Virus record (IMG/VR): IMGVR_UViG_3300044691_000349
Coordinates: 1 to 62,468 of that record
Length of the DNA stretch: 62,468 nt
Strand: one strand, 5' to 3'
Source of the DNA: a virus
Taxonomy: Duplodnaviria; Caudoviricetes
Below are positions 1 to 62,468 of the stretch, in pieces; the stretch's first letter is position 1, and each line of letters starts with the position of its first letter. A program made the position numbers and the translations under genes. The notes beneath the pieces are model-generated. The model worked only from the letters and a program-made list of their open reading frames with translations. It was not told the origin of the DNA and did no database searches.

Positions 1-127
1 GGCCGCGATGGACGCGAGGGACGCGAGGGACGCGAGGGACGCGAGGGACGCCCTCCGGAGGTTTGCATCCTGGTGCATCCAACGCGCTTCGTGGTACTGG
101 TATTTTGAACTTTCGTGGCTGGCTACA
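1..127. repeat. Terminal overlap, identical to 62342-62468
   Basis: Direct comparison of both ends; 127 bp is a typical assembler k-mer overlap and it lies inside a gene. Confidence 0.95.
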
Positions 128-862
128 ACCCACATCGGCGCCGTGCAGCTCGAGCGTGCAGATATCCAGACGTGGACTGCCCCTCTATTCGAGGCATATT
201 GTGCCGGCGCTTGGTTCCTGCACTGGACCGACGATGCGGTCTATTGGATCGCGAAGCCCTCCGTCCATGTGGAGCGCATTGACGGGGAGCGGAGGATGCA
301 TTGCGAGTCCGGACCCGCACTCGATTCGGATGTAGAGGACCTCTACTTCTGGCATGGAGTCCTGGTGCCCGATTATGTCGTTATGAATCCCGATAGGATC
401 ACGGCTGGGCGGATCCGAGAGGAAGACAATGCCGAGGTGCGCCGCGTCATGATGGAAAGAATGGGATGGGAGCGATTCTGCGTCGAAGCGCAGATGAAGG
501 TTCTGCACGAGGATTTCCTCGAGACGCAATTTCCCGCACTGCCAGTCTCGGATTTGGTGGATGTCGGGCAGCGCTTGGTGACCACTTACCGGGCGGGCAA
601 AGAGACGGCGCAGCTGCTCGAAGCAGAGGGGATGACCGACTTCGAAGACCGGCCGCTCCGCTTCGTTAGGCTCGCCGATCCTTCGACTGATCGGCAGTAT
701 ACGATCCGCGTTCTGCCCACGCATAAACGGTGCTACGAGGCCATTGGTTGGACATTCGGCATGAGTGAGGATCAGTACAAGAATCGCCCCTATCTTCGGC
801 AGGGCGATGTTCTCCTCAAGCCACTCGACGTTGTAACCACCCTGCAGCAGGCGCATAGCTAA
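8..862 (+). CDS. C-terminal part of origin-spanning DUF6745-like protein (starts at 61941, about 420 aa total)
   Basis: Motifs HCESGPAL..LYFWHGVLVP and NAEVRRVMMERMG; in frame with ATG 61941 across the overlap. Confidence 0.8.
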   Translation: MDARDARDARDARDALRRFASWCIQRASWYWYFELSWLATTHIGAVQLERADIQTWTAPLFEAYCAGAWFLHWTDDAVYWIAKPSVHVERIDGERRMHCESGPALDSDVEDLYFWHGVLVPDYVVMNPDRITAGRIREEDNAEVRRVMMERMGWERFCVEAQMKVLHEDFLETQFPALPVSDLVDVGQRLVTTYRAGKETAQLLEAEGMTDFEDRPLRFVRLADPSTDRQYTIRVLPTHKRCYEAIGWTFGMSEDQYKNRPYLRQGDVLLKPLDVVTTLQQAHS

Positions 863-900
863 CGGCTGCTGTTCCCCATTCACCCAAACCCCGAAAGGAC

Positions 901-1200
901 ATGTCCACGATGATTCCCAGCAATGCAAAGCGTATCCCGCTCCGGCCTCTCGCTTTTGGCGAGAAGACTGGACACCATCACTCGCTGATGGCCAACCCCG
1001 GCGTCTGCCTCGAGGAGGCGGCAGAGATGTTCGAAGTCAAGACGGAGGATGGCGTCAAGCATTTCCTTCGCATCACCGGCGACGGCGTCTCCCTGGTCCA
1101 TCAGGAGCACAAGGCCCATCCGAGCATCGCCCCCGGATCGTATGAGGTTGTGATCCAGCAGGAGAATTCTGACTGGGGATCTCGCGCAGTCCTCGACTAA
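901..1200 (+). CDS. His-rich partner of DUF6745-like protein (GExTGHHH / HQEH motifs)
   Basis: RBS GAAAGGA; LAFGEKTGHHH, LVHQEH and PGSYEV motifs. Confidence 0.75.
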   Translation: MSTMIPSNAKRIPLRPLAFGEKTGHHHSLMANPGVCLEEAAEMFEVKTEDGVKHFLRITGDGVSLVHQEHKAHPSIAPGSYEVVIQQENSDWGSRAVLD

Positions 1201-1253
1201 TCCACCGCAACCGCGGGCCGGCGCGTAATCCGGCAGCAGAAAGGTTGGATGTC

Positions 1254-1469
1254 ATGAGCGACTTCTCGTTTCCGAGCAGTGGTGATCTTACCGAGGATGA
1301 GCTCATTGCAGAAAACTTCAAGCTTCGCATGGAGCGCATGAGTAACAATGTGTGCCCGAACAGGTGCGCGGCGATGAACTGGATTGACGCTTACAGCCGA
1401 GAGTGCCCGAAGTGTGGATTCCAGGGATTCTCAATGAAGCCGTACGACATAAAAACAGGAAACGCGTGA
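1254..1469 (+). CDS. Small zinc-ribbon protein
   Basis: CPNRC...CPKC; stop overlaps next start. Confidence 0.55.
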   Translation: MSDFSFPSSGDLTEDELIAENFKLRMERMSNNVCPNRCAAMNWIDAYSRECPKCGFQGFSMKPYDIKTGNA

Positions 1470-1834
1470 AGGCGAGTATGGGAGTCGTGATGGCGAGCGA
1501 GGGATGGAAGAATTCGCACAGCTTCTATGGGAAAGTGTTCACGTCGAGCAAGGCCTTGCCCAACGGCTGGACAGCTTCCGTGACTGACTGCACCCAAGCG
1601 TCCGCTCCATTCCGGGGAACGTATTACACCGTGCAGGCAAATTGCCGATTCTGGGGCGTTGGACATCCTGAACGATTCAAGATGCTGGAGGATGCGCGGG
1701 CCGCCGCTATTGAGTTCACAGAGAAGATGCCAACTTGCGACGATAGCGCCTCCGATGGCAATCATTGCCGGGGAGCATGGGATATTCGGCGGGCCGTCAT
1801 TGATGAATGGAACCGCAGCAAGAGCAGGGGATAA
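1466..1834 (+). CDS. Hypothetical protein
   Basis: GTG overlapping upstream TGA; operon packing. Confidence 0.5.
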   Translation: MKASMGVVMASEGWKNSHSFYGKVFTSSKALPNGWTASVTDCTQASAPFRGTYYTVQANCRFWGVGHPERFKMLEDARAAAIEFTEKMPTCDDSASDGNHCRGAWDIRRAVIDEWNRSKSRG

Positions 1835-1836
1835 CG

Positions 1837-2571
1837 ATGAGCAAATCGGTAGAGTGGTCAGTTCAGCGCGAGCATAGGTCCGGCAATAAAATTAGCGTCA
1901 GAAATCCTACCCAGGCTGAGGCGCGGGCTATCTATGACAACGCAGAACTGGGTCCAAATGATGTCAAGGTGAGCCTTATTCGTGAGGAATCGTGCGTTGA
2001 GGCCTACAAGCCGATTGCTCCGCCTGCGGCCCCGAGTGAGGAAGCGGAAATTCCGAGTGATGAAGCGGGCGAACACGAAGAGGATTGCCCTTGCTTCGGG
2101 GATGACGTGCCCCACTCTGAGGACTGCGCTAATTGCACCTGCGATAGATCCACCCCACCATTGGAATCAGGTAAGGCCACCCCTCCTGCGCCAGAGATCG
2201 CTGCATTGCCTGAATTAGATCAAGAGTGCCGGGACGAAATAACTGCTATCCCTAAGCGGTCGGTATATGACGAGTTGGATCATGTCAGGGCTATCCTGCG
2301 TTGCAGAGAACGTCAACTTACCGCCCTCCGTGTCTCCCTACCATCCGAACTCGACAAGCTCGCCCACAGCCTGGCCTTCGAGAATGCCGTGACCATCATT
2401 GACAGCGAGTCTATACATGCACTCTCCGAAGACTGGCAAGTGGTCGATGTTGAGGGCGAAGTATACCTGGTCGATGCCCTTCGCTATCTCGAGCTGCGCG
2501 GCCTTCTCGAGCGTCACCCCGAGCATAAGGACTGGGTTCGGGTAATCGATGAATCCGAGGCAACGGCATGA
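1837..2571 (+). CDS. Modular hypothetical protein with Pro-rich linkers
   Basis: ATG 2 nt after upstream stop; shares linker DNA with 4924-6603. Confidence 0.6.
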   Translation: MSKSVEWSVQREHRSGNKISVRNPTQAEARAIYDNAELGPNDVKVSLIREESCVEAYKPIAPPAAPSEEAEIPSDEAGEHEEDCPCFGDDVPHSEDCANCTCDRSTPPLESGKATPPAPEIAALPELDQECRDEITAIPKRSVYDELDHVRAILRCRERQLTALRVSLPSELDKLAHSLAFENAVTIIDSESIHALSEDWQVVDVEGEVYLVDALRYLELRGLLERHPEHKDWVRVIDESEATA

Positions 2572-3152
2572 GCGCAGAAGCCTATCCGCTGTACTGGCCC
2601 GAGGGTTGGAAGCGTTGCCGTAATCGCGAGCACTCCAGATTCAAGACTGGGTTCGGCGCGGCACGCAACCTGCTATTCGCCGAACTGGCTCGCATGGGTG
2701 CGCGCAAGGTCATCCTGTCGACCAGCGTCCCACTTCGCAACGATGGCCTGCCGCGCGCCAATATGCGGCCCGACAATGGCGATTCGGGCGTAGCGGTCTA
2801 CTTCCAGCGCAACGGAAGGGATATGGTCTTCGCCTGCGACAAGTACCGCGACACGTGCGACAACATCTACGCCATCGCCAAGACCATCGATGCCATGCGC
2901 GGAATAGAGCGATGGGGAGCTTCGGACATGATGGAGCGGGCGTTCTCGGGGTTCAAGGCGCTGGCTGCACCAACCACTCGCGACTGGTGGGACGTCCTTA
3001 TGGTGCGCCGCGATTCGAGTCGTGAGGCGATTGAAGCCAACTTCCGCAGTCTGCTGAAGACTCGCCATCCCGACGCCGGCGGAAGCCATGAAGCGATGGC
3101 AGAGTTGAATATGGCTCGCGAACAGGCTATCGCCCAGATCGGACAAGCGTGA
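2568..3152 (+). CDS. Phage J-domain (DnaJ-like) protein
   Basis: AYPLYWPEGWKR N-terminus; C-terminal WWDVL..HPDAGGS J-domain. Confidence 0.85.
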   Translation: MSAEAYPLYWPEGWKRCRNREHSRFKTGFGAARNLLFAELARMGARKVILSTSVPLRNDGLPRANMRPDNGDSGVAVYFQRNGRDMVFACDKYRDTCDNIYAIAKTIDAMRGIERWGASDMMERAFSGFKALAAPTTRDWWDVLMVRRDSSREAIEANFRSLLKTRHPDAGGSHEAMAELNMAREQAIAQIGQA

Positions 3153-3400
3153 ATCAGAACTGTTGTCCCGCATGCGGCCAGACTCTCCCCGAACGCCGGG
3201 GCCGCATCTGCGCAGTCTGCCAGCGATCCATCGGCCGTCACGACAAGTTTCACTTTGTTGGCTCGAGCGTCCAGCATCGCGATTGCAAGAATCCCGAGAT
3301 GTATCAGACAGTGGCCACCCCTCAACCCCGTCTCATCGAAGACGACAACCGCGGAGAAATCGATGCTCTACGACGAGAAGGCGCTTCGGAAGCGTTGTAA
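3149..3400 (+). CDS. Small Cys/His zinc-finger protein
   Basis: CPAC, CAVC, HRDC; GTGA coupling. Confidence 0.55.
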   Translation: MNQNCCPACGQTLPERRGRICAVCQRSIGRHDKFHFVGSSVQHRDCKNPEMYQTVATPQPRLIEDDNRGEIDALRREGASEAL

Positions 3401-3920
3401 CAAACAATACGACGATATGAAGAAGAGGGCTCGCCCTCGCCTTTGGAGGACCGGAAAGCTCGCGGGCAGAGTGCGCAGGCCTGGTCTCGAGCAGCTGCCG
3501 TTCACGAAGGATCAGCTCTGGAGGCTCGCCCTGGAACAGGTCGGTACCGGCGTACTACGGTGCCCGTACTGTGTCGAGATCGGCCGCGGCGCCACTCTCC
3601 TCGATCTCAGCAACTTCGTCTGGGACCACTTCGAGCCCGAGGGAAGGATAGGCATTGCTGCCCACACGCTCGCTAATCTCCGCGCCGTCTGTCCGGATTG
3701 CAACAACCTCAAGGGCAAGTTGTCCTACGACTTCTTTGTCGGCCTTATGGCCGCGATCGACCGGTGGGAAGATCCCGCAGACCGCGCCAACATTCACAAG
3801 TGTCTTCGCTCGCATGGCGTCACTATGCGCCTGAGATTCCCCGGAAAGCCCAAAGAGGCCTCGGCCCCTGAACCGGAAGTTGCAACTACTATGCCCCTCG
3901 CACTGCGGGACGACTGGTAG
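3363..3920 (+). CDS. HNH endonuclease
   Basis: CPYC...WDHFEP...NLRAVCPDCNNLKG. Confidence 0.8.
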   Translation: MLYDEKALRKRCNKQYDDMKKRARPRLWRTGKLAGRVRRPGLEQLPFTKDQLWRLALEQVGTGVLRCPYCVEIGRGATLLDLSNFVWDHFEPEGRIGIAAHTLANLRAVCPDCNNLKGKLSYDFFVGLMAAIDRWEDPADRANIHKCLRSHGVTMRLRFPGKPKEASAPEPEVATTMPLALRDDW

Positions 3921-3949
3921 ACCTTCGCACCACCGAAAGGAAGTTAGCT

Positions 3950-4624
3950 ATGATCTGGTTCGCCAAGGAACATGCCCAGCAGGTGACGCTAAAAACGTAC
4001 ACCGGCCTCGTCGGCAAAGCCCCCACCAAAGCCAAGCGTTTGCGCATGGCTTTCACTCTGGATCTCACCTCTGGCGACGTCAAAGGCATGCCCGATTGGA
4101 TGCAGGACGCCCGCGATTTCGTCATGCGAACCGGACAGACTGTAACGGAAAATCTCTCCGTCCCGGGCGTCAACATATCCTTCGGCGATCCGAATCTCTT
4201 CAAGAAAAAGCCTGTCGAAGCTCCAAGGGCTGATCTCCGGAAGTTCAAGATCTACTCCGCTGGCGATGCCGAGGAGCCGGACACGCTACTCAGTTTCTTC
4301 GCCTACTGCAGTTTCTCGACTGACCTCAACCGCTGGCTAGGGCAGATGAACGGGGAGGCGTTTACCGCGACCTTCGATGGCGTTGTCTCTGCGCCGCAAC
4401 CCGGCGATGTCGTGCTCGTCTCCCCGGGAGCCGCGGACGAAGACGAAGATGACGACGATGATTCGGGCGATGGTGACGACGACGAGGATGAAGGTGATCC
4501 AGCCGCCGCGAACGAGTCGCAATCTGCCAAAGCCGCTCGCATCCGTAAAACAGCGGAGGCTAATGCAGCCAAGGCTAAGCCGGCGGCACGTCCCGCAATC
4601 TCCTTCACGAAGCCCAATCGCTAA
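3950..4624 (+). CDS. Hypothetical protein with acidic tract and basic tail
   Basis: RBS GAAAGGAAG; 224-aa ORF. Confidence 0.7.
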   Translation: MIWFAKEHAQQVTLKTYTGLVGKAPTKAKRLRMAFTLDLTSGDVKGMPDWMQDARDFVMRTGQTVTENLSVPGVNISFGDPNLFKKKPVEAPRADLRKFKIYSAGDAEEPDTLLSFFAYCSFSTDLNRWLGQMNGEAFTATFDGVVSAPQPGDVVLVSPGAADEDEDDDDDSGDGDDDEDEGDPAAANESQSAKAARIRKTAEANAAKAKPAARPAISFTKPNR

Positions 4625-4682
4625 TCACCAGGGCGGTGGGCCAGTGCTCGCCGCCGTACTTCCCAGAAGAGAGAACGGGACT

Positions 4683-4931
4683 ATGAGCTATCAGGCAATA
4701 GATGAGCGGATGCACAACGGGGTTTATTCGGTGGTGGTGAAGACGACTTGCGATCTTTGCAAGGATCAGAAGGTGCTCACCATTCCCGAGACTAGCTGGC
4801 TCGCATGGACCGGCGGCGAACTGATTCAGAAGGCGATGCCAGAGATTTCAAAGGATGACCGCGAACTCCTTATCTCAGGGACGTGCGGACCATGCTTCGC
4901 CAAGATGTTTGATGGAGGCGACGATGAATAG
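4683..4931 (+). CDS. Small zinc-binding phage protein
   Basis: CDLC...LIQKAMP..DDRELLISGTCGPCF. Confidence 0.65.
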   Translation: MSYQAIDERMHNGVYSVVVKTTCDLCKDQKVLTIPETSWLAWTGGELIQKAMPEISKDDRELLISGTCGPCFAKMFDGGDDE

Positions 4932-6603
4932 CAATAACCCCAGCGACGACCGAGAGCTAAAAGCGGAACAAACGGTATGGAATAGGACGATGGAGCAAGT
5001 CCAATTTCCAGGCAAAGCCAGCCTGCCGTATCGGGTCGTTTACAACGGCAATTCACTGATGTCCATATGCTCAGACGGTGACAAAGTAGTGGTGGCCCTT
5101 CCCCTAGCCATACCAGAGGGCAGAAATACTTACTTCCAGCCCACCGATCCAGAATCTAGGAGCCTGCAGTACATGGTGTGGGCAGCTAATCTATTCCCCG
5201 CGCTTGTGGGCGAGGTACAGAGATTGCGTGACGAACTCGCCGCTCGCCTCCCCGTACCGCCTGCGGAGCAAAAAGTGACTCCCAAATGCCCACAATGCGG
5301 TAAGGAATTGGAGAAGGTTAGCCAATCCCGCAATTCGCCGCTCAATTCCGACCAGTTCGATGCTGTACGCGCTGGAGACTGGTTCTGCGAGTGCCATAAC
5401 AATGGTCGCGGAAACACCGAGTACGCCTACTTCTGGGATAGTGAAGTTATTCCCAAGCTCCCTGTACCGCCTGCGGCCCCGAGTGAGCCCGTCGAACGAT
5501 GCAGCGATTGCCCACGCCTTTATGACACAGAAGGTCCTATCTGCGAAGACTGCCCACCATTGGAATCAGGTAAGGCCGCCCCTCCTGCTCCAGCGAGTGA
5601 GCCAGAGCGTTTGGCTGATAGTGATCCAGGTAAGCCGTGGACATGGTACCCACCGTGCCGATGGTGTAAGGGAGTTATCCACTGGCATAAAGAAAAGTGG
5701 GTTCACGTGGCCGAGTTTGGATGCCTAACGCGTCTAGCGTGCGCAGATGGGAAACATCATGCAGAGCCCACCCATCCCGCACTAGAGGGGCAACCGGAAG
5801 CGCCGCCAAAAGGGGAATGCAATTTTCCCGACTGCGATTGCTTGCCAGAGTCAGAATGCCCAGACAAACCTTCGCTCACCGCCCCCTCTCCGTCTCTAGT
5901 GGAAGCTCCATGGAAAGAGACGCGATATGCGCGCCAGCAGCAGATTTACAGCTGGTGCATCGCGGCGTTTGGGCACACCGAGGCGACGTCGCTCCCGCAA
6001 CGTGGCCTTCGATTGCTGGAGGAGGCGGCAGAGGCAGCGCAGGCCGTTAGCGTTGATCTGGCTATAGCTCATCACCTGTTGGATGTGGTGTGGAGCAAGC
6101 CTCCCGGCGAGATTGGGCAGGAGTTGGGTGGGGTCGGGATAACGACGCTCGCGTTAGCAGCCGCGGCCGGGTTGTCGGCTGACGAAGAGGAATCGCGAGA
6201 GGCGACAAGGGTTCTCGATAAGCCGCTGGTGTACTTCGCCAAGCGCAACCAGGCGAAGAACGATGCGGGCCTCCGTACCTCCCTACCATCTCCCCAGCCC
6301 GTAGAGGGAGCCGCACTGATTGCAGCAGAACGGCGTCGGCAAATCGAGTCCGAGAACTGGACCCCCGAGCATGACGATAGCCATGCGAAAGGCGAGATGG
6401 CTGACGCTGCGGCCTGCTATGCAAAAGTAGCCGCGATGAATTCGTATCCCGGTCCCGTCCCACTGGATGTGCCTAGCAATTGGCCCTGGGATGCGGAATG
6501 GTGGAAGCCATCATCTGATCCCATCCGCAATCTCGTCAAAGCTGGCGCACTCATTGCAGCAGAGATCGACCGGCTGAATCGCACCAAGAAAGCAGGCAAA
6601 TAA
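4924..6603 (+). CDS. Mosaic multidomain protein (Zn fingers, NTP-pyrophosphatase-like helical domains)
   Basis: WCIAAFG..RGLRLLEEAAE and AALIAAERRRQ..WTPEHDD..LIAAEIDRL domains joined by Pro-rich linkers. Confidence 0.7.
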   Translation: MNSNNPSDDRELKAEQTVWNRTMEQVQFPGKASLPYRVVYNGNSLMSICSDGDKVVVALPLAIPEGRNTYFQPTDPESRSLQYMVWAANLFPALVGEVQRLRDELAARLPVPPAEQKVTPKCPQCGKELEKVSQSRNSPLNSDQFDAVRAGDWFCECHNNGRGNTEYAYFWDSEVIPKLPVPPAAPSEPVERCSDCPRLYDTEGPICEDCPPLESGKAAPPAPASEPERLADSDPGKPWTWYPPCRWCKGVIHWHKEKWVHVAEFGCLTRLACADGKHHAEPTHPALEGQPEAPPKGECNFPDCDCLPESECPDKPSLTAPSPSLVEAPWKETRYARQQQIYSWCIAAFGHTEATSLPQRGLRLLEEAAEAAQAVSVDLAIAHHLLDVVWSKPPGEIGQELGGVGITTLALAAAAGLSADEEESREATRVLDKPLVYFAKRNQAKNDAGLRTSLPSPQPVEGAALIAAERRRQIESENWTPEHDDSHAKGEMADAAACYAKVAAMNSYPGPVPLDVPSNWPWDAEWWKPSSDPIRNLVKAGALIAAEIDRLNRTKKAGK

Positions 6604-7991
6604 TGATCGATGAGCGCAAACTGCAAGAGCGCGGGCTACCTAAGTCTATCCATGCCGAGATGACGACCCTCGGCGGCATGCTGGTGGACTCCGTCGCCGT
6701 GCTCGACGCCACGCGGATCCTCGACCCCAACGACTTCTCCCTCGACTCGCACCGGCATATCTACCGCGCGATGCTGGCGCTGCTCGATGCCCGCGGCGCC
6801 ATCGACATCGTCACTGTGGTCGAGGAACTGCGCAAAAAGAAGCTGCTCGACTCGGTAGGCGGCGTCACTTACCTTGCATCGCTCAGCGAAGGCCTGCCGC
6901 GCAAGCTCAGCATCGAGAGCTATGTCCGCATCATCCGTCAGAAGTCCCGCCTCAGGGGAGCAGCCGTGGTCCACCAGCGAGGGTTCGATGACTCCCTTGA
7001 CGAGGGATCAGATCCTCTGCAGGTGATCGAGCGCAGTATCGAGGATCTCCGTTCGCTCGCCGATGACAGCGATGAGACGGAGCTCCAGAGCGTAGGCGAC
7101 TACTTCAAGGCTCAGGGCGAGCCCGAGCAGATGTTCGAGGTCATGGCCACCGTCAACGGCATCAACCTCGGCTTTGCCCAATGGGATGAGCTGACCGGAG
7201 GCCTTCAGCCAGGAGATCTCTGCATCATCGCCGCAAGGCCCTCAATGGGGAAAACGGCGTGGATGTGTAACGCTGCCCGCAACACTGCAATGGCCGGCAA
7301 GATCACAGCCATCTTCTCGCTCGAGCAGCCACGGCAGAGCATCATCCGCCGCATGCTCTCCTCGGCCGCGCGCGTCGACTACAAGGACATCCGCACCAAC
7401 AACCTCCGTCGTCAGGACCGCACTCTGCTACTCGAGCATCGGGCCATCCTCTCGCAGCTCCCGCTCTACATCGACGATCAGCATGGCCTTACAGTGACGC
7501 GCATCAAGTCCCGAGCCCACCGCCTGAAGGCTAATGTCGGCCTCGATATCGGATTTCTCGATCAGCTCAGCCACGTGTCCGGCGCCGATGTCTATCAGAA
7601 GGGGATGCAACTCCGCGAGGTCGTAGGCCAGCAGACCAAGGCTCTCAAGCGGGCAGGGAAGGAGCTGGGCATTCCATGGGTCGTCTTCAATCAACTCTCA
7701 CGCGAAGCCGGCAAGGGCGCTAGCGTTATTCCCATCCTCGCCAACCTCAAGGAGTCGGGAAACATCGAGGAGGATGCCGATCTTGTCGGTCTGCTCCACC
7801 GCCCCGAGTACTACGACAAGTCCGATGCTTCGCTACACGGCAAGGCGCAGATGATCCTGGCCAAGAACCGCGAAGGCGAGACCAAGACCATCGACTGCAC
7901 CTACCAGGGCCGCATTCTCCGCTGGGAGGATGACTACGAGATTCCCGCCGCACAGGAGTCTTTCCACGGTGACTACCGGGCCGCATGGTAG
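6603..7991 (+). CDS. dnaB: Replicative DNA helicase
   Basis: AARPSMGKT Walker A, FSLEQ, NQLSR, LKESGNIEEDADLV, AKNREG. Confidence 0.95.
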   Translation: MIDERKLQERGLPKSIHAEMTTLGGMLVDSVAVLDATRILDPNDFSLDSHRHIYRAMLALLDARGAIDIVTVVEELRKKKLLDSVGGVTYLASLSEGLPRKLSIESYVRIIRQKSRLRGAAVVHQRGFDDSLDEGSDPLQVIERSIEDLRSLADDSDETELQSVGDYFKAQGEPEQMFEVMATVNGINLGFAQWDELTGGLQPGDLCIIAARPSMGKTAWMCNAARNTAMAGKITAIFSLEQPRQSIIRRMLSSAARVDYKDIRTNNLRRQDRTLLLEHRAILSQLPLYIDDQHGLTVTRIKSRAHRLKANVGLDIGFLDQLSHVSGADVYQKGMQLREVVGQQTKALKRAGKELGIPWVVFNQLSREAGKGASVIPILANLKESGNIEEDADLVGLLHRPEYYDKSDASLHGKAQMILAKNREGETKTIDCTYQGRILRWEDDYEIPAAQESFHGDYRAAW

Positions 7992-8054
7992 CGCCCAAAA
8001 CCTTCACCTTGCCGGCGCTTCTTCCGGGATAAACCGCTAAACATGAGGCCAATA

Positions 8055-8294
8055 ATGAGCAAGACAATCCCAATACAATCCGCCAACGCGATCAGTCCGG
8101 AGCCGTGGGTGGACATCAAGAAGGTAGCCGAGCACCTCGGATTCGGCTATCAGGCGACCGCTAAGATGGTGAAACAGGGCAAGATACCCGGCAAACCCAT
8201 CGTCAACGGCAAGAAGACGTACTGGCGCTTCCGCCTCTCCATCGTCGATGCTTTCATGCAAGATTCCGGCGATTCACAGGGCGCAAGTCACTAA
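8055..8294 (+). CDS. Excisionase-like HTH protein
   Basis: WVDIKKVAEHLG..GKIPG..WRFRLS; directly upstream of integrase. Confidence 0.8.
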   Translation: MSKTIPIQSANAISPEPWVDIKKVAEHLGFGYQATAKMVKQGKIPGKPIVNGKKTYWRFRLSIVDAFMQDSGDSQGASH

Positions 8295-8325
8295 AATTGA
8301 GCCACTTCGGACAAGGGGGTGTCGC

Positions 8326-9546
8326 ATGAAAAGGACGAGCTACCAAAATGGCAGTGTTGTGCGCAGGAAGCGCATCAAGGGTCCAGACGTTTGGGACCTC
8401 CGCTACACGGAAGACAACGTCCAACGCGCCAAGCGGATTGGAACCGTCGAGAAATACCGAACCAAGGCCGCGGCACAGAAGGAGGCCGGCAAGCTCCTTC
8501 AGGAGATCAACGATCGCCTCGCAGGCGTCAAAGTCTCCGGTCTCTGTGACCGCTACGCCAAAGAGGGGATGCCAGACCGCCACAGCACCTCCGGACCCTA
8601 TCAATCGCACCTGAAGCGCGTCCGGAGCCACTGGGGAACCTGGCGCGTCGACGATATGGCCAAAGACGTCATGGCCGTCGAGCGCTGGATCAATGAATAC
8701 ATGACTCTGGGCACCCCCGATCGCATCATCCCCGATCGCATGGCCAAGGGCAAGCTCATCCCGGGAAAGATCGTCAAGGGCCAGCCGCCGCGGCCTGCCA
8801 GCAAGAAGACGAAGATGCACATCAAAGCCTTCGTCTACCGACTATTCGAGTGCGGCATGAAATGGGGCATTATCTCCATGCAACGCAACCCCATCGGACT
8901 CGTCGAAGTCAAGGGCAAGCGCCAGCGCAAGCGGCCGCTCATCCTGCTCACCGGAGAGCAGTACCGGAATCTCATCGCCGATCCTGAGCTCTCCCAGCAT
9001 GTCCGGGTGATGATCCAAGTGGCCATGATCCTCGGCCTGCGCGCCAGCGAATTCCTCGGCCTCCGGTGGGATGATGTCGACTTCGAACGCCGAACCGTCA
9101 CCATCCGCCGGTCCTTCGTCGATCAATACGAGGACGACACGAAGACTCTGGAGTCCGAGGCCGAGCTACCCATGCATGATGACCTGGCGATCGTTCTGAA
9201 GGGCTGGCGTGAGCAGAATAAAGACGATGAGGGGAATGATATTTCAGTGAACGGCTGGCTGTTCGGAAGCATTACCACTGGACGGCCCTTTTGGCGCGGA
9301 ACCCTCCAGCAGGACCACCTCGCCCCCGCCGGAGAGCGCGTCGGTATCGAGGATCTCGGCTGGCACGCCTTCCGCCATACCTACCGCGCCATGATGGGAG
9401 AGCTCGAGATCCCGCTCGAGATGCAGAAGACGCTGATGCGCCATGCCGACATCAGCACCACCCTAAGCTACGGAGGAAAGACCTCCACGAACAAGAGCCG
9501 CCCATACAACGCTCAGGTGGTGGAAATGCTGAAGAGGCGAGCATGA
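8326..9546 (+). CDS. int: Tyrosine integrase
   Basis: GLRASEFLGLRW, KT, WHAFRHTY, MRHADISTTLSY catalytic R-K-H-R-H-Y; RBS AAGGGGGT. Confidence 0.95.
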   Translation: MKRTSYQNGSVVRRKRIKGPDVWDLRYTEDNVQRAKRIGTVEKYRTKAAAQKEAGKLLQEINDRLAGVKVSGLCDRYAKEGMPDRHSTSGPYQSHLKRVRSHWGTWRVDDMAKDVMAVERWINEYMTLGTPDRIIPDRMAKGKLIPGKIVKGQPPRPASKKTKMHIKAFVYRLFECGMKWGIISMQRNPIGLVEVKGKRQRKRPLILLTGEQYRNLIADPELSQHVRVMIQVAMILGLRASEFLGLRWDDVDFERRTVTIRRSFVDQYEDDTKTLESEAELPMHDDLAIVLKGWREQNKDDEGNDISVNGWLFGSITTGRPFWRGTLQQDHLAPAGERVGIEDLGWHAFRHTYRAMMGELEIPLEMQKTLMRHADISTTLSYGGKTSTNKSRPYNAQVVEMLKRRA

Positions 9547-9548
9547 AA

Positions 9549-9770
9549 CCTTATCTTGCCCTTATCTTGCCTTCGTTTTTCAACCTATCCCGTAAGTTGT
9601 TGATTCTGGTGCGCCCGGACCGATTCGAACGGCCGACCCTTTGGTTCGAAGCCAACCCTTTACCTTATTTTTCAACGACTTGCATATGTTTTTATAGTTT
9701 TCTAGGCCCAGCAAAAATGCGGGTTTGAGCTATACCCGCTGATAAGTCTTCCCTCATTCTTGCCCTCGTT
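9549..9770. other. attP region with arm-type repeats and IHF-like sites
   Basis: CTTATCTTGCC tandem at 9550-9572, similar TCTTGCCCT near 9760; AATCAACAACTTA (minus, 9593-9605) fits the IHF consensus WATCAANNNNTTR. Confidence 0.8.
9607..9655 (-). tRNA. 3' half of tRNA-Arg(TCG), attP core (not a complete tRNA)
   Basis: Minus strand TTGG-CTTCGAA-CCAA anticodon arm, GGCCG-TTCGAAT-CGGTC T arm, CGGGCGC-A-CCA end; no D arm or 5' strand. Confidence 0.85.
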
Positions 9771-9805
9771 TCTGAGGTGAATGCCCGGTTATATTGGAGG
9801 AGTAG

Positions 9806-10057
9806 ATGGCGGATGTGAACGAGATTATGAAGCTGGTGATGAAGTCGGCGGCGAAGATCGCAGTGGAGCGGCCTGACCTGCAGCTCGATCCTACCCTTCC
9901 GCTGGTCCGGGAGAAGCATCCGGAATGGTTCGATCCCGATGAAAAACCGAGGGCCTACTGCGATAAATGCGTGAACAGCGGACCCGAGGTAGGGATCGAC
10001 GAGACGGGCATGTGCAGATACTGTCGCGCGCTTAGAGCACCTTCCGCTAAGCGATAA
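9806..10057 (+). CDS. Hypothetical protein
   Basis: Strong RBS GGAGGAG; CDKC, CRYC. Confidence 0.65.
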   Translation: MADVNEIMKLVMKSAAKIAVERPDLQLDPTLPLVREKHPEWFDPDEKPRAYCDKCVNSGPEVGIDETGMCRYCRALRAPSAKR

Positions 10058-10073
10058 AAGAGGGAGTAATTCG

Positions 10074-10268
10074 ATGGCTAAAGCAGAAGTGAAGCTCACG
10101 ATGGACGATGGGACGGAGGTTGGGTTCTGCCTCGATACTGTTGAATTTGAGATGAAGAATGGCATTCGAGAGGTCACTAGGGTCTCTAGCTTAGATCGAG
10201 AGTTCGAAGCCGATGGCACGATGACGTTTATGCTGCACGGCCGCAAGATGCCCTGGGGGAAGCGATGA
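10074..10268 (+). CDS. Hypothetical protein
   Basis: RBS GAGGGAG; coupled to next gene. Confidence 0.6.
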   Translation: MAKAEVKLTMDDGTEVGFCLDTVEFEMKNGIREVTRVSSLDREFEADGTMTFMLHGRKMPWGKR

Positions 10269-10438
10269 AGCACGTTAGATCAACAAAACACATCGTCGAA
10301 GAGATTGCAGAACTGGATAAGAAAATCTCTTCAGTTGGGTCGTATCCGACGACCATGCTCGAAAAGAGAGACGCTCTCTTTTCCGAGCTAGACCGAGCCA
10401 GTATGGCGGAGAAATATGGCCAGCGGGAGGAGCGATGA
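10265..10438 (+). CDS. Small helical protein (57 aa, MKHVRSTKH...; not in ORF track)
   Basis: ATGA overlaps at both ends. Confidence 0.55.
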   Translation: MKHVRSTKHIVEEIAELDKKISSVGSYPTTMLEKRDALFSELDRASMAEKYGQREER

Positions 10439-10692
10439 GCTTTGATCCTGCTGAATTGGCGAAAGACAACCCAATCCGCGATTATCTGGCCGATCAGATG
10501 CGTCGATATGCTGAAGCCGCGATCCGCGCTCAGAACCTCAGAGCAGAATTTCGCCTGCGAGATTTCCTTCTCCGCAATCGACTGCCACTGAACGAAGTTG
10601 AGATGGTGTACTTCCAGCAAACCGGCGAGTCCTATCCGCAATGGAAGGGTGCCATCGATCTCCTGCCGGTTGTGTCCGCACCCGAAGATTGA
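10435..10692 (+). CDS. Hypothetical protein
   Basis: RBS GGAGGAG; ATGA overlap. Confidence 0.6.
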   Translation: MSFDPAELAKDNPIRDYLADQMRRYAEAAIRAQNLRAEFRLRDFLLRNRLPLNEVEMVYFQQTGESYPQWKGAIDLLPVVSAPED

Positions 10693-10705
10693 GCCCGCAA
10701 ACGAC

Positions 10706-10735
10706 AAAAGCCCCACCAGCCTAAGCTGATGGGGC
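10706..10735 (-). terminator. Intrinsic terminator of lysis/late operon
   Basis: GCCCCATCAGC-TTAG-GCTGGTGGGGC-TTTT on minus strand. Confidence 0.6.
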
Positions 10736-10838
10736 CATGCCTGCTCTGGCGATTCTCCGCGACCTCCTTTCCTCTCCGGATCGTTCGGCTGTAAACTGTC
10801 GTTGCGGCCAGGTGCACACCTAACGGTGGCTTCCTGCC

Positions 10839-10870
10839 AAAAGGTCACTCTCTTACCGGGGTGGCCTTTT
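10839..10870. terminator. Possible bidirectional terminator
   Basis: AAAAGGTCACTC...GGGGTGGCCTTTT between convergent operons. Confidence 0.55.
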
Positions 10871-10892
10871 CAATTGGGGCTTAGTTGACGGA

Positions 10893-11243
10893 TTAGCTGA
10901 CGGGTGCGATCTGCGCATAGACACTCAGGTCCAGACCCGTCCCCGCCTTTGCATAGGCAACGAGAGCGGCCTGGACGTCCTTGTCGATGTCGTCAACCTG
11001 CGACAGCAGATCCGGCGAGAGGCCCGTGGTAGACTTCAGCACGGCGATGACGCCCGACGCCGCGGCGAGAGCAGCCAGACCGTCCTGCGTTTTCGAGGTC
11101 CCCGCCTTGATTCCCGCGATGACTTGGGATACGGGGCCCATCAGGCCGGTGATGAGGGTATCGGTGGATGCGCCGATGACCCCACGGTTGAGGAGGATCT
11201 GGGGAACGAGGAGCCCGACGATGCTGAGAATTGTGGGAAACAT
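10893..11243 (-). CDS. Hydrophobic lysis-module protein
   Basis: MFPTILSIVGLL.. start 2 nt after upstream stop. Confidence 0.6.
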   Translation of the reverse strand: MFPTILSIVGLLVPQILLNRGVIGASTDTLITGLMGPVSQVIAGIKAGTSKTQDGLAALAAASGVIAVLKSTTGLSPDLLSQVDDIDKDVQAALVAYAKAGTGLDLSVYAQIAPVS

Positions 11244-11245
11244 TG

Positions 11246-11629
11246 TTATTTCACCCCCTTGGAATTGGAATAGCTCGTCTGAGCGGTCTGGGCATTGGCT
11301 ATTGCGGTCTGAGCCGCCGCCTCCGTTGCCGATCCCTGGTGGTAGGCCGTGTAGAGCGCGTTGGCCACGTTCACCGACTGGATGAAGGTGTTCAGGATGG
11401 CCTTCTCCTGCGCTTGCTGCGCGGCCGTCTTCTCGTTGTAGTTGACCTTCTCCTGGTTCAGGAACGAGTCGATGCTGGCCAGCGTCTGGCCCATCGTCTG
11501 ATCCTGAGAGTTGAGGTAGCCCGGGGCGAGAGCCGCCGGCGGGGTGTTGGCCGTCACCTGCTGAGTGCAGCCGATCGGCATCAGGCACAGGCTGAGGGTG
11601 AGTGCTGCTGCTGCTATAAGACGCTTCAT
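11246..11629 (-). CDS. Lipoprotein, possible spanin component
   Basis: Signal peptide ending PIGC; RBS GGAGGAG; lysis module. Confidence 0.6.
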   Translation of the reverse strand: MKRLIAAAALTLSLCLMPIGCTQQVTANTPPAALAPGYLNSQDQTMGQTLASIDSFLNQEKVNYNEKTAAQQAQEKAILNTFIQSVNVANALYTAYHQGSATEAAAQTAIANAQTAQTSYSNSKGVK

Positions 11630-11827
11630 TGGCGGGCTCCTCCGCTTTCGCGGACGTTGCGGATGCTGTGGTTAGCGGCGGTTGATGAGAAAGACCAGGA
11701 GACCTATCCAGAACATGTCCTTGGCCACGGCCTTCCGGTCGGGGTCTTGGATCGTCAGGAAAAGCACCAGGCCGAGAAGACAGATGAGGAGCGGGAGATA
11801 AATCACGATGGGCATGGGAAGCCTCCG

Positions 11828-12097
11828 TTATTTTGGGCCGAGTACCGCATCCTTTTCAGGCACGGTGGGTGGGGGTGCAACCGCTGGCGGCGGCACGGTT
11901 ATTTGCGTGGTTGTCGTATTGCCGTCGGGGGTACGCTTGGCCTGGAATGCTACAAGCGAGGCGGTGACAAGGGAGGCTCCGAGGTCCACCATCTTGTCGA
12001 AGTGGAAGTGTCCCCCATAGCCCACCGCGATCATGCCGAGGAGCACCAGAAAATATCCCGTAATGTTGCGGCTCAGTTCAGACTTCAATAAATCCAA
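11828..12097 (-). CDS. Putative holin
   Basis: Two hydrophobic segments; RBS GGAGGT; near endolysin. Confidence 0.55.
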   Translation of the reverse strand: MDLLKSELSRNITGYFLVLLGMIAVGYGGHFHFDKMVDLGASLVTASLVAFQAKRTPDGNTTTTQITVPPPAVAPPPTVPEKDAVLGPK

Positions 12098-12122
12098 TGG
12101 AACCTCCTAGTCCTCGATAAAG

Positions 12123-12605
12123 TCATTTCGCCCCCGGGAAGCTGTAAGTGCAGTGCCCAATCAGCAATGGCGACAGGTGTAGCGTCTCCGGCGTCACCAG
12201 ATGCGAGTAGTCCGGCAGCACATTGAGCAGCCATAGGCCGCCCGCTACCGCAGCCTGGAAGACAAACTCGCTGCAAATCGCCCGCGAATTCGAGTTGATT
12301 CCGCGATCGTGCAGGAACAGGCCGATGATGTCCCTGTAGTTGTAGGGCGTGCCAATCTTCGATCGCGCAAAGGCCATGATCTTGGCCAGCTGCTCATCCG
12401 TGCAGGGGATGGCATAGCGGCGTTCGCGGCTCGGCTTGCACCAACCTGCAGGCCGCTCCTCAATCCCCGAGACTGCATGCGCACCGATATACGTGCCCGC
12501 CTCAGTCGCAATCTCGGCGTGATCCCAGAGCGAGTTCGTTGTCCAGTCGATGAGGTGACCCACCAGGTCATCGCTGTTGATAAAGCGAATCGTGAATTTT
12601 GCCAA
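12123..12605 (-). CDS. Permuted papain-like NlpC/P60 (YiiX-like) protein
   Basis: WDHAEI..KIGTPYNY..ICSEFV..VTP. Confidence 0.8.
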   Translation of the reverse strand: MAKFTIRFINSDDLVGHLIDWTTNSLWDHAEIATEAGTYIGAHAVSGIEERPAGWCKPSRERRYAIPCTDEQLAKIMAFARSKIGTPYNYRDIIGLFLHDRGINSNSRAICSEFVFQAAVAGGLWLLNVLPDYSHLVTPETLHLSPLLIGHCTYSFPGAK

Positions 12606-12616
12606 TGGCTAACCTC

Positions 12617-13147
12617 CTATTTCATGGAAACGTGCGTGAATACCCACCAAATTGCTCCCCCAAGAAAAGCGACGGCCGTCATCGCGAATCCGGCTACCAC
12701 GATGAACGCCTGACCCACCACAACCGAACCAATCCCCCGCTGGACGAACTTCTCATGCCTGGAAAAGTCTTCTCTCAGCTTGGTGACCTCGATTTCCGTC
12801 TTCTCAGATGTCCGCCGATTCTCCTGATGCATCCGGTTCTGTCGATCCTCGGCTTCGTCCAGCGCGACTTTTGCTATGACTTTGGCATCCGCGACCGCCT
12901 GACGCGCGTTGTTTTCGATGTGGTTTTTGCGCGATGGCTCGCCTTCGATAAACTTGGTTACCGTCTGGAAGTAATCGTCGATCTTCTTGCTCAGCGTGTT
13001 GCGGATCTCGGACAGGATGCCCGGTGAGCCGTGATTGTCGAATAGGCTCGCCACCTGCAGCGCCATCGTTGCCTGTTCAACTTCCAACTTCCTCACTCGA
13101 GGCTCCACGTCATCGTCTTCAGCTTCTCCCAGCGGTTTTCTTGGCAT
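12617..13147 (-). CDS. Coiled-coil protein with C-terminal membrane anchor
   Basis: Helical body plus hydrophobic C-terminus; RBS GAGGAG. Confidence 0.6.
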   Translation of the reverse strand: MPRKPLGEAEDDDVEPRVRKLEVEQATMALQVASLFDNHGSPGILSEIRNTLSKKIDDYFQTVTKFIEGEPSRKNHIENNARQAVADAKVIAKVALDEAEDRQNRMHQENRRTSEKTEIEVTKLREDFSRHEKFVQRGIGSVVVGQAFIVVAGFAMTAVAFLGGAIWWVFTHVSMK

Positions 13148-13170
13148 CGGCGGCTCCTCTTTTCTTACGG

Positions 13171-13698
13171 CTAAACCGCATCTGTAGCAGGCAGTGAATC
13201 CGGCATTAGTGCATCGAACTTGCCCAAAAGAGCTTCCATCGAGTGCCCGCCCTGGCCGTAGGCGTTTCCGGGGAAGGACGCCCAGATGTTCGAACAGTCC
13301 TCGACCGCTCCCTGGATATTGCCGGCGAGGATCATGGGGATCGCGTGACGCTCCCGCATCTGCTGGATAGCCACAAGATCCTGAGAGAGCGGGGAGAAGT
13401 CCCTTAGCCCGAGGGACGCTTGGTACGCTCGCCAGTACCGGAAGAGGAGCTGGTAGCGCCCGGCCGCCGTAGAGATGAGCAGGGGGACCCTGCGGATGAT
13501 GTTGGCCGGCCTTCCACCCGCGAAGGGATGGTCCGAAAAGTCGGTGAAGACTTCGGGACCGGCAACGCCTGTAACGATGACGTCGTAGCCGTCGTGCTTT
13601 GTCAGACGATGGGTACTTGTGCCTTCGCTGAACGCTATGAGATCGAGGAAGCGAAGGACTCCCTCGCCGCCCGCTTGGGCCGCTGTGATAGTTGCCAC
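13171..13698 (-). CDS. Endolysin, lambda R-like lytic transglycosylase
   Basis: FLDLIAFSEGT, GYDVIV, STAAGRYQ, DFSPLSQD, WASFPG. Confidence 0.92.
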   Translation of the reverse strand: MATITAAQAGGEGVLRFLDLIAFSEGTSTHRLTKHDGYDVIVTGVAGPEVFTDFSDHPFAGGRPANIIRRVPLLISTAAGRYQLLFRYWRAYQASLGLRDFSPLSQDLVAIQQMRERHAIPMILAGNIQGAVEDCSNIWASFPGNAYGQGGHSMEALLGKFDALMPDSLPATDAV

Positions 13699-13710
13699 GA
13701 TGCCCTCCTT

Positions 13711-14343
13711 TTAGTGCTTTGCCAGCGCGATGGCGGGGTTCGACGCCCCAGCTGGAGCAGCCGGAACATGGACCACATGAACGCCTGCAGCGTCACTGAC
13801 GGTGAGGTCAAAGGGGGAAATGCTCTCTTGTGCGTAGATTTCCCCATCCTGGACCATGATCGACAATTTGCCGAAAAGAAAGGCCATGACCCAGCTCGTG
13901 CTGCTCTTGGTCTGCAAATAAAGCGGTGCGCCCTCGCTCACTTCAGTTACCGTGCAAGGGCTGGAACAGACCTTGAAGGCGTTTGCCATCTGGGCAACTG
14001 GAGGCACCGGGGGTACCAGCGCGGGCACCGTCACTATCGTTGCTACCCCATTAGTCGTCACGGTCACGGTCTGGACCGTGGCTATCTCGAGCACGTCCAG
14101 CTCTTTTCCCACTCCTGGCTCCGGGTCTCCCAGGATGGCAGAATTCACCAGGAAGATACTCTCGGCAGTCGTTGTCCCCGTTGGAAGCCAGTGGGTATCG
14201 GCTCCGAACCTGTACGTTGTCCCGGCCTTCAGGGTCACTATCGGGCTTGTGTCTTCAGTTGCAACCTTGAACCACGTTTGGGCATGGATCTGCGAGCCGA
14301 GCATCAGTACTGATGCCAGCAGAAACAACACGATTCTCTTCAT
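13711..14343 (-). CDS. Secreted beta-rich protein
   Basis: Signal peptide MKRIVLFLLASVLMLGSQIHA; GDPEPGVGKEL motif. Confidence 0.65.
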   Translation of the reverse strand: MKRIVLFLLASVLMLGSQIHAQTWFKVATEDTSPIVTLKAGTTYRFGADTHWLPTGTTTAESIFLVNSAILGDPEPGVGKELDVLEIATVQTVTVTTNGVATIVTVPALVPPVPPVAQMANAFKVCSSPCTVTEVSEGAPLYLQTKSSTSWVMAFLFGKLSIMVQDGEIYAQESISPFDLTVSDAAGVHVVHVPAAPAGASNPAIALAKH

Positions 14344-14358
14344 AAATCCCTCCATTGG

Positions 14359-14688
14359 TTAGAAATTCGTTAGAATCTGGTCGATTTCGGTGCGCAGCTT
14401 GACCAGCTTCTCCTTCAGCTCGGAGCACTCAACGGAATGGCTGCACTTGACGTAGCCACCCTTGTAATGCCCCTCAGTCAAGGCCCACCTGGCGAGAGCA
14501 ATGCGGTTGTCGGCCCCGGTTTTATTGCACGCATTGTGGAGGTGATACTTGACAGTGTCTTCGTGGATATTGAGCATCTGGCCGATAGCCCTGTTCCCCA
14601 TGCCGTCGACCAAAAGCTGAACGATCTGCAGTTCTCGCCGCGTGAGTTCAGTGCTGCGTTTCTTGCTAAAGTTGTAGCCAATCGGCAT
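14359..14688 (-). CDS. LuxR-family HTH regulator
   Basis: LTRRELQIVQLLVDGMGNRAIGQMLNIHEDTVKYH; RBS AAGGAG. Confidence 0.85.
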   Translation of the reverse strand: MPIGYNFSKKRSTELTRRELQIVQLLVDGMGNRAIGQMLNIHEDTVKYHLHNACNKTGADNRIALARWALTEGHYKGGYVKCSHSVECSELKEKLVKLRTEIDQILTNF

Positions 14689-15023
14689 TACGCTCTCCTT
14701 TTGGTGAAACTGATAACTTTGCTCCGGGTCGCGCCATAGCACGTCGAACACCTCGTCGATGTCCGGTACTTGCGCTGACCGCACCGGCAAATCCGTTTAG
14801 GCTGGTATCTCTTGTGCCCGCGATATCGGGACAGGATCATCGCGATGCTGCGCAGTAATTCGGCCTGAATCTCTCGACTGCGGGTCCTTTCTGCGTCCAC
14901 CAGGTCGTAAAAGCAGCAGTTCAGCAGCCCGGCGAGGCATTCCGGGGACTGTTTTGCCACAAAAGCAGCCGTAAAGATCGCCGGACGCACTGGGGCAGCC
15001 GATCTTTGCCGGGAATCTTTCAT
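14688..15023 (-). CDS. Hypothetical protein
   Basis: RBS GGAGG; TAATG coupling to LuxR gene. Confidence 0.5.
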   Translation of the reverse strand: MKDSRQRSAAPVRPAIFTAAFVAKQSPECLAGLLNCCFYDLVDAERTRSREIQAELLRSIAMILSRYRGHKRYQPKRICRCGQRKYRTSTRCSTCYGATRSKVISFTKRRA

Positions 15024-15110
15024 CGCTAGCCTCCGGATTTCTATTGCGGGTTTGCCGCGACTGTCCTACACTTTTCAAGCCTTCAAAATCTGCAGAGCAA
15101 AAGGCCCGCC

Positions 15111-16487
15111 ATGAATCGCAGCGCCGCCGCCCCGCCCGAGAACTGCCTTGAACTTCGTGATGATTGCCTTGGCGGTGCTTCTATTCTTGTTGATCCTGCG
15201 CGAGTTCAGAAAGCTATAAGCCCGCCGATCTCGCAGGCGTCATCGGCACGCATCCTCACCCTTGACGGCTGGCGAAAGCCTGCATTTCATATAGCAATCT
15301 TTGTGTTCGCGGTGGCCGTCGTGATTGCGCGTCGCCCCGATGCCGTCTTCCATGCACAGTTTTACGCGGAAGATGGCCGCGTCTGGTTTGCCGATGCTTA
15401 CAACATCGGATCGTTTTCCGCTATGCTGCACCCACAAGATGGATACTTTCAAACCCTTCCACGTCTCGGCGCTGCGCTCGCGCTGCTTGTCCCGTTCTCG
15501 CTAGCCCCGCTAGTAATGAATCTCGTCGCCATCATCATCCAGGCGATCCCGGTCAACCTCATGCTCTCCTCGCGTTCTGCGCCGTGGGGTTCATTTCGGT
15601 TCCGCGCAGGATTGGCTGCTCTCTATATCTTTCTTCCGAACACACGAGAGATGGCCAGCACTATAACTGAATCCCAATGGATCTTAGCTCTCATTGCGTT
15701 TCTTCTTCTTATGGCGCTCCCGCCTAAAAGAGCACTGTTTGATGTGGTGGCTCTTATGCTCTGTAGCCTAACTGGACCTTTTTGCCTATTCCTCCTTCCC
15801 GTTGCAGTCACCTTGCTATGTATTGGGAGGGGCCGATCAAGATGGATAAACACTGGAGCCCTCTCTATCGGCCTATTCATTCAGGGGCTGTCCCTGCTCT
15901 TTCATTCCTCCGCAAGGCCGCATCCTTTTCTCGGGGCCAACCTGGAATGGCTTTCCAGAATTCTATCCGGCGCGATCTACCTTGGAACGCTATTAGGAGG
16001 AAATGGCCTGGGACCGCATCTATCGAGCTGGGCACTCTTCGGCATAACCGTCACGGGGACGGCGGTTATGCTCTTAGGGGTGAGGTTTTCAGCCGAGGCG
16101 ATGAGATGCCTTCTATTCCTCTCCTGCGTCATGCTTGTAGCATCCCTGATCAACCCTGCAGCATTTCCTGCGACGGGCAACACGGCTTGGAAGTTGCTTG
16201 CGACCTGTGCCGGTGCTAGGTACTGGTTCTTTCCATCCCTTGCCTTCGCGTGGTCTCTGGCCTACCTTGCACGGAGTTCAACGCAGTGGGTTCGCTGCGT
16301 GGGATGCTTCCTTCTGTTTTCCATGTCGGTTGGGCTTCTGCGTGATGCTCGCTACCCTGCGTTCAAAAATTTGACAGATGAATATACGGAACGCATGATG
16401 GCGGCCCCAGCGGGATCGGTTGTTGTAGTTCCCCTGAATCCGTCTGGTTGGGATATGCGGCTTATCAAACATGATCGCCCCGAATGA
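15111..16487 (+). CDS. Polytopic membrane protein, GT-C/GtrII-like surface-modification moron
   Basis: About 10 hydrophobic segments; FYAEDG..GYFQTLPRL..RYWF; opposite strand to late genes. Confidence 0.65.
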   Translation: MNRSAAAPPENCLELRDDCLGGASILVDPARVQKAISPPISQASSARILTLDGWRKPAFHIAIFVFAVAVVIARRPDAVFHAQFYAEDGRVWFADAYNIGSFSAMLHPQDGYFQTLPRLGAALALLVPFSLAPLVMNLVAIIIQAIPVNLMLSSRSAPWGSFRFRAGLAALYIFLPNTREMASTITESQWILALIAFLLLMALPPKRALFDVVALMLCSLTGPFCLFLLPVAVTLLCIGRGRSRWINTGALSIGLFIQGLSLLFHSSARPHPFLGANLEWLSRILSGAIYLGTLLGGNGLGPHLSSWALFGITVTGTAVMLLGVRFSAEAMRCLLFLSCVMLVASLINPAAFPATGNTAWKLLATCAGARYWFFPSLAFAWSLAYLARSSTQWVRCVGCFLLFSMSVGLLRDARYPAFKNLTDEYTERMMAAPAGSVVVVPLNPSGWDMRLIKHDRPE

Positions 16488-16490
16488 ACC

Positions 16491-18404
16491 TCAAGTGAGA
16501 ACCACGCTTTTCCAGCCGGAGTTGCCATAAATCCATAACTTGTTGGTGGCGGGATCGAAGCATGATGCGCCCACGGCTGGAGTTGTAGATGGAGCACCGC
16601 TGGTCTGAGCCATGACTATCTGGCCTTTGGCGTTCACTCCTGATAGCACCCCGGTTGTAGGGTCTTTCCAGTCAACCAAATCGGCGGTCTGCGGCCCAGT
16701 GGCGCCCGCTTTGAGGGCTACGATAATTGCTGCACTACCCCCTGCTGTCGATGAAGTCCAAACTGCGGAAATACTTCCAGCAGCGGCATTCTTGTCCGCT
16801 GTCTGTATGCCATTCCCGATGCTACTGTTGCCAACAAACTCCCGAAGGGTATATCCGGAAACGCTGGATACAGGGTTTTGGTTTGAGCAGCAAAAAATAG
16901 TGAAGATCAAGTCGCCCGTGGTAGTGGTGATCGGCCCCACCGTGGCCGGACTTGCGCCCCCCCCCTCAGTGGCTTGAGCATCTAGCGCAGACGCCGTCGC
17001 CACCCCGCTATACTCATGGATTGTGGTCAGGGCGAACGTTCCGCCTGATAGATTGGCTGTTACTGTAGTTGCGCCGCCAGCTACATTCAAAGCCACAAAT
17101 ACGGAGCAGTTATTACTGCCCTGCGAGGTATCGTGCGCTACCCGCGTGTATGTGTTTCCTTGCGTGTCAGTGACTGTGTAAGTCCCCGTAGAACGCTCGA
17201 GAATCGCCACGACGATGCAGTTGCCCGCAGTGACGTTGGAGGGAAAAGGTACAGCCTGCCCCACAAACGGACTGCCGCTAAGATTCGTCGCGCCCTGCAC
17301 AAAAGCTGGCGTTGCTTGGGCGTTCGTCCCCGTGACGGTCTGACCTACAGTAGTGGGCGATCCTGTCGAAATCGCCTGTACGCCCGTGGTGAAGGAGTTG
17401 GCCGTAGTGAGCGATGCACCGCTGCCACCGCCCGGTGCCGCCCATTTCAAACCTAGCGCCTGCGTTGAATCTGCTGTCAACACCTGCGTGTCAGCACCTA
17501 CAGGTATACGCGCTGCAACCGTGCTGAAGCCTTGAAGGTCTCCCTTTGTCGTGACCGACAGCGCTGCGCCTGTCCCAGGCGGAACAGCAAACGTCCCGTC
17601 AGCCTTGAGAAACTTGCCTGCTGCCGCTGATCCCGCAGGCGGAGCAGGGACTGCTCCTGCCACTCCACCCGCACCTGTGTCGCCAACAACGTTGCTTATG
17701 GCCAAGGTGCGGTTTGATGATAAGTCCCCACCGCCCGTAAGAGGCACTGTGGTCGCAATGGTCCGAGTCGTCGGAACCTTTGCCGCGAGGTCTGTCGTCA
17801 GGTTCGTTACCTGCGACTCCGCGATGTTGGGGATGTCGGCAGCGACCGCAATCGAGGGTACGCCTGTCCCCGTCGTGTTCTTCAGCAGCCCAGTGCCGAG
17901 CCCAGCTAGTGATGTGCCGTTGATCTTCACCACGCTTGGGTTCGGATAAGTCCCGCTGAGATCGCCGCCAGCGGTACCCGTTGCCCCAGCATTTACTCCC
18001 CTCTCCGTGAAGTAGTTCATTCCATCGGTAAAGATCACGACTCCGGAGTTCTGATTCAGCGTCAGGTTCGCCGCTGCCGTGTCGATCAGCAACCCGTTGC
18101 GGCTGATGGCGAGTACGCCGGACCCGACGTTCTGCACGGAGATGTTCCACTGTGCGAAGGGCGCGGCGGCGGGAAGTGTGAGCGTCAGCGCCGAAGCTGA
18201 ATTGAAGACGAGCAGCTTCCCGCAGTCCGCAGCGGTGGCGGTATAGCTGGCAGTCTTTGCCGAGGCTCCGCCAGTGTTGGGCACCTCGAACGATTCGCGC
18301 ATGAGCGGCTGGCCGTTATCTCCGCGCGGAATAGCATTCTGGTACCCAGCGTCAGGCGCTGGAGTCGAGGGACTGAAACCGATTGATGTTGTAGGGTTGG
18401 GCAT
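16491..18404 (-). CDS. Tail fiber / receptor-binding protein
   Basis: Gly/Thr/Ala-rich; AGGDLSGTYPNP, GGGDLSSNRT, TTKGDL fiber motifs. Confidence 0.85.
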   Translation of the reverse strand: MPNPTTSIGFSPSTPAPDAGYQNAIPRGDNGQPLMRESFEVPNTGGASAKTASYTATAADCGKLLVFNSASALTLTLPAAAPFAQWNISVQNVGSGVLAISRNGLLIDTAAANLTLNQNSGVVIFTDGMNYFTERGVNAGATGTAGGDLSGTYPNPSVVKINGTSLAGLGTGLLKNTTGTGVPSIAVAADIPNIAESQVTNLTTDLAAKVPTTRTIATTVPLTGGGDLSSNRTLAISNVVGDTGAGGVAGAVPAPPAGSAAAGKFLKADGTFAVPPGTGAALSVTTKGDLQGFSTVAARIPVGADTQVLTADSTQALGLKWAAPGGGSGASLTTANSFTTGVQAISTGSPTTVGQTVTGTNAQATPAFVQGATNLSGSPFVGQAVPFPSNVTAGNCIVVAILERSTGTYTVTDTQGNTYTRVAHDTSQGSNNCSVFVALNVAGGATTVTANLSGGTFALTTIHEYSGVATASALDAQATEGGGASPATVGPITTTTGDLIFTIFCCSNQNPVSSVSGYTLREFVGNSSIGNGIQTADKNAAAGSISAVWTSSTAGGSAAIIVALKAGATGPQTADLVDWKDPTTGVLSGVNAKGQIVMAQTSGAPSTTPAVGASCFDPATNKLWIYGNSGWKSVVLT

Positions 18405-18407
18405 AGT

Positions 18408-21176
18408 TTAGGGAACGTTCGTATAGGCGGTTGGTGCGGGCCATCCACCCGGCAATGGCGTCGCCGAGCCCCCTGCCGCGTGGGTGCATTGGATCGCACC
18501 GAGATAGGTGTAACCGGCGACACCGACCTTGGCAGTCGTCAACTCTGCAAAGACCGCCAGCTGCGGGCTTTGGTCACCCAGATAGTCCGGATCTTGGATG
18601 GTCACGTAATACCAGGTTGGCGAACCACCCGGGTCGCTGATCACGATAGACCGCGCGTTATAGGTCACCGTCCCACTGGAGAAAGCGACGCTGACGGCGG
18701 CAAGCGCAATATGAGTCGCGTCAGGCTGCGAAAGCGCAATTGCTGGCGTGTTGGCATAGTTGGAATTGTTGACCAGCGTCGAGCCTCCGCCATCGATGGA
18801 CCCGGGAATGGTCGGCTGCTGGAAGCCCTGCACCGTCAGCTCCTCGGTTGGACTCCAGTCGTAGACCGAAGAGTCCGTCTCCTGCACATCGATCTCGGTT
18901 CCCAGCAATGTAACATCGTTGCCGTCGACCTGCTGCTTTTGGATCGTGAATCTGTGCGCGGCGATCTCAAGCAGCTTTTCCACCCAATTCAGTAGCGGCA
19001 AAGTCATCGTCACGACGTCGAGCGCGGTGGCGCGATACATCGCCATGTTGTATGAGAAGGTGCCGGTGCCTTGCTGCCTCCTCCGCATCAGTTCGATCTT
19101 CTCCAGCCGCTGCGCCATCGAAGAGGAGATGGTGAAGGGCAGTTGAATATCAAGCCAACGACGCTCTCCACCATCGGCGGCAAGGTTCGCGTCGCCGAAC
19201 GGATACATCGGGGATCCGCTCATATAGCCATGCAGCTGATCCTGCGCATAGGGAGGAATGTCGCTCGACTGCCAGTTATTGGCCGGGCTGATGTAGGTGC
19301 CCTTGACGCCGTTGTAGAGGTCGCGAATGCCGACCTTCTCGCGCCAGCGGAACGGACCAGCGGCGATGGACAGAGCTTGAGCGCTTCCCGCCATTCCCGG
19401 CAAGCCGGAGGGGATGGCGCTTGTCGTGTAGTAGATCGCATAGCCCAGGTTAGTAATGGTGACCGAATCACCCATGCCATCAGCGACGAGCGATGTACTT
19501 AGGGCTACCTCCATTGAAAGCCCAGCGAGAGAACTGCCCACGCTTGCCCCCGTCCATTGTGTGCTGCCGAAGGTGGTGCCATCGGGGTTACTGGGAGAGC
19601 TAAATAGGTTGCCGTTGCACCGATATGCGGAAGAGGCTCTGTCATGAAAGGCGCTGGCCAACATCACGGGATAGATTGCATGGATCACAGCGTCCCACGG
19701 GAGTGCAGGATCAACTACAAAGTCATCCCAATGGACTGTAGCGGTATTGTTTCCAAAAGAACGGCTCTGCGAATATCCAAGGCTTCCAGTTGGATTACTC
19801 CCAGCCGTTCCAAATGCAAACCCGGTGGCGGGACAAAATAGACCAGGGCACCCACTAAGGAGCCCACTACTAGCCGCCCTGCGCGGATAAGCCCACGCCA
19901 CAGTCTGCCCGCTGGGCACCGCAACTGGAGGCGTCAAGCCCGATGGCGTATGGCCCCCGATGAAGATGCTGCTCCCCGGCCACGCTGCAGGCCAGATCAC
20001 GAACTGACCCTGCGTATAGGTCAGCCGACCGCCGCATGAGGTCAGAAGGTTTTGCAGTACCTCGCCCCGTTTCACCGTCAGCGGGAAGCCGCCGTTGCAG
20101 CGATAGCGGGGCTCCGTCCCGCCAGCAGCCAAGGGCACCGCCTCATCGCAGATATTGGCCGCGGCGATCAGCTTGTCGAGCGGAATCTCTGTGCCGTAAG
20201 CGGCCTTGAATCCAAATACCGGATGCGCGAGATAGTCGGCGATGATCAGCGCCGGGTTCTCGGTGTAGCCATAAGTCACCGGGCTGGTGCGCGGATCGTA
20301 AATATCTTTCTTTCCGCTCAGGCGAAAGGCTATGGTGGGCAGGCCATTCGCAAAGATCTCATCGTTGTAGTGCAGCCGCAAAAACACCGATGTCTTGCCC
20401 AGTAGCCGATGGTCTGCGGTCCACGGATTATTCGGATAGATGACGAGGTTCCCGGGATCGCCATCGTACGGCGTGCCGTTGATCATGCCCGGGAAGGTAT
20501 CGGTATGATCTCCGAGCAGCACCTCCATGTGGACCTTGGCCTTGTAGTTCGGCCACAAGGTCAGGGCCTGCCCCGAGCCGGAAACCGTGGTCGCGCTCCC
20601 GCCGCAGATGTAAGTGAAGTGCAGGCTATCTACCACCGTCACCGCATATCTGCCATTGAAGGTGTGATCGGAGACGTTCTGGATTTGCAGCGTGTCTCCG
20701 GTCTGGAGATCGGTGATCGGCGAGGTGAGCACCACCGCGACGACGCCGTTCGCCCGAGTGATGCTGACAAAGCTGATAGTCTGCTGCGTCGGCGTGAAAC
20801 TGCAACCGTTAGCGTCGAGCCGCACCCTCTGGCCATCGAAAAGCAGCACTACATTGCCCTGAGATGCATGGCAGGCGAGCACAATTACAAGGTCAAGGTA
20901 CTTATTGTTCTCGTCGAACTCGCTGAGATGGACAAGAATTCCGCCCAGCTTTTGACGTCCATAGACGACGTTCCAGGGCGCAACCGGATTGCGCGATAGC
21001 ACGGCCGTACCCGTCAGCGGTCCTTGCGAGAGCAGGGTGCCGATACCAGTAAGCACCATGCCGACGCCCGCCGAGATGAGATAGCCGCCGAGCGGGCCCC
21101 CGACTCCCGTTGCGACGAGAATGGCGCCTCCGATGATCTCTATCCCGCCGATGATGACACCAATGAATTTAGACAT
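18408..21176 (-). CDS. Central tail tip/hub protein (J-like)
   Basis: VVYGR, GKKDIYDPRT, ENPALIIADYL, AAANICDE motifs. Confidence 0.88.
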   Translation of the reverse strand: MSKFIGVIIGGIEIIGGAILVATGVGGPLGGYLISAGVGMVLTGIGTLLSQGPLTGTAVLSRNPVAPWNVVYGRQKLGGILVHLSEFDENNKYLDLVIVLACHASQGNVVLLFDGQRVRLDANGCSFTPTQQTISFVSITRANGVVAVVLTSPITDLQTGDTLQIQNVSDHTFNGRYAVTVVDSLHFTYICGGSATTVSGSGQALTLWPNYKAKVHMEVLLGDHTDTFPGMINGTPYDGDPGNLVIYPNNPWTADHRLLGKTSVFLRLHYNDEIFANGLPTIAFRLSGKKDIYDPRTSPVTYGYTENPALIIADYLAHPVFGFKAAYGTEIPLDKLIAAANICDEAVPLAAGGTEPRYRCNGGFPLTVKRGEVLQNLLTSCGGRLTYTQGQFVIWPAAWPGSSIFIGGHTPSGLTPPVAVPSGQTVAWAYPRRAASSGLLSGCPGLFCPATGFAFGTAGSNPTGSLGYSQSRSFGNNTATVHWDDFVVDPALPWDAVIHAIYPVMLASAFHDRASSAYRCNGNLFSSPSNPDGTTFGSTQWTGASVGSSLAGLSMEVALSTSLVADGMGDSVTITNLGYAIYYTTSAIPSGLPGMAGSAQALSIAAGPFRWREKVGIRDLYNGVKGTYISPANNWQSSDIPPYAQDQLHGYMSGSPMYPFGDANLAADGGERRWLDIQLPFTISSSMAQRLEKIELMRRRQQGTGTFSYNMAMYRATALDVVTMTLPLLNWVEKLLEIAAHRFTIQKQQVDGNDVTLLGTEIDVQETDSSVYDWSPTEELTVQGFQQPTIPGSIDGGGSTLVNNSNYANTPAIALSQPDATHIALAAVSVAFSSGTVTYNARSIVISDPGGSPTWYYVTIQDPDYLGDQSPQLAVFAELTTAKVGVAGYTYLGAIQCTHAAGGSATPLPGGWPAPTAYTNVP

Positions 21177-21182
21177 AGAAGA

Positions 21183-21611
21183 TCAAACGTGCCAGGCGCA
21201 CAGGCCTCGAGCGAGAGGAATTCGGCTGAGACCGCGGGCTCGGCAGACGATAATCTCGCGCCCATTCATCGAGACGAGGCCGAGCGAATAATCACGCGCC
21301 CGCTTGATGAGCACCACATCGCCGCGTTGGGCATACGATATTGCGATCTCAGTCATGTGGAGTTTCGCGGTGATGCAGGCAACGATGGCCCGCACCGATG
21401 CAGCGCCCGTCGCGGCTTTTATCGATCGGTAGGCTTCGCCGCGCGAACTGTAGTTGTCGCGAAAGTCGTGCGCCGGGTCGACGCCGGTCATCTGATGAAT
21501 GGCGCTCGAAACGAACATGCAGCAGTCCCACGAGCCGTAGACAAAGGGATCGTGCGCATGAATGCGGAGGAAGTTGTCCAGGCGAGTCTGCCAATCGGGT
21601 AAACGTGTCAT
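21183..21611 (-). CDS. Tail-associated NlpC/P60-like (DUF6950-like) protein
   Basis: RLPDW..PFVYGSWDCCMF..TGVDPA..RGDVV. Confidence 0.8.
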   Translation of the reverse strand: MTRLPDWQTRLDNFLRIHAHDPFVYGSWDCCMFVSSAIHQMTGVDPAHDFRDNYSSRGEAYRSIKAATGAASVRAIVACITAKLHMTEIAISYAQRGDVVLIKRARDYSLGLVSMNGREIIVCRARGLSRIPLARGLCAWHV

Positions 21612-22189
21612 TGGTTGTTGATGTTCGAAGGCGTGCGGCCCCAGTAGATGGTCACGTCCTGAATGCTCGACACGAACTCCATGCCACGGTCGCCGGGATG
21701 ATCGAGCTGCTGATCTTCGTTGGTGTATCGCCGATCGACCGCTACATTCATCTCCACCAGCCTGTTTTCGCAGTTGATGGAGATGCTGCAGGTCTGGCCA
21801 TCAACATCGATGGTGGGCTGATCCATACGCCCCGCCCACGAGATGACCGGGTCGTCGATCAGCGCGAGGGTCGCGTCGAACAGTCCTAGCCGCACCAAAA
21901 CGGGAAGGCCAACCTGGAACTCCGTCATCACGTCGGTCAACAGAGTGGAGTCGATGCCGCTCATGGTGAGGTTGATTCCTTTGGCGTCGACGCTGGCGCC
22001 CTCCTCGATAGTGGAGATAGTGCCGAGCGTGCCAACGCCAAGCCACGTCTGCCCTCCCCATGCGATCGAGCCGCGGCCGGTCCATACGTAGATCGGCCCG
22101 CTGACGAAATGAGCCTCCACGAAGAACGCTGGCCGAAGATTGGCCGATTGAGTCGCCGCGAGTTGTCCCGCACTCAAATTGCGTGGCAT
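21608..22189 (-). CDS. Minor tail protein (L-like)
   Basis: WTGRG..WLGVGTLG..YTNEDQ..PGDRG..IYWG. Confidence 0.8.
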   Translation of the reverse strand: MPRNLSAGQLAATQSANLRPAFFVEAHFVSGPIYVWTGRGSIAWGGQTWLGVGTLGTISTIEEGASVDAKGINLTMSGIDSTLLTDVMTEFQVGLPVLVRLGLFDATLALIDDPVISWAGRMDQPTIDVDGQTCSISINCENRLVEMNVAVDRRYTNEDQQLDHPGDRGMEFVSSIQDVTIYWGRTPSNINNQ

Positions 22190-22810
22190 CTAGATGGCCT
22201 CCCGGCAATCAAACTGCACGCCGTACATGCGCGCCTGCGTCTCCGACCATTTGCGCGCGTTGCTCTTGAGCCGCCATAGACCTTTGGTGTTGGTCAGGAT
22301 CAGCGCATCGCCATCGGCGGGCGACTCGCGTAGCGGAGGGTAAATACTCAGCGTCGCGTTGCCGCTACCATCTGCGTTAGCCAGCTGCAGATTGCGATAG
22401 AGCCGATAGCCGGCCTGCAGCCAGTCGCCCGGCCCTAGCACGCCGGTTGCCCCCGGCGTCCATCCCTTCGTATTGAGCGCGAATCCAGTCTGCCCGCCAC
22501 CATTGACCAGAGGCGTACCCGCTCCGCTGCCCTGTGGCGCGACCGCCAGCGGATCGCCGAGCTGGAAGACGTTGGCCTGCCCTCGCAATCCCATCAGGAA
22601 CGCGATCCACGCCTGCGCCTGCACGTGGGTCAGGGGCGGCATGGAGACGGACGCCTCGAGCCATCCCTGCTGCCAGTCCTGCACCTGCTGCTGGCCCGTA
22701 AACGGCGACACGCTCAGCGCAACGATATCCGTCGCGGTGAAGTCGATCGTCTGCGGAGCCGCGGGCGTCGCCGGCATCGCGATAATGTTCCAACCGTTGA
22801 ATGTGGGCAT
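22190..22810 (-). CDS. Distal tail protein
   Basis: SPFTGQQQ..LRGQ..IYPPLR; follows tape measure. Confidence 0.75.
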   Translation of the reverse strand: MPTFNGWNIIAMPATPAAPQTIDFTATDIVALSVSPFTGQQQVQDWQQGWLEASVSMPPLTHVQAQAWIAFLMGLRGQANVFQLGDPLAVAPQGSGAGTPLVNGGGQTGFALNTKGWTPGATGVLGPGDWLQAGYRLYRNLQLANADGSGNATLSIYPPLRESPADGDALILTNTKGLWRLKSNARKWSETQARMYGVQFDCREAI

Positions 22811-22823
22811 TATTTGGGTTTCG

Positions 22824-25800
22824 TTACCGCTGCGGCGTGCGCTTGAGGCGTTCCGCGCTTACCTGGACAGCATTGCTGATCGCCGAATTGTGTGCGGCGA
22901 GGATTGCAGTGCGGGTGCGCTGTTCGGTCTGGGCCGGATCTGTGCCGCGTGCGTCGATGCTGTAGTAGAGATTCGGACCAGTAGAGCCGCCGAGCATCCG
23001 CCGCGAGGCTACATTGCTGGTGATGCTACCCGAGGCGCCAGTGAGGATCTCCGGGCCGCGCTCACCGACCAGATAGGCGGTGCCAGGCGATACCGGGCCG
23101 CCTTCGGCGTGCGGGGTCAATGCTCCCATGAGTGAAGCCCAGAAGCCTCCGCCGCCACTGTCGCCGCCGTCATCACTGCTGTCGCCGCTGCTCCCGCCCT
23201 TCTTGAAGAGTTTTCCGAGGAAGCCCCAGAACCCTCCGCCGCCGCTGTTGTCATCGCCGCTATCGCTCTTCTTGCTGAAGAGACCCCCAAGCACATCACC
23301 CAGTTCATTCTTACGACCACTCCCATCGCCGCTATTGTCTTTGTTGTCCTTTTTGCCGCCGATGAGATCGCCGAGTTCATTGACGTAGCCGCCAGTGTTA
23401 CCGGCTATGCCGCCTGCGCCTACCATCTGCACGAACAGAGGATTGTTCCTCGTTCCGTCTGGCTTGCCCTTGAGCGCGTCGCTGAGCGGGCCACCGATGG
23501 AAGCAGGCAGAACCTTGCCCAGCGCCCCGAGCCCCTTCTGCATCGCGCTCTGGATGGTTGACTTGACCATCTGCCGGCCGATGTCTTCGAACATCTTGGC
23601 GAAGCTGGTTTTGCCGCCGGTGACCAGCTGCGCGAGATTGTCGGACAGCTTTTCGAACGCCTGATGTAAGGCCTCGTAGATGATCTGGCCGGCCGTAATC
23701 GCCTGCTTCTGCATGTCCAGGAAGAATGCCTTCATGCCATTGCTGGCACTGCCCTCAAAAAGCAGCAACCTGACCGTCTCATCGACCTGCCGATTGAGGT
23801 TCTCCTGCGCCTTAGCCGTGATCTGAAGGCTCTCCGCATAGTTGGCAGTTCTGCCATTCAAGGCCTCCATCGCGGCGACTGCATCGTTGAGTTTCGTTTG
23901 CTCGTCTTCATACTGCGCCGCTGGAGAGCGCAGAGCGCGCGCATTCTGTAAGTCACCGGAGCGCTTCTCTTCCTCGTTCACGCCGACCATCGCCGCGCGC
24001 AGAGCCAGCAGCTTATCCCGCAGCTCGCCCGTTGCCGCTCCCGCGATCTGCACGTCGAGCGCATACAGTTTGGCACGAAGTGCCGCCTCGTCCTGCGCGT
24101 CGATTCCGCTGAGGAGCGCATCGTTGACGATCCGACGCGCCGCAAGCTCCTCGCCTAAGCTGATGATGTTTCCTTTGAGGTTGACGGTTTCCTTAGCCAC
24201 GGACTCCGCATAGATCTCTCCGGAGCGCGTGAGGATTTGTGCCAAGCTGCCGCCCTTCGCCCTCAGCTCGTTCCATGCCTGCGTCACCGCAGTCTGGCGC
24301 AGGATCGCGTCGGAACCCTTGTCCATCGCCTGAATCATGAGACCAGACTGGCTGATACTCAAGGCCGACGCGCGTGAGGCAGTGCCAAGTAGATTGAGGA
24401 GCTGCGTCTTTGCCTCGTTGTCCGAGATCTGCGCATTCTTCTCCCGGATGAGCGATTGCGTGGCGCCGTCGACCAGCGATGCATAATCCTTGGTCGCGGA
24501 ACCGGTCTGCTTGGCGATCTCTTCCCCGAGCTTCAGGATTTCGTTGCTGGCCTTATTGGCGGCGACGACCTTGCGCTGCGCCTCCTCTTCCAGGCCCGCG
24601 GCGGCCAGCGTCTGCTTCGATTCGTCGAGCTTCTCTTGCAGGCCGGCGAGCAGCTTTCCGACGGGGCTTTCCTTGCTCTTACCCAAACCGGAGGTATCGG
24701 GCGGTGGAGGACCTGGAGGCGGTTCAGTATCAGTCTTGCCCTTCTTTGGACCGGCTGCTCCTTTTCCTTCGCGCTCCAGTTTCGCCTGATCGAGCGCTTT
24801 ACCTACCCACTCCGGTGTCAGTTTGCCGAGCAGTCCCTTGATCCACTCGAACGCCTTGCCGAACATATCACCGATGACCTGGACCACGGAGAACTGCGAG
24901 AACCAGCTGATGAGTCCTTTCCACAGCGACTTGAGCCCGTCGATCAAGGGGCTGAACTTCTTACCGAGCCATGACACGCCCCAACCCATCGCGATCCATG
25001 CCGCATTCCAGGTGTCGCGCAGCTTGTAAGTGGTGCCATTGAGGCTGAATGTGGAATCGCGGAATTTATAGAGCACCGCTACCAACAGAGTGATCGCGAG
25101 CGCCGCGGCTGTGAATGGGTTGCTCAGCGCGGCCAGCATCAAGGCTCTTCCGGCAGTCGCCGCTCCTGTTGTAACAAGAGTAAGCAGTGACGGAATCGCA
25201 CGCAGACCGGTGGTGAGCGAGGCCCACATCGAGGCTAAACTCAGCCCTCGCAGCGCAGTCAAGGCGGTACCGACCCTGGCGAAGCCAACGGAGACGCCGA
25301 CAGATGCAACCTCTGCGATGGTCGCGCCTTTTGCAACGCCATAGTAGGCACTGGTTACTCCGGACAGTCCGGTAGCCAACTTCATCGCGCCAGGGACGGC
25401 CATCGCGATCCCCTTGCCGAGCACGGAGAAGTCGGCTGCGGCGAGGCCGCTAATGAACGGTAAAGCGATGTTGCCGATCTTGATTGCAGCCAGCCCGAGC
25501 AGCGCGATCTTTATCTCCGACAAATGCTCGAGCGCGAAGCCCAGAGCGCTGGTCACCAGGTCGATGGCCTTCGTGACCTGCGCGCCGAACATCTCGGCCA
25601 ATTTCTTTACATCGATGCGCGACCCGATCTCTTGCAACTTCTCGCTGAACTTGGTCAGCGCAGGCAGCACGGCCACAGTCAACTGCAACCCGAAGCCCTG
25701 TTGCGCCGCGTGCAGCTTGGTGATGACTTCGTGATAGGCGCGAACCTTGGCTGGGACGTCGCCGCCGATGACGAGGCCGAACTTCTCAGCCTCTTCAGTA

Positions 25801-26384
25801 ATCTCCTTCTGATGTGCCCCATAGTCGTTGAGCAGCGGAATCATCTGCGCGCCGCTCCTGCCGAATACCGCCATCGCGAGCGCCGCCTTGCCAGCTCCGG
25901 TTCCCATCTGGGAGAACTTGGCGGCGACATCGGCGAACATGTCGGAGGTGTCGCGCAGATGGCCTTTGTTGTCGCTGATCGACACGCCTAGCCGATTGAA
26001 CACGCCGGCCAGCTGGTGATTGCCGTTCTGCGCCTGGAAGGAGGCTTTCGCCAACTTGTCCATGGCGCCGGTGAGATCGCCCAACTCAGTGTGATTGAGC
26101 TTCGCAGCATAGGCTAATACGGAGAACTTATCCGCAGTGGTGCCAGCCTGCTTCGCCATGCGAGAGAGACCGCCTATCGTGGCGACGCTCGACTCTATCA
26201 TCGCTGCCGTCCCCGTAGCCCAGCCCGCTACCATCGCCGCGCCGGCCACCGTGATGGTCTGCAATGAACGTTTGATATCGTTCGCGGTTTTGGTGGAAAG
26301 ATGGCTCATCTTATCCATCGACTGCGAGAAGCTCGCGGTATTCGCACGCAAATCGATTGTCAAAATTCCAACGGAAACAGCCAT
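22824..26384 (-). CDS. Tape measure protein
   Basis: 1186 aa Ala-rich helical; C-terminal GGPVSPGTAYLVGERGPE. Confidence 0.93.
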   Translation of the reverse strand: MAVSVGILTIDLRANTASFSQSMDKMSHLSTKTANDIKRSLQTITVAGAAMVAGWATGTAAMIESSVATIGGLSRMAKQAGTTADKFSVLAYAAKLNHTELGDLTGAMDKLAKASFQAQNGNHQLAGVFNRLGVSISDNKGHLRDTSDMFADVAAKFSQMGTGAGKAALAMAVFGRSGAQMIPLLNDYGAHQKEITEEAEKFGLVIGGDVPAKVRAYHEVITKLHAAQQGFGLQLTVAVLPALTKFSEKLQEIGSRIDVKKLAEMFGAQVTKAIDLVTSALGFALEHLSEIKIALLGLAAIKIGNIALPFISGLAAADFSVLGKGIAMAVPGAMKLATGLSGVTSAYYGVAKGATIAEVASVGVSVGFARVGTALTALRGLSLASMWASLTTGLRAIPSLLTLVTTGAATAGRALMLAALSNPFTAAALAITLLVAVLYKFRDSTFSLNGTTYKLRDTWNAAWIAMGWGVSWLGKKFSPLIDGLKSLWKGLISWFSQFSVVQVIGDMFGKAFEWIKGLLGKLTPEWVGKALDQAKLEREGKGAAGPKKGKTDTEPPPGPPPPDTSGLGKSKESPVGKLLAGLQEKLDESKQTLAAAGLEEEAQRKVVAANKASNEILKLGEEIAKQTGSATKDYASLVDGATQSLIREKNAQISDNEAKTQLLNLLGTASRASALSISQSGLMIQAMDKGSDAILRQTAVTQAWNELRAKGGSLAQILTRSGEIYAESVAKETVNLKGNIISLGEELAARRIVNDALLSGIDAQDEAALRAKLYALDVQIAGAATGELRDKLLALRAAMVGVNEEEKRSGDLQNARALRSPAAQYEDEQTKLNDAVAAMEALNGRTANYAESLQITAKAQENLNRQVDETVRLLLFEGSASNGMKAFFLDMQKQAITAGQIIYEALHQAFEKLSDNLAQLVTGGKTSFAKMFEDIGRQMVKSTIQSAMQKGLGALGKVLPASIGGPLSDALKGKPDGTRNNPLFVQMVGAGGIAGNTGGYVNELGDLIGGKKDNKDNSGDGSGRKNELGDVLGGLFSKKSDSGDDNSGGGGFWGFLGKLFKKGGSSGDSSDDGGDSGGGGFWASLMGALTPHAEGGPVSPGTAYLVGERGPEILTGASGSITSNVASRRMLGGSTGPNLYYSIDARGTDPAQTEQRTRTAILAAHNSAISNAVQVSAERLKRTPQR

Positions 26385-26396
26385 AGAATCTCCTTT

Positions 26397-26747
26397 CTAT
26401 GCAGCCTTGTTAGTTTTAGGGAAGTGGGCGAATGCGGCCATGATGTCCTCGCCAGTCAGCGGCTTGACCGGTTCTGGGGCGAATGGGTGCAACATGAAAC
26501 TTTCAGGCTCCATCGGCGGGGTGGGAGCGGCGAAGGAGAAGTTAGCCGTGGTCGCTGAAATGATGCCGACGAGCATCTCTTCCCGCTGCATCTGCTCGAT
26601 CTGACGCTTGCGCAAGGCGTGCAGCATGCGCGGCGTCATCTCCAGCCATTCATCGTCTGACAGCTTGAGTTCCTGCCGCGCGATGGACCATGCTTCCAGC
26701 CATGTGAGCTGCGGTCTTAGCTGACCGCCTGGGTAGGGTGCTTTTCC
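26397..26747 (-). CDS. Tail assembly chaperone, frameshift extension (gpT-like)
   Basis: -1 frame after GGAAAAG; LSDDEWLEMTPR motif. Confidence 0.75.
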   Translation of the reverse strand, partial: GKAPYPGGQLRPQLTWLEAWSIARQELKLSDDEWLEMTPRMLHALRKRQIEQMQREEMLVGIISATTANFSFAAPTPPMEPESFMLHPFAPEPVKPLTGEDIMAAFAHFPKTNKAA

Positions 26748-27070
26748 TCCTCCACCTCCGGCATTGACGCAGCCCATGCGTTGAGCAATCCATCCTGGAT
26801 CATGACGAGGTTCTGCGGCGTGATGAGATCGCCAACTTCCTCTATCGTGTAGTCCGCGCCGGCACGCTGGAGACACACGAAGAGCAATGCGCGGACCACC
26901 TTGGCCGACGGGCGCATGATGAAGTTCGCCTCGCCCGTCAGCATGTTGAGTCCGGCCAACTCCTCGCATTCGATGAGGACGTTATGCGATACGACAATGG
27001 GCCAGTCCTTGCCATCGAGACGTATCTGCACTTTCTTTATCAACTTTTCAGCGATCTTGCGCGGCGCCAT
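26717..27070 (-). CDS. Tail assembly chaperone (gpG-like)
   Basis: Position after major tail gene; RBS AAGGAG; slippery site near 3' end. Confidence 0.8.
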   Translation of the reverse strand: MAPRKIAEKLIKKVQIRLDGKDWPIVVSHNVLIECEELAGLNMLTGEANFIMRPSAKVVRALLFVCLQRAGADYTIEEVGDLITPQNLVMIQDGLLNAWAASMPEVEEEKHPTQAVS

Positions 27071-27167
27071 AGAGATTCTCCTTTACTACCTGTTTTCGAC
27101 ATCATTTGAGACCCGATTCGTGCTAAGCCGCGGTATTCTTGCGCGCGGCCTAACCCAGTCAATTTGC

Positions 27168-27611
27168 TTAGGCGACGGCTTCGGTGATGTCCCCGGCGAT
27201 TTCCATCGTCATCGCGAACGCATTGAGGACACTCGGCTCGAATGGGCCAACGTCATACTTCGAAATGAATCCGTTGCCGGTGAGCGTGTAGGTCTGCGTG
27301 CCATTGTTGACGGGGGCCGTGATCTTGAACGGAAATACGGCGCGTGATTTTGACAGCGTGAGAATCTGGAGTTGCGAGGTGTCGCCGATGAAGTTGCCGC
27401 CGATATCGACCGTGCCTGGCAGGATCAGACCCGGCAGTTTCTCCTCGGTGGAATTCGGACTCTGCAGGTGTGTGGCATTGATGACGGGAGTGGTGGTGAG
27501 GTTCGGTTTGATGTTCTTTATCTCCGCCATCTGGGTATAGCCGATGGGGCTGGAGGAATCGCCGACGGAGAACGTTGAAAGGTATCCGATAGTTGCTTTA
27601 GTTTTTGCCAT
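27168..27611 (-). CDS. Major tail tube protein
   Basis: INATHLQSP..EKLPGLILPG motif; RBS AAGGAG. Confidence 0.85.
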   Translation of the reverse strand: MAKTKATIGYLSTFSVGDSSSPIGYTQMAEIKNIKPNLTTTPVINATHLQSPNSTEEKLPGLILPGTVDIGGNFIGDTSQLQILTLSKSRAVFPFKITAPVNNGTQTYTLTGNGFISKYDVGPFEPSVLNAFAMTMEIAGDITEAVA

Positions 27612-27660
27612 GGGAGTGCTCCTTCAGAAAAGATTTGGGTTGGGATGGGGGGTGTTTTTG

Positions 27661-28056
27661 TTAGGTGCTAGACCAGATTTGATACTCCAACATTCGTCGA
27701 GGGGTTCGGCTATCCACATCGAAGAAGTCAAGCTCGTTGCTGCGGAAACATCCTTGGATGAACGTCGAATCGGGGTCCGGTAATGTACCCCGAAAGCCGC
27801 TCAACAATTCATCGATGGCTTTAGCTAGCAAAATGGCGTCGGCAGCCGTATCTCCATAGCAATCGATCTGCATGCGGAGCTGCCCTTGGGTCATTGCCCC
27901 CGAGAGAACATAGTTGGCGGGATCCGAGACCTTCTGATAGGTCCACGATGGAAGCGTGAAGTCCTTGGGCAGCTGCGCGAAATAGCCACCAGTTGGAGCG
28001 ATGGCGCTCACTGCCGCGGTGCCTTGCACCAGCAGTACAACTCCAAGCTCGATCAT
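27661..28056 (-). CDS. Tail terminator (DUF3168-like)
   Basis: LP..TYQKVS..RMQIDCY; synteny. Confidence 0.8.
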   Translation of the reverse strand: MIELGVVLLVQGTAAVSAIAPTGGYFAQLPKDFTLPSWTYQKVSDPANYVLSGAMTQGQLRMQIDCYGDTAADAILLAKAIDELLSGFRGTLPDPDSTFIQGCFRSNELDFFDVDSRTPRRMLEYQIWSST

Positions 28057-28481
28057 TTGATCGTGTCGACCTCGGTGCGAATAACGTCTGCGAATGCACC
28101 GACAGCCTGGTCCGTCGTTTCATCGAAGGCCGGTCGCAGATAAGGCTGCGCCCCGCCGTGGATGGAGCCAACCTCCACCATCAGACCCCACGCCCCGGGC
28201 GACTGATTCGATTCGCCCTTGACGCGCCGCGGCCCAACGCGGGCGCTCACGCCGCGCTTGCCAACCTTGACGTTCGCTCCGATGGAGTCGCGGAGCTCGC
28301 CGGGATACCTATACTTACTCGGCTTCTTCAAGAGCGGGGCATGGGCTTTCGCTGCGCTGACCTGCACATCGGTCGCGGCAACTGCAGCCTTGCGAAACGC
28401 TTTTTTGACCAGCTTGGGCGCAAACTGGGAGAGCGCGTCCTCGATGCCCTTCAAGCCTTCGACTTTGACGGTGGTGTTCAT
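28053..28481 (-). CDS. HK97 gp10-like tail completion protein
   Basis: VKVEGL..GELRDSI..VEVGS..AQPYLRPAFD. Confidence 0.88.
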   Translation of the reverse strand: MNTTVKVEGLKGIEDALSQFAPKLVKKAFRKAAVAATDVQVSAAKAHAPLLKKPSKYRYPGELRDSIGANVKVGKRGVSARVGPRRVKGESNQSPGAWGLMVEVGSIHGGAQPYLRPAFDETTDQAVGAFADVIRTEVDTIK

Positions 28482-28819
28482 TGATTGAGCCCCAGCGCGA
28501 GGCAGTTCAGTATCAGAATCACGTTGCGCATGCCGGGATTCTCGATGGTCTGGATGATGTAAGTTCCGTTGAGCGACTGAACGCGCATGTTCGACTGAAT
28601 GCCAGCCTGCCAGTAAATCGTGACGGTCAGAAATAGTTGCGCGGTATCCTGCCCGCTCTTCAGCACTTCTGTGCCGCGTACCGGCTTGATCTCGGCCCAC
28701 GCATCGACGAACTTCACCCACTTGGTCGCAGTGCCGGAGATATCGGTGACGGTCGTTTGCTTCAGGATGGCGATCCGGTGGATCGCCTTGCCCGGGTCGA
28801 GCTGCGGCCATGCTGACAT
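28478..28819 (-). CDS. Head closure / head-tail adaptor
   Basis: WAEIKPVRGTE..MRV..YII; synteny. Confidence 0.82.
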   Translation of the reverse strand: MSAWPQLDPGKAIHRIAILKQTTVTDISGTATKWVKFVDAWAEIKPVRGTEVLKSGQDTAQLFLTVTIYWQAGIQSNMRVQSLNGTYIIQTIENPGMRNVILILNCLALGLNQ

Positions 28820-29524
28820 CTATCGCGCCCTCTCCTGTGCTCCGTAGCTCAGACACGACGTCACGGCATACGGATACTCAGCCGTCGCCGCCGCGCCCTT
28901 CTCGAATGGCAACTTGTTGTTGAACCATGCCGAGATGAGCAGGAGCATACCGTTCTTGATGCGAGCACCCGGTCCGGACCAGAATGGCGAACTCACAGAG
29001 CGGCCACTGGTGAAGCGCAGCAGGATCGAGGATGAAGGCCACGGCGTGAAGGTCGGCCAGGTGCCGTTATAGGGCGGCGCGACGACAGCCGGCTGCTTTG
29101 CGACGTCCACGATGTAATCCGTATCCTTGACCATCGTCGTAAAGGCGCCGTTCGAGTCCTTGTACTGCAGTAGGTCGACGGAGATCGTGGGTGAGCGCAT
29201 CTCCAGCCGATAGGAAGGCCAGTAATCCATGCTGAGGTCCCATTGCTTGCGGACGAGATCTCTGTTCTGCAAGATCTCCGCCTGTTCCCGCGCGCCGGAA
29301 ATGAACATGCTGATCTGCGCGTCTTCGAAGGAGTCCGCTGGCGAGCGTACCGGGATTTTCAGGTAGTCCTTGACGAAGTTGACGTCCAACGGCTCGACGA
29401 AGGATTGCTCGGGCGAAGTCTCGGTGAGATTGAGGCTGCCGTAGGCGACAAGCGCTCCGTACAAACCGAGATTTCCATACGTACCGAAGGGCCCGACACC
29501 TCCGAATGGATACCAGCTACTCAT
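28820..29524 (-). CDS. Head-tail connector
   Basis: EPLDVNFVKDYLKI..GAREQAE..GMLLLISAWF. Confidence 0.85.
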   Translation of the reverse strand: MSSWYPFGGVGPFGTYGNLGLYGALVAYGSLNLTETSPEQSFVEPLDVNFVKDYLKIPVRSPADSFEDAQISMFISGAREQAEILQNRDLVRKQWDLSMDYWPSYRLEMRSPTISVDLLQYKDSNGAFTTMVKDTDYIVDVAKQPAVVAPPYNGTWPTFTPWPSSSILLRFTSGRSVSSPFWSGPGARIKNGMLLLISAWFNNKLPFEKGAAATAEYPYAVTSCLSYGAQERAR

Positions 29525-30390
29525 GCCGCATCCTTTCCGCAGACGCCAAAGAGGTTGAGGCCAGCAAAGCGCTCAGCGCCATGCTCCTGGTAAAGTTGCC
29601 CGCACTGCCATTCCTGCCAGGGAATAGTAGATTTGAGATGTTCCGTATGCGACCACCAGCCATCCGGAACCTCTGCGTAACGCCAGTTCTGATCGAATTG
29701 CAAATTCAAGCTGGGATCGAACGCCAGGCTGTAGAGTTTATTGATCTCCACGCGCGACTTGTTCGGCCAGCGCAGCGTCTCGGTCATCTTGTAGAGCGCA
29801 TGCTTGGCCTTCAGACGTCGTTCGTCCGCGCCCCAGAGATGCATGACACCGCCCGCGCCCTGCTGAATCGGCCGATAAGGCTGCAACATCCTGCCCATAG
29901 GCTCGCGGTGATGGAAGCGATCGCCGGTCCAACTAAGCCTCGGATCGTCCATGAAGACGGTAGAAAACCACCGATCTCCCCAGATGCCATTTGCGTGGTA
30001 CTTATTCAGGCCGCCGCGCAGGTTATAGCCCGGGAGCTGCATGAGTTGATCCGGCCGCATCCTCTCGGCCGCTACTCTGACCTGCTGCCATATGTTCGCG
30101 CTCAGGATCTCATCTGCGTCAATGATAGCCAGGTGCGTCGCGCCAGCCTGCCGAGCAGCATCAAGCATCATTTGCCGGTGTTCCATCTCGCGCCAAGCTG
30201 GATCTTCGTCGGAAATGGAGATTACGCGCGAACCATAATCGATCGCTAATCCCTCGATGATCAGAGGGCTATTGTCCGTGCTCGAGTGGTCGAGGATCAC
30301 GAGCGCATCGCACCATTCCAGCGCCACGCGCGCCGAGGTTCCCAGCACCCAATCTTCGTTCCGACAGGCCAGCATGCCAATCAGGCGCAT
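29521..30390 (-). CDS. Glycosyltransferase family 2
   Basis: CRNEDW, LDHSSTDNS, IIDADE. Confidence 0.85.
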   Translation of the reverse strand: MRLIGMLACRNEDWVLGTSARVALEWCDALVILDHSSTDNSPLIIEGLAIDYGSRVISISDEDPAWREMEHRQMMLDAARQAGATHLAIIDADEILSANIWQQVRVAAERMRPDQLMQLPGYNLRGGLNKYHANGIWGDRWFSTVFMDDPRLSWTGDRFHHREPMGRMLQPYRPIQQGAGGVMHLWGADERRLKAKHALYKMTETLRWPNKSRVEINKLYSLAFDPSLNLQFDQNWRYAEVPDGWWSHTEHLKSTIPWQEWQCGQLYQEHGAERFAGLNLFGVCGKDAA

Positions 30391-31025
30391 CAGTAGCATC
30401 CATCCGCAATCAAAGTCGTATCTTCCGTCTCGCCTCCGCGATAGGAAAAGAACGCGGGAGGGTTTGTCAGGGGCACCCCTAGCCTCCAGGCGATGACGCT
30501 GGCCGCAGTCTGGTCATGGCGGTGCTGCACGCCGATGCCGCCCGTCCAGGGGCCACAGAATGCGCGGGTCTCGCTCGCCAAATAGTAGTATGCGGACAGA
30601 AACTTCTGCCCTTTGGGATGATTGAGGTCGATTGCGAAGGCCGTCGCCGACACATGCTCGATTTGCTCGTTCTCCTCAGGGGTAACGCCAAGGTCCGGAT
30701 AGGCGCTCAGTGCCGTCCACTCGGAGTTGCGATAGCCGTTGCGCGAGAACCATACACCATGCTCCGCAGCATGCCGCCAGATCGCATCCAATGGCCTCGC
30801 CACGACGATGGAGGCGTCTGCCCATAGCAGCCGGTCAAAGTCCCGAGATGCAGCTTCGAGCGCAAAGGCCTTGAAGGCATAGGGCACGTCGGCATGGGAA
30901 GGGCAGCCAGCGGGCATCTGGCGCCACGCGATAAGCTTCTCTCCAAGCCCTTCGACCGCATTCTGCAGCCGCGCCTGTCCTTGGATATACCGGCCGGTAG
31001 AGACATTTACGACACATCTACTCAT
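30390..31025 (-). CDS. GT-A-like nucleotide-sugar transferase
   Basis: YAFKAFAL, LLWADAS, HRHDQTAAS. Confidence 0.7.
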   Translation of the reverse strand: MSRCVVNVSTGRYIQGQARLQNAVEGLGEKLIAWRQMPAGCPSHADVPYAFKAFALEAASRDFDRLLWADASIVVARPLDAIWRHAAEHGVWFSRNGYRNSEWTALSAYPDLGVTPEENEQIEHVSATAFAIDLNHPKGQKFLSAYYYLASETRAFCGPWTGGIGVQHRHDQTAASVIAWRLGVPLTNPPAFFSYRGGETEDTTLIADGCY

Positions 31026-31303
31026 CGCGCTGCCACACTTTCTGTGCTCCAGGCATGATGGCGAAGCGGTCCGCAAGAACCGACCCAAATGCGGGCGCAC
31101 AATCTCTGGGTTACCAATATGTGCTTCATCCAATACCAGCGCCCCGTCAAGGGATCTTTACGCGGGATCATCGCGAAACGCGTCAGGTCGCGCCTCACTG
31201 GATTAGCCTCCAACCGCGCGGCATCCGCATCATGCAAAGAGAGGATGGCTCGGATTCCATCCCGCCTGCGGCAGTCGCGACAGTTACAGCAGCACCGGCT
31301 CAT
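31022..31303 (-). CDS. Small Cys/Arg-rich hypothetical protein
   Basis: ATGA coupling both sides. Confidence 0.5.
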   Translation of the reverse strand: MSRCCCNCRDCRRRDGIRAILSLHDADAARLEANPVRRDLTRFAMIPRKDPLTGRWYWMKHILVTQRLCARIWVGSCGPLRHHAWSTESVAAR

Positions 31304-31908
31304 CGCGCGAACACCTGATTTTCTCCGCTGAAGTAGACCTCGCGGTACCCATTGGCCTTCGCAAGTTCCAGGCACTCCACATTGCGGTTGTCATGCTCAA
31401 CGCAGATGCACCGTGGAAGCCCCTTTCCGTCAATGAATCGCGGCAAGCGCAGCAGGTCGCTGAAGATCTGAACGCTCGACCCCTCAGCGTCGATACTGAT
31501 GAAGTCGAACTCGCCGAACCGTTCCATCAGATAGTCGATCTCGACACGTGGGGAGTAAAAGCGACCATAGAATCCACCCACTGCGCGCCACTTCTCGAAG
31601 TTTTCCTGAGACGACGTGCTCAGCGCATCGGCAGATGCGTGGAATTGCGCTAGGGTCTCCATGCCGCCTATGCAGGCGCATACCAAGCTGATCCGCTCAT
31701 CCTCGCCGTACTCTTTGAGCAGCCCAAGAAACGGCTCGGGCGATGGCTCGATCAGCACGCCGCTCCAGCCCAGCTCATAGAGGGCGCGCGTGTTCGACAG
31801 ATTCTTCGCATGCCATGCGCCTATGTCGAGAAACCTGCCAGAGCTGCCAGCGTGCTCGAGGATGTGCTCCTGCTCGTCACCCTGCGAATATTTGATTGCT
31901 TCGCTCAT
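31300..31908 (-). CDS. FkbM-family methyltransferase
   Basis: YSQ..FLDIGA..SNT..GWSGVLIEP..ISIDAEG..CVEH. Confidence 0.88.
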   Translation of the reverse strand: MSEAIKYSQGDEQEHILEHAGSSGRFLDIGAWHAKNLSNTRALYELGWSGVLIEPSPEPFLGLLKEYGEDERISLVCACIGGMETLAQFHASADALSTSSQENFEKWRAVGGFYGRFYSPRVEIDYLMERFGEFDFISIDAEGSSVQIFSDLLRLPRFIDGKGLPRCICVEHDNRNVECLELAKANGYREVYFSGENQVFAR

Positions 31909-32633
31909 ACCGTAGCTCCTACCGCAGCGATCGGCATGCATGGAGCGAAGTCGCAGCGCTTCAAACGCATATATATCGCCTCCATTTCCTGCCAGTGCGC
32001 CGAGCTGTTCCACTTCACCAGGTGCGCCGGCGGACTGATCCGATTCACCGCAGAGTGCAGGCCATCATCCTGGCGCATAAAGTGCCGATGTAGATGGATC
32101 AGATCCTGCCGCTGCCAGAAGGCGCCGCAGCGGATCGCCGTGTCCTGCAAGCACTGATCAACAAACATGTGGGTAAACTCGGGCCAAAGCGGCCCGCTGC
32201 CCCCGTTCGCGCGCTCACACCATTCCCGTCCCATCCAAGGGCTTCCGGCAATCCTATCGATGGAACCGCCTGCAAAGCGGTCTCCGGTCGGCTGCATCAC
32301 CCCGAAGGTTCCATTGAAGTGATCGCGGCATTGCGCGGCAATATGCTCCGGTGAGTGACTCAGGTCCGGTAGAGTGTCGTCGCCGCCGGTCACGATCCAC
32401 TCGCACCGCGTGTCCCGCGATAGTACCTCCGCAGCGAGCGCATTGACGGCTTGCGCATAGCCCGGATACTTCCCGGTGAGGAGTATGTCGCAGACCGGTG
32501 GCACCGTCTCCGCAGCATCCCGCCATAAGGCGATCAGATAGCCGCGCTGTCTCCAGATCGCGAGCATGGCGTTCGCCTCGGATGCTTTACGCGCGCTGGG
32601 AATGCAAAACCATGTGTGAGTGTTTGCCATCAT
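31905..32633 (-). CDS. GT-A fold glycosyltransferase
   Basis: IPSAR, AVNAL, TGGDDTLPD, FVDQCL, LIHLHRH. Confidence 0.65.
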   Translation of the reverse strand: MMANTHTWFCIPSARKASEANAMLAIWRQRGYLIALWRDAAETVPPVCDILLTGKYPGYAQAVNALAAEVLSRDTRCEWIVTGGDDTLPDLSHSPEHIAAQCRDHFNGTFGVMQPTGDRFAGGSIDRIAGSPWMGREWCERANGGSGPLWPEFTHMFVDQCLQDTAIRCGAFWQRQDLIHLHRHFMRQDDGLHSAVNRISPPAHLVKWNSSAHWQEMEAIYMRLKRCDFAPCMPIAAVGATV

Positions 32634-32878
32634 TTTATCGGCCGACGCCGGCAATCAATTTCGTAGTTTTTCAAGGCCGCTGAAACTGAACAGGCTGCAA
32701 TGCCTGCGAGAACCCGCTTCACTACCTGCTCGACTCGCTCCACTTCCTTTATGGCGTCCTGAGCGTCGACATCGATCCGGATAGAAATCCCGTCAGTCGG
32801 CTTTACGCGCGGGTCAATCAGATCTGCCCATTTTCGGAGCGCCCGCGCCAGCTTAGATTTCATAGGGGTGCCTTTCAT
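32630..32878 (-). CDS. Hypothetical protein
   Basis: ATGA coupling both sides. Confidence 0.5.
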   Translation of the reverse strand: MKGTPMKSKLARALRKWADLIDPRVKPTDGISIRIDVDAQDAIKEVERVEQVVKRVLAGIAACSVSAALKNYEIDCRRRPIK

Positions 32879-33204
32879 ATCAGGTCGACAATCTGCTTCG
32901 CGCCGCTTATTTGAGATTTCAACACCGCCGCGTGTGCGATCCGCTTCGCCTCTTCCGGGTTCTCGAGGAGCGCGTCTGCTATCTCGCGAAATTGAGCTTC
33001 GGTGACGAAGCATTCCGACGTAATGCGAAGCGGCTCGTTCACACTGACAGTCAACTCGAACTTAGTGCAGAGCTTCGGTATGATTCCAGTCTCGATCAGA
33101 CGTTCCACAATGGGGGAGTTATTCGGGATGACTGCGCTCTTGCGCGGACCGAGCAATTCTGCCAACTTCCGGAGCGCATAAGCCATCTTGCGTTGCATCT
33201 TCAT
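32875..33204 (-). CDS. Hypothetical protein
   Basis: ATGA coupling; RBS GGAG. Confidence 0.6.
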   Translation of the reverse strand: MKMQRKMAYALRKLAELLGPRKSAVIPNNSPIVERLIETGIIPKLCTKFELTVSVNEPLRITSECFVTEAQFREIADALLENPEEAKRIAHAAVLKSQISGAKQIVDLI

Positions 33205-33794
33205 AGCACTCTCCAGTTGTCGCCCATGCAGCGCGGGCTCGTGTTTCCGCTGTGGATCGTGGCATGCATTATTACCTCTGCGTCGACGCTGATAAGTTGC
33301 TTGGCCGCGCTTGCGACTGAGACGAAGAAGTTGTCCTCGCCGATGTTCTTCGGCTCAAAGGGATGCTCTTTCCACCAGCTACGGCGATAACAGAGCGACG
33401 TGCCGAGCGCATAGTTTTGCGTGCCTTCGTACTTCCACCACTTCTCGCCATCCGTGAACCGCATCGAATGGAAGCCGGCGAGGGAAAGCCCGCTTTCGTT
33501 GAGCATGCCAATCTGGAGTGCCAGGCGCCAGCTTTCGCTCCAATCGTCATCATCCCAGTGGCAGATGATCTCGCCGAGAGCCTGACCGCAGCCGAAATTG
33601 CGCTTCTCCCCAATGTTCCGCTGCTCGGCCAGGTGCACCAGCCGGATGCGGTCATCGGCCGGAACGAGGTCCCGAACGTCCTCCCCGTCGGACAGAATCA
33701 GAAGTTCGCGATGCGGGTATGTCTGCTGCTGGAAGCAAAGGATCGCTTGCGGCAACCACTGTCGCCTGTTCCGGGTTATGCAGAGGCACGTCAC
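33201..33794 (-). CDS. Glycosyltransferase family 2 (start uncertain)
   Basis: VTCLCITRNR..QQTYP..GEKRN..HWDDDD..GED. Confidence 0.85.
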   Translation of the reverse strand: MTCLCITRNRRQWLPQAILCFQQQTYPHRELLILSDGEDVRDLVPADDRIRLVHLAEQRNIGEKRNFGCGQALGEIICHWDDDDWSESWRLALQIGMLNESGLSLAGFHSMRFTDGEKWWKYEGTQNYALGTSLCYRRSWWKEHPFEPKNIGEDNFFVSVASAAKQLISVDAEVIMHATIHSGNTSPRCMGDNWRVL

Positions 33795-33993
33795 GAAACG
33801 GTTGCCGCGGGCCCACCTCGGGAGCTTCCGGGATGATGACCTTGGTCTCGTATTCCACGCGGGGCGGAGCGGCATACCGCACCAGGCCGGACTTGCGCAA
33901 TTCCTCTGCGAGTGCATCACGGCACTCGAACTCTTGATCGGGGACCTTAGTCCCATACTCGCCGCGGAGTTGGCTGTTTGCGATTACTCTCAT
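33652..33993 (-). CDS. Small protein after capsid gene (YETK motif), probable head accessory
   Basis: MRVIANSQL start; position typical of small virion proteins. Confidence 0.65.
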   Translation of the reverse strand: MRVIANSQLRGEYGTKVPDQEFECRDALAEELRKSGLVRYAAPPRVEYETKVIIPEAPEVGPRQPFRDVPLHNPEQATVVAASDPLLPAADIPASRTSDSVRRGGRSGPRSGR

Positions 33994-34087
33994 AGGTTTT
34001 ACGGGCTGGCTTTTATTCCTTGGTTTGCTAGGGAAAAAGGGAGGCACCGCCAATTTCAGCGGTGCCCCTGAGGCAGCTAAGGCAACT

Positions 34088-35305
34088 CTATGGAGAGGTG
34101 GTGAAGGTGCCAGTGACATAGCTGGCTGCGCGCTTGGTGATAAGGGCCAAGCGCTTCTCGGCGCGGATCGCAATCAAATTGCGAGTGAAGTAGTCCGAAT
34201 GCTCGGTCGATATCTCGATCTGCATGTCCATCCGATCGCGAATCTCGGCCGCCACGGGACTTCCGCTGCCGACCAGGAACGTCCCCTGCGCCATCGATGT
34301 GGTCGGAACCACGTCGAGGCCGAAGATGTTAGGCCGCACAATGATCTGAGGGTCCCCCAGGATGTACCGCCCGAACGAGTCCTTGGTCAGTCGGATGTCC
34401 CACCAGTCGTTCGTGCTCATGACCGCGAACGTCGGGTCGATTTCCTTGGCGGCGTTGATCTGTTTGATTGCGGTGGCAATCACGTCGATCTTGTTCCACC
34501 CCTTTGCGGCGGAGGGAAGCAATGCCGTGCTGAAAGCGGACGCCTGACCGAGCAGCCCATGAAGGTTTTCTCCGGTATTATCACCAGCAAGCAGCTGCAA
34601 CTCTTCTTCCAGGTTGACGTAATAAGGCATTGCGCCCTGGATGAAGCTCATGAGCTCGACAAAATCGTCGAGCACCTGCCGAGTTGCAGGAATCCATGTC
34701 GCCAGCAACCGAACCTTCTCGCTTACCGAGGCAAAGGTCAGGGTGTTTTCCGGCTTGACGCTCGCTTCCGCTACCGGCGAAGCGATGGCCATCGGATTAC
34801 TCACCTTGACGAAGTCGACGACTTGCATTGTTGTGGGCCGCGCGCTCAACAGATCGCGGATCCTGAGAGCCTGCCGAGCTTCCGGCGTGATCCCGGGGAT
34901 GCGATCGATCTGCAGGACGCCGGTCGTGGCCACGCCTACAGGGTTCAGGGCATCGCCGCCGGCAGAACCGGACGTGACGCCGCTGATGATCGACTTGCGG
35001 CTCATCAGCTCCTCGACTTCGCTGCCCTTGATCTGGATCACGGCCTTGCCGCTGCGATCCTTCAGCAGCCGCTGGACGCTCTCGTTCTCGCGGATATTCT
35101 TCACGAGCGTCGGGCCCTGACCCTGGTCAGCGATGTGCTTCTGAGCCAACTTTACGTCGAGTGCGTCGACCTGCGTCTGCAGCTTGGTGATGGTGCTTTT
35201 GGTGTCCTCGAGCATGGTTCCGTTCGCCTTCTGCTCGGCGGAAGCCTTCTCGAAATGGGTTTTGAGCTCGGTCTGCAGCGCAGCGAGCTGGTCTTTGATT
35301 TCCAT
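34088..35305 (-). CDS. Major capsid protein, HK97 fold
   Basis: Coiled-coil delta domain; KPE, QVLDD, EELQLLAGD, FTRNLIAIRAEKRL. Confidence 0.95.
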   Translation of the reverse strand: MEIKDQLAALQTELKTHFEKASAEQKANGTMLEDTKSTITKLQTQVDALDVKLAQKHIADQGQGPTLVKNIRENESVQRLLKDRSGKAVIQIKGSEVEELMSRKSIISGVTSGSAGGDALNPVGVATTGVLQIDRIPGITPEARQALRIRDLLSARPTTMQVVDFVKVSNPMAIASPVAEASVKPENTLTFASVSEKVRLLATWIPATRQVLDDFVELMSFIQGAMPYYVNLEEELQLLAGDNTGENLHGLLGQASAFSTALLPSAAKGWNKIDVIATAIKQINAAKEIDPTFAVMSTNDWWDIRLTKDSFGRYILGDPQIIVRPNIFGLDVVPTTSMAQGTFLVGSGSPVAAEIRDRMDMQIEISTEHSDYFTRNLIAIRAEKRLALITKRAASYVTGTFTTSP

Positions 35306-35341
35306 GGTGGTTTCCTTTTGGAACTGGATTTTTCCCGTTGA

Positions 35342-36403
35342 TTACGCTTTCGGGATCAGCGACCTCAGACCAGTGAGGATTTCTGCGGCTGCCGAGTGGT
35401 CTTCGACCGGCTCGGTTTTCGTTTCCAGCGCGGCTCTCGATTTCAAAGTGTCGTCGCCCGAATCATCAGCTGGATCTTCGGGATCGTCGTCGGCTTCTCC
35501 GTCGAATAGTGCGTTGAAAATATCGTCCATGCTCTTCACGTGTCCATGAGCCTCTTGCATGCTCTTCAACGTGTCAGCACTAAATTTGCGCCCTTCTTTG
35601 AGTTCGAGTGCGAGTACCGGGAGGCCCTTAGCTTTGCGGCTCAGTGCCGCGCCAAAGCCCTTCTCTTCCATTCGTAGGCGACCCATCAGCTCCATGTCGC
35701 CATATTCCGCGGCCAGCCAGTCGAGATATTGCGGGAGGTAGACCATGAAAGCTTCGGAGAACTGATCGATGACCGTCTGCGCGGCGGTAAGCTTATCGTC
35801 TCTGGTTATGCCGCTCGCCCAGACAACGCTCCCGAGCGCCTGGAACAAAGCGCAGCGCATTTGCCAGCCCGCATCCTGAAGCTGCACTTCGGCCAGCTCA
35901 GTATTGAAGTCTTCCTTTGTTTCGGTTCCACCCATGCTCTTGATCGAGGTGACCATTGCTGATTCGTTCATCGGGAAAGTGACGATTGAACCTTCCCACA
36001 GCCGCACTTCCTTGAGTTGCCGCACGCCGTTTTCAACCGAGTCCTTGATGGTATCGAATCCGATAGACATACCCTTGATCACGCGGGCTTTGAGCAAGAT
36101 GTAGGCCTTCTTTGCCTCCGGCAGAGCCAGCAGCAACTGGCCCTTGACGTTGAGCGCAGCGGGGGAATCGATCAGCGTGAGCGTCCCGATAGGCTCCTTG
36201 TGGTTGTGCTGCCAAAGAAGCGGAATCTCCGAACCGCGCTCTTGGATGGTCTTCGTAAACGCGCCCGGCAAGATCGAATCGCCGCCCAGGTCGACGTTGT
36301 TGTAGACGGCAAGCTGCCCTTCGAAGCTACCATCTTCCCCTAGCGACTTGACTTGGACCGAGAAGCGCGGCTTCCCCGATTTGGCATTGATAGTTGGAGG
36401 CAT
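35342..36403 (-). CDS. Prohead protease (HK97 family) with C-terminal extension
   Basis: FEGQLAVYNNVD, LLWQH, GMSIGF, LWEGSIVTFPMN. Confidence 0.93.
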   Translation of the reverse strand: MPPTINAKSGKPRFSVQVKSLGEDGSFEGQLAVYNNVDLGGDSILPGAFTKTIQERGSEIPLLWQHNHKEPIGTLTLIDSPAALNVKGQLLLALPEAKKAYILLKARVIKGMSIGFDTIKDSVENGVRQLKEVRLWEGSIVTFPMNESAMVTSIKSMGGTETKEDFNTELAEVQLQDAGWQMRCALFQALGSVVWASGITRDDKLTAAQTVIDQFSEAFMVYLPQYLDWLAAEYGDMELMGRLRMEEKGFGAALSRKAKGLPVLALELKEGRKFSADTLKSMQEAHGHVKSMDDIFNALFDGEADDDPEDPADDSGDDTLKSRAALETKTEPVEDHSAAAEILTGLRSLIPKA

Positions 36404-36423
36404 ATGTTCCTTTCGAAATTGAA

Positions 36424-36553
36424 TTGCAGCGGGCCGGATTCGATACCGGCGTTCCCCTGGGTTTTTATAGAGGTGGCGTCCATCCTCTATCGCGTGTTCT
36501 CTTCATTCGGATCCGCAGAGTCTAGCCCTGGCCGCTCCACGCCGCCGCTGCAA
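36424..36553 (-). ncRNA. tRNA-like structured element
   Basis: 9-bp closing stem TTGCAGCGG/CCGCTGCAA; GCCGG-TATCGAAT-CCGGC T-arm-like hairpin; GCGTG/CACGC and ATAGAGG/CCTCTAT stems. Confidence 0.6.
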
Positions 36554-36559
36554 ACTTGA

Positions 36560-37939
36560 TTACTCGCTGATGCGCACGAGCGAGGGTGACTGGGTTACCG
36601 GTGCCTTCGCGTCGCTGGGGAGCGACTGCATGTTGAGCTGAATGTGCTTGACGTCGCCGCCGGGGAACGGGTTCATGTCCTCTTGATCGCGGACCTCGTT
36701 CTGATCCCAGACGCCGTTCTGCAGGCCGATCGCATTGCCCTGCATGCGGGTCAGGAAATCGCCCTTGAGCAAGTCGCTTACATTGTGCTTGAAATAAAAG
36801 CCGGCGGCCTTCTCGTCTGGTGTGAGCACGCAGCGCCAGAGGTCCTGCTCCCAGCGTGTGAACAGTGGCTGCATGGTCACCTTCACGAACTCGAGCGCTA
36901 ATTGCTCAATGTTAGAGAAGGTGGCGCGACTCAGATCCCCTACGAGATGAGGGCTGACCAAAAACCAGCGGCAAATTTCGTGAATGTCGAAGAGCCGCGT
37001 CTCCAACATCTGCGAGTCAACGGCACTGAGGCCGGTCTGCTGATAAGTCGCGCCCATACCTTCGAGGATGGGGACCTTGTGCGGCTCTGCGTACGTCTTC
37101 TCCCAGTCATTGCGGAACTGATCGAACTTGGCATCGCTCTCGAACTTCTTATCGAACTTCAGTATGTACGGAACCCGGCCGCCGCCAGCATAGAAGCGCG
37201 CAACGTTCCGCTCTACCGACAGCGAAGTACCGATCGACTGCCGCGCCATCGTAATGACCGAGTAGCCGCGGAGACCGTCCCATCCGAGGCCTCGAATGTG
37301 GAGGATGTCTTGAGGCTTGCCGGGCTGCACCGTATAGGTCGTCTCGTTGTTACCGGCGATGCCACCCAGTCCATGCTTGACGATGTAGACCAGGCGCCGC
37401 TGACCTGTCTTCTCGCGATCTACTCCCACCTGCGAAGGATCGAGAGCGCGCAACTCTATGGCAGTTCCCGTTCCGCTCCGGCGGATGATTTGCGCGTATC
37501 CGTTCCCCTGTAGCGCCACATGGCTCGTCCGAGTCTCTTGGAAGCTCATCGCCGACATTTCATCATTCGGAGCATGCCGGAGCGCGTTGAACATCGGCTT
37601 GTCTTCCGCGAGCCTCTTCGCCCCGTCCTTTCGCTGGAGCATAACCAGCGGCGTTGCGCCTTGAGTCTCGCTGATCAGTCGGTTGCAGGCCCACACGACG
37701 GAATGGTTGAGCGCAGTCTCGAGCGATACCGGTTCGCCCGACCAGGCCGGCATGCCACCCGATAGGAGCGTGTAAATTCCCGGGTAGCCGTTGCGCGCAT
37801 ACCAGCCGGCATTGACCGCATCGAACGAGATGCCGCCGCCCTTCTGCTCGTTGATCCCGAGCGAGAGAGTCTCGTCTCCCATGCCTCCCTTGATCGCTTT
37901 ATATGCTCCCCGGACCGCATCGACGATTGCTGGAAACAC
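36560..37939 (-). CDS. Portal protein, HK97 family
   Basis: PNDEMS, GNGYA, ILHIRG, EICRWF.V.PHLVG, TFSNIEQ. Confidence 0.95.
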   Translation of the reverse strand: MFPAIVDAVRGAYKAIKGGMGDETLSLGINEQKGGGISFDAVNAGWYARNGYPGIYTLLSGGMPAWSGEPVSLETALNHSVVWACNRLISETQGATPLVMLQRKDGAKRLAEDKPMFNALRHAPNDEMSAMSFQETRTSHVALQGNGYAQIIRRSGTGTAIELRALDPSQVGVDREKTGQRRLVYIVKHGLGGIAGNNETTYTVQPGKPQDILHIRGLGWDGLRGYSVITMARQSIGTSLSVERNVARFYAGGGRVPYILKFDKKFESDAKFDQFRNDWEKTYAEPHKVPILEGMGATYQQTGLSAVDSQMLETRLFDIHEICRWFLVSPHLVGDLSRATFSNIEQLALEFVKVTMQPLFTRWEQDLWRCVLTPDEKAAGFYFKHNVSDLLKGDFLTRMQGNAIGLQNGVWDQNEVRDQEDMNPFPGGDVKHIQLNMQSLPSDAKAPVTQSPSLVRISE

Positions 37940-39630
37940 TAGTTGATGCTCCGCAGTCCGGTGTAGGGCATGGTGTCCGACTCGGCGACCAGAGCGTGGC
38001 TGAGCAGCGTTACGGTCGCCGCCATGCCATCGATACGCTTCGATGACTTCAGCCGCTCGGGCTTGGACGGCTGGCAGTTGTCCTTGCCGTCATACCGCAG
38101 CTGCAGGCAGGCGGCGTTCCAGTTGTAGACCGGGTTGTTGCCGTGGCGAATCTCCTGGTCGAGACACTTCGCCAGAATGAATTTTGTGGGATAGCTCAAC
38201 TGCATGAAATTCTGTTGCACCTCGATCGCGCTGATTCCTTCATCCTGCAGTTCCATGGCCTCGGTCCTAAAATTGCAGCGATCGAAGGCCAGGTCCTGCA
38301 GCTCAAACATCTCTCGCCCCCAGCGGATCCGATCCTTGACCACTCGCAGATCGATCGCATTGCCGCTGGTCGCGGTCACGAATCCGCGCTTCACCCAATC
38401 GGCAAACGGCAGGCGGCAGATACGCTCGAGCTCCGGGACGCGCTCCTCCGGAACGAAGAAGAACGGGAGGAACGTCCAGATGCCATTGGCGCCGAAGGGT
38501 TCAAATCCAAACACCACCGACGTAAAGTCTGTTGTCCAGGAAGCGTCCACACCCACATGGCACTTCTTATCGATTAGCCCCCATTTGCGGATCAGCAGGT
38601 CCACGTCATAGGTCGGCCAGTCGCGCAGATCAACACCGCCGCCGCACGCCTGCCACTTCGACATGTCGATAATGGGCTCCTGCTGGCTCGTAATCGGGAC
38701 GTTGAGGTGGTAGCGCAGGTACTTCGATCGATTCGCCGGCTGCGCAATCGCCTTATCGAGCTCGACCACGATGGCCGCGTCTTTCAGGAATCCGCCCAGG
38801 TCCTCGTGAGATGGGTTGGCGAGTACTCGGGCTTCCCGCGACTTCCAGTATTCCGGGTCGCTCTTGATCTTCGTATTGTCAGCTTCAAAGATCGCCGAAT
38901 AGAACTGCGGGGATTGGACTGACCCCTCGAGGACCTTCTTCGCGAACTCATACTCCCCGAACCACAGGGGCGATTCGTACTCGGCGCCGGCAGTCGTGAT
39001 TGCTATGTCCAATGGTTCCTCACGGCTGATTTGCCCCTTGGTTGTAACGTCGTAGAGGGTTTCCGCTTTGGCATTCTTCCAGCGGTGCATCTCGTCGCGA
39101 ATATTCAAACTCGGCCGAATACCGTCCTGCACATCGCCGTCAGCAGAAAGCACCTGATAAGTTCCGCCGCCATCGCGCCGGATAATTCGCTTAGTGCTCG
39201 GCAGGACCTTCAGCCTGGTACGGAGGTCCGGGTTCGCATTCACCAGCATCGCCGCTGCCTTGAAGACGATTCCGGCTTGTTCCTTTGCCGCCGCCGAACC
39301 GTAAGCCTCGGGGTTTAGCTCATCCTCCATGAGGATGTGGTAGATCGGCAACCCGCCAGTAATGAACGACTTGCCGTTCTGCTTTGCCGTCGAAATATAG
39401 GCGCGCCGGAACTGGCGCTTGCCGTCTGCTTTCTGGACTGTCCCGAAGAGTGAGCGGAGCACCGTTCGGTGCCAGCCCATGAGCGACAGGTTGAGCGGGG
39501 GGTAAAGGATCCGCTCATAGAAAGCCTCGACCTTGCAGCCGCGGCATTGCGGTTTGCCGTTCGACCTTGTCTCGCACCACGTATCCGCATTGCAATAAGC
39601 GCAGGTGTCAGGGCGGTAGTTGCTACCCAC
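37939..39630 (-). CDS. terL: Terminase large subunit
   Basis: AKQNGKS Walker A, RDEMH, ITTAG, GVDAS..D, RIDG. Confidence 0.95.
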   Translation of the reverse strand: MGSNYRPDTCAYCNADTWCETRSNGKPQCRGCKVEAFYERILYPPLNLSLMGWHRTVLRSLFGTVQKADGKRQFRRAYISTAKQNGKSFITGGLPIYHILMEDELNPEAYGSAAAKEQAGIVFKAAAMLVNANPDLRTRLKVLPSTKRIIRRDGGGTYQVLSADGDVQDGIRPSLNIRDEMHRWKNAKAETLYDVTTKGQISREEPLDIAITTAGAEYESPLWFGEYEFAKKVLEGSVQSPQFYSAIFEADNTKIKSDPEYWKSREARVLANPSHEDLGGFLKDAAIVVELDKAIAQPANRSKYLRYHLNVPITSQQEPIIDMSKWQACGGGVDLRDWPTYDVDLLIRKWGLIDKKCHVGVDASWTTDFTSVVFGFEPFGANGIWTFLPFFFVPEERVPELERICRLPFADWVKRGFVTATSGNAIDLRVVKDRIRWGREMFELQDLAFDRCNFRTEAMELQDEGISAIEVQQNFMQLSYPTKFILAKCLDQEIRHGNNPVYNWNAACLQLRYDGKDNCQPSKPERLKSSKRIDGMAATVTLLSHALVAESDTMPYTGLRSIN

Positions 39631-39639
39631 ATCTCACGT

Positions 39640-40122
39640 TCAGTTCGGTAGGTTTCCACATAACGCCCGCTCTAAAGGGTCCATAGGCTTACCCGGCTGT
39701 TTCGGCACATTCGGCATAGATCCCTCTCCATCCACCCGGCCGCGGCTTGATGCCGTCAAGCCCAACTCTGAGTCGTACCGTTGGATTGAAATGCGATACG
39801 CCCTCGCAATACGAATTGAGGGGTTCGCAACCTTGCCGTTTCGGGTTCGGACAATCGTGCCGCGGTCCCGAACATCCTGCTCAGCCTCTAGCATCCGCTG
39901 AAAGCATAGGCACCGATCGGCTACTGCAACCGAATCTGTTTCGCGCAGCCAGAAAGCAGCCGCAACAATCCGCTCCCATTCCCTGCGAGCAATGCCATCC
40001 AAGGGGAACGGGGTCTCAAACGGTCCCGGTGGAAGTTCGGCGCCTGGGTTCAGCTTGCGCCTGCCCCGGTTCCCCTCCGCGAGCTTCAGTAAAAACGGTT
40101 TTGGCTTACGGCCGGCTCTCAT
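39640..40122 (-). CDS. terS: Terminase small subunit, P27 family
   Basis: GRKPKP..GN.GRR..NP..LGLTASSR. Confidence 0.9.
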   Translation of the reverse strand: MRAGRKPKPFLLKLAEGNRGRRKLNPGAELPPGPFETPFPLDGIARREWERIVAAAFWLRETDSVAVADRCLCFQRMLEAEQDVRDRGTIVRTRNGKVANPSIRIARAYRISIQRYDSELGLTASSRGRVDGEGSMPNVPKQPGKPMDPLERALCGNLPN

Positions 40123-40133
40123 TGGCGGAAAAT

Positions 40134-41006
40134 TTATCTAGTTTCGCGAAATTTAGCGGAACGCTTGGCATGCGGTACGCAGACCGAAGCGGCAGAGATC
40201 CGACCCGCCCCTCCCCTGGGGGTTATGCACAGGAGGGCAGTTTTCGCTCCAAAAGGGGTCCAAACCGATGAGAATGCGCATTTATTTTTGCTTCGATCCA
40301 TACGTTGCCCCGTTCTGCTCGCGCATCGTCTTCGCGTTGTGGCACTCGTTGCAGCGCGTGCGGTAGTTGTCGAGGTCGCGTCGGAGGTCAGGCCGTTGCT
40401 GTATGGGTTGGTCATGGTCACCGTGCAGATGCTTCTCGCCACGGCGCCATTGCTGTCGCAAGTAATCGAGGATGACGCTGGTCGGTGGCTCGCCGAGTTC
40501 ATATGCGCGGCAGTCACGCACAACGTCCGGCTCCCACCCACAGTCGACGCACTTCCATTGGTCGCGCTGGAAGCAGAGGACACGCAATCGTTGATGGTCG
40601 TCCGTATATCCACGCTTCCAGGGTGAGGCGCGCTGCTGGTCCTGCTGCTGACTGCGTTGGCGCTTGCATTGAGAGCAGCATCCACCCGTCTCGGCAAGCC
40701 TGCCACAGCCGGTCGCGCAGGTACGCTTTGGGAGTCGCACTGTCGTCCCCCTTCAAAGTTCCCAAGGCCAACCACCATATGCGGCGGCACGCGGAATAGA
40801 TGGCAGATCTGCAATGCCTCCAGCTCTCGCACTTGATTTAGAGTCAGCATGGTCTCAGGACCAGACTCTCCCACGAGATAGTCAGTGCCCGCGGGAACGA
40901 TTCCACCCATTGCAAACTCGGGCTCTGCTGCCAATGCCGCCATCGGTGCAAGCGCGACTGCCGCTCCTGCCATCGCGCCACGAGTTAGAAACTGTCTGCG
41001 GTTCAT
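40134..41006 (-). CDS. Twin-arginine signal protein; 3' part overlaps HNH gene
   Basis: MNRRQFL + hydrophobic core + ALA; only the first about 90 aa look protein-like. Confidence 0.5.
   Translation of the reverse strand: MNRRQFLTRGAMAGAAVALAPMAALAAEPEFAMGGIVPAGTDYLVGESGPETMLTLNQVRELEALQICHLFRVPPHMVVGLGNFEGGRQCDSQSVPARPAVAGLPRRVDAALNASANAVSSRTSSAPHPGSVDIRTTINDCVSSASSATNGSASTVGGSRTLCVTAAHMNSASHRPASSSITCDSNGAVARSICTVTMTNPYSNGLTSDATSTTTARAATSATTRRRCASRTGQRMDRSKNKCAFSSVWTPFGAKTALLCITPRGGAGRISAASVCVPHAKRSAKFRETR
40135..40230 (-). other. Probable cos region
   Basis: Lies between HNH and terS; GGGGAGGGGCGGGTC...CGCGAAA pattern typical of HK97-like cos neighbourhoods; cut site not determinable. Confidence 0.5.
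40282..40740 (-). CDS. Packaging-associated HNH endonuclease (HK97 gp74-like)
   Basis: KRGY..RDQWKCVDC..DHDQP..CNECHNAKT upstream of terS. Confidence 0.88.
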   Translation of the reverse strand: MRLPKRTCATGCGRLAETGGCCSQCKRQRSQQQDQQRASPWKRGYTDDHQRLRVLCFQRDQWKCVDCGWEPDVVRDCRAYELGEPPTSVILDYLRQQWRRGEKHLHGDHDQPIQQRPDLRRDLDNYRTRCNECHNAKTMREQNGATYGSKQK

Positions 41007-41008
41007 CG

Positions 41009-41383
41009 CTAGTACACCACTCCACCAGGCACCATCTGCATCACGTTCATGTCGCCGCTCATCAGGGGCTGCCACGTCTTGGGCCTCACCGGTGTCGCAA
41101 CGTTCTTTCCTTTTCCCACCCACCGGGCTTCGCCCTTGTCGACCAGACGCTCCACCGATGCTCGCGTGTAGTGCCGATGCGGGCGGCCCGCATTGTGGCA
41201 CGGAAAGTTCAGGCCACGACACTCCATCAGCTCAGCCTCAGCCTCGGTAAGCAGACACACCCGCTTGCATTTGTGCTCGAGGATGGCTCGCTGCCCAGCC
41301 TTGCGGATGAATTGGGGACGAGACTGCCGCCCATGCATATGTGTGAACTTGCGTCCGTTTGTCCAGGTCACTGTGATGTTCAT
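41009..41383 (-). CDS. Hypothetical protein, first late gene
   Basis: 124-aa ORF abutting the next start. Confidence 0.55.
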   Translation of the reverse strand: MNITVTWTNGRKFTHMHGRQSRPQFIRKAGQRAILEHKCKRVCLLTEAEAELMECRGLNFPCHNAGRPHRHYTRASVERLVDKGEARWVGKGKNVATPVRPKTWQPLMSGDMNVMQMVPGGVVY

Positions 41384-41597
41384 TGGCAGATAGGGATGTG
41401 CGCATATCTACCGGAGAACATCCCGGTGCGGAGAACTTATTCGATTGTGATTTTGAATTGTGCGACTAGGCAGCTAGGTGTGCCTATACCCTGTGCGTTT
41501 GGATGAGCTATGAGCGGCCCACTCGCAGGTTCCAGCCCCTCAGCCCACAGGCACATCGGGAGAACCTTTAGCCAGATGCATGTCGTGGAACGTCTCG

Positions 41598-41626
41598 AAC
41601 TTATCCTAAAGCTTCACATATTGCAA
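41598..41626 (-). promoter_or_regulatory. Candidate late promoter
   Basis: TTGCAA-17 bp-TAAGTT; two upstream GCAACAAA boxes. Confidence 0.55.
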
Positions 41627-41667
41627 TATTTTTGTTGCTGAATCAGGTACAAAGCCTCGTTTGTTGC

Positions 41668-42312
41668 CTAAGAATGAAGTATAGCGCGGGTCCACCGCTG
41701 CTCGATCTCCTGCGCATTCTTGGTCCGAAATGCATCACGATTGTCCGTGGATGCCGCTTTGCCATCGAGCGCCGGGTGCACGGCGATCGCTTCCAGGCCA
41801 GCTGCACGACTTCCGAATCCCATGTTCAAGATCGCGGCCTCGGTGCGGTCGCTGAACCCGGGATGGAAGGTATCCGCGGATCGTACAGGCTTCACCAACA
41901 CCAGGCCGTCGTCGTCCTTGTCGCGGATGATCTTGCCCGGGATCGGCTTGAGTTCGGGACCATGCCTTCGCATCGCCTCGATCACGACTCTGAGAGCGCC
42001 CATCGCGTCTGCCGTCGACGGATCGGTAACTTCAGTTCGGCCACTGAGCCGCCTTAGTTGACCCGGGGTAGGGAAGTACGCCGTGCTCTCGCACAGTGCC
42101 CGGCTGAACGCGCGGATGCACTCCTGCCGGTTGAGATCCTCCATCACCGCCGCGTATGCCGGAATCACCCCCGGTTTGCTCATGTCGCGCTCCAGAGTGT
42201 TCGCGAGGATCTCCAGCGCCATTCCGATGGCTTTCGTGTGGTGATGTTTCTCCCAAATAGTCGCGAAAAGCCGCTCCGTTGCCGTCTGTTTTGCCACGTT
42301 TTCCTGCTCCAT
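41668..42312 (-). CDS. Putative helicase loader / replication protein P-like
   Basis: RBS GGAGG; YFPTPGQLR motif; follows initiator. Confidence 0.6.
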   Translation of the reverse strand: MEQENVAKQTATERLFATIWEKHHHTKAIGMALEILANTLERDMSKPGVIPAYAAVMEDLNRQECIRAFSRALCESTAYFPTPGQLRRLSGRTEVTDPSTADAMGALRVVIEAMRRHGPELKPIPGKIIRDKDDDGLVLVKPVRSADTFHPGFSDRTEAAILNMGFGSRAAGLEAIAVHPALDGKAASTDNRDAFRTKNAQEIEQRWTRAILHS

Positions 42313-43429
42313 TGGAGCCTCCTGTCGCTGCCTGTGTGAACTTCTCGAGATCCCTGTATTCCACGCACTGGTAGAACCCAACCATGCGCTTTTGCGTCCA
42401 GTAGCGCTTCCAGTTCGGTTCCCGCATCGCCGCCTCGGTCACCGAACGCACTTGCCGGAGGAGATACAACCCCGCCTCTCGCTCTGTGATGCCTTGCTCC
42501 TTCGCCTCGAGGATTACCGCATTCACGATGGGGCCGAGCGCCATGGAACTCCCACGCAGGCTCAACGGCGTCCAAGAGTTCGCCACCCCGGCCGGTGATG
42601 CAATCGCGATCTCTTCGATGAGTTGCTCCTGACCCCACTCTTGGGTCGGTTCTCGGGATTGCTGCTTGGAAGGCATCACGACGTTCAGATTGCTCGCGCG
42701 CGGTGTGTGTGCTTTTGTCTCTGTCTCTGTCTCTGTCTCTGTCTCTGAGTATGATTGCGTTACGACGGAGTTACTACGATGCTCCGTAGTGACATTCGCG
42801 CTAACTACGAGAGAAGCTACGAATTGCTCCAAGTCCGCCTCGATTCGGAACCATTCACCCTCGATTCGGAGATGAGAGAACTGTGTATGTCTTTGTTTTT
42901 CAAGGGAGAAGTCTCCAATCTCTTTGGCGACCAGCGTGATCCCAGGTGTAGCTAGGTTCAACTCCGATATGCGAGACCATGGGTTCCTGCTGAAACCAAT
43001 CTTCATTCTGTCGTAGCTACGGGCGTAGTAGACGAACCCTCCTACGGTAGGTTTGTCACCGTCTTGAAATTTCTTGTCCCTGTACCTCTGCGCTCGCTCT
43101 CTCGCAAGCCTCCGAGACTCGCTTCCAGAGACGATGGACTTGTACTTCACCGCGTTCAGGACGATCCAACCACCTGGTACACGCTCTATGCGGCGTCCAT
43201 CATTCTCAGGGTCGGAGGAGTGGGGATCTGGCGATTCCAACACCTTGAGCGCGGCTCCAGCCTCCTCTGTGGTCACAATGGCGCGCCTGGCGAGGTTCAC
43301 AACCGAGGCGAACTGGCACATACCGTCTTCATCCATCACCGCCAGCAGGGTCAGCCAGACAATGCGGGTGGCATGCGGCTCCAGCCACACCGATGAGTCG
43401 AGAATCTTCGTAAATAATTTGTTGTACAT
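42032..43429 (-). CDS. Replication initiator with internal GIY-YIG (T5orf172-like) domain
   Basis: YNKLFTKILDSSVW N-terminus; GFVYY..KIGFS..R..EK..H..F..LR..GEWF; ETETET linker. Confidence 0.8.
   Translation of the reverse strand: MYNKLFTKILDSSVWLEPHATRIVWLTLLAVMDEDGMCQFASVVNLARRAIVTTEEAGAALKVLESPDPHSSDPENDGRRIERVPGGWIVLNAVKYKSIVSGSESRRLARERAQRYRDKKFQDGDKPTVGGFVYYARSYDRMKIGFSRNPWSRISELNLATPGITLVAKEIGDFSLEKQRHTQFSHLRIEGEWFRIEADLEQFVASLVVSANVTTEHRSNSVVTQSYSETETETETETKAHTPRASNLNVVMPSKQQSREPTQEWGQEQLIEEIAIASPAGVANSWTPLSLRGSSMALGPIVNAVILEAKEQGITEREAGLYLLRQVRSVTEAAMREPNWKRYWTQKRMVGFYQCVEYRDLEKFTQAATGGSNGAGKRGKTDGNGAAFRDYLGETSPHESHRNGAGDPREHSGARHEQTGGDSGIRGGDGGSQPAGVHPRVQPGTVREHGVLPYPGSTKAAQWPN
42716..42749. 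repeat. (TGTCTC)n hexamer repeat in initiator gene, possible origin-associated
   Basis: About 5 tandem copies encoding ETETETETET. Confidence 0.7.
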
Positions 43430-43433
43430 AGTC

Positions 43434-43830
43434 TTACTGAAACTCCGTCTTCTGTGTATCCTGGTCGCGCTCCTGCTGGGCCTTCAGGCGCTTGCCGATG
43501 GCTTCCACGGACCGCTTGGCCGCACCGAGACGCTTACGCGCTTCCAGGCGGTCTTCAATGGGCCCTCAGTCGCACCTTGCAGGCGTCGCACAGTTCGTCG
43601 TAGGCGAGTTCTGGCCGCTCTGTGTAATTGGGCGGAGGTCCCGTTTCGATATTCCAATGGCGCTGCAGGCATGATTCTTGCGCCCCGTGCATGTACCCAG
43701 AGGCTTCGTCTCTCTCGCCGGCACTCTCATCTGGACAGCGATTATCGCGGAGAATGCGGGTCTGTGCGCGCACCGCCGCAACCGCTCCGGCGTATTCGAT
43801 GCAGACTTCCTCTGGGGTTCTCTTAGCCAT
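43434..43830 (-). pseudogene. Hypothetical gene interrupted by a +1 frameshift at about 43560
   Basis: Frame stops at GCC CAT TGA; +1 frame continues IEDRLEARKRLGAAKRSVEAIGKRL.. to TAA just before the initiator start. Confidence 0.5.
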
Positions 43831-44161
43831 GCTGCGCCTCCGCCAGTGGGCCCGCGTCGAGACCTCTGGTCATACTACGGTAGCCACGGCCGGCGAGTCC
43901 GCCCTTGGTGGGATCGCTCTTGAAGACGTGATAGGCGGGCTTCAGGATCAGCCGCATAGCCTCGGGAGGCATGGCTAGTAGCTTCTCAGCTCCGCCATAG
44001 CCCTTGACGGTGCGGACGTTGATCCCGAACTTGCGGGCGAGCTGGAGGTCGGCACTGGGCGCTTTTCTTCCGGAGGAGCAGTTACGGCATCCCTTGGAGT
44101 GGGGCTGCATGGTGCCAGCGTTGCACTGGGGGCAGAGGACTTTCTGGCTGATACGTGGCAT
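43823..44161 (-). CDS. Zn-finger/HTH-like hypothetical protein
   Basis: CPQC, CRNC, LARKFGINVRTV. Confidence 0.55.
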   Translation of the reverse strand: MPRISQKVLCPQCNAGTMQPHSKGCRNCSSGRKAPSADLQLARKFGINVRTVKGYGGAEKLLAMPPEAMRLILKPAYHVFKSDPTKGGLAGRGYRSMTRGLDAGPLAEAQHG

Positions 44162-44586
44162 CAGGATTTCTCCCCGGGATACTTCCAGTGGATGATGTCG
44201 CCGTTGAATGGCTTATTTAGGTCCCAGAATCCAGACATCTCCCACAGGCTTTCAAAGCCGTCTCGTATCGCCAGGGCTTCCATCTCGTCATCGTCCAGCC
44301 TTGTTCCGTCTATTTCGATCAAGGGGTAGATTCCGCACAGTCTACGTCCATTCTGCGCAGTGATTACATCGTGAGAGCGTCTGCCTGAATCAGCGAGGAC
44401 GATGTCGAGGACCTTGGTGCAGGGAGCCCGGAGCAGCAGCCGGCATTGCTTCGTGCGTGGCGCATAGTAGAGATGAAGGGTATTGCCCGGCTTGTCGGGA
44501 TACTTCCGCTTGCCGCGGATGGTATGCGTCTTCTCACCGCTCTCGACCTTGGGGCAGAACCGCTTTTTGAATCCGTACATTCCCAT
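44161..44586 (-). CDS. ASCH-domain protein
   Basis: F..KVESGEKTHTIR..G..LHLY..AIRDGF. Confidence 0.75.
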   Translation of the reverse strand: MGMYGFKKRFCPKVESGEKTHTIRGKRKYPDKPGNTLHLYYAPRTKQCRLLLRAPCTKVLDIVLADSGRRSHDVITAQNGRRLCGIYPLIEIDGTRLDDDEMEALAIRDGFESLWEMSGFWDLNKPFNGDIIHWKYPGEKS

Positions 44587-44783
44587 TAGGCCGCCTCTTT
44601 CTGTGCTGCCATTTTCTTGGCCATCTTCAGCCGGCGCGAGTGGTAGGGTCGGGGGAGCACGTAAGGACGCTCATTGGTCCAGCGGATGGTATGGCACGCC
44701 ATCCCCACTGGCGCATGGCAGTCGCCGCAGTACGATGTCCGCGCCGTGATCTCCTCGGGCGTCAGTTCGATCGGTTTGCTCAC
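44586..44783 (-). CDS. Small zinc-finger protein
   Basis: CGDCHAPVGMAC..YHSRR; GTGA coupling. Confidence 0.6.
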   Translation of the reverse strand: MSKPIELTPEEITARTSYCGDCHAPVGMACHTIRWTNERPYVLPRPYHSRRLKMAKKMAAQKEAA

Positions 44784-46615
44784 GCGGGCACCTCCTGCGA
44801 TGGTGTATTCACGCTCAGGGCCACGGCTATGGGCTGTACCCAAATCGGCTGAGCAGAAAGTGCGAAGGATTCACCCGACCACGCCAGGAGCAAGGTCTGC
44901 CCCATCAGATCAGCGATAGCCTGCGCAGCGGCGGCCGGAACAGCATTGCCGATGCGCTCACGCTTGGCGCCATCGACATCTCCGTCCAAGTCGAAGATGT
45001 CGTCGGGATCAATCAGGGATTGCAATGCTGCGAGTTCTAGGGTGGTGAAGGGACGGTGCCAAGTTCCGTCGATCGAGCGGATGATTGCGACCAGCTTGTG
45101 ACTCGCCTCGGGCAGAACCTCTATTCGAGGATCAGCGACATTCCACCGGCCGTTGTCATGACAAGCGGCAGCAGAAACCGCACCTGAAGTAGAATCCCAT
45201 CCCATGACGCCATAGTGCCCATTGGTCAGATAGGCATCGCCCTTCTCGCGCTCATTCCTGATGCGCGGATCCGCGACCGAGAGAAGTCCCGACTGGACGT
45301 GCTGCCCGCCTGTCACGGTCTGCGATGTGTCGCGCCAACCGATAACCTTCAGCTTGTTCAGGTAGGAATTTGAGCCGTAGCTAGGCACGCGCGGATCGGC
45401 GATGCACAGAGCTCCGCTCCCGATACGATCCGCACCGGTCACCGTCTTCGAGAATCCATCCCAAGGCTGCACGGAGTACTTGCCGTCATGCTCACCCTGC
45501 GAGTTTGGCCATCGAGGATCGGCGACATTGAGGCCACCGGCTGATGGGCCGGTTCCTCCGGACACTGCCTGGCTAGTCTCATTCCAGCGTATGACGCGAT
45601 AGATGTTGTTGTAGCGATCGCCGTTCTTCCCCAAGAGCCGCGGATCAGCCACCGAGAAAGCTCCGCGCGTTGGCGCAGCCATGCCTGTTACCGTTCCGCT
45701 GGTTTCATCCCACCTGCGAACTCCCAGCGTATCGCCGTACCATCCTTCAGGGGCCAGCGCATACTCCGCCAGCTTTCCATCCACTACCTTCAGTTTCTTC
45801 AGCGATCTCCAGTCAGAACCAGCCTCCACGAAAGCAAGCCTGACCCAAGTCTTCCACTGCAGATTCGGGAGCGCATGCATCGGGCCGCCGCGCATGTCGC
45901 CCGGCATCGGAAACTTTTCGAGAATCTCGCCAACGGCCCGGAGCGAACGCTTCGGAGGCTCATACAAGAACGGCTGCACCTTCACGGCATGCCGCGCGAC
46001 CATAAGGAAACGCTTGCGCGATTGAGCCAGGCCACCGATCTCGCCGCAATCATGGAACGTCTCCGCTACCGCGTAACCGTAATGGCGAAGGAGTGCTCCA
46101 ATCTGGTCCAGCAGCGCCCGACCGCGCGTGGCGATGCGTGGCACATTCTCAAAGATGATGAGCTCCGGTGGGTCATCCGCCCACGCCTCCAGCATGAGCC
46201 ACATGCCGCGCAATGTAAGTCGGTTGAGAGCCTGATACTTGCCGGTCTTGCTCCGCGCCTCCGAAAGCAGCCCAGAGAAGCCCTTGCATGGTGCCGATAG
46301 AAACACAATGTGTGGCCGCTCGTTACCGGCCGCGGCGCGAATGTCCTCTGGCGTAGCCTCACGCCAATCGGGGCGAGGCTCGGAACCATGGAACGCGACA
46401 TATTGCTCGCGGTCGAACATATCGAGCACGGTGCCCTTTGTCCCGGAGAGTCGTTCGAAGTCGCGGATAGCTGGTTCCGATACGTCGATTCCTCCGATGC
46501 ATCGGAAGCGCGCGCGGAGATTGTTGACTTCAGCGCGACCGCGATTGAATCCAAGTGCGCCTCCTCCCAACCCAGCGAAAAAATGAAAGTGCCGTATTTC
46601 CCGCTCTTCAATCAC
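44780..46615 (-). CDS. C5-cytosine DNA methyltransferase with ADPR repeats
   Basis: FAGLGGG, APCKGFS, FENV, QSRKR, IGNAVP. Confidence 0.92.
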   Translation of the reverse strand: MIEEREIRHFHFFAGLGGGALGFNRGRAEVNNLRARFRCIGGIDVSEPAIRDFERLSGTKGTVLDMFDREQYVAFHGSEPRPDWREATPEDIRAAAGNERPHIVFLSAPCKGFSGLLSEARSKTGKYQALNRLTLRGMWLMLEAWADDPPELIIFENVPRIATRGRALLDQIGALLRHYGYAVAETFHDCGEIGGLAQSRKRFLMVARHAVKVQPFLYEPPKRSLRAVGEILEKFPMPGDMRGGPMHALPNLQWKTWVRLAFVEAGSDWRSLKKLKVVDGKLAEYALAPEGWYGDTLGVRRWDETSGTVTGMAAPTRGAFSVADPRLLGKNGDRYNNIYRVIRWNETSQAVSGGTGPSAGGLNVADPRWPNSQGEHDGKYSVQPWDGFSKTVTGADRIGSGALCIADPRVPSYGSNSYLNKLKVIGWRDTSQTVTGGQHVQSGLLSVADPRIRNEREKGDAYLTNGHYGVMGWDSTSGAVSAAACHDNGRWNVADPRIEVLPEASHKLVAIIRSIDGTWHRPFTTLELAALQSLIDPDDIFDLDGDVDGAKRERIGNAVPAAAAQAIADLMGQTLLLAWSGESFALSAQPIWVQPIAVALSVNTPSQEVPA

Positions 46616-49600
46616 GCAACCACCGCCATATCTTCCGACTCTTCCAAGATGTCGAACAGCGTAGGCATAGCCATCTTGTCTTCCATTGCCTTCGCGTATC
46701 CGCATCCGTCGAGGAAGTAGCGATGGTTCAACTCTGTCGCGATCGCCTTCCTGCCGAGCTTCAATGCGCGGTATGCTGTCGTCATCAACCCGCCAAATGG
46801 ATCGAAGACTGTCTCGCCAGGCATCGTGAATTGCTCGATCGCGCGATCAGCAATATCGAACTGCATGGGGCATATGTGGAGTTCTTTGCCCTTGGCATGC
46901 TGGGCGCCGTTCAGCGTCAACATCCGCGTAACATCGCTCCACACGTCAGGGTGCCAACTGGGAGGCTGCAGGAGCATGAAGGTCACCGGAAGAATCCGCT
47001 TCGCCTCCAGCGCCTCTCCGATCTTGACGTGGTGCTCATAGTCGTAGATGTGGGTCAGGTTGTAGTCGCGAAATAGCTTGAAGATGGCCTGATGATCCAG
47101 GTTATCCAACTCGTCCGGAGTTAGGAGGCGGTTGCCTGAGCTGCGGGCGAAGCCGTGAGCATCCGTCTGCCAGCGGGCTCGCGAGTATTTTGCCTTGCTC
47201 TTCACCACCGGGTTGTCCGCATAGCTATTTGAGTTCTCGGTGGGAGGTTTGCGGAACAGGAGGAGATACTCGGGCATCCCGACACCCATCTTGGTTCCGT
47301 CCTTGCATTGCTCGGTCCAGCCCAGCCGGTAGGTCTGATTGTTCTCCCGCACCACATCCGTCACGATGGTCTTCATTCCCATATACGCGAAGCCGTGGCG
47401 GATGAAGTGCTCCGTCACTTTCATATGGAACGGATAAGTAGTCTGGAAGCCGAGGCCTGTCATCCCTCCCGGGACAATCCGGTCCTTGACGTGGATAGCA
47501 GCGATGCGCCCTGGCTGGAGTACTCGCAGCAGCTCGGGCGTCAGGAAGTCCATCTGCTCAAAGAAGTGCTCGTTATCGTCGGTATGGCCGAAATCGTTAT
47601 AACTCGGGGTGTACTCGTATTGGGTGCTGAAGGGTATGGACGTTAGAACCATGTCGATACTGCCAGCCGGCAGGTTCAGCGCCTCCTCTACGGCGTCGTT
47701 GTTGATGCAGCGGTAGTTCTCGCCTGACACTTCAATCCGTTCCACGCCCATGCTGCGGATCAGCTCCTGCATCTTCTCGGCGTGGTCCAGCCCGTACTCC
47801 CGGATAATCTCGCTCATCTTTTGCACCGTCTCCTCGTACTGGGCCCACTTTGTCTGGAGGTTGCGCAGGACCTCGCGCTCACTCTCGGCGTAGATCACGT
47901 CGATGATCACCGGATGCTCCTGTAGAAACCGGTGGCAGCGGTGGATTGCCTGAATGAACTCAGAGAATTTGAAGCCTATTCCTGAAAAGATCACCCGGTG
48001 GCACTGCTGCAGGTTTACTCCGGAGCCGTACATGACAGGCTTGCTCAGGAATACTGTGGTCTCTCGGTTTCGCCATTGCTCAATCCGTTCTTCGCGATCC
48101 TCGATGTCCATGCTGCCGTCGAGTGATGAAAAGGTTATTCCGGAGTTGCCAAATAGCCTTTCAAGTTCACGCTGTTCTGCATTGAGGTCGCACCAGACGA
48201 CGATCTGCTCAGATATGCAATCGCCGCCCGCAATGTTTTCGGGTTGTCCCGAAACATTCCTAGACCGGAGTTGCACCCGCGACACAGCAGTCCTCGAACC
48301 TTCCCTGTCGCATGATCGTGATCCACGCGGAAATTTCCCTTCGCGTCTTTCGTTGCGTTTGGAGATTTGCAGATCGCGCAGCAGTTGTGTTGGCTTATGA
48401 GCATCTTCTGAAAGCACTGGGGTGTCAGACCGTAACCCTGTAGTTTGCGCCTCCTGGTCTGCCCCCGCGCCCGAGCCTTGTTCTCCATATACCACTCGCG
48501 AGATCGTGCTTTCCTCTTGTCGCGGTTGAGTGCGCAGTCTTTCAGAGCCAACTCCCGAGCACGCCCCGGATTGTTCTCGCTCCACTGTGCGTAACGGATA
48601 CGAGTCGCCTCTTTGTTTTTCTGGTAATTGGCTTTGTTCCGGACGCTCTGTGCAGAAATCAACCTCTCCCTGTTTCTCTCGTAATAGTCTTTCTGATACT
48701 GACGTCTCTTCTCGTCCACGAAATATGACCTCCAAAACCTTTGCGTTACGCACGCCGAGCGTGTCGCGCTTCTCCCGCGAGGCCTCGACAACGCCGCTCA
48801 CGCTGCCCCGGAATATCGTCCCCTGACCATTGGTCTCCACTGGTGAGTTTGTATGGTCCACCGCTACTTCGTGGTACCGGACCTCCATCGGAGGCAGGTC
48901 GTAACCTTCGTCCGAGAATCCAAGGTCCGAGGGCTTCTGTAGGAAGATCGCCCACGATGAGACCCACAGCCAGAACTCTCTCTCCTTGTGCGGATGGATC
49001 GTGAGCGTGTCGGCCTTGGTCGCATCACGCTTGAAGAATCGAGTCTTCGCCTGGCCGACATCCATGATCCCGAGGAAGGCTGCATAGGCCAGCAGTTCGA
49101 TATGGTCATTCGGGTCAGGAATCGCAGTCGCGACAAACTTGTACTGCACCCGCTCGTACAACCGCATGAACTCGCGGAAGGTCTTCGATCCACCGAAGCC
49201 GCGCAGCACGCTTGCCTCGTCCAGGCTGCAGACTACGAACTCACCCGGATCGAGCTTGCCATCGCGCACGGTCTCGAAGTTCGTCAGGTAGATGCCGGTC
49301 TCGGCCGCTTCCTCGATCCGACGGATGAACTTGATCTCAATCCCAAGCTTCGCTGCATCGCGCATAAACTCGACGCGCACACCGAGCGGCGCCGTGATGA
49401 GTCCGCGGCCGCCAGTTCGCTTCAGAATGAGCCGGAGGATCTCCAACTGCATCATCGACTTTCCAAGGCCGAACTTCGCAAATAGAGCCCGGCACCCGCC
49501 AGCGACGCCCCACTGCGCTAACACCTTCTGGTGGGGCTTCAGGATTGGGTTGATTTCATCGAGATCGATCGCGAATCCCCGATCAGGAGTAACCACCGCC

Positions 49601-49641
49601 TTGCGCTTGAGGAACCCCCGGTACCGCTCGAGTTTCGTCAT
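46612..49641 (-). CDS. SNF2-like helicase fused to N4/N6 DNA methyltransferase
   Basis: FGLGKS, LDEAS, ATAIP, SGVNLQ, QAIHRCHR; TSIPF, HICP, FDPFGG. Confidence 0.9.
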   Translation of the reverse strand: MTKLERYRGFLKRKAVVTPDRGFAIDLDEINPILKPHQKVLAQWGVAGGCRALFAKFGLGKSMMQLEILRLILKRTGGRGLITAPLGVRVEFMRDAAKLGIEIKFIRRIEEAAETGIYLTNFETVRDGKLDPGEFVVCSLDEASVLRGFGGSKTFREFMRLYERVQYKFVATAIPDPNDHIELLAYAAFLGIMDVGQAKTRFFKRDATKADTLTIHPHKEREFWLWVSSWAIFLQKPSDLGFSDEGYDLPPMEVRYHEVAVDHTNSPVETNGQGTIFRGSVSGVVEASREKRDTLGVRNAKVLEVIFRGREETSVSERLLREKQGEVDFCTERPEQSQLPEKQRGDSYPLRTVEREQSGACSGVGSERLRTQPRQEESTISRVVYGEQGSGAGADQEAQTTGLRSDTPVLSEDAHKPTQLLRDLQISKRNERREGKFPRGSRSCDREGSRTAVSRVQLRSRNVSGQPENIAGGDCISEQIVVWCDLNAEQRELERLFGNSGITFSSLDGSMDIEDREERIEQWRNRETTVFLSKPVMYGSGVNLQQCHRVIFSGIGFKFSEFIQAIHRCHRFLQEHPVIIDVIYAESEREVLRNLQTKWAQYEETVQKMSEIIREYGLDHAEKMQELIRSMGVERIEVSGENYRCINNDAVEEALNLPAGSIDMVLTSIPFSTQYEYTPSYNDFGHTDDNEHFFEQMDFLTPELLRVLQPGRIAAIHVKDRIVPGGMTGLGFQTTYPFHMKVTEHFIRHGFAYMGMKTIVTDVVRENNQTYRLGWTEQCKDGTKMGVGMPEYLLLFRKPPTENSNSYADNPVVKSKAKYSRARWQTDAHGFARSSGNRLLTPDELDNLDHQAIFKLFRDYNLTHIYDYEHHVKIGEALEAKRILPVTFMLLQPPSWHPDVWSDVTRMLTLNGAQHAKGKELHICPMQFDIADRAIEQFTMPGETVFDPFGGLMTTAYRALKLGRKAIATELNHRYFLDGCGYAKAMEDKMAMPTLFDILEESEDMAVVA
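48135..48719 (-). CDS. Endonuclease VII-type HNH homing endonuclease nested out of frame
   Basis: RBS GGAGGT 8 nt before GTG; CAIC..VDHDHATGKVRGLLCRGCNSGLG.FRDN..L..AIAYL. Confidence 0.88.
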   Translation of the reverse strand: MDEKRRQYQKDYYERNRERLISAQSVRNKANYQKNKEATRIRYAQWSENNPGRARELALKDCALNRDKRKARSREWYMENKARARGQTRRRKLQGYGLTPQCFQKMLISQHNCCAICKSPNATKDAKGNFRVDHDHATGKVRGLLCRGCNSGLGMFRDNPKTLRAAIAYLSRSSSGATSMQNSVNLKGYLATPE

Positions 49642-49814
49642 TGCACAACCTCGACAATCCCCATGACGACGGCCTTGAGCGTGATGTTGTCGGGGTGGAT
49701 CTCCCCGAGCCCGCGCTTGCGGTTCCAGCGGAAATTCTGACCGTCCCATGCGACTCGATGCGCATACCAGTCGCCCAGAGCGAAGTAGATGACGAGACCA
49801 GGCCTGGAGATCAT
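49638..49814 (-). CDS. Small hypothetical protein (58 aa, MISRPGLV...; not in ORF track)
   Basis: ATGA overlaps at both ends. Confidence 0.55.
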   Translation of the reverse strand: MISRPGLVIYFALGDWYAHRVAWDGQNFRWNRKRGLGEIHPDNITLKAVVMGIVEVVQ

Positions 49815-50998
49815 TCAGTCACCGCCGGGAACTCGTGATGCTCTACGCCGTCGAGAAGGTGGCCTGCGGCCTTGGTGCCGACGCGATACAGGTCCGGCTC
49901 GTCGTAGCGATGCCCCTCATCATTCGATAGCGTTTCAAGGCCAATCAACCACTCATCGTTGAACCAAATGGCCGTCTGGACCGAACCTGTGATCCTCTCC
50001 ACGTTCTCCCCAGTGGTCCACTCTCCCCACTGTTTGAAAAAATACGGAACGCTGGCGGCCTTACACTGGTCCCGCAGCGACCGTGCCCAGTCCGGATGCA
50101 TCGGTCGCGCACCATGCCCGCTCTCCCCGCCACAGATGACCCAATGAAGCAGACGCTTCATCCAGTACACGTAATCGTCCGGTTCATCCTTCGGACCAAT
50201 CGCACCGGTCTCGCCCCGCCACTGGAAGTAGGGAACGTCAGGCCGGGGCACTTTGAATAGATCAACCGGCCCGAGCAAAGGCTCCGCGCTGATGAACCGC
50301 ACCGCCGCCGGCGTCTGCAGCAGCAGCGGGATGCGCTCATCCGCTGTCTTCTGGTTCTCCACCGACACGCCCAGGTGAAGGTTCGGCAGAGGCCACTTCG
50401 ATAAGTCAGCAGCGTACCATTCGCCACTCCGGCACGGCACGCCGCCGTTCACTCGATCGTCGACGAATCGAAACTTTCCGCGTCCGCCAAAAACCTCCCA
50501 AAGATCGCCACCGCCGGGCGTCATCGAGAAGTATCCGGGTGCCAACGGTTGCCCATTCAAGACGCATGCCTTCGCCACGCGCGCTTCAACATCCGCCGCG
50601 CTCAGATACGCAAGCATCCGCTCCGGCCGTTTCGTCAGCACCTGAAACGTATGCTGCGGGCACAGCGCCACCACCGCGAAGATCTTGTCGCGCATCTCAT
50701 CCGTGACATTTTCGTGGAAAAGGTCGCTCATCGAGTTGACGAAGATTCGGAGCGATCCCTTCCACTTGAGCGGATCGAGCAGATGCGCCTCGACGAACTT
50801 GATTTGGCCGTTCCACTTGCCGGTCGACTTGCCGTTCGCGTCGAGCTGCACCAACCCCTCGTACGCCAGGCCGGGACCGCTGAACCGGTGCGCCACGCTC
50901 TCCGCGTAGCAGTGACGGCACCCTTCGCTCACCCGCGAGCAGCCGCGAATCGGATTCCACGTCGCATTTGTCCAACTAATGCCCGTCTCGCGTCCCAC
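49811..50998 (-). CDS. DUF5131 / Gp37-Gp68 family protein
   Basis: ISWT.ATWNP..GC..VS.GC.HCYA, FVNSMSDLFH, LTKRP, SAEPLL, GGESG, FFKQWG. Confidence 0.9.
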   Translation of the reverse strand: MGRETGISWTNATWNPIRGCSRVSEGCRHCYAESVAHRFSGPGLAYEGLVQLDANGKSTGKWNGQIKFVEAHLLDPLKWKGSLRIFVNSMSDLFHENVTDEMRDKIFAVVALCPQHTFQVLTKRPERMLAYLSAADVEARVAKACVLNGQPLAPGYFSMTPGGGDLWEVFGGRGKFRFVDDRVNGGVPCRSGEWYAADLSKWPLPNLHLGVSVENQKTADERIPLLLQTPAAVRFISAEPLLGPVDLFKVPRPDVPYFQWRGETGAIGPKDEPDDYVYWMKRLLHWVICGGESGHGARPMHPDWARSLRDQCKAASVPYFFKQWGEWTTGENVERITGSVQTAIWFNDEWLIGLETLSNDEGHRYDEPDLYRVGTKAAGHLLDGVEHHEFPAVTE

Positions 50999-51423
50999 TA
51001 TGCAGCCTCCTGTTTCGCCCGGACCAACGACTCGCAAATGGCGATCATCCGCAGCGCCTGCTCTTCATCAAAGAAGCCAGGCTGGCAATCCCCTACGCTG
51101 ATGCCCATCTGGGAGGCCAGCCATCGCGTCGCCACTTCCCGAGCCTTCTGCTGCGTCCAGCCCTGATATTCCATACCCGCGTGAACCATCTCGCCGAAGA
51201 TAGAGTTCGCCCTCCCCCTCAGCCTGCGCAGAGGAGCCTTCGCCAGCCGGCCCATCGGCTTGTTCTTCGGCGAGCCGCGATACACCGGCACCCACGCGGC
51301 GCACGGGGCACATCGCCACACCTTTCCCCCGCGGGAGTTGCCGTAGACCTCGCGGTCATCGGCTAGCTTGGCTTCAGCGTTGCAGTAGGGGCATACGGGG
51401 AGGGGAAGATCGGTCTTGCTCAT
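50998..51423 (-). CDS. Zinc-finger protein (DUF3268-like)
   Basis: CPYC..W.C.PC.AWV..PMGRLA..LR..R..WLA. Confidence 0.8.
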   Translation of the reverse strand: MSKTDLPLPVCPYCNAEAKLADDREVYGNSRGGKVWRCAPCAAWVPVYRGSPKNKPMGRLAKAPLRRLRGRANSIFGEMVHAGMEYQGWTQQKAREVATRWLASQMGISVGDCQPGFFDEEQALRMIAICESLVRAKQEAA

Positions 51424-51470
51424 GGCGGAACACCTCAACAGCCGGTAATGGCAGGAAGGAAAAGGTGGGG

Positions 51471-51701
51471 TTAGCTTGCTTGCTGCTGCTCGACAAGATC
51501 GTCATACCGTTCGGGATAGAGAAAATGCCGCTCATCCCACGGGAAACCGAAGAACCGCGCCAATTTCTCGGCCTGTTCCCGCGTAAAACCACCCTTCCCG
51601 AGTTCCGCGCGGGAAATGGTGGCCTGCTGTATGCCGATCTCTTTTCCCAGCGTTTTCTGCGATATTCCCCGCGCTTCTCGCGCGACACGTAACGGGACCA
51701 T
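51471..51701 (-). CDS. Cro-like HTH repressor
   Basis: LR.AR..GISQ..LG..IGI.QATISRAELG; divergent from cI. Confidence 0.85.
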   Translation of the reverse strand: MVPLRVAREARGISQKTLGKEIGIQQATISRAELGKGGFTREQAEKLARFFGFPWDERHFLYPERYDDLVEQQQAS

Positions 51702-51724
51702 TCGTCATCCTCCAGGGTGGTGTG

Positions 51725-51806
51725 AAGAGAAATTATCATCACACGGGCAACCCGTCAACGTCAACATGTCGTCACTAGGCGTATGATGAAAATACATACT
51801 TGAGGC
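51725..51806. promoter_or_regulatory. cro/cI divergent promoter-operator region
   Basis: Minus strand TTGACG..TGATAATTT; TGATGA/TGACAT-rich boxes. Confidence 0.6.
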
Positions 51807-52445
51807 ATGGATGACATGGCGTCTCGATTGAAGAAGCTTCGCAGTGACAAAAAAATAAGCCAGCGCGAACTGAGCCGGATCACGAATATTGAACAAGCCA
51901 CTATCTCCCGAATCGAGCGAGGAGAGATGTCGCTGCTCTCCCCGCATGTCCCCACCCTATCCCGGGCACTTGGTGTTCCTCCTGCAAAATTGTTGGGTTA
52001 TACAGTAGTCACTACACCTGCGCAGGTGGGTTCTCGACGCATCCCCGTCTTGTCTTTTGACCAGGCTGGGAGGCTTGCGAATCTCGCTGCGTTACCCGAG
52101 GACGTGGAAATGAAGGATTCTGTACTTGTTGATTTACCGCATTCTGCCAATGCATTTGCACTCAGAATTCAAGGAGATTCGATGGAGCACGTCTTCGCCG
52201 AGGGCGACGTCGTTGTCATTGATCCTGATGTGGATGTCCAACCAGGGGATTTTGTATTTGCCGTAGTCGAAAGCGAAGGACCCACCTTCAGGCGGTATCG
52301 CGATGTCGGAATGAATGATGACGGCAATCGCGTTTTCGAGCTTGACCCTCTCAACAAGCTCTTCGCTGCCTTTCGTTCGGACCGCCAGACCATCACGATA
52401 AAAGGTGTCATGGTCGAACATCGCAAGTATCGCCGCAAGAAATAG
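51807..52445 (+). CDS. CI-like repressor (HTH + S24 domain)
   Basis: Xre HTH; IPVL..AG; AFALRIQGDSM; GDVVVIDP. Confidence 0.92.
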   Translation: MDDMASRLKKLRSDKKISQRELSRITNIEQATISRIERGEMSLLSPHVPTLSRALGVPPAKLLGYTVVTTPAQVGSRRIPVLSFDQAGRLANLAALPEDVEMKDSVLVDLPHSANAFALRIQGDSMEHVFAEGDVVVIDPDVDVQPGDFVFAVVESEGPTFRRYRDVGMNDDGNRVFELDPLNKLFAAFRSDRQTITIKGVMVEHRKYRRKK

Positions 52446-52504
52446 CCCGTCCCCCCTTCACAATGTAAGAAATGGATTTGATGTAAAAAAAACATCGGAA
52501 CCTA

Positions 52505-52533
52505 TTGACACGTTATGACTGATGACATATTGT
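52505..52533 (+). promoter_or_regulatory. Early rightward sigma70 promoter
   Basis: TTGACA-17 bp-TATTGT. Confidence 0.7.
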
Positions 52534-52543
52534 CTTCATACCG

Positions 52544-52990
52544 GTGACGGCTAAAAGTCATCGTTTTGAGGCCAGCATGTTATCAGTCGCCCTTTCATCC
52601 CAAGTTTCACATCCCCAGAAGCACGCGTTTCAGCGCGACCAACTCTCGGGAAAGCCTGAAGAGTGTAGCCACTGCTCGCTTCCCGCCGCGCATGACGTCC
52701 ACAACTGGCTCGAACAGTTGTACGTCCGGCGCCCTCATTCCCCCATTTCCACCTGCCCTTGCCTTCTCTGCCACACCGCCAACGCGCACTCGAAGGATTC
52801 CGATTGCACTGTGAGCGGGGAGACTGAGTCCTGCGAAGTGTGCGGTGTCTACCACGGCGACGAGTGCCCTGACTGCGGTGGCCGTGGCTTCCACAAGGCC
52901 GCCTGCTCCACCCTCGATCACCTAACTGATGTAGAGTACGCCGTCGCCGTCCCGGTGGAAATGGCTACGGCGGATCGGAGGGTGCGATGA
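52544..52990 (+). CDS. Cys/His-rich hypothetical protein
   Basis: Several CxxC/H motifs; start uncertain. Confidence 0.55.
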   Translation: MTAKSHRFEASMLSVALSSQVSHPQKHAFQRDQLSGKPEECSHCSLPAAHDVHNWLEQLYVRRPHSPISTCPCLLCHTANAHSKDSDCTVSGETESCEVCGVYHGDECPDCGGRGFHKAACSTLDHLTDVEYAVAVPVEMATADRRVR

Positions 52991-53313
52991 CTAAAGTATG
53001 GGACGTAGAGACGGTCCTGCTAGCGCTCGCAGCATCGGTCGCATTGCAAAGCCACTACGCCGGTCTCCTGAATATGTACGACGGCGGCACACGGCGGCAA
53101 TATTCGAGTCCCGGGGCGTATATCCAGCACCTCATTGACGTCGGCCTTATCCCCAATAGGGTGGCACAGGTCGCACCGGAGAGCGATCGGCCGGTCGAGT
53201 TCGAGGTCCCCGAGCATCCCTGGGCATCTGAGGAAGGTCCGCTACATCCCCGCCTCGCCGAGCCATCGACTCCTGAGCAGCTCGCTGGAAGTGAGGAGGC
53301 CAACCATGACTAA
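52987..53313 (+). CDS. Hypothetical protein
   Basis: RBS GGAGGG; LQSHYA.LLNMYDGG.R motif. Confidence 0.6.
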   Translation: MTKVWDVETVLLALAASVALQSHYAGLLNMYDGGTRRQYSSPGAYIQHLIDVGLIPNRVAQVAPESDRPVEFEVPEHPWASEEGPLHPRLAEPSTPEQLAGSEEANHD

Positions 53314-53925
53314 GCTTCTGCCTTCCACGCGCCTCGTCATCGCCATACTCGCAGCGCTCTTCATCGGGCGCATCGTCTTCCTGTCCGCTGCTGCCATCGG
53401 ATCAACGCTGGGAGCATTGCTTACAGGGACGCGGTAGCTGTCATGGCGCGCATGGTGCTTTACCAATGCGTGAAATGCGGGGAGCAGGTCGCCAGCAACT
53501 CGGGCCGTCCCCGCGAGTGTATCAACCCGAAGTGCAAGGGTCCGGCAGCTGGACTGCAGGCGAGGAACTAGTGGACTACTTTCTGCGCTATCTCAACCTT
53601 TTCGTCCACCACAACCCTTGGGGCTTTGCGTTCCTTTGCTTTCTGCTCCTGATGGCAGTGCTGGCCTGCATCCTCGATCTGACTGGAGTAACCCGCTAAT
53701 GACGACTGAGCAACTTGAAACTCTTCTGCTGGCAACCTTCGCCGTGATGTCGCTCCTCGCGCTGGCCGGCATCATCCTCGCTGGCTATGACTGCATTCAA
53801 CATATCCGCACCATCTGGACTAGCAAGGTTGACAGCAAGCAGGCAGACGAGCTGTGAAGTTCTTCGGCATCCGGTTTCTCTGGCGCATTGCTCTCTACCT
53901 GATTCGCGGCGAAGTACGCAGCTAG
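53306..53925 (+). CDS. Run of four small hydrophobic ORFs (53306-53437, 53466-53699, 53699-53857, 53854-53925)
   Basis: Each has one hydrophobic stretch; most are translationally coupled. Confidence 0.5.
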
Positions 53926-53967
53926 CACCAATTCACCTTCAACAGCACAGCAAAAGGAGCATCATTC

Positions 53968-55089
53968 ATGGCATCACAACCGGTAGGACAGGTTATCTCC
54001 CCCGACGAAGATGAAGAGATTCTCGCTGGCGAAAGCTCTCTCAGTATTCACGAGGAGGCCGATCGTAGCCACCAGGTCGCCACCGCCAAGAGGTTCCCTC
54101 GCTCGATCACCACCTTCCGCAACGAGCTCAAGGCGATTGCCATTGCCAGCCAGCCCGTCGCCATGGAGATGATGTACTCGCTCCCGCGTGCGGGCAAGCA
54201 ACTCGTGGGTCCGTCCATCCGCTTCGCCGAGGCGCTCGTGTCCTGCTGGGGCAATGCCCGCGTCGGAGTAGAGGTGGTGGACGTCAACACTCAGGAGGCC
54301 GTCGTCGTCGCCGAGGGGCGCTTCTACGACTGCGAGAAGAATGTGGGCTTCGCTATCCGCACCCGGCGCCGCAACGTGACCAGCAAGAAGGATGCCGACA
54401 GCTACCAGGTCACCGGCAGCGCAGCATCCTCGATCGCGCTCCGCAATGCCATCCTCCGCGGCGTCCCGAAGGCGCTGTGGAACGACATCTTCGAGATGGC
54501 CAAGCAGACCGCGGCGGGCGATGCGGCAAGCATGGAGGTTATCCGGACGGAGATGATCAAGCTGTTTACCGCAATCGGCATCACTGAGGCGCGTCTGTTC
54601 ACCGCGCTCGGCATCCCTGGCATTGCCGACATTGGGCCGGATGAGATTGTGGCGATGAAGGCCTGGCGGAAGCAGCTGCAGGCGAAGGAAATGACCATCG
54701 AGGATATCTTCGGAGATCCTGCTGACGAGGAGATCGAGTGGCTGATGCGGGCGCTCGGTTGGAACGAGACGCAGAAGCGGATGTCGAAGACTAACTTCGC
54801 CAAGGACAAGACCGGCCAGCTCACCTATCTGCGCACCGAGGCGGCCAAGGCCAACATCGTCTACAGCTCGGCGAAGGGAGCGGGAACGCCACCGGCAGCG
54901 AAGGAGGGCGACACGTCTACCCAAGCCGACGCCAGGCCATCCGAGCGCACTACGCAAGCCTCGCAGCCCAGCGGGCAGCAACAGAGCGAGAGCAAGCCAA
55001 CGACGAGCGAGACGAAGACTGGGACAACGGCGGCGGCTTCGACGTCTGCTGCGGCCGCAACTGGTAAGAAGGCCAAGGTCGACTGGTAA
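53968..55089 (+). CDS. Probable single-strand annealing/recombination protein
   Basis: ATAKRFPRS..YSLPR.GK...GPSIRFAE..WGN; RBS AAGGAG; adjacent to exonuclease. Confidence 0.6.
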   Translation: MASQPVGQVISPDEDEEILAGESSLSIHEEADRSHQVATAKRFPRSITTFRNELKAIAIASQPVAMEMMYSLPRAGKQLVGPSIRFAEALVSCWGNARVGVEVVDVNTQEAVVVAEGRFYDCEKNVGFAIRTRRRNVTSKKDADSYQVTGSAASSIALRNAILRGVPKALWNDIFEMAKQTAAGDAASMEVIRTEMIKLFTAIGITEARLFTALGIPGIADIGPDEIVAMKAWRKQLQAKEMTIEDIFGDPADEEIEWLMRALGWNETQKRMSKTNFAKDKTGQLTYLRTEAAKANIVYSSAKGAGTPPAAKEGDTSTQADARPSERTTQASQPSGQQQSESKPTTSETKTGTTAAASTSAAAATGKKAKVDW

Positions 55090-55232
55090 GCACCTCGATG
55101 TTGTGCGTGGACTCACGCATAAGAACCCACTGGCCTTGACTGATTGCCCCTGGGAACGGAGTGGGAAAGCCGGTGGATTTGCATTGAGCCACCGGCTCCA
55201 ACCGTAAAGAAGATTCAGGAGAACTTGCCACT

Positions 55233-56471
55233 ATGAGCGCCGCCGCACAGGTCATCCCGCCCCTTTCCCAAAGCAAGCACGAGGCGTCCGCTTGCGAGGT
55301 GAGCTATGTCGCTATCCACATCGATGGCCGTAGTGCGGGCGACTCCGAAGCGAGCGATCGCGGCTCCGAGGTCCATGACGTCATGGCCAAGTACATCTCC
55401 CATTGCGCGCAGATCCATGTGGCGTCGGACTGGGTTCGTTTCAATCAGCTCGCCAAAGAGGCTAAGGCTGAGGCTGGAGGAATCCTTGACGGGCTCCGCG
55501 ACACCTACTCCGTTCAGTGGAACCTCGTCTATGGGACAGAGATCACCATGATGCTGGACGAGCATCTTGTTCCCACCTTGGATATTAGTGACGAGCACTG
55601 GCCCAAGCACATCCCCAGCCGCAACTTTCTGACTGCGCCGGGCTGGACGGGCGGCTATTGTGCCCACATCGGCACTGCTGACGTGATCCTAATCAGTGAG
55701 GACGGGGAGCGTGGCAAGATAGTCGATTTCAAAACTCACCCGTCGCCCTTTGACGCCGATACCTACCAGGGCCTTCTGTACAGTTTCATGCTCCTCAAGC
55801 ACATGCCCGAACTCAATCAGGTGACCTTTGAGTTAGTCTTCGCGCGATATCAGAACTGCACTCGGAGCATCGCCTATAAGCGCAAGGATATGCCCGAGAT
55901 GCAGCAAACGATAATGCGGGCCAGGGAGAAGCAAAAGGCTATCCACGCCCACCCCGAGAAGGCCGAAGCTATTCCCTGTAAGCAGTGCGCCTATTGCCCA
56001 CTTGGGATTCTCACCCTGGAGTGCCCAATCAAAGAGCAGAACCCGATGGTGAATTTGTCGCTAGAGTCTCGGCTGATCTTCAAGGAGTGGACCCGCCGGA
56101 TGAATGACGACAATACTCGCATACTGAAAACCCATGCCGAAGTTACCGGGCCTATCCGATACACCGACGGAAATGGGCGCGTCTACGAGTTTGGAAAGCT
56201 GGATGTTCCTTCCACGCGGTTTCCGCTCGATCAAGCGGCTATCCAACTTCTCGTCGACCATGCGACAGCCACCGGAGAGAACCTGCTTGATGGGCGGCTC
56301 AACATTAGCAGCACGAAGATCAAGGGTCTGCTGAAGACGAAGAAGCGGGCGATGCTGATGGAGCAGTTCGAGGAGAGCGTCATCGAGACTTCGACTAAGC
56401 CGAAGTGGTCGGTGCGGACGCCGGATGAGGGATTCGTTCCGGAGTACAACCCCTACGAGAGTGAGGACTAG
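55233..56471 (+). CDS. PD-(D/E)XK (RecB/Cas4-like) exonuclease
   Basis: RGSEVH, GTADVI..IVDFKT, Q..LY, C..C.YCP....C. Confidence 0.8.
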   Translation: MSAAAQVIPPLSQSKHEASACEVSYVAIHIDGRSAGDSEASDRGSEVHDVMAKYISHCAQIHVASDWVRFNQLAKEAKAEAGGILDGLRDTYSVQWNLVYGTEITMMLDEHLVPTLDISDEHWPKHIPSRNFLTAPGWTGGYCAHIGTADVILISEDGERGKIVDFKTHPSPFDADTYQGLLYSFMLLKHMPELNQVTFELVFARYQNCTRSIAYKRKDMPEMQQTIMRAREKQKAIHAHPEKAEAIPCKQCAYCPLGILTLECPIKEQNPMVNLSLESRLIFKEWTRRMNDDNTRILKTHAEVTGPIRYTDGNGRVYEFGKLDVPSTRFPLDQAAIQLLVDHATATGENLLDGRLNISSTKIKGLLKTKKRAMLMEQFEESVIETSTKPKWSVRTPDEGFVPEYNPYESED

Positions 56472-56475
56472 GACC

Positions 56476-56793
56476 ATGAAGATCATCGGAAAAACCAAGG
56501 ACGGTTTCATCCTCCAGGCTACGGATTACGAGCTTGGGAGGCTTACGGGGCACTACTCGCTCTCAGAGTACGAGAAGTCGCTGGGTTCCGAGCAGAATCG
56601 ACGCTACGGCGGCGCAGTGCAGATCGGCGACGAAATCCAAGTCAGCGCAATGTACTCGCAGCTCACCCTAATGGCGACGCTCGAAAAGAGAATGGCGGAT
56701 GCTCGCGGAATTCTCACTACCGTCGCTGGAGGACTCACGATGGTTGATCCCATCATTCGCGAAGTCAATGCGGCGATCGATCCGCAGGAATAG
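56476..56793 (+). CDS. Hypothetical protein
   Basis: ATG 4 nt after upstream stop. Confidence 0.6.
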   Translation: MKIIGKTKDGFILQATDYELGRLTGHYSLSEYEKSLGSEQNRRYGGAVQIGDEIQVSAMYSQLTLMATLEKRMADARGILTTVAGGLTMVDPIIREVNAAIDPQE

Positions 56794-56849
56794 AAAGCTT
56801 TTGGCAATTACGTAGTCGACGACTCCCCTAGAGAGAGAAAGAGGAATAA

Positions 56850-57023
56850 ATGTACGATCCAGACGAGAAAATCATGCGTCCCGTTCCGGAGGACAAAACC
56901 ACAATGACAGCTGAACAGCGTAATTGGACTCGCTTCAAGGAAGGCGAGATCGTACACGTCAAGGGCATCCCGATGCGCATCCACGAGATCGGCGAGAGCC
57001 GGTTGGTTTTGAAGTTCAAGTAG
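56850..57023 (+). CDS. Small hypothetical protein (57 aa; not in ORF track)
   Basis: RBS GAGGA; MYDPDEK..FKEGEIVHVKG. Confidence 0.6.
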   Translation: MYDPDEKIMRPVPEDKTTMTAEQRNWTRFKEGEIVHVKGIPMRIHEIGESRLVLKFK

Positions 57024-57038
57024 TTAGAGGAATAGCCC

Positions 57039-57386
57039 ATGACGCCCGACGAAATCAGTGGACGCATCCTGAAAGATGCAATCCACAATCTTCAAGAAAT
57101 CGCCGCACAGTTGCAGGAAATCGCCGCACAGCTCGCCGCTTATTCGCCCGCAAGCAGCAGTCACCAGTTGGAAACTCAAGGGACGGAGTTCGAGCGTCAC
57201 TACACTCCCCAGGAGCTCGGGGATTTGTGGGGGTTTGACCATTCCACCATCCGCCGCATGTTTATCGACGAGCCCGGCGTACTGAAGGAAGGCAAGCAGG
57301 CGCGCAGGAATGGCAAGCGGATCTATGTCAGCATCCGCATCCCTGCCTCGATCGCGCAGAGGGTCCACGACAGGAAGTCCCGATAA
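57039..57386 (+). CDS. Excisionase-like HTH DNA-binding protein
   Basis: HYTPQELGDLWG...TIRRMF.DEPGV..RIP. Confidence 0.75.
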   Translation: MTPDEISGRILKDAIHNLQEIAAQLQEIAAQLAAYSPASSSHQLETQGTEFERHYTPQELGDLWGFDHSTIRRMFIDEPGVLKEGKQARRNGKRIYVSIRIPASIAQRVHDRKSR

Positions 57387-57436
57387 GTGAAGTTTCAAGT
57401 ATTTCCCAGGATTGCGCACTAAGAAAGCGAGTAGTC

Positions 57437-57844
57437 ATGGCACTGGCAAAACTATTCCGAGTTACAGACGTCGATGAGCAGCGTTGGCATATCGCCGCCC
57501 CCACCTTCGCCGCAGCCGTCGAACGCATGAAGAGATTCGAGGGCGAACTTTCCTCTACTCACGACGACAAGGTCGTCAGGTCTGTAGAGGCTGTCGAAGA
57601 CCTGATCCTCGGAGGCACGCGAGAGGATAGTCTCGACGATCCCCACGAGGAGTTGCCCTACGAGCCAGAGCCGCGCGGATTTATTTCCCCGCCGTCTTCG
57701 GATTGGACGTTCGCGAACAACGTCAGCAGCGCCGGCACGGCACTCATTGAAGCTCTAAAGGGTCATTCCTTTTCCGTCGCAGTCAGCTACAAGCTAGACG
57801 CCTTGCGCAACGCCATCGACATCTACGAACAGGTCCCGTTCTAG
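57437..57844 (+). CDS. Hypothetical protein
   Basis: 135-aa ORF in operon. Confidence 0.6.
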   Translation: MALAKLFRVTDVDEQRWHIAAPTFAAAVERMKRFEGELSSTHDDKVVRSVEAVEDLILGGTREDSLDDPHEELPYEPEPRGFISPPSSDWTFANNVSSAGTALIEALKGHSFSVAVSYKLDALRNAIDIYEQVPF

Positions 57845-57877
57845 TTACCAGCGCTTATGCGCAGAAAGCAGTGAACC

Positions 57878-58288
57878 ATGGCAGACGATCCCACGTTCAA
57901 AATCCCACGCGACGTAATCCAGCCCATCATCGAGGCGAAGGTAGCTGCGGCGCTCATTGAGGCTCTAGGCAATCAGCAGTGGCTTGTTCAGAACTGCATC
58001 ACCAAAGTTCTCGATGAGAAGGTGAACGACAGCGGCACTAAGGCGGAAAACTTCTACGCCGACCGCGCCCCAACCTTCCTTCAGTGGGCTCTCCGATCCT
58101 GCATCCAGGCTCAAGTAAAGAAGATTCTTCAGGATCAGGTTGAGCTACACAAAGAGGTCATCGCCAAATCTCTAAAGACCGAGCTGGAGAAGAAAAACTC
58201 GCCGCTGGTCAAGCAGCTCATCGAAGGCATGACTACCGGCTTTACGAAGAGCTTGCAATTCCAGATTGAAGTCAAAGCAAAGGAGTAG
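57878..58288 (+). CDS. Hypothetical protein
   Basis: 136-aa ORF in operon. Confidence 0.65.
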   Translation: MADDPTFKIPRDVIQPIIEAKVAAALIEALGNQQWLVQNCITKVLDEKVNDSGTKAENFYADRAPTFLQWALRSCIQAQVKKILQDQVELHKEVIAKSLKTELEKKNSPLVKQLIEGMTTGFTKSLQFQIEVKAKE

Positions 58289-58290
58289 GC

Positions 58291-58623
58291 ATGGAACAAG
58301 AGGCAAAAGAGATGTGGGCGTTGCTGGAGCTCTTCGGGCACCAGCGAGTTGCGGGCAAGGTAGTCGAAGCCGAAATCGGCGGCGGCCACCTACTCCGCGT
58401 GGATGTGCCAGCAGTCAAGGGCCGTGAGCCTCTAACCAAGTACTACAACGTCAAGGCAGTCTATGGCCTCACGCCGGTCGATGAGCCGACAGCTCGCCGG
58501 ATGGCCGAGGACATCGATCCTGCGCCGGTCAAGGAGTACTCCATCGAGCGCGAGATAGCACGTCGCAAGCAACTTGGTTCGGGCGATCCCGAAGACGAGA
58601 TCGACCACAACCCGTTCGAGTAA
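58291..58623 (+). CDS. Conserved phage hypothetical protein
   Basis: WALLELFGHQRVAG..LRVDVP..AVYGLTP motifs; RBS AAGGAG. Confidence 0.75.
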   Translation: MEQEAKEMWALLELFGHQRVAGKVVEAEIGGGHLLRVDVPAVKGREPLTKYYNVKAVYGLTPVDEPTARRMAEDIDPAPVKEYSIEREIARRKQLGSGDPEDEIDHNPFE

Positions 58624-58635
58624 TTTTCAGAATAA

Positions 58636-58705
58636 GACATGGCCGCGCTCTGTATGGCGGGGCATGATACGGCCCGGTGTAGCGAAGCGAAGCAAGACAA
58701 GGTAT
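58636..58705 (+). ncRNA. 5-nt periodic array 1 (NRY triplet + variable NN, 14 units), candidate guide RNA
   Basis: GACat GGCcg CGCtc TGTat GGCgg GGCat GATac GGCcc GGTgt AGCga AGCga AGCaa GACaa GGTat. Confidence 0.8.
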
Positions 58706-58729
58706 TTCATTCACAAGGAGAAATCGAAG

Positions 58730-59296
58730 ATGCGGATATGTGATGCAACCCTCGAATCAGTAAGTCCATACAGCCAATCGCGGCCTTACGAAACGGACAA
58801 GCTCAACAAAGAATCCCATAGGGATTACGAAAAGCGAACATGGCGAGACAGGGTCCATGCGCTAGATGACGGAACGGTCTTTATCCCGCCGATGTCATTC
58901 AAAAACGCGCTTTCTGAGGTTGCTAAGTATCTCGCCGAACAAATCCCCGGCAAAGGTAAAGCCACTTATACGAAACATTTCGAAGCCGGTGTGCTCGTTA
59001 CGGAGCCGATGATGCTCGGGGTCAAGAAAGATGATGTCGATGCGGAATGGTTGTTTGTTCCATCGGATGGGCGTCGCGGCGGCGGTAGTCGTGTCTGGAA
59101 ATGCTTCCCGCTAATAAAAAACTGGAAAGGGACTGTGCGGTTCCATGTGCTTGATGACACGATCACACCTGAGGTCTTCAGTAAGCACCTCAGTCAGGCA
59201 GGAACCTTCATCGGGATCGGAAGATTCCGCCCTCGCAACAATGGATTTTATGGGCGCTTCAGGGTTGTCAGCACGAAGTGGGCCGAACAAAGTTAG
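58730..59296 (+). CDS. Stand-alone Cas7/RAMP-like protein (188 aa)
   Basis: RBS AAGGAG; FIPPMSFKNAL resembles RAMP IPxxSxK motif; C-terminal Gly loop GIGRFRPRNNGFYGRF. Confidence 0.7.
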   Translation: MRICDATLESVSPYSQSRPYETDKLNKESHRDYEKRTWRDRVHALDDGTVFIPPMSFKNALSEVAKYLAEQIPGKGKATYTKHFEAGVLVTEPMMLGVKKDDVDAEWLFVPSDGRRGGGSRVWKCFPLIKNWKGTVRFHVLDDTITPEVFSKHLSQAGTFIGIGRFRPRNNGFYGRFRVVSTKWAEQS

Positions 59297-59305
59297 AAGT
59301 TTTCC

Positions 59306-59423
59306 AGGATTTGACAAGGCAAGATAGAGCGGGACTTGACAGGACTGGGCAACGCCGGACTGGGCCAGGCAACGCAAGGCAAGGCAAGACGAGGAAAAGG
59401 TCCGCGTCCTTCGGGGCGCGGAC
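59306..59423 (+). ncRNA. 5-nt periodic array 2 (17 units) plus UUCG hairpin, candidate guide RNA
   Basis: agGAT ttGAC aaGGC aaGAT agAGC ggGAC ttGAC agGAC tgGGC aaCGC cgGAC tgGGC caGGC aaCGC aaGGC aaGGC aaGAC, then GTCCGCGTCC-TTCG-GGGCGCGGAC. Confidence 0.8.
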
Positions 59424-59444
59424 AACAAAAAGGAGAAGGCAGCA

Positions 59445-59909
59445 ATGAAGACCATCGGCGAAGTAAGTCAGGACACCTTGAAGCTTCAGGAATTTATAGC
59501 TCGTCAGCCACATGGCGCGATCTTGGCTTACGCCGAAATCCAGCGCGAGACGGGCGTTGAGATGAACCTCAATGGCAAGAGTCATCTGCGACAGGCGATG
59601 AAACATCTACGGCGCGAATATTCGAGCATTCGGAACCACGGTGTCCGCTTGGCCGACGCCAATGGAGTAATGCCGATCCTAAGCAGTCGCATCAAACGCA
59701 TCGACAAAGCCGTGAATCGCGCAGATCGAAGCCAGAGGATTTTGCAGGACCAATTCTTTACGTCGCTCAACGAACAGGACCAGAAGCGCATCCTCTTTGC
59801 CGGTGCGGTCTTCGGCGCGATCCGGCTGGCGGCTGAACAAGGGAAACAAATCCAGCGGCGCAATCAGACTCTGTTGCCAACGATCAATATTCCCTTGCCG
59901 CCTCTCTAG
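59445..59909 (+). CDS. Basic hypothetical protein, possible winged-helix; candidate accessory of RAMP locus
   Basis: RBS AAGGAG; directly after array 2. Confidence 0.65.
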   Translation: MKTIGEVSQDTLKLQEFIARQPHGAILAYAEIQRETGVEMNLNGKSHLRQAMKHLRREYSSIRNHGVRLADANGVMPILSSRIKRIDKAVNRADRSQRILQDQFFTSLNEQDQKRILFAGAVFGAIRLAAEQGKQIQRRNQTLLPTINIPLPPL

Positions 59910-59963
59910 GTATAAATTCCGGAATAATTTTCACCCACTTTTATAAGAAAGCAGGCTAAACGA

Positions 59964-61898
59964 ATGCGTATCCGTAAGATCCAGCTGCAGAATTTCCGCT
60001 CACATATCGACTCGACTCTCGAGTTGGCCCGACTCTCAGTCCTGAGGGGCACCAATGCCGCAGGTAAGTCGTCTATTGAACAGGCCATCCAGATCTCCAT
60101 CGCCGGCCACGCCGATGGCACCACCGCCGACGGCAAGGGCTCCATCGGACTCATCCGCGCCGGGGAAACCAAAGCCCTCATCACCATGGCTCTCCAGCAG
60201 GGCGACGGCTCCGACGAGCGGATCCTCCGCTGCGCTCTCAACGGTACCGCCTGCACCGTCCTCGTCACCAAGCCCGATGATCCCCAGTATGCGGGTGGCG
60301 AAGAATGGAAAGACTGGCTGGCCATGAACCGCAGCGTCCTCTCCTGCCTGATCAACAATCGCTATTTTGTGGACCTAGCTGAGAAGGATCAGAAAGACGT
60401 CCTCGCCGCCATCATCCTGCCCAAGACGTACACCTGGCCTGACTGGGTCAAGCCGATGTGCCATGATCTCGGCCTGAAGATCAACTGGGCAAAGACGCCG
60501 TTCGAGACCATCGACCAGGCCTATGATGTCGCATTCAAAGAGCGCACCAACGTCAACCGCGACGTCAAGAACTTCAAGATGCCCGAGGGCGACACCACCG
60601 GCCATGAAGACCTCGAGGAGTTCGCCCAGAAGCTCACCACTCGCCAAAAAGAACTCGATGCGGCCAAGGGGAGGAAGAACCATATCGAGAGCGATTTCCG
60701 CCAGCGCCAGACCTTACTCACCACGGCCACTCAGCGCAAGCAGGAGGCTGAGACGCGCCTCTCCCGCGAGCAGCAGGGCATCCCTACCATCGAAGGTCGC
60801 CTGCTGAGTGCTGCCAAGCTGAAGGAGCACGAGAAGATCGCCAAGGGTGAGGCAAAGGCCTCCACGCTCGACGGCGAGCTCTTCCAGATCGAAGGCGCCA
60901 TCCGGATCAAGAAACAGGCTCTCACCGAACTGAACAAGATGTCGGAGCAGCCCTCCTGCCCCACTTGCACTAGCCCCATCACCGAGGAGCTGGTGCAGGC
61001 GATAGCCAAGCCTCTGGCCGAAGAGATCAACGCGCTCAGCACCCAGCGTACGGAGAAGATCGAGCAGCGCAAGTCTCTCGGCAATCCTGCGGAGTCCCGG
61101 AAGTTGGTAGAAGAGCATAAGCAGGCCGATACCGACATGACGCGCACCAAAGAGCGCATCAAGGATGAGCAGACCACGATCGATGATGCTCAGGCCAAGA
61201 TCGATGAGCTGAATGCCGGTGGCGGGAACGTGCCGGACACCAGCGAGATTGATGCTGAGATTACAGACCTCGCCGCGAAGATCCAGCGGGGCACTGAGGC
61301 CGTCAACAGAGCTCGCGCCGCCCGGGATCTCCATATCCGCAAATCCGACGCCGAAGTCGAGCGTAAGAAGATCGTCTCCAATCAGGCCAGCCTCAACAAG
61401 CTCGTCGAGTACTTCGGCGCAGAGGGTGTCAAGGCTGAGTTACTTGCCGCCAGCATCGGTCTGTTTATGGACGAAATGAACATAGTGCTCGCCCAGTGGG
61501 GCTACCTTTGCCAGATCTCGATCGAGCCCTATGTTTTGGCCATCATGTTCCGCGATGGTGAGAACATGCCGCATTTCATCCAACTCAAGCACCTGTCGAA
61601 GTCCCAGCGCTACCGCTTCGCCACGGCCTTCCAGGTGGCTCTTGCCATCATCAGCGGCTTCAAGTTCGTCATCGTGGACGAGGCCGACATCTACGACCAG
61701 CAGGGCCGCTCTGGACTGTTCGAGGCGCTCAGCTCCGGCGAACTCGACCAGGCCATCATCTTAGCCACCGATGAGCGCACCGCGGTCCCAGACATCCCGG
61801 ATGCCGTGTTCTACCGGTTCGACAATACCGCCGAAGATGGCATGATCCCCACCACCGTCGTGCGCCGTCTTCTGCCGGCCGCAACGCAAGCTGCATAA
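59964..61898 (+). CDS. SbcC/Rad50-like ATPase
   Basis: NFRSH, GTNAAGKSS, coiled coils, CPTC hook, LSKSQ, IVDEAD. Confidence 0.88.
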   Translation: MRIRKIQLQNFRSHIDSTLELARLSVLRGTNAAGKSSIEQAIQISIAGHADGTTADGKGSIGLIRAGETKALITMALQQGDGSDERILRCALNGTACTVLVTKPDDPQYAGGEEWKDWLAMNRSVLSCLINNRYFVDLAEKDQKDVLAAIILPKTYTWPDWVKPMCHDLGLKINWAKTPFETIDQAYDVAFKERTNVNRDVKNFKMPEGDTTGHEDLEEFAQKLTTRQKELDAAKGRKNHIESDFRQRQTLLTTATQRKQEAETRLSREQQGIPTIEGRLLSAAKLKEHEKIAKGEAKASTLDGELFQIEGAIRIKKQALTELNKMSEQPSCPTCTSPITEELVQAIAKPLAEEINALSTQRTEKIEQRKSLGNPAESRKLVEEHKQADTDMTRTKERIKDEQTTIDDAQAKIDELNAGGGNVPDTSEIDAEITDLAAKIQRGTEAVNRARAARDLHIRKSDAEVERKKIVSNQASLNKLVEYFGAEGVKAELLAASIGLFMDEMNIVLAQWGYLCQISIEPYVLAIMFRDGENMPHFIQLKHLSKSQRYRFATAFQVALAIISGFKFVIVDEADIYDQQGRSGLFEALSSGELDQAIILATDERTAVPDIPDAVFYRFDNTAEDGMIPTTVVRRLLPAATQAA

Positions 61899-61940
61899 CC
61901 CATAACGCCCCCCGCACCTCAGGAAGGACACAATACGACG

Positions 61941-62468
61941 ATGCCAGACTCCAGCAAGAACCTAATGGAACGCTACACCGAAGCCTGCAACTATCCATCC
62001 ACGCTCGACGCGCCCGAGGTTGAAAAGCAGCTCGGCCTGTATCTGGGCGCCCTCGGCATCAAGCGCGAAATTGTGCAGCTGAAGGACGGATGGCAGTTGG
62101 AGCAGCACCCGCCGCTGCTGCGCTACATCGAGGGCGTACTCAAAGAGTTTTCTAAGAGTAGGGACGCGATGGCCGCGAGGGACGCGATGGCCGCGATGGC
62201 CGCGATGGCCGCGATGGCCGCGATGGCCGCGATGGACGCGAGGGACGCGATGGCCGCGAGGGACGCGAGGGACGCGATGGCCGCGAGGGACGCGATGGCC
62301 GCGATGGCCGCGATGGCCGCGATGGCCGCGATGGACGCGAGGGCCGCGATGGACGCGAGGGACGCGAGGGACGCGAGGGACGCGAGGGACGCCCTCCGGA
62401 GGTTTGCATCCTGGTGCATCCAACGCGCTTCGTGGTACTGGTATTTTGAACTTTCGTGGCTGGCTACA
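61941..62468 (+). CDS. N-terminal part of DUF6745-like protein (continues at 128-862)
   Basis: RBS AGGAAGGA; open frame MPDSSKNLMERY.. through the repeat into the overlap. Confidence 0.8.
   Translation, partial: MPDSSKNLMERYTEACNYPSTLDAPEVEKQLGLYLGALGIKREIVQLKDGWQLEQHPPLLRYIEGVLKEFSKSRDAMAARDAMAAMAAMAAMAAMAAMDARDAMAARDARDAMAARDAMAAMAAMAAMAAMDARAAMDARDARDARDARDALRRFASWCIQRASWYWYFELSWLAT
62160..62393 (+). repeat. 26 x 9-bp coding tandem repeat A(T/G)GG(C/A)CGCG
   Basis: Units encode MAA, RDA, MDA, RAA; last unit ends GCC. Confidence 0.95.

Follow-up and report, generated by a model that had tools for sequence, protein, structure and literature searches.

An endonuclease VII-type gene nested out of frame in the open helicase-methylase gene of a soil phage: a putative homing element without a recognizable intron or intein

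Introduction

How can a phage gene harbor a second gene, coding for a nuclease, in its midst and still be read as a single uninterrupted open reading frame (ORF)? To our knowledge, homing endonuclease genes have been thought to survive in important genes only by means of self-splicing introns or inteins, or else to settle between genes. The proposal of a third route, in which the inserted DNA is translated as a harmless loop of the host protein, dates from 2025 and was drawn from a few mycobacteriophage genes, with neither statistics nor experiments (Arsenault, Gosselin and Gogarten, Genes 2025; PMC11855218). The ShiLan domain described there is an HNH endonuclease hidden out of frame in gp65, a DNA methylase of mycobacteriophages, and in Pacc40 gp60 a hidden out-of-frame nuclease ORF lies in an open host frame (PMC11855218).

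The present analysis focuses on a locus that raises the same question. It lies in the virus record IMGVR_UViG_3300044691_000349, of which the whole stretch of 62,468 nucleotides was analyzed (hereafter the window). The geometry of the locus, the insertion relative to homologues, the avoidance of stop codons, the recurrence at one site, the absence of known splicing signatures, the scatter of the insert on the host tree and its linkage to one flank were computed directly. In our judgment, the best explanation overall, and a likely one, is a read-through, dual-coding homing-type nuclease element lodged in the linker of a helicase-methylase.

The Host Gene and the Nuclease Gene Nested Within It

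The host gene codes for a fusion of a putative SNF2-like helicase with an N6/N4 DNA methylase and occupies 46612..49641 on the minus strand as a single uninterrupted ORF of 1009 aa. These limits are those of the recorded gene call (P0121), which starts at the ATG at 49641; the ORF itself spans 46612..49749 (minus strand) and yields 1045 aa when counted from its first ATG. The protein is 56–62% identical to the products of phage helicase/methylase genes, and both Helicase_C and N6_N4_Mtase are found in it by Pfam. The N lobe of the helicase (host exon 1; 48732..49641, minus strand) ends at RNAKVLE in the alignment, and residues 1–310 of the AF2 model mostly have a pLDDT of 80–95. The start of the C lobe (Pfam Helicase_C; 47926..48210, minus strand) bears, in its first ~70–90 residues, an allele type linked to the insert, and the N6/N4 DNA methylase domain (46714..47658, minus strand) matches PF01555 at 1.4e-14. 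SNF2-rel_dom has no match in the window's host protein at E ≤ 0.01 and is above its cut-off in three relatives (P0137, P0159, and L084). Host homologues carry the SNF2 name in their depositors' annotation.

The preliminary description of this DNA had reported a 194-aa endonuclease VII-type ORF, with a GGAGGT motif and a GTG start of its own, inside the host ORF, and both the coordinates and the Pfam family PF02945 confirm it. A same-strand ORF spanning 48135..48791 lies wholly within the host ORF, in its +1 frame, and from the GTG at 48719 to the stop at 48135 it forms a putative homing endonuclease gene of the endonuclease VII (ββα-Me) type (48135..48719, minus strand, 194 codons). The GTG is preceded, at a distance of 8 nt, by the Shine-Dalgarno-like GGAGGT (48728..48733, minus strand), which was read directly from the sequence and is in part composed of the host codons TTG GAG GTC (Leu-Glu); in the related loci L084 and L086, GGAGG or GAGG is also present 7–8 nt ahead of the nuclease start. 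At the other end, the last ~22 nuclease codons (48138–48203) correspond to the conserved host exon that codes for IVVWCDLNAEQ, read in the +1 frame, and the stop codon of the nuclease gene is provided by this exon as well. A promoter scan detected nothing of the sigma-70-like kind around the nuclease start. A single terminator-like site was found, on the opposite strand.

The nested ORF matches Pfam Endonuclease_7 (PF02945) at E = 1.1e-21 with 77 bits, for a cut-off of 23.6 (79.8 bits in the genome-wide search), and a profile search of the PDB retrieves Hpy99I (8e-13) and T4 endonuclease VII (2e-10). The same two structures are the top matches of the AF2 model in a Foldseek search of the PDB, at E-values of 0.09–0.13; since these matches are weak, the family assignment rests on the sequence profiles. 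The model has a pLDDT of 85, with tail residues 175–194 below 50. The nuclease comprises an endonuclease VII/ββα-Me catalytic core that follows ~95 residues of helical repeats. The columns CxxC...DHxH...CxxCN, whose residues we take to serve in zinc binding and catalysis, are invariant in the nuclease alignment and intact in all six nested copies described below. The converse reading, i.e., that the host-frame peptide is the true domain and the nuclease frame is spurious, was rejected on the strength of the Pfam E-value, the hundreds of free-standing homologues of the nuclease and the pLDDT of its model.

An Insert at the Linker Between the Helicase Lobes

The preliminary description had also suspected an insertion between the two helicase lobes. 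When the host protein is aligned with insert-free counterparts of three cultured phages, this is borne out: ~165 extra residues appear between AKVLE and IVVWCDL, exactly at the inter-lobe linker. The insert (48208..48731, minus strand, with boundaries good to ~10 nt) measures ~520 nt, a net multiple of three, and consists of the nuclease gene in the +1 frame and of a stop-free hydrophilic peptide in the host frame. That the segment might be an ordinary part of all homologues, an alternative envisaged at the outset, does not hold: among the 311 matching phage records, all 30 of those listed align to the host protein in two or three pieces that omit the insert. The distance between conserved anchors on either side of the linker is 237 aa in the window and 201–259 aa in insert-bearing rows, vs. 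67–80 aa in insert-free rows. One further protein, P0139, has an anchor distance of 168 aa, which stems from a ~95-aa in-frame insert of another kind at the linker (with a weak match to FtsK_gamma in Pfam). The inter-lobe linker is thus a permissive site, as the insert of P0139 illustrates, and marks a place for engineered insertions in this class of helicase-methylases.

In the AF2 model of the host protein, residues 311–474 (48220–48711) have a pLDDT of 25–36 and no secondary structure, and lie between two confidently modeled lobes. The host-frame segment of the insert is therefore predicted to be an unstructured loop, low pLDDT alone being no proof of disorder. The peptide is no more hydrophilic than the translation of the third frame, so that there is no sign of selection on the composition of the loop beyond the absence of stops. 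It has no relative except itself among the indexed proteins and matches no Pfam family at E ≤ 0.1. Among the sequencing runs listed for this DNA, none is of RNA; contigs were compared from three soil DNA runs, one of which probably yielded the window. One contig of the soil DNA run X2 joins position 48211 to position 48761 and skips 549 nt, which is compatible with an insert-free allele; it was left uncounted because its shorter side is only 27 letters long and the intervening letters are unknown.

Recurrence at the Same Site and Avoidance of Stop Codons

The same nuclease family occupies the same site in five further DNA loci and in seven further database proteins. The six DNA loci (the window, L046, L084, L085, L086, and L164) all have the N and C parts of the host protein in one frame, and the seven proteins (P0122, P0125, P0127, P0137, P0140, P0145, and P0159) are single ORFs that bear the insert at this site. 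Among the six loci, the nuclease proteins are 33–59% identical, the host-frame peptides 24–36% and the host flanks 49–65%, and the host ORFs are full-length (999–1009 aa) where the whole gene is present. Of the 15 closest nucleases in the database, 13 terminate with host IVVWCDL as read in the +1 frame (SSSGATS); these 15 were called as separate genes on short contigs, and some may lie in broken host frames. The nested loci were recovered by alignment-based scans, a viral scan with the single nuclease protein giving no match.

A survey of relatives for stop avoidance, as the preliminary description had envisaged, found the host frame open in all 13 insert carriers, and the open frame first noticed in the window exceeds what chance would provide. 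Between 48100 and 48800 on the minus strand, the host frame contains no stop and the third frame nine; across the nuclease gene itself the counts are zero and eight. Resampling of the nuclease with the codon usage of the window gives a mean of 9.7 host-frame stops and not one stop-free sequence in 20000, and shuffling of synonymous codons within the nuclease gene gives a mean of 9.3 and one stop-free sequence in 20000. The shuffle was extended to five loci with 20000 replicates each, restricted in the window to the core of the insert. The expected numbers of host-frame stops are 8.87 in the window, 2.87 in L046, 9.29 in L084, 4.10 in L085, and 9.43 in L086, and the observed number is zero in all five; stop-free shuffles number 0, 655, 0, 89, and 0, respectively, so that L046 and L085 individually give only moderate support. 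The third frame of the shuffled loci matches the null expectation, and the host frame of L164, the locus outside the shuffle set, is open too.

Related endonuclease VII genes provide a natural control. In 161 such loci, stops in the equivalent frame average 8.5 per 100 codons. The match reaches 120 codons or more in 48 of them; the four that are nested in this host gene have no stop, and the other 44 have 2–36. Together, these counts are evidence that selection maintains an open host frame in many diverged copies. Openness by chance in GC-rich DNA was considered and rejected, as GC content is only 0.52–0.59 here and the third frame has 8–9 stops. Among the other endonuclease VII loci, a stop-free second frame occurs only in short ORFs, namely L144 (114 codons), L052 (115 codons), and L006 (an 82-codon match), the first two of which lie without helicase flanks.

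Distribution and Mobility

The host tree comprises 41 rows, i.e., 31 chosen representatives from 150 listed hits and 10 locus rows, a selection and not a census. Ten changes account for the 13 insert rows on this tree, and supported branches force at least eight of them, while shuffled labels average 11.2; the insert is scattered and no better clustered than random labels. The tree of the 120 residues downstream of the insert gathers all 13 insert rows in one clade of 19 (support 99) and needs six changes, a value reached by one of 500 shuffles. For the N lobe the number is 12, and for the methylase part it is 9 of 9. The excess similarity shared by the insert rows is greatest immediately downstream of the insert (+0.10 to +0.13). 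The insert is, in other words, tightly linked to one allele type of the 70–90 residues downstream.

A selfish, mobile nuclease, which may cleave insert-free alleles at a specific site and be copied into them (homing), would fit the scatter of the insert over the host tree and its linkage to the flank downstream; the use of one conserved site is further indirect evidence. Near-random scatter combined with sharply bounded linkage also gives a concrete and testable picture of how the element moves. A bolder reading, offered tentatively and in our view rather doubtful, is that the nuclease gene and the first 70–90 codons of the C lobe travel as one cassette, so that homing would overwrite the WHDLExER allele type with the donor type WCDLNxEQ...GIxxSS. 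The swapping of modules within an enzyme would then be driven by a nuclease gene that is read through and devoid of intron and intein, and the avoidance of host-frame stops would be an evolved substitute for splicing, kept in at least 13 lineages.

Splicing, Domestication, and Recoding as Alternative Explanations

The preliminary description had seen neither intein ends nor an obvious intron, and dedicated searches agree: Rfam and Pfam are negative, and the junction residues are variable and non-nucleophilic. Phage group I introns often contain ORFs for HNH-type nucleases, as discussed in PMC11855218, and the nuclease ORF could accordingly be carried by an undescribed self-splicing intron, or by a very reduced group I intron, that is removed from the mRNA; the open host frame would then be irrelevant or serve another end. 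However, among known families, Rfam finds none at E ≤ 10 in positions 47500–49500 of the window and none at E ≤ 1 across the host gene in four related loci (one RybB row in L084 lies outside the host gene). There is no room for a ribozyme core, because the nuclease ORF starts ~13 nt from the 5′ junction and overruns the 3′ junction, and splicing selects no open host frame, yet 13 of 13 are open where 3–9 stops are expected; we consider an intron very unlikely. An intein, the host-frame peptide of which would splice itself out after translation, likewise requires an open frame, and tblastn of the nuclease also matched terminase genes (H38–H41, see below). Against it, Pfam (known families) detects no Hint/intein domain at E ≤ 0.1 in the host-frame proteins of 10 insert carriers, and the insert is taken up entirely by the nuclease ORF, so that no splicing blocks flank this ORF. 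Moreover, the host-frame peptides share only 24–36% identity, the inserts begin with V, L, F, I, or other residues, the residue after the insert is I, V, or Q instead of Cys, Ser, or Thr, and AF2 predicts no fold in the segment, all of which leaves an intein hardly credible.

The nuclease might instead have been domesticated as a partner of the helicase-methylase, for instance in an anti-defense or restriction-like module, with nesting ensuring co-expression. Combinations of helicase, methylase, and nuclease are common in restriction systems, and the nuclease motifs are intact in six of six loci despite 33–59% identity, which argues for long-term purifying selection on the nuclease. We nonetheless regard domestication as improbable: the presence of the insert on the host tree is scattered, being no better clustered than random labels would be, its linkage to the adjacent flank only is the pattern of a mobile element and not of a fixed functional module, and most homologues lack it, including 30 of the 30 listed cultured-phage rows. 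There remains recoding, raised in the preliminary description, in which ribosomes would bypass the insert or frameshift around it, as reportedly happens in T4 gene 60, a phage gene said to be interrupted by a mobile nuclease gene and rescued in this way. Bypass would need no open frame, and there is no stop after the junction to trigger take-off; this part of the original dual-coding proposal is thus not supported, whereas its other part, a loop that is read through, is favored by stop avoidance in six of six loci, by the lack of an intron or intein signature and by the unstructured segment. A variant, in which the host gene is dead and its frame open by chance, is contradicted by the shuffles and the 13 open frames out of 13, and by host flanks that remain 49–65% identical, with full-length ORFs (999–1009 aa) in those loci that contain the entire gene. 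We give bypass and a dead gene next to no weight.

A Model for Read-Through and Spread

For the preferred reading, that of a dual-coding element translated as part of its host, what we infer from the sequences and models is translation through the insert, a host protein that tolerates the loop, an active nuclease, initiation inside the host gene, and homing. A homing-type endonuclease gene would have entered the inter-lobe linker of the helicase, on the same strand and in the +1 frame. In this configuration, a stop in the host frame requires a nuclease codon with a final T, followed by one that begins with AA, AG, or GA, and selection on the synonymous sites of the nuclease gene would exclude these combinations. 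With no stop-forming combination in the host frame, ribosomes from the host ATG should read straight through and produce a full-length helicase-methylase with a ~165-residue disordered hydrophilic loop; as modeled, the host protein is probably made whole with this floppy addition, although it may be unstable in this form or undergo processing. Translation of the nuclease would start internally, at its own GGAGGT-GTG. The spread of the element among alleles would proceed by the cutting of insert-free copies and their repair from an insert-bearing copy, a process that might either co-transfer the 70–90 downstream codons or need that allele type as a target.

Relation to Known Systems

That the element of the window is of the published hidden out-of-frame HNH kind is well supported; the principle is already in print (PMC11855218) and the example is new. 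As described there, the ShiLan domain likewise contains a same-strand nuclease gene of ~195 codons in another frame, with a GTG a few bases into the insert, in a host frame without stops where neither intron nor intein was detected and whose product was predicted to form a loop, and its disjunct distribution likewise suggested homing (PMC11855218). The differences are several. The host of ShiLan belongs to another methylase family, and its nuclease lies in the third frame and not in the +1 frame, ends at a stop within the insert and not in the host exon, and has no reported ribosome-binding site, whereas GGAGGT is present in the window (PMC11855218). Furthermore, the ShiLan nuclease is an HNH protein with zinc fingers and that of the window an Endonuclease_7 protein with helical repeats, a distinction drawn from the published description (PMC11855218).

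The host gene of the window and Pacc40 gp60 are members of one family, and the two proteins share 56% identity across both lobes. The insertion of Pacc40 gp60, by contrast, is situated in the N lobe after PSDI, ~240 residues in, and its own inter-lobe linker is empty; the hidden protein has 160 aa, lies in the +2 frame and has no tblastn match to the window nuclease at E ≤ 1e-3. The locus described here thus adds a second nuclease family and, in the host gene family of Pacc40 gp60, a second site. It also adds a clear ribosome-binding site, the setting of a complete soil-phage genome, and quantitative evidence for an open host frame kept by selection in diverged copies.

Two other kinds of system share part of this organization. 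On the one hand, the intein loci of the terminase genes (H38–H41) contain a nuclease of the same family (30% identity to the window nuclease by tblastn), the gene of which is also nested out of frame in an open host frame. In that case, however, the nuclease lies inside a splicing intein and the read-through peptide is removed, whereas the window has no intein domain and the nuclease ORF fills the insert. On the other hand, the T4 seg and mob genes and mobE, which reportedly splits Aeh1 nrdA into a gene in pieces, are said to be free-standing homing endonuclease genes. Like the nuclease gene of the window, these have their own translation signals, are associated with neither intron nor intein and target a conserved phage gene; unlike it, they are located between genes or split their host, while the host ORF of the window is continuous by way of dual coding.

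A Nuclease Gene Nested in an Unbroken Helicase-Methylase ORF

The record is complete: direct terminal repeats bound its 62,468 bases, and its DNA is present in soil metagenome runs. An unbroken minus-strand ORF extends from 49749 to 46612 and codes, counted from its first ATG, for a helicase-methylase of 1045 residues (1009 in the gene call on the record, P0121, which starts at the ATG at 49641), with the Pfam domains Helicase_C at residues 514–608 and N6_N4_Mtase at residues 698–1012 of the 1045. Nested in this host gene on the same strand is a second ORF (48791..48135), its frame shifted one base downstream relative to that of the host. Its GTG at 48719 gives 194 codons and is preceded, 8 nt upstream, by a GGAGGT (48733–48728) sharing bases with the Leu-Glu-Val codons of the host. 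The product matches Pfam Endonuclease_7 (E = 1.1e-21; bit score 77, cut-off 23.6). The endonuclease VII-type ORF with its own ribosome-binding site, read from the sequence in the preliminary description, is borne out. A profile built from the nuclease and its 15 closest relatives retrieved, among solved structures, Hpy99I (8e-13), a restriction enzyme of the beta-beta-alpha-Me type, and T4 endonuclease VII (2e-10). The AlphaFold model of the nuclease (mean pLDDT 85, below 50 over the last 20 residues) has five confident helices (residues 3–95) followed by a small strand-strand-helix core; for this model Foldseek ranked T4 endonuclease VII and Hpy99I at the top, with weak scores (E ~0.1).

The host protein matches 311 phage records, and all 30 rows among the matches listed align in two or three pieces without the middle. 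Alignment with the insert-free genes of Pseudanabaena phage Pan5, Pseudomonas phage vB_Pae_CF63a and Arthrobacter phage Gorpy (56–62% identity) places ~165 extra residues between “...RNAKVLE” and “IVVWCDLNAEQ...”, in the linker joining the two helicase lobes; the segment is an insertion without counterpart in these three genes. The nuclease ORF fills the insertion, since it starts ~13 nt past the 5′ junction, ends its conserved part with “AYL” at most 3 codons from the 3′ junction, and takes its final ~22 codons and stop from a +1-frame reading of conserved host exon.

Stop Avoidance in the Host Frame

Between 48100 and 48800, where the GC content is only 0.52–0.59, the third frame has nine stops and the host frame none. 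A host-frame stop arises wherever a T-ending nuclease codon precedes a codon starting with AA, AG or GA; such a codon comes next at 62 of the 194 codon junctions, and T-ending codons (17%) precede none of them. Codon resampling from the usage of the window gave a mean of 9.7 host-frame stops (0 of 20000 samples stop-free), and shuffling synonymous codons within the nuclease gene a mean of 9.3 (1 of 20000 stop-free). Synonymous shuffles were also run locus by locus (20000 each) on the window and four of the five related loci described below: the expected host-frame stops were 8.87 for the window, 2.87 for L046, 9.29 for L084, 4.10 for L085 and 9.43 for L086, with 0, 655, 0, 89 and 0 stop-free shuffles, respectively, and the third frame agreed with its null throughout. 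A natural control is provided by 161 related endonuclease VII loci, with a mean of 8.5 stops per 100 codons in the equivalent frame; among the 48 whose match spans 120 codons or more, stops are absent just from the four nested in this host gene, the other 44 having 2–36. The stop-free host frame of the preliminary description thus stands, and its openness across the nuclease is not due to chance.

Recurrence at the Same Linker

The closest nuclease proteins in a large protein index are 40–53% identical to that of the window, and 13 of the 15 closest end in “...YL(T/S)RSSSGATS...”, the +1-frame reading of the host “IVVWCDL”, which places them at the same site in the same gene family. Scanning viral, metagenome and genome contigs with an alignment of the nuclease and its closest relatives yielded 177 loci. 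Parts of this helicase-methylase lie on either side of the nuclease in five of them: L046, L084, L085, L086 and L164, the last on a contig from a Caulobacter genome bin. All five have their host parts in a single frame and the nuclease in the +1 frame, and stops, numerous in the third frame, are absent from the host frame across the nuclease. The motifs CxxC...DHxH...CxxCN are unbroken in the nucleases of all six DNA loci, window included. Pairwise identity among the six is 33–59% for the nuclease proteins and 49–65% for the host flanks, but just 24–36% for the host-frame peptides. Searched in full by HMMER with the host protein, 1.84 billion representatives gave at least 150 matches, of which 34 were read; seven (P0122, P0125, P0127, P0137, P0140, P0145 and P0159) are single uninterrupted proteins with an insert of 130–185 residues at the same inter-lobe linker, each with a recognizable host-frame “shadow” of the nuclease motif. 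This survey of relatives therefore finds the host frame open in 13 of 13 insert-bearing copies (six DNA loci and seven proteins).

Dual Coding or Splicing

An insertion that leaves its host ORF unbroken could be removed by splicing, as an intron or an intein, or be kept in the protein. Searches for splicing devices returned no Rfam family at E ≤ 10 in window 47500–49500 and none at E ≤ 1 in the host-gene region of four scanned loci (the sole row, RybB, falls in L084 but not within its host gene), no Hint/intein Pfam family in 10 insert-bearing proteins at E ≤ 0.1, and, at the same threshold, no Pfam family of any kind in the host-frame insert peptide. Junction residues differ between copies and are non-nucleophilic; the earlier reading, too, saw no intein ends and no obvious intron. 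In an AlphaFold model of the 1009-residue host protein, built with a 24-row alignment, both flanking lobes are confident and residues 311–474 have pLDDT 25–36 and no secondary structure. The host-frame peptide is strongly hydrophilic (Kyte-Doolittle mean −0.7 to −1.4); the third frame is equally so, and no selection on peptide composition beyond stop avoidance is therefore seen. The linker also accepts ordinary domain insertions, as indicated by host homologue P0139, which has ~95 in-frame residues (~340–440) there with a weak match to the winged-helix family FtsK_gamma (E 1.5e-4, below the Pfam cut-off).

The nested nuclease with its open host frame is real and statistically solid. Stop avoidance, the lack of a match to known splicing families and the low-pLDDT linker segment make dual coding, not splicing, with retention of the insert as a loop, the best-supported reading, as initially proposed. 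By inference, ribosomes would read through the insert, the enzyme would remain functional with its loop, and the nuclease would be initiated internally, be active and home.

Indications of Mobility and Linkage to the Downstream Flank

A host tree (41 proteins: 31 representatives chosen from the stronger matches, six insert-bearing loci and four cultured-phage genes; 833 columns, insert columns trimmed) requires 10 state changes for its 13 insert rows, with well-supported branches forcing at least 8. With shuffled labels the mean is 11.2 changes, and 127 of 500 shuffles need 10 or fewer. Part trees, which leave out P0143 (missed by the anchor pattern) and partial sequences under the length thresholds, require 12 changes for the N lobe (39 rows) and 9 changes, with 9 insert rows, for the region past the 120 residues that flank the insert downstream (36 rows; the remainder of the C lobe and most of the methylase domain). 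A tree of that 120-residue downstream stretch (40 rows) unites all 13 insert rows within a single 19-member clade (support 99); it needs 6 changes, and only one shuffle in 500 gets that low. A sliding comparison likewise finds excess similarity among insert rows of +0.10 to +0.13 just from the insert to ~residue 550, and between −0.02 and +0.05 elsewhere. Every insert-bearing allele has the C-lobe start “W(C/A)DLNxEQ...GIxxSS”, even where its nearest overall relative is of the “WHDLExER” type, and the DNA directly past the junction, “TGGTGCGACCT(C/G)AA”, is common to insert-bearing alleles and the insert-free Gorpy and Pacc40 alleles. The flank linkage would fit either recognition of this allele type by the nuclease or co-conversion of the downstream flank during homing. 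A contig from another soil run joins window positions 48211 and 48761, skipping 549 nt (3 × 183), with a shorter side of just 27 letters, and could represent an insert-free allele of a relative.

Published Cases

The ShiLan domain is an insertion in a mycobacteriophage methylase that leaves the host frame without stops, has no detectable intron or intein, encodes out of frame an HNH endonuclease of 195 aa starting with GTG and, its authors propose, stays in the host protein as a loop (Arsenault, Gosselin and Gogarten 2025, PMC11855218). The window element belongs to this kind, with a different nuclease family and site; it has a plain ribosome-binding site, wide recurrence and bounded linkage to the downstream flank. 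Pacc40 gp60 is of the same gene family as the window host (56% identity across both lobes), but its hidden ORF encodes a different protein at an N-lobe site after “PSDI” in the +2 frame, and its inter-lobe linker is empty whereas that of the window carries the insert. The Gordonia phage loci reported in the literature are among the window nuclease's own matches, and a preprint describes an out-of-frame nuclease in a cyanobacterial dnaX intein (10.64898/2026.09.14.751524). Full-text literature searches returned no description of an intein-less nested endonuclease VII-type gene at this helicase linker; preprint supplements may list more cases.

Other Insertions and Neighboring Genes

Several sites of the helicase-methylase family take mobile insertions, making it a hotspot. 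Host-frame inserts similar to that after “PSDI” in Pacc40 gp60 (L181:5102–9127) occur in P0130 and P0136. Judged by eye, intein-like inserts are present in the N lobe (P0129, P0155), at the methylase “SIPF” motif (P0123, P0131, P0147) and before “CPLQFD” (P0142, P0158 and Pacc40 gp60, in its methylase domain). Elsewhere, L144 has a 114-codon endonuclease VII ORF (2170–2511) with a stop-free +2 frame and, just upstream in another frame, a second partial nuclease match (2039–2146); this may be a further copy, nested or frameshifted, within some other host gene.

In the window, the DUF5131 (Gp37/Gp68) protein at 49811–51037 (minus strand) has 408 residues and matches the 243-position Pfam profile end to end, which leaves ~150 extra residues; no obvious nuclease-like nested ORF is found for it in the window ORF list. 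A 641-aa C5 cytosine methylase next to the helicase-methylase (44780–46705, minus strand) matches Pfam DNA_methylase in two stretches separated by about five module repeats ending in “(V/I)ADPR”, a layout that we take to be reminiscent of multispecific phage methylases. The small zinc-finger protein at 50998–51438 (minus strand; DUF3268, E 8e-20, plus a weak Lar restriction-alleviation match) lies beside the two DNA methylase genes, and this genome stretch may therefore deal with host restriction.
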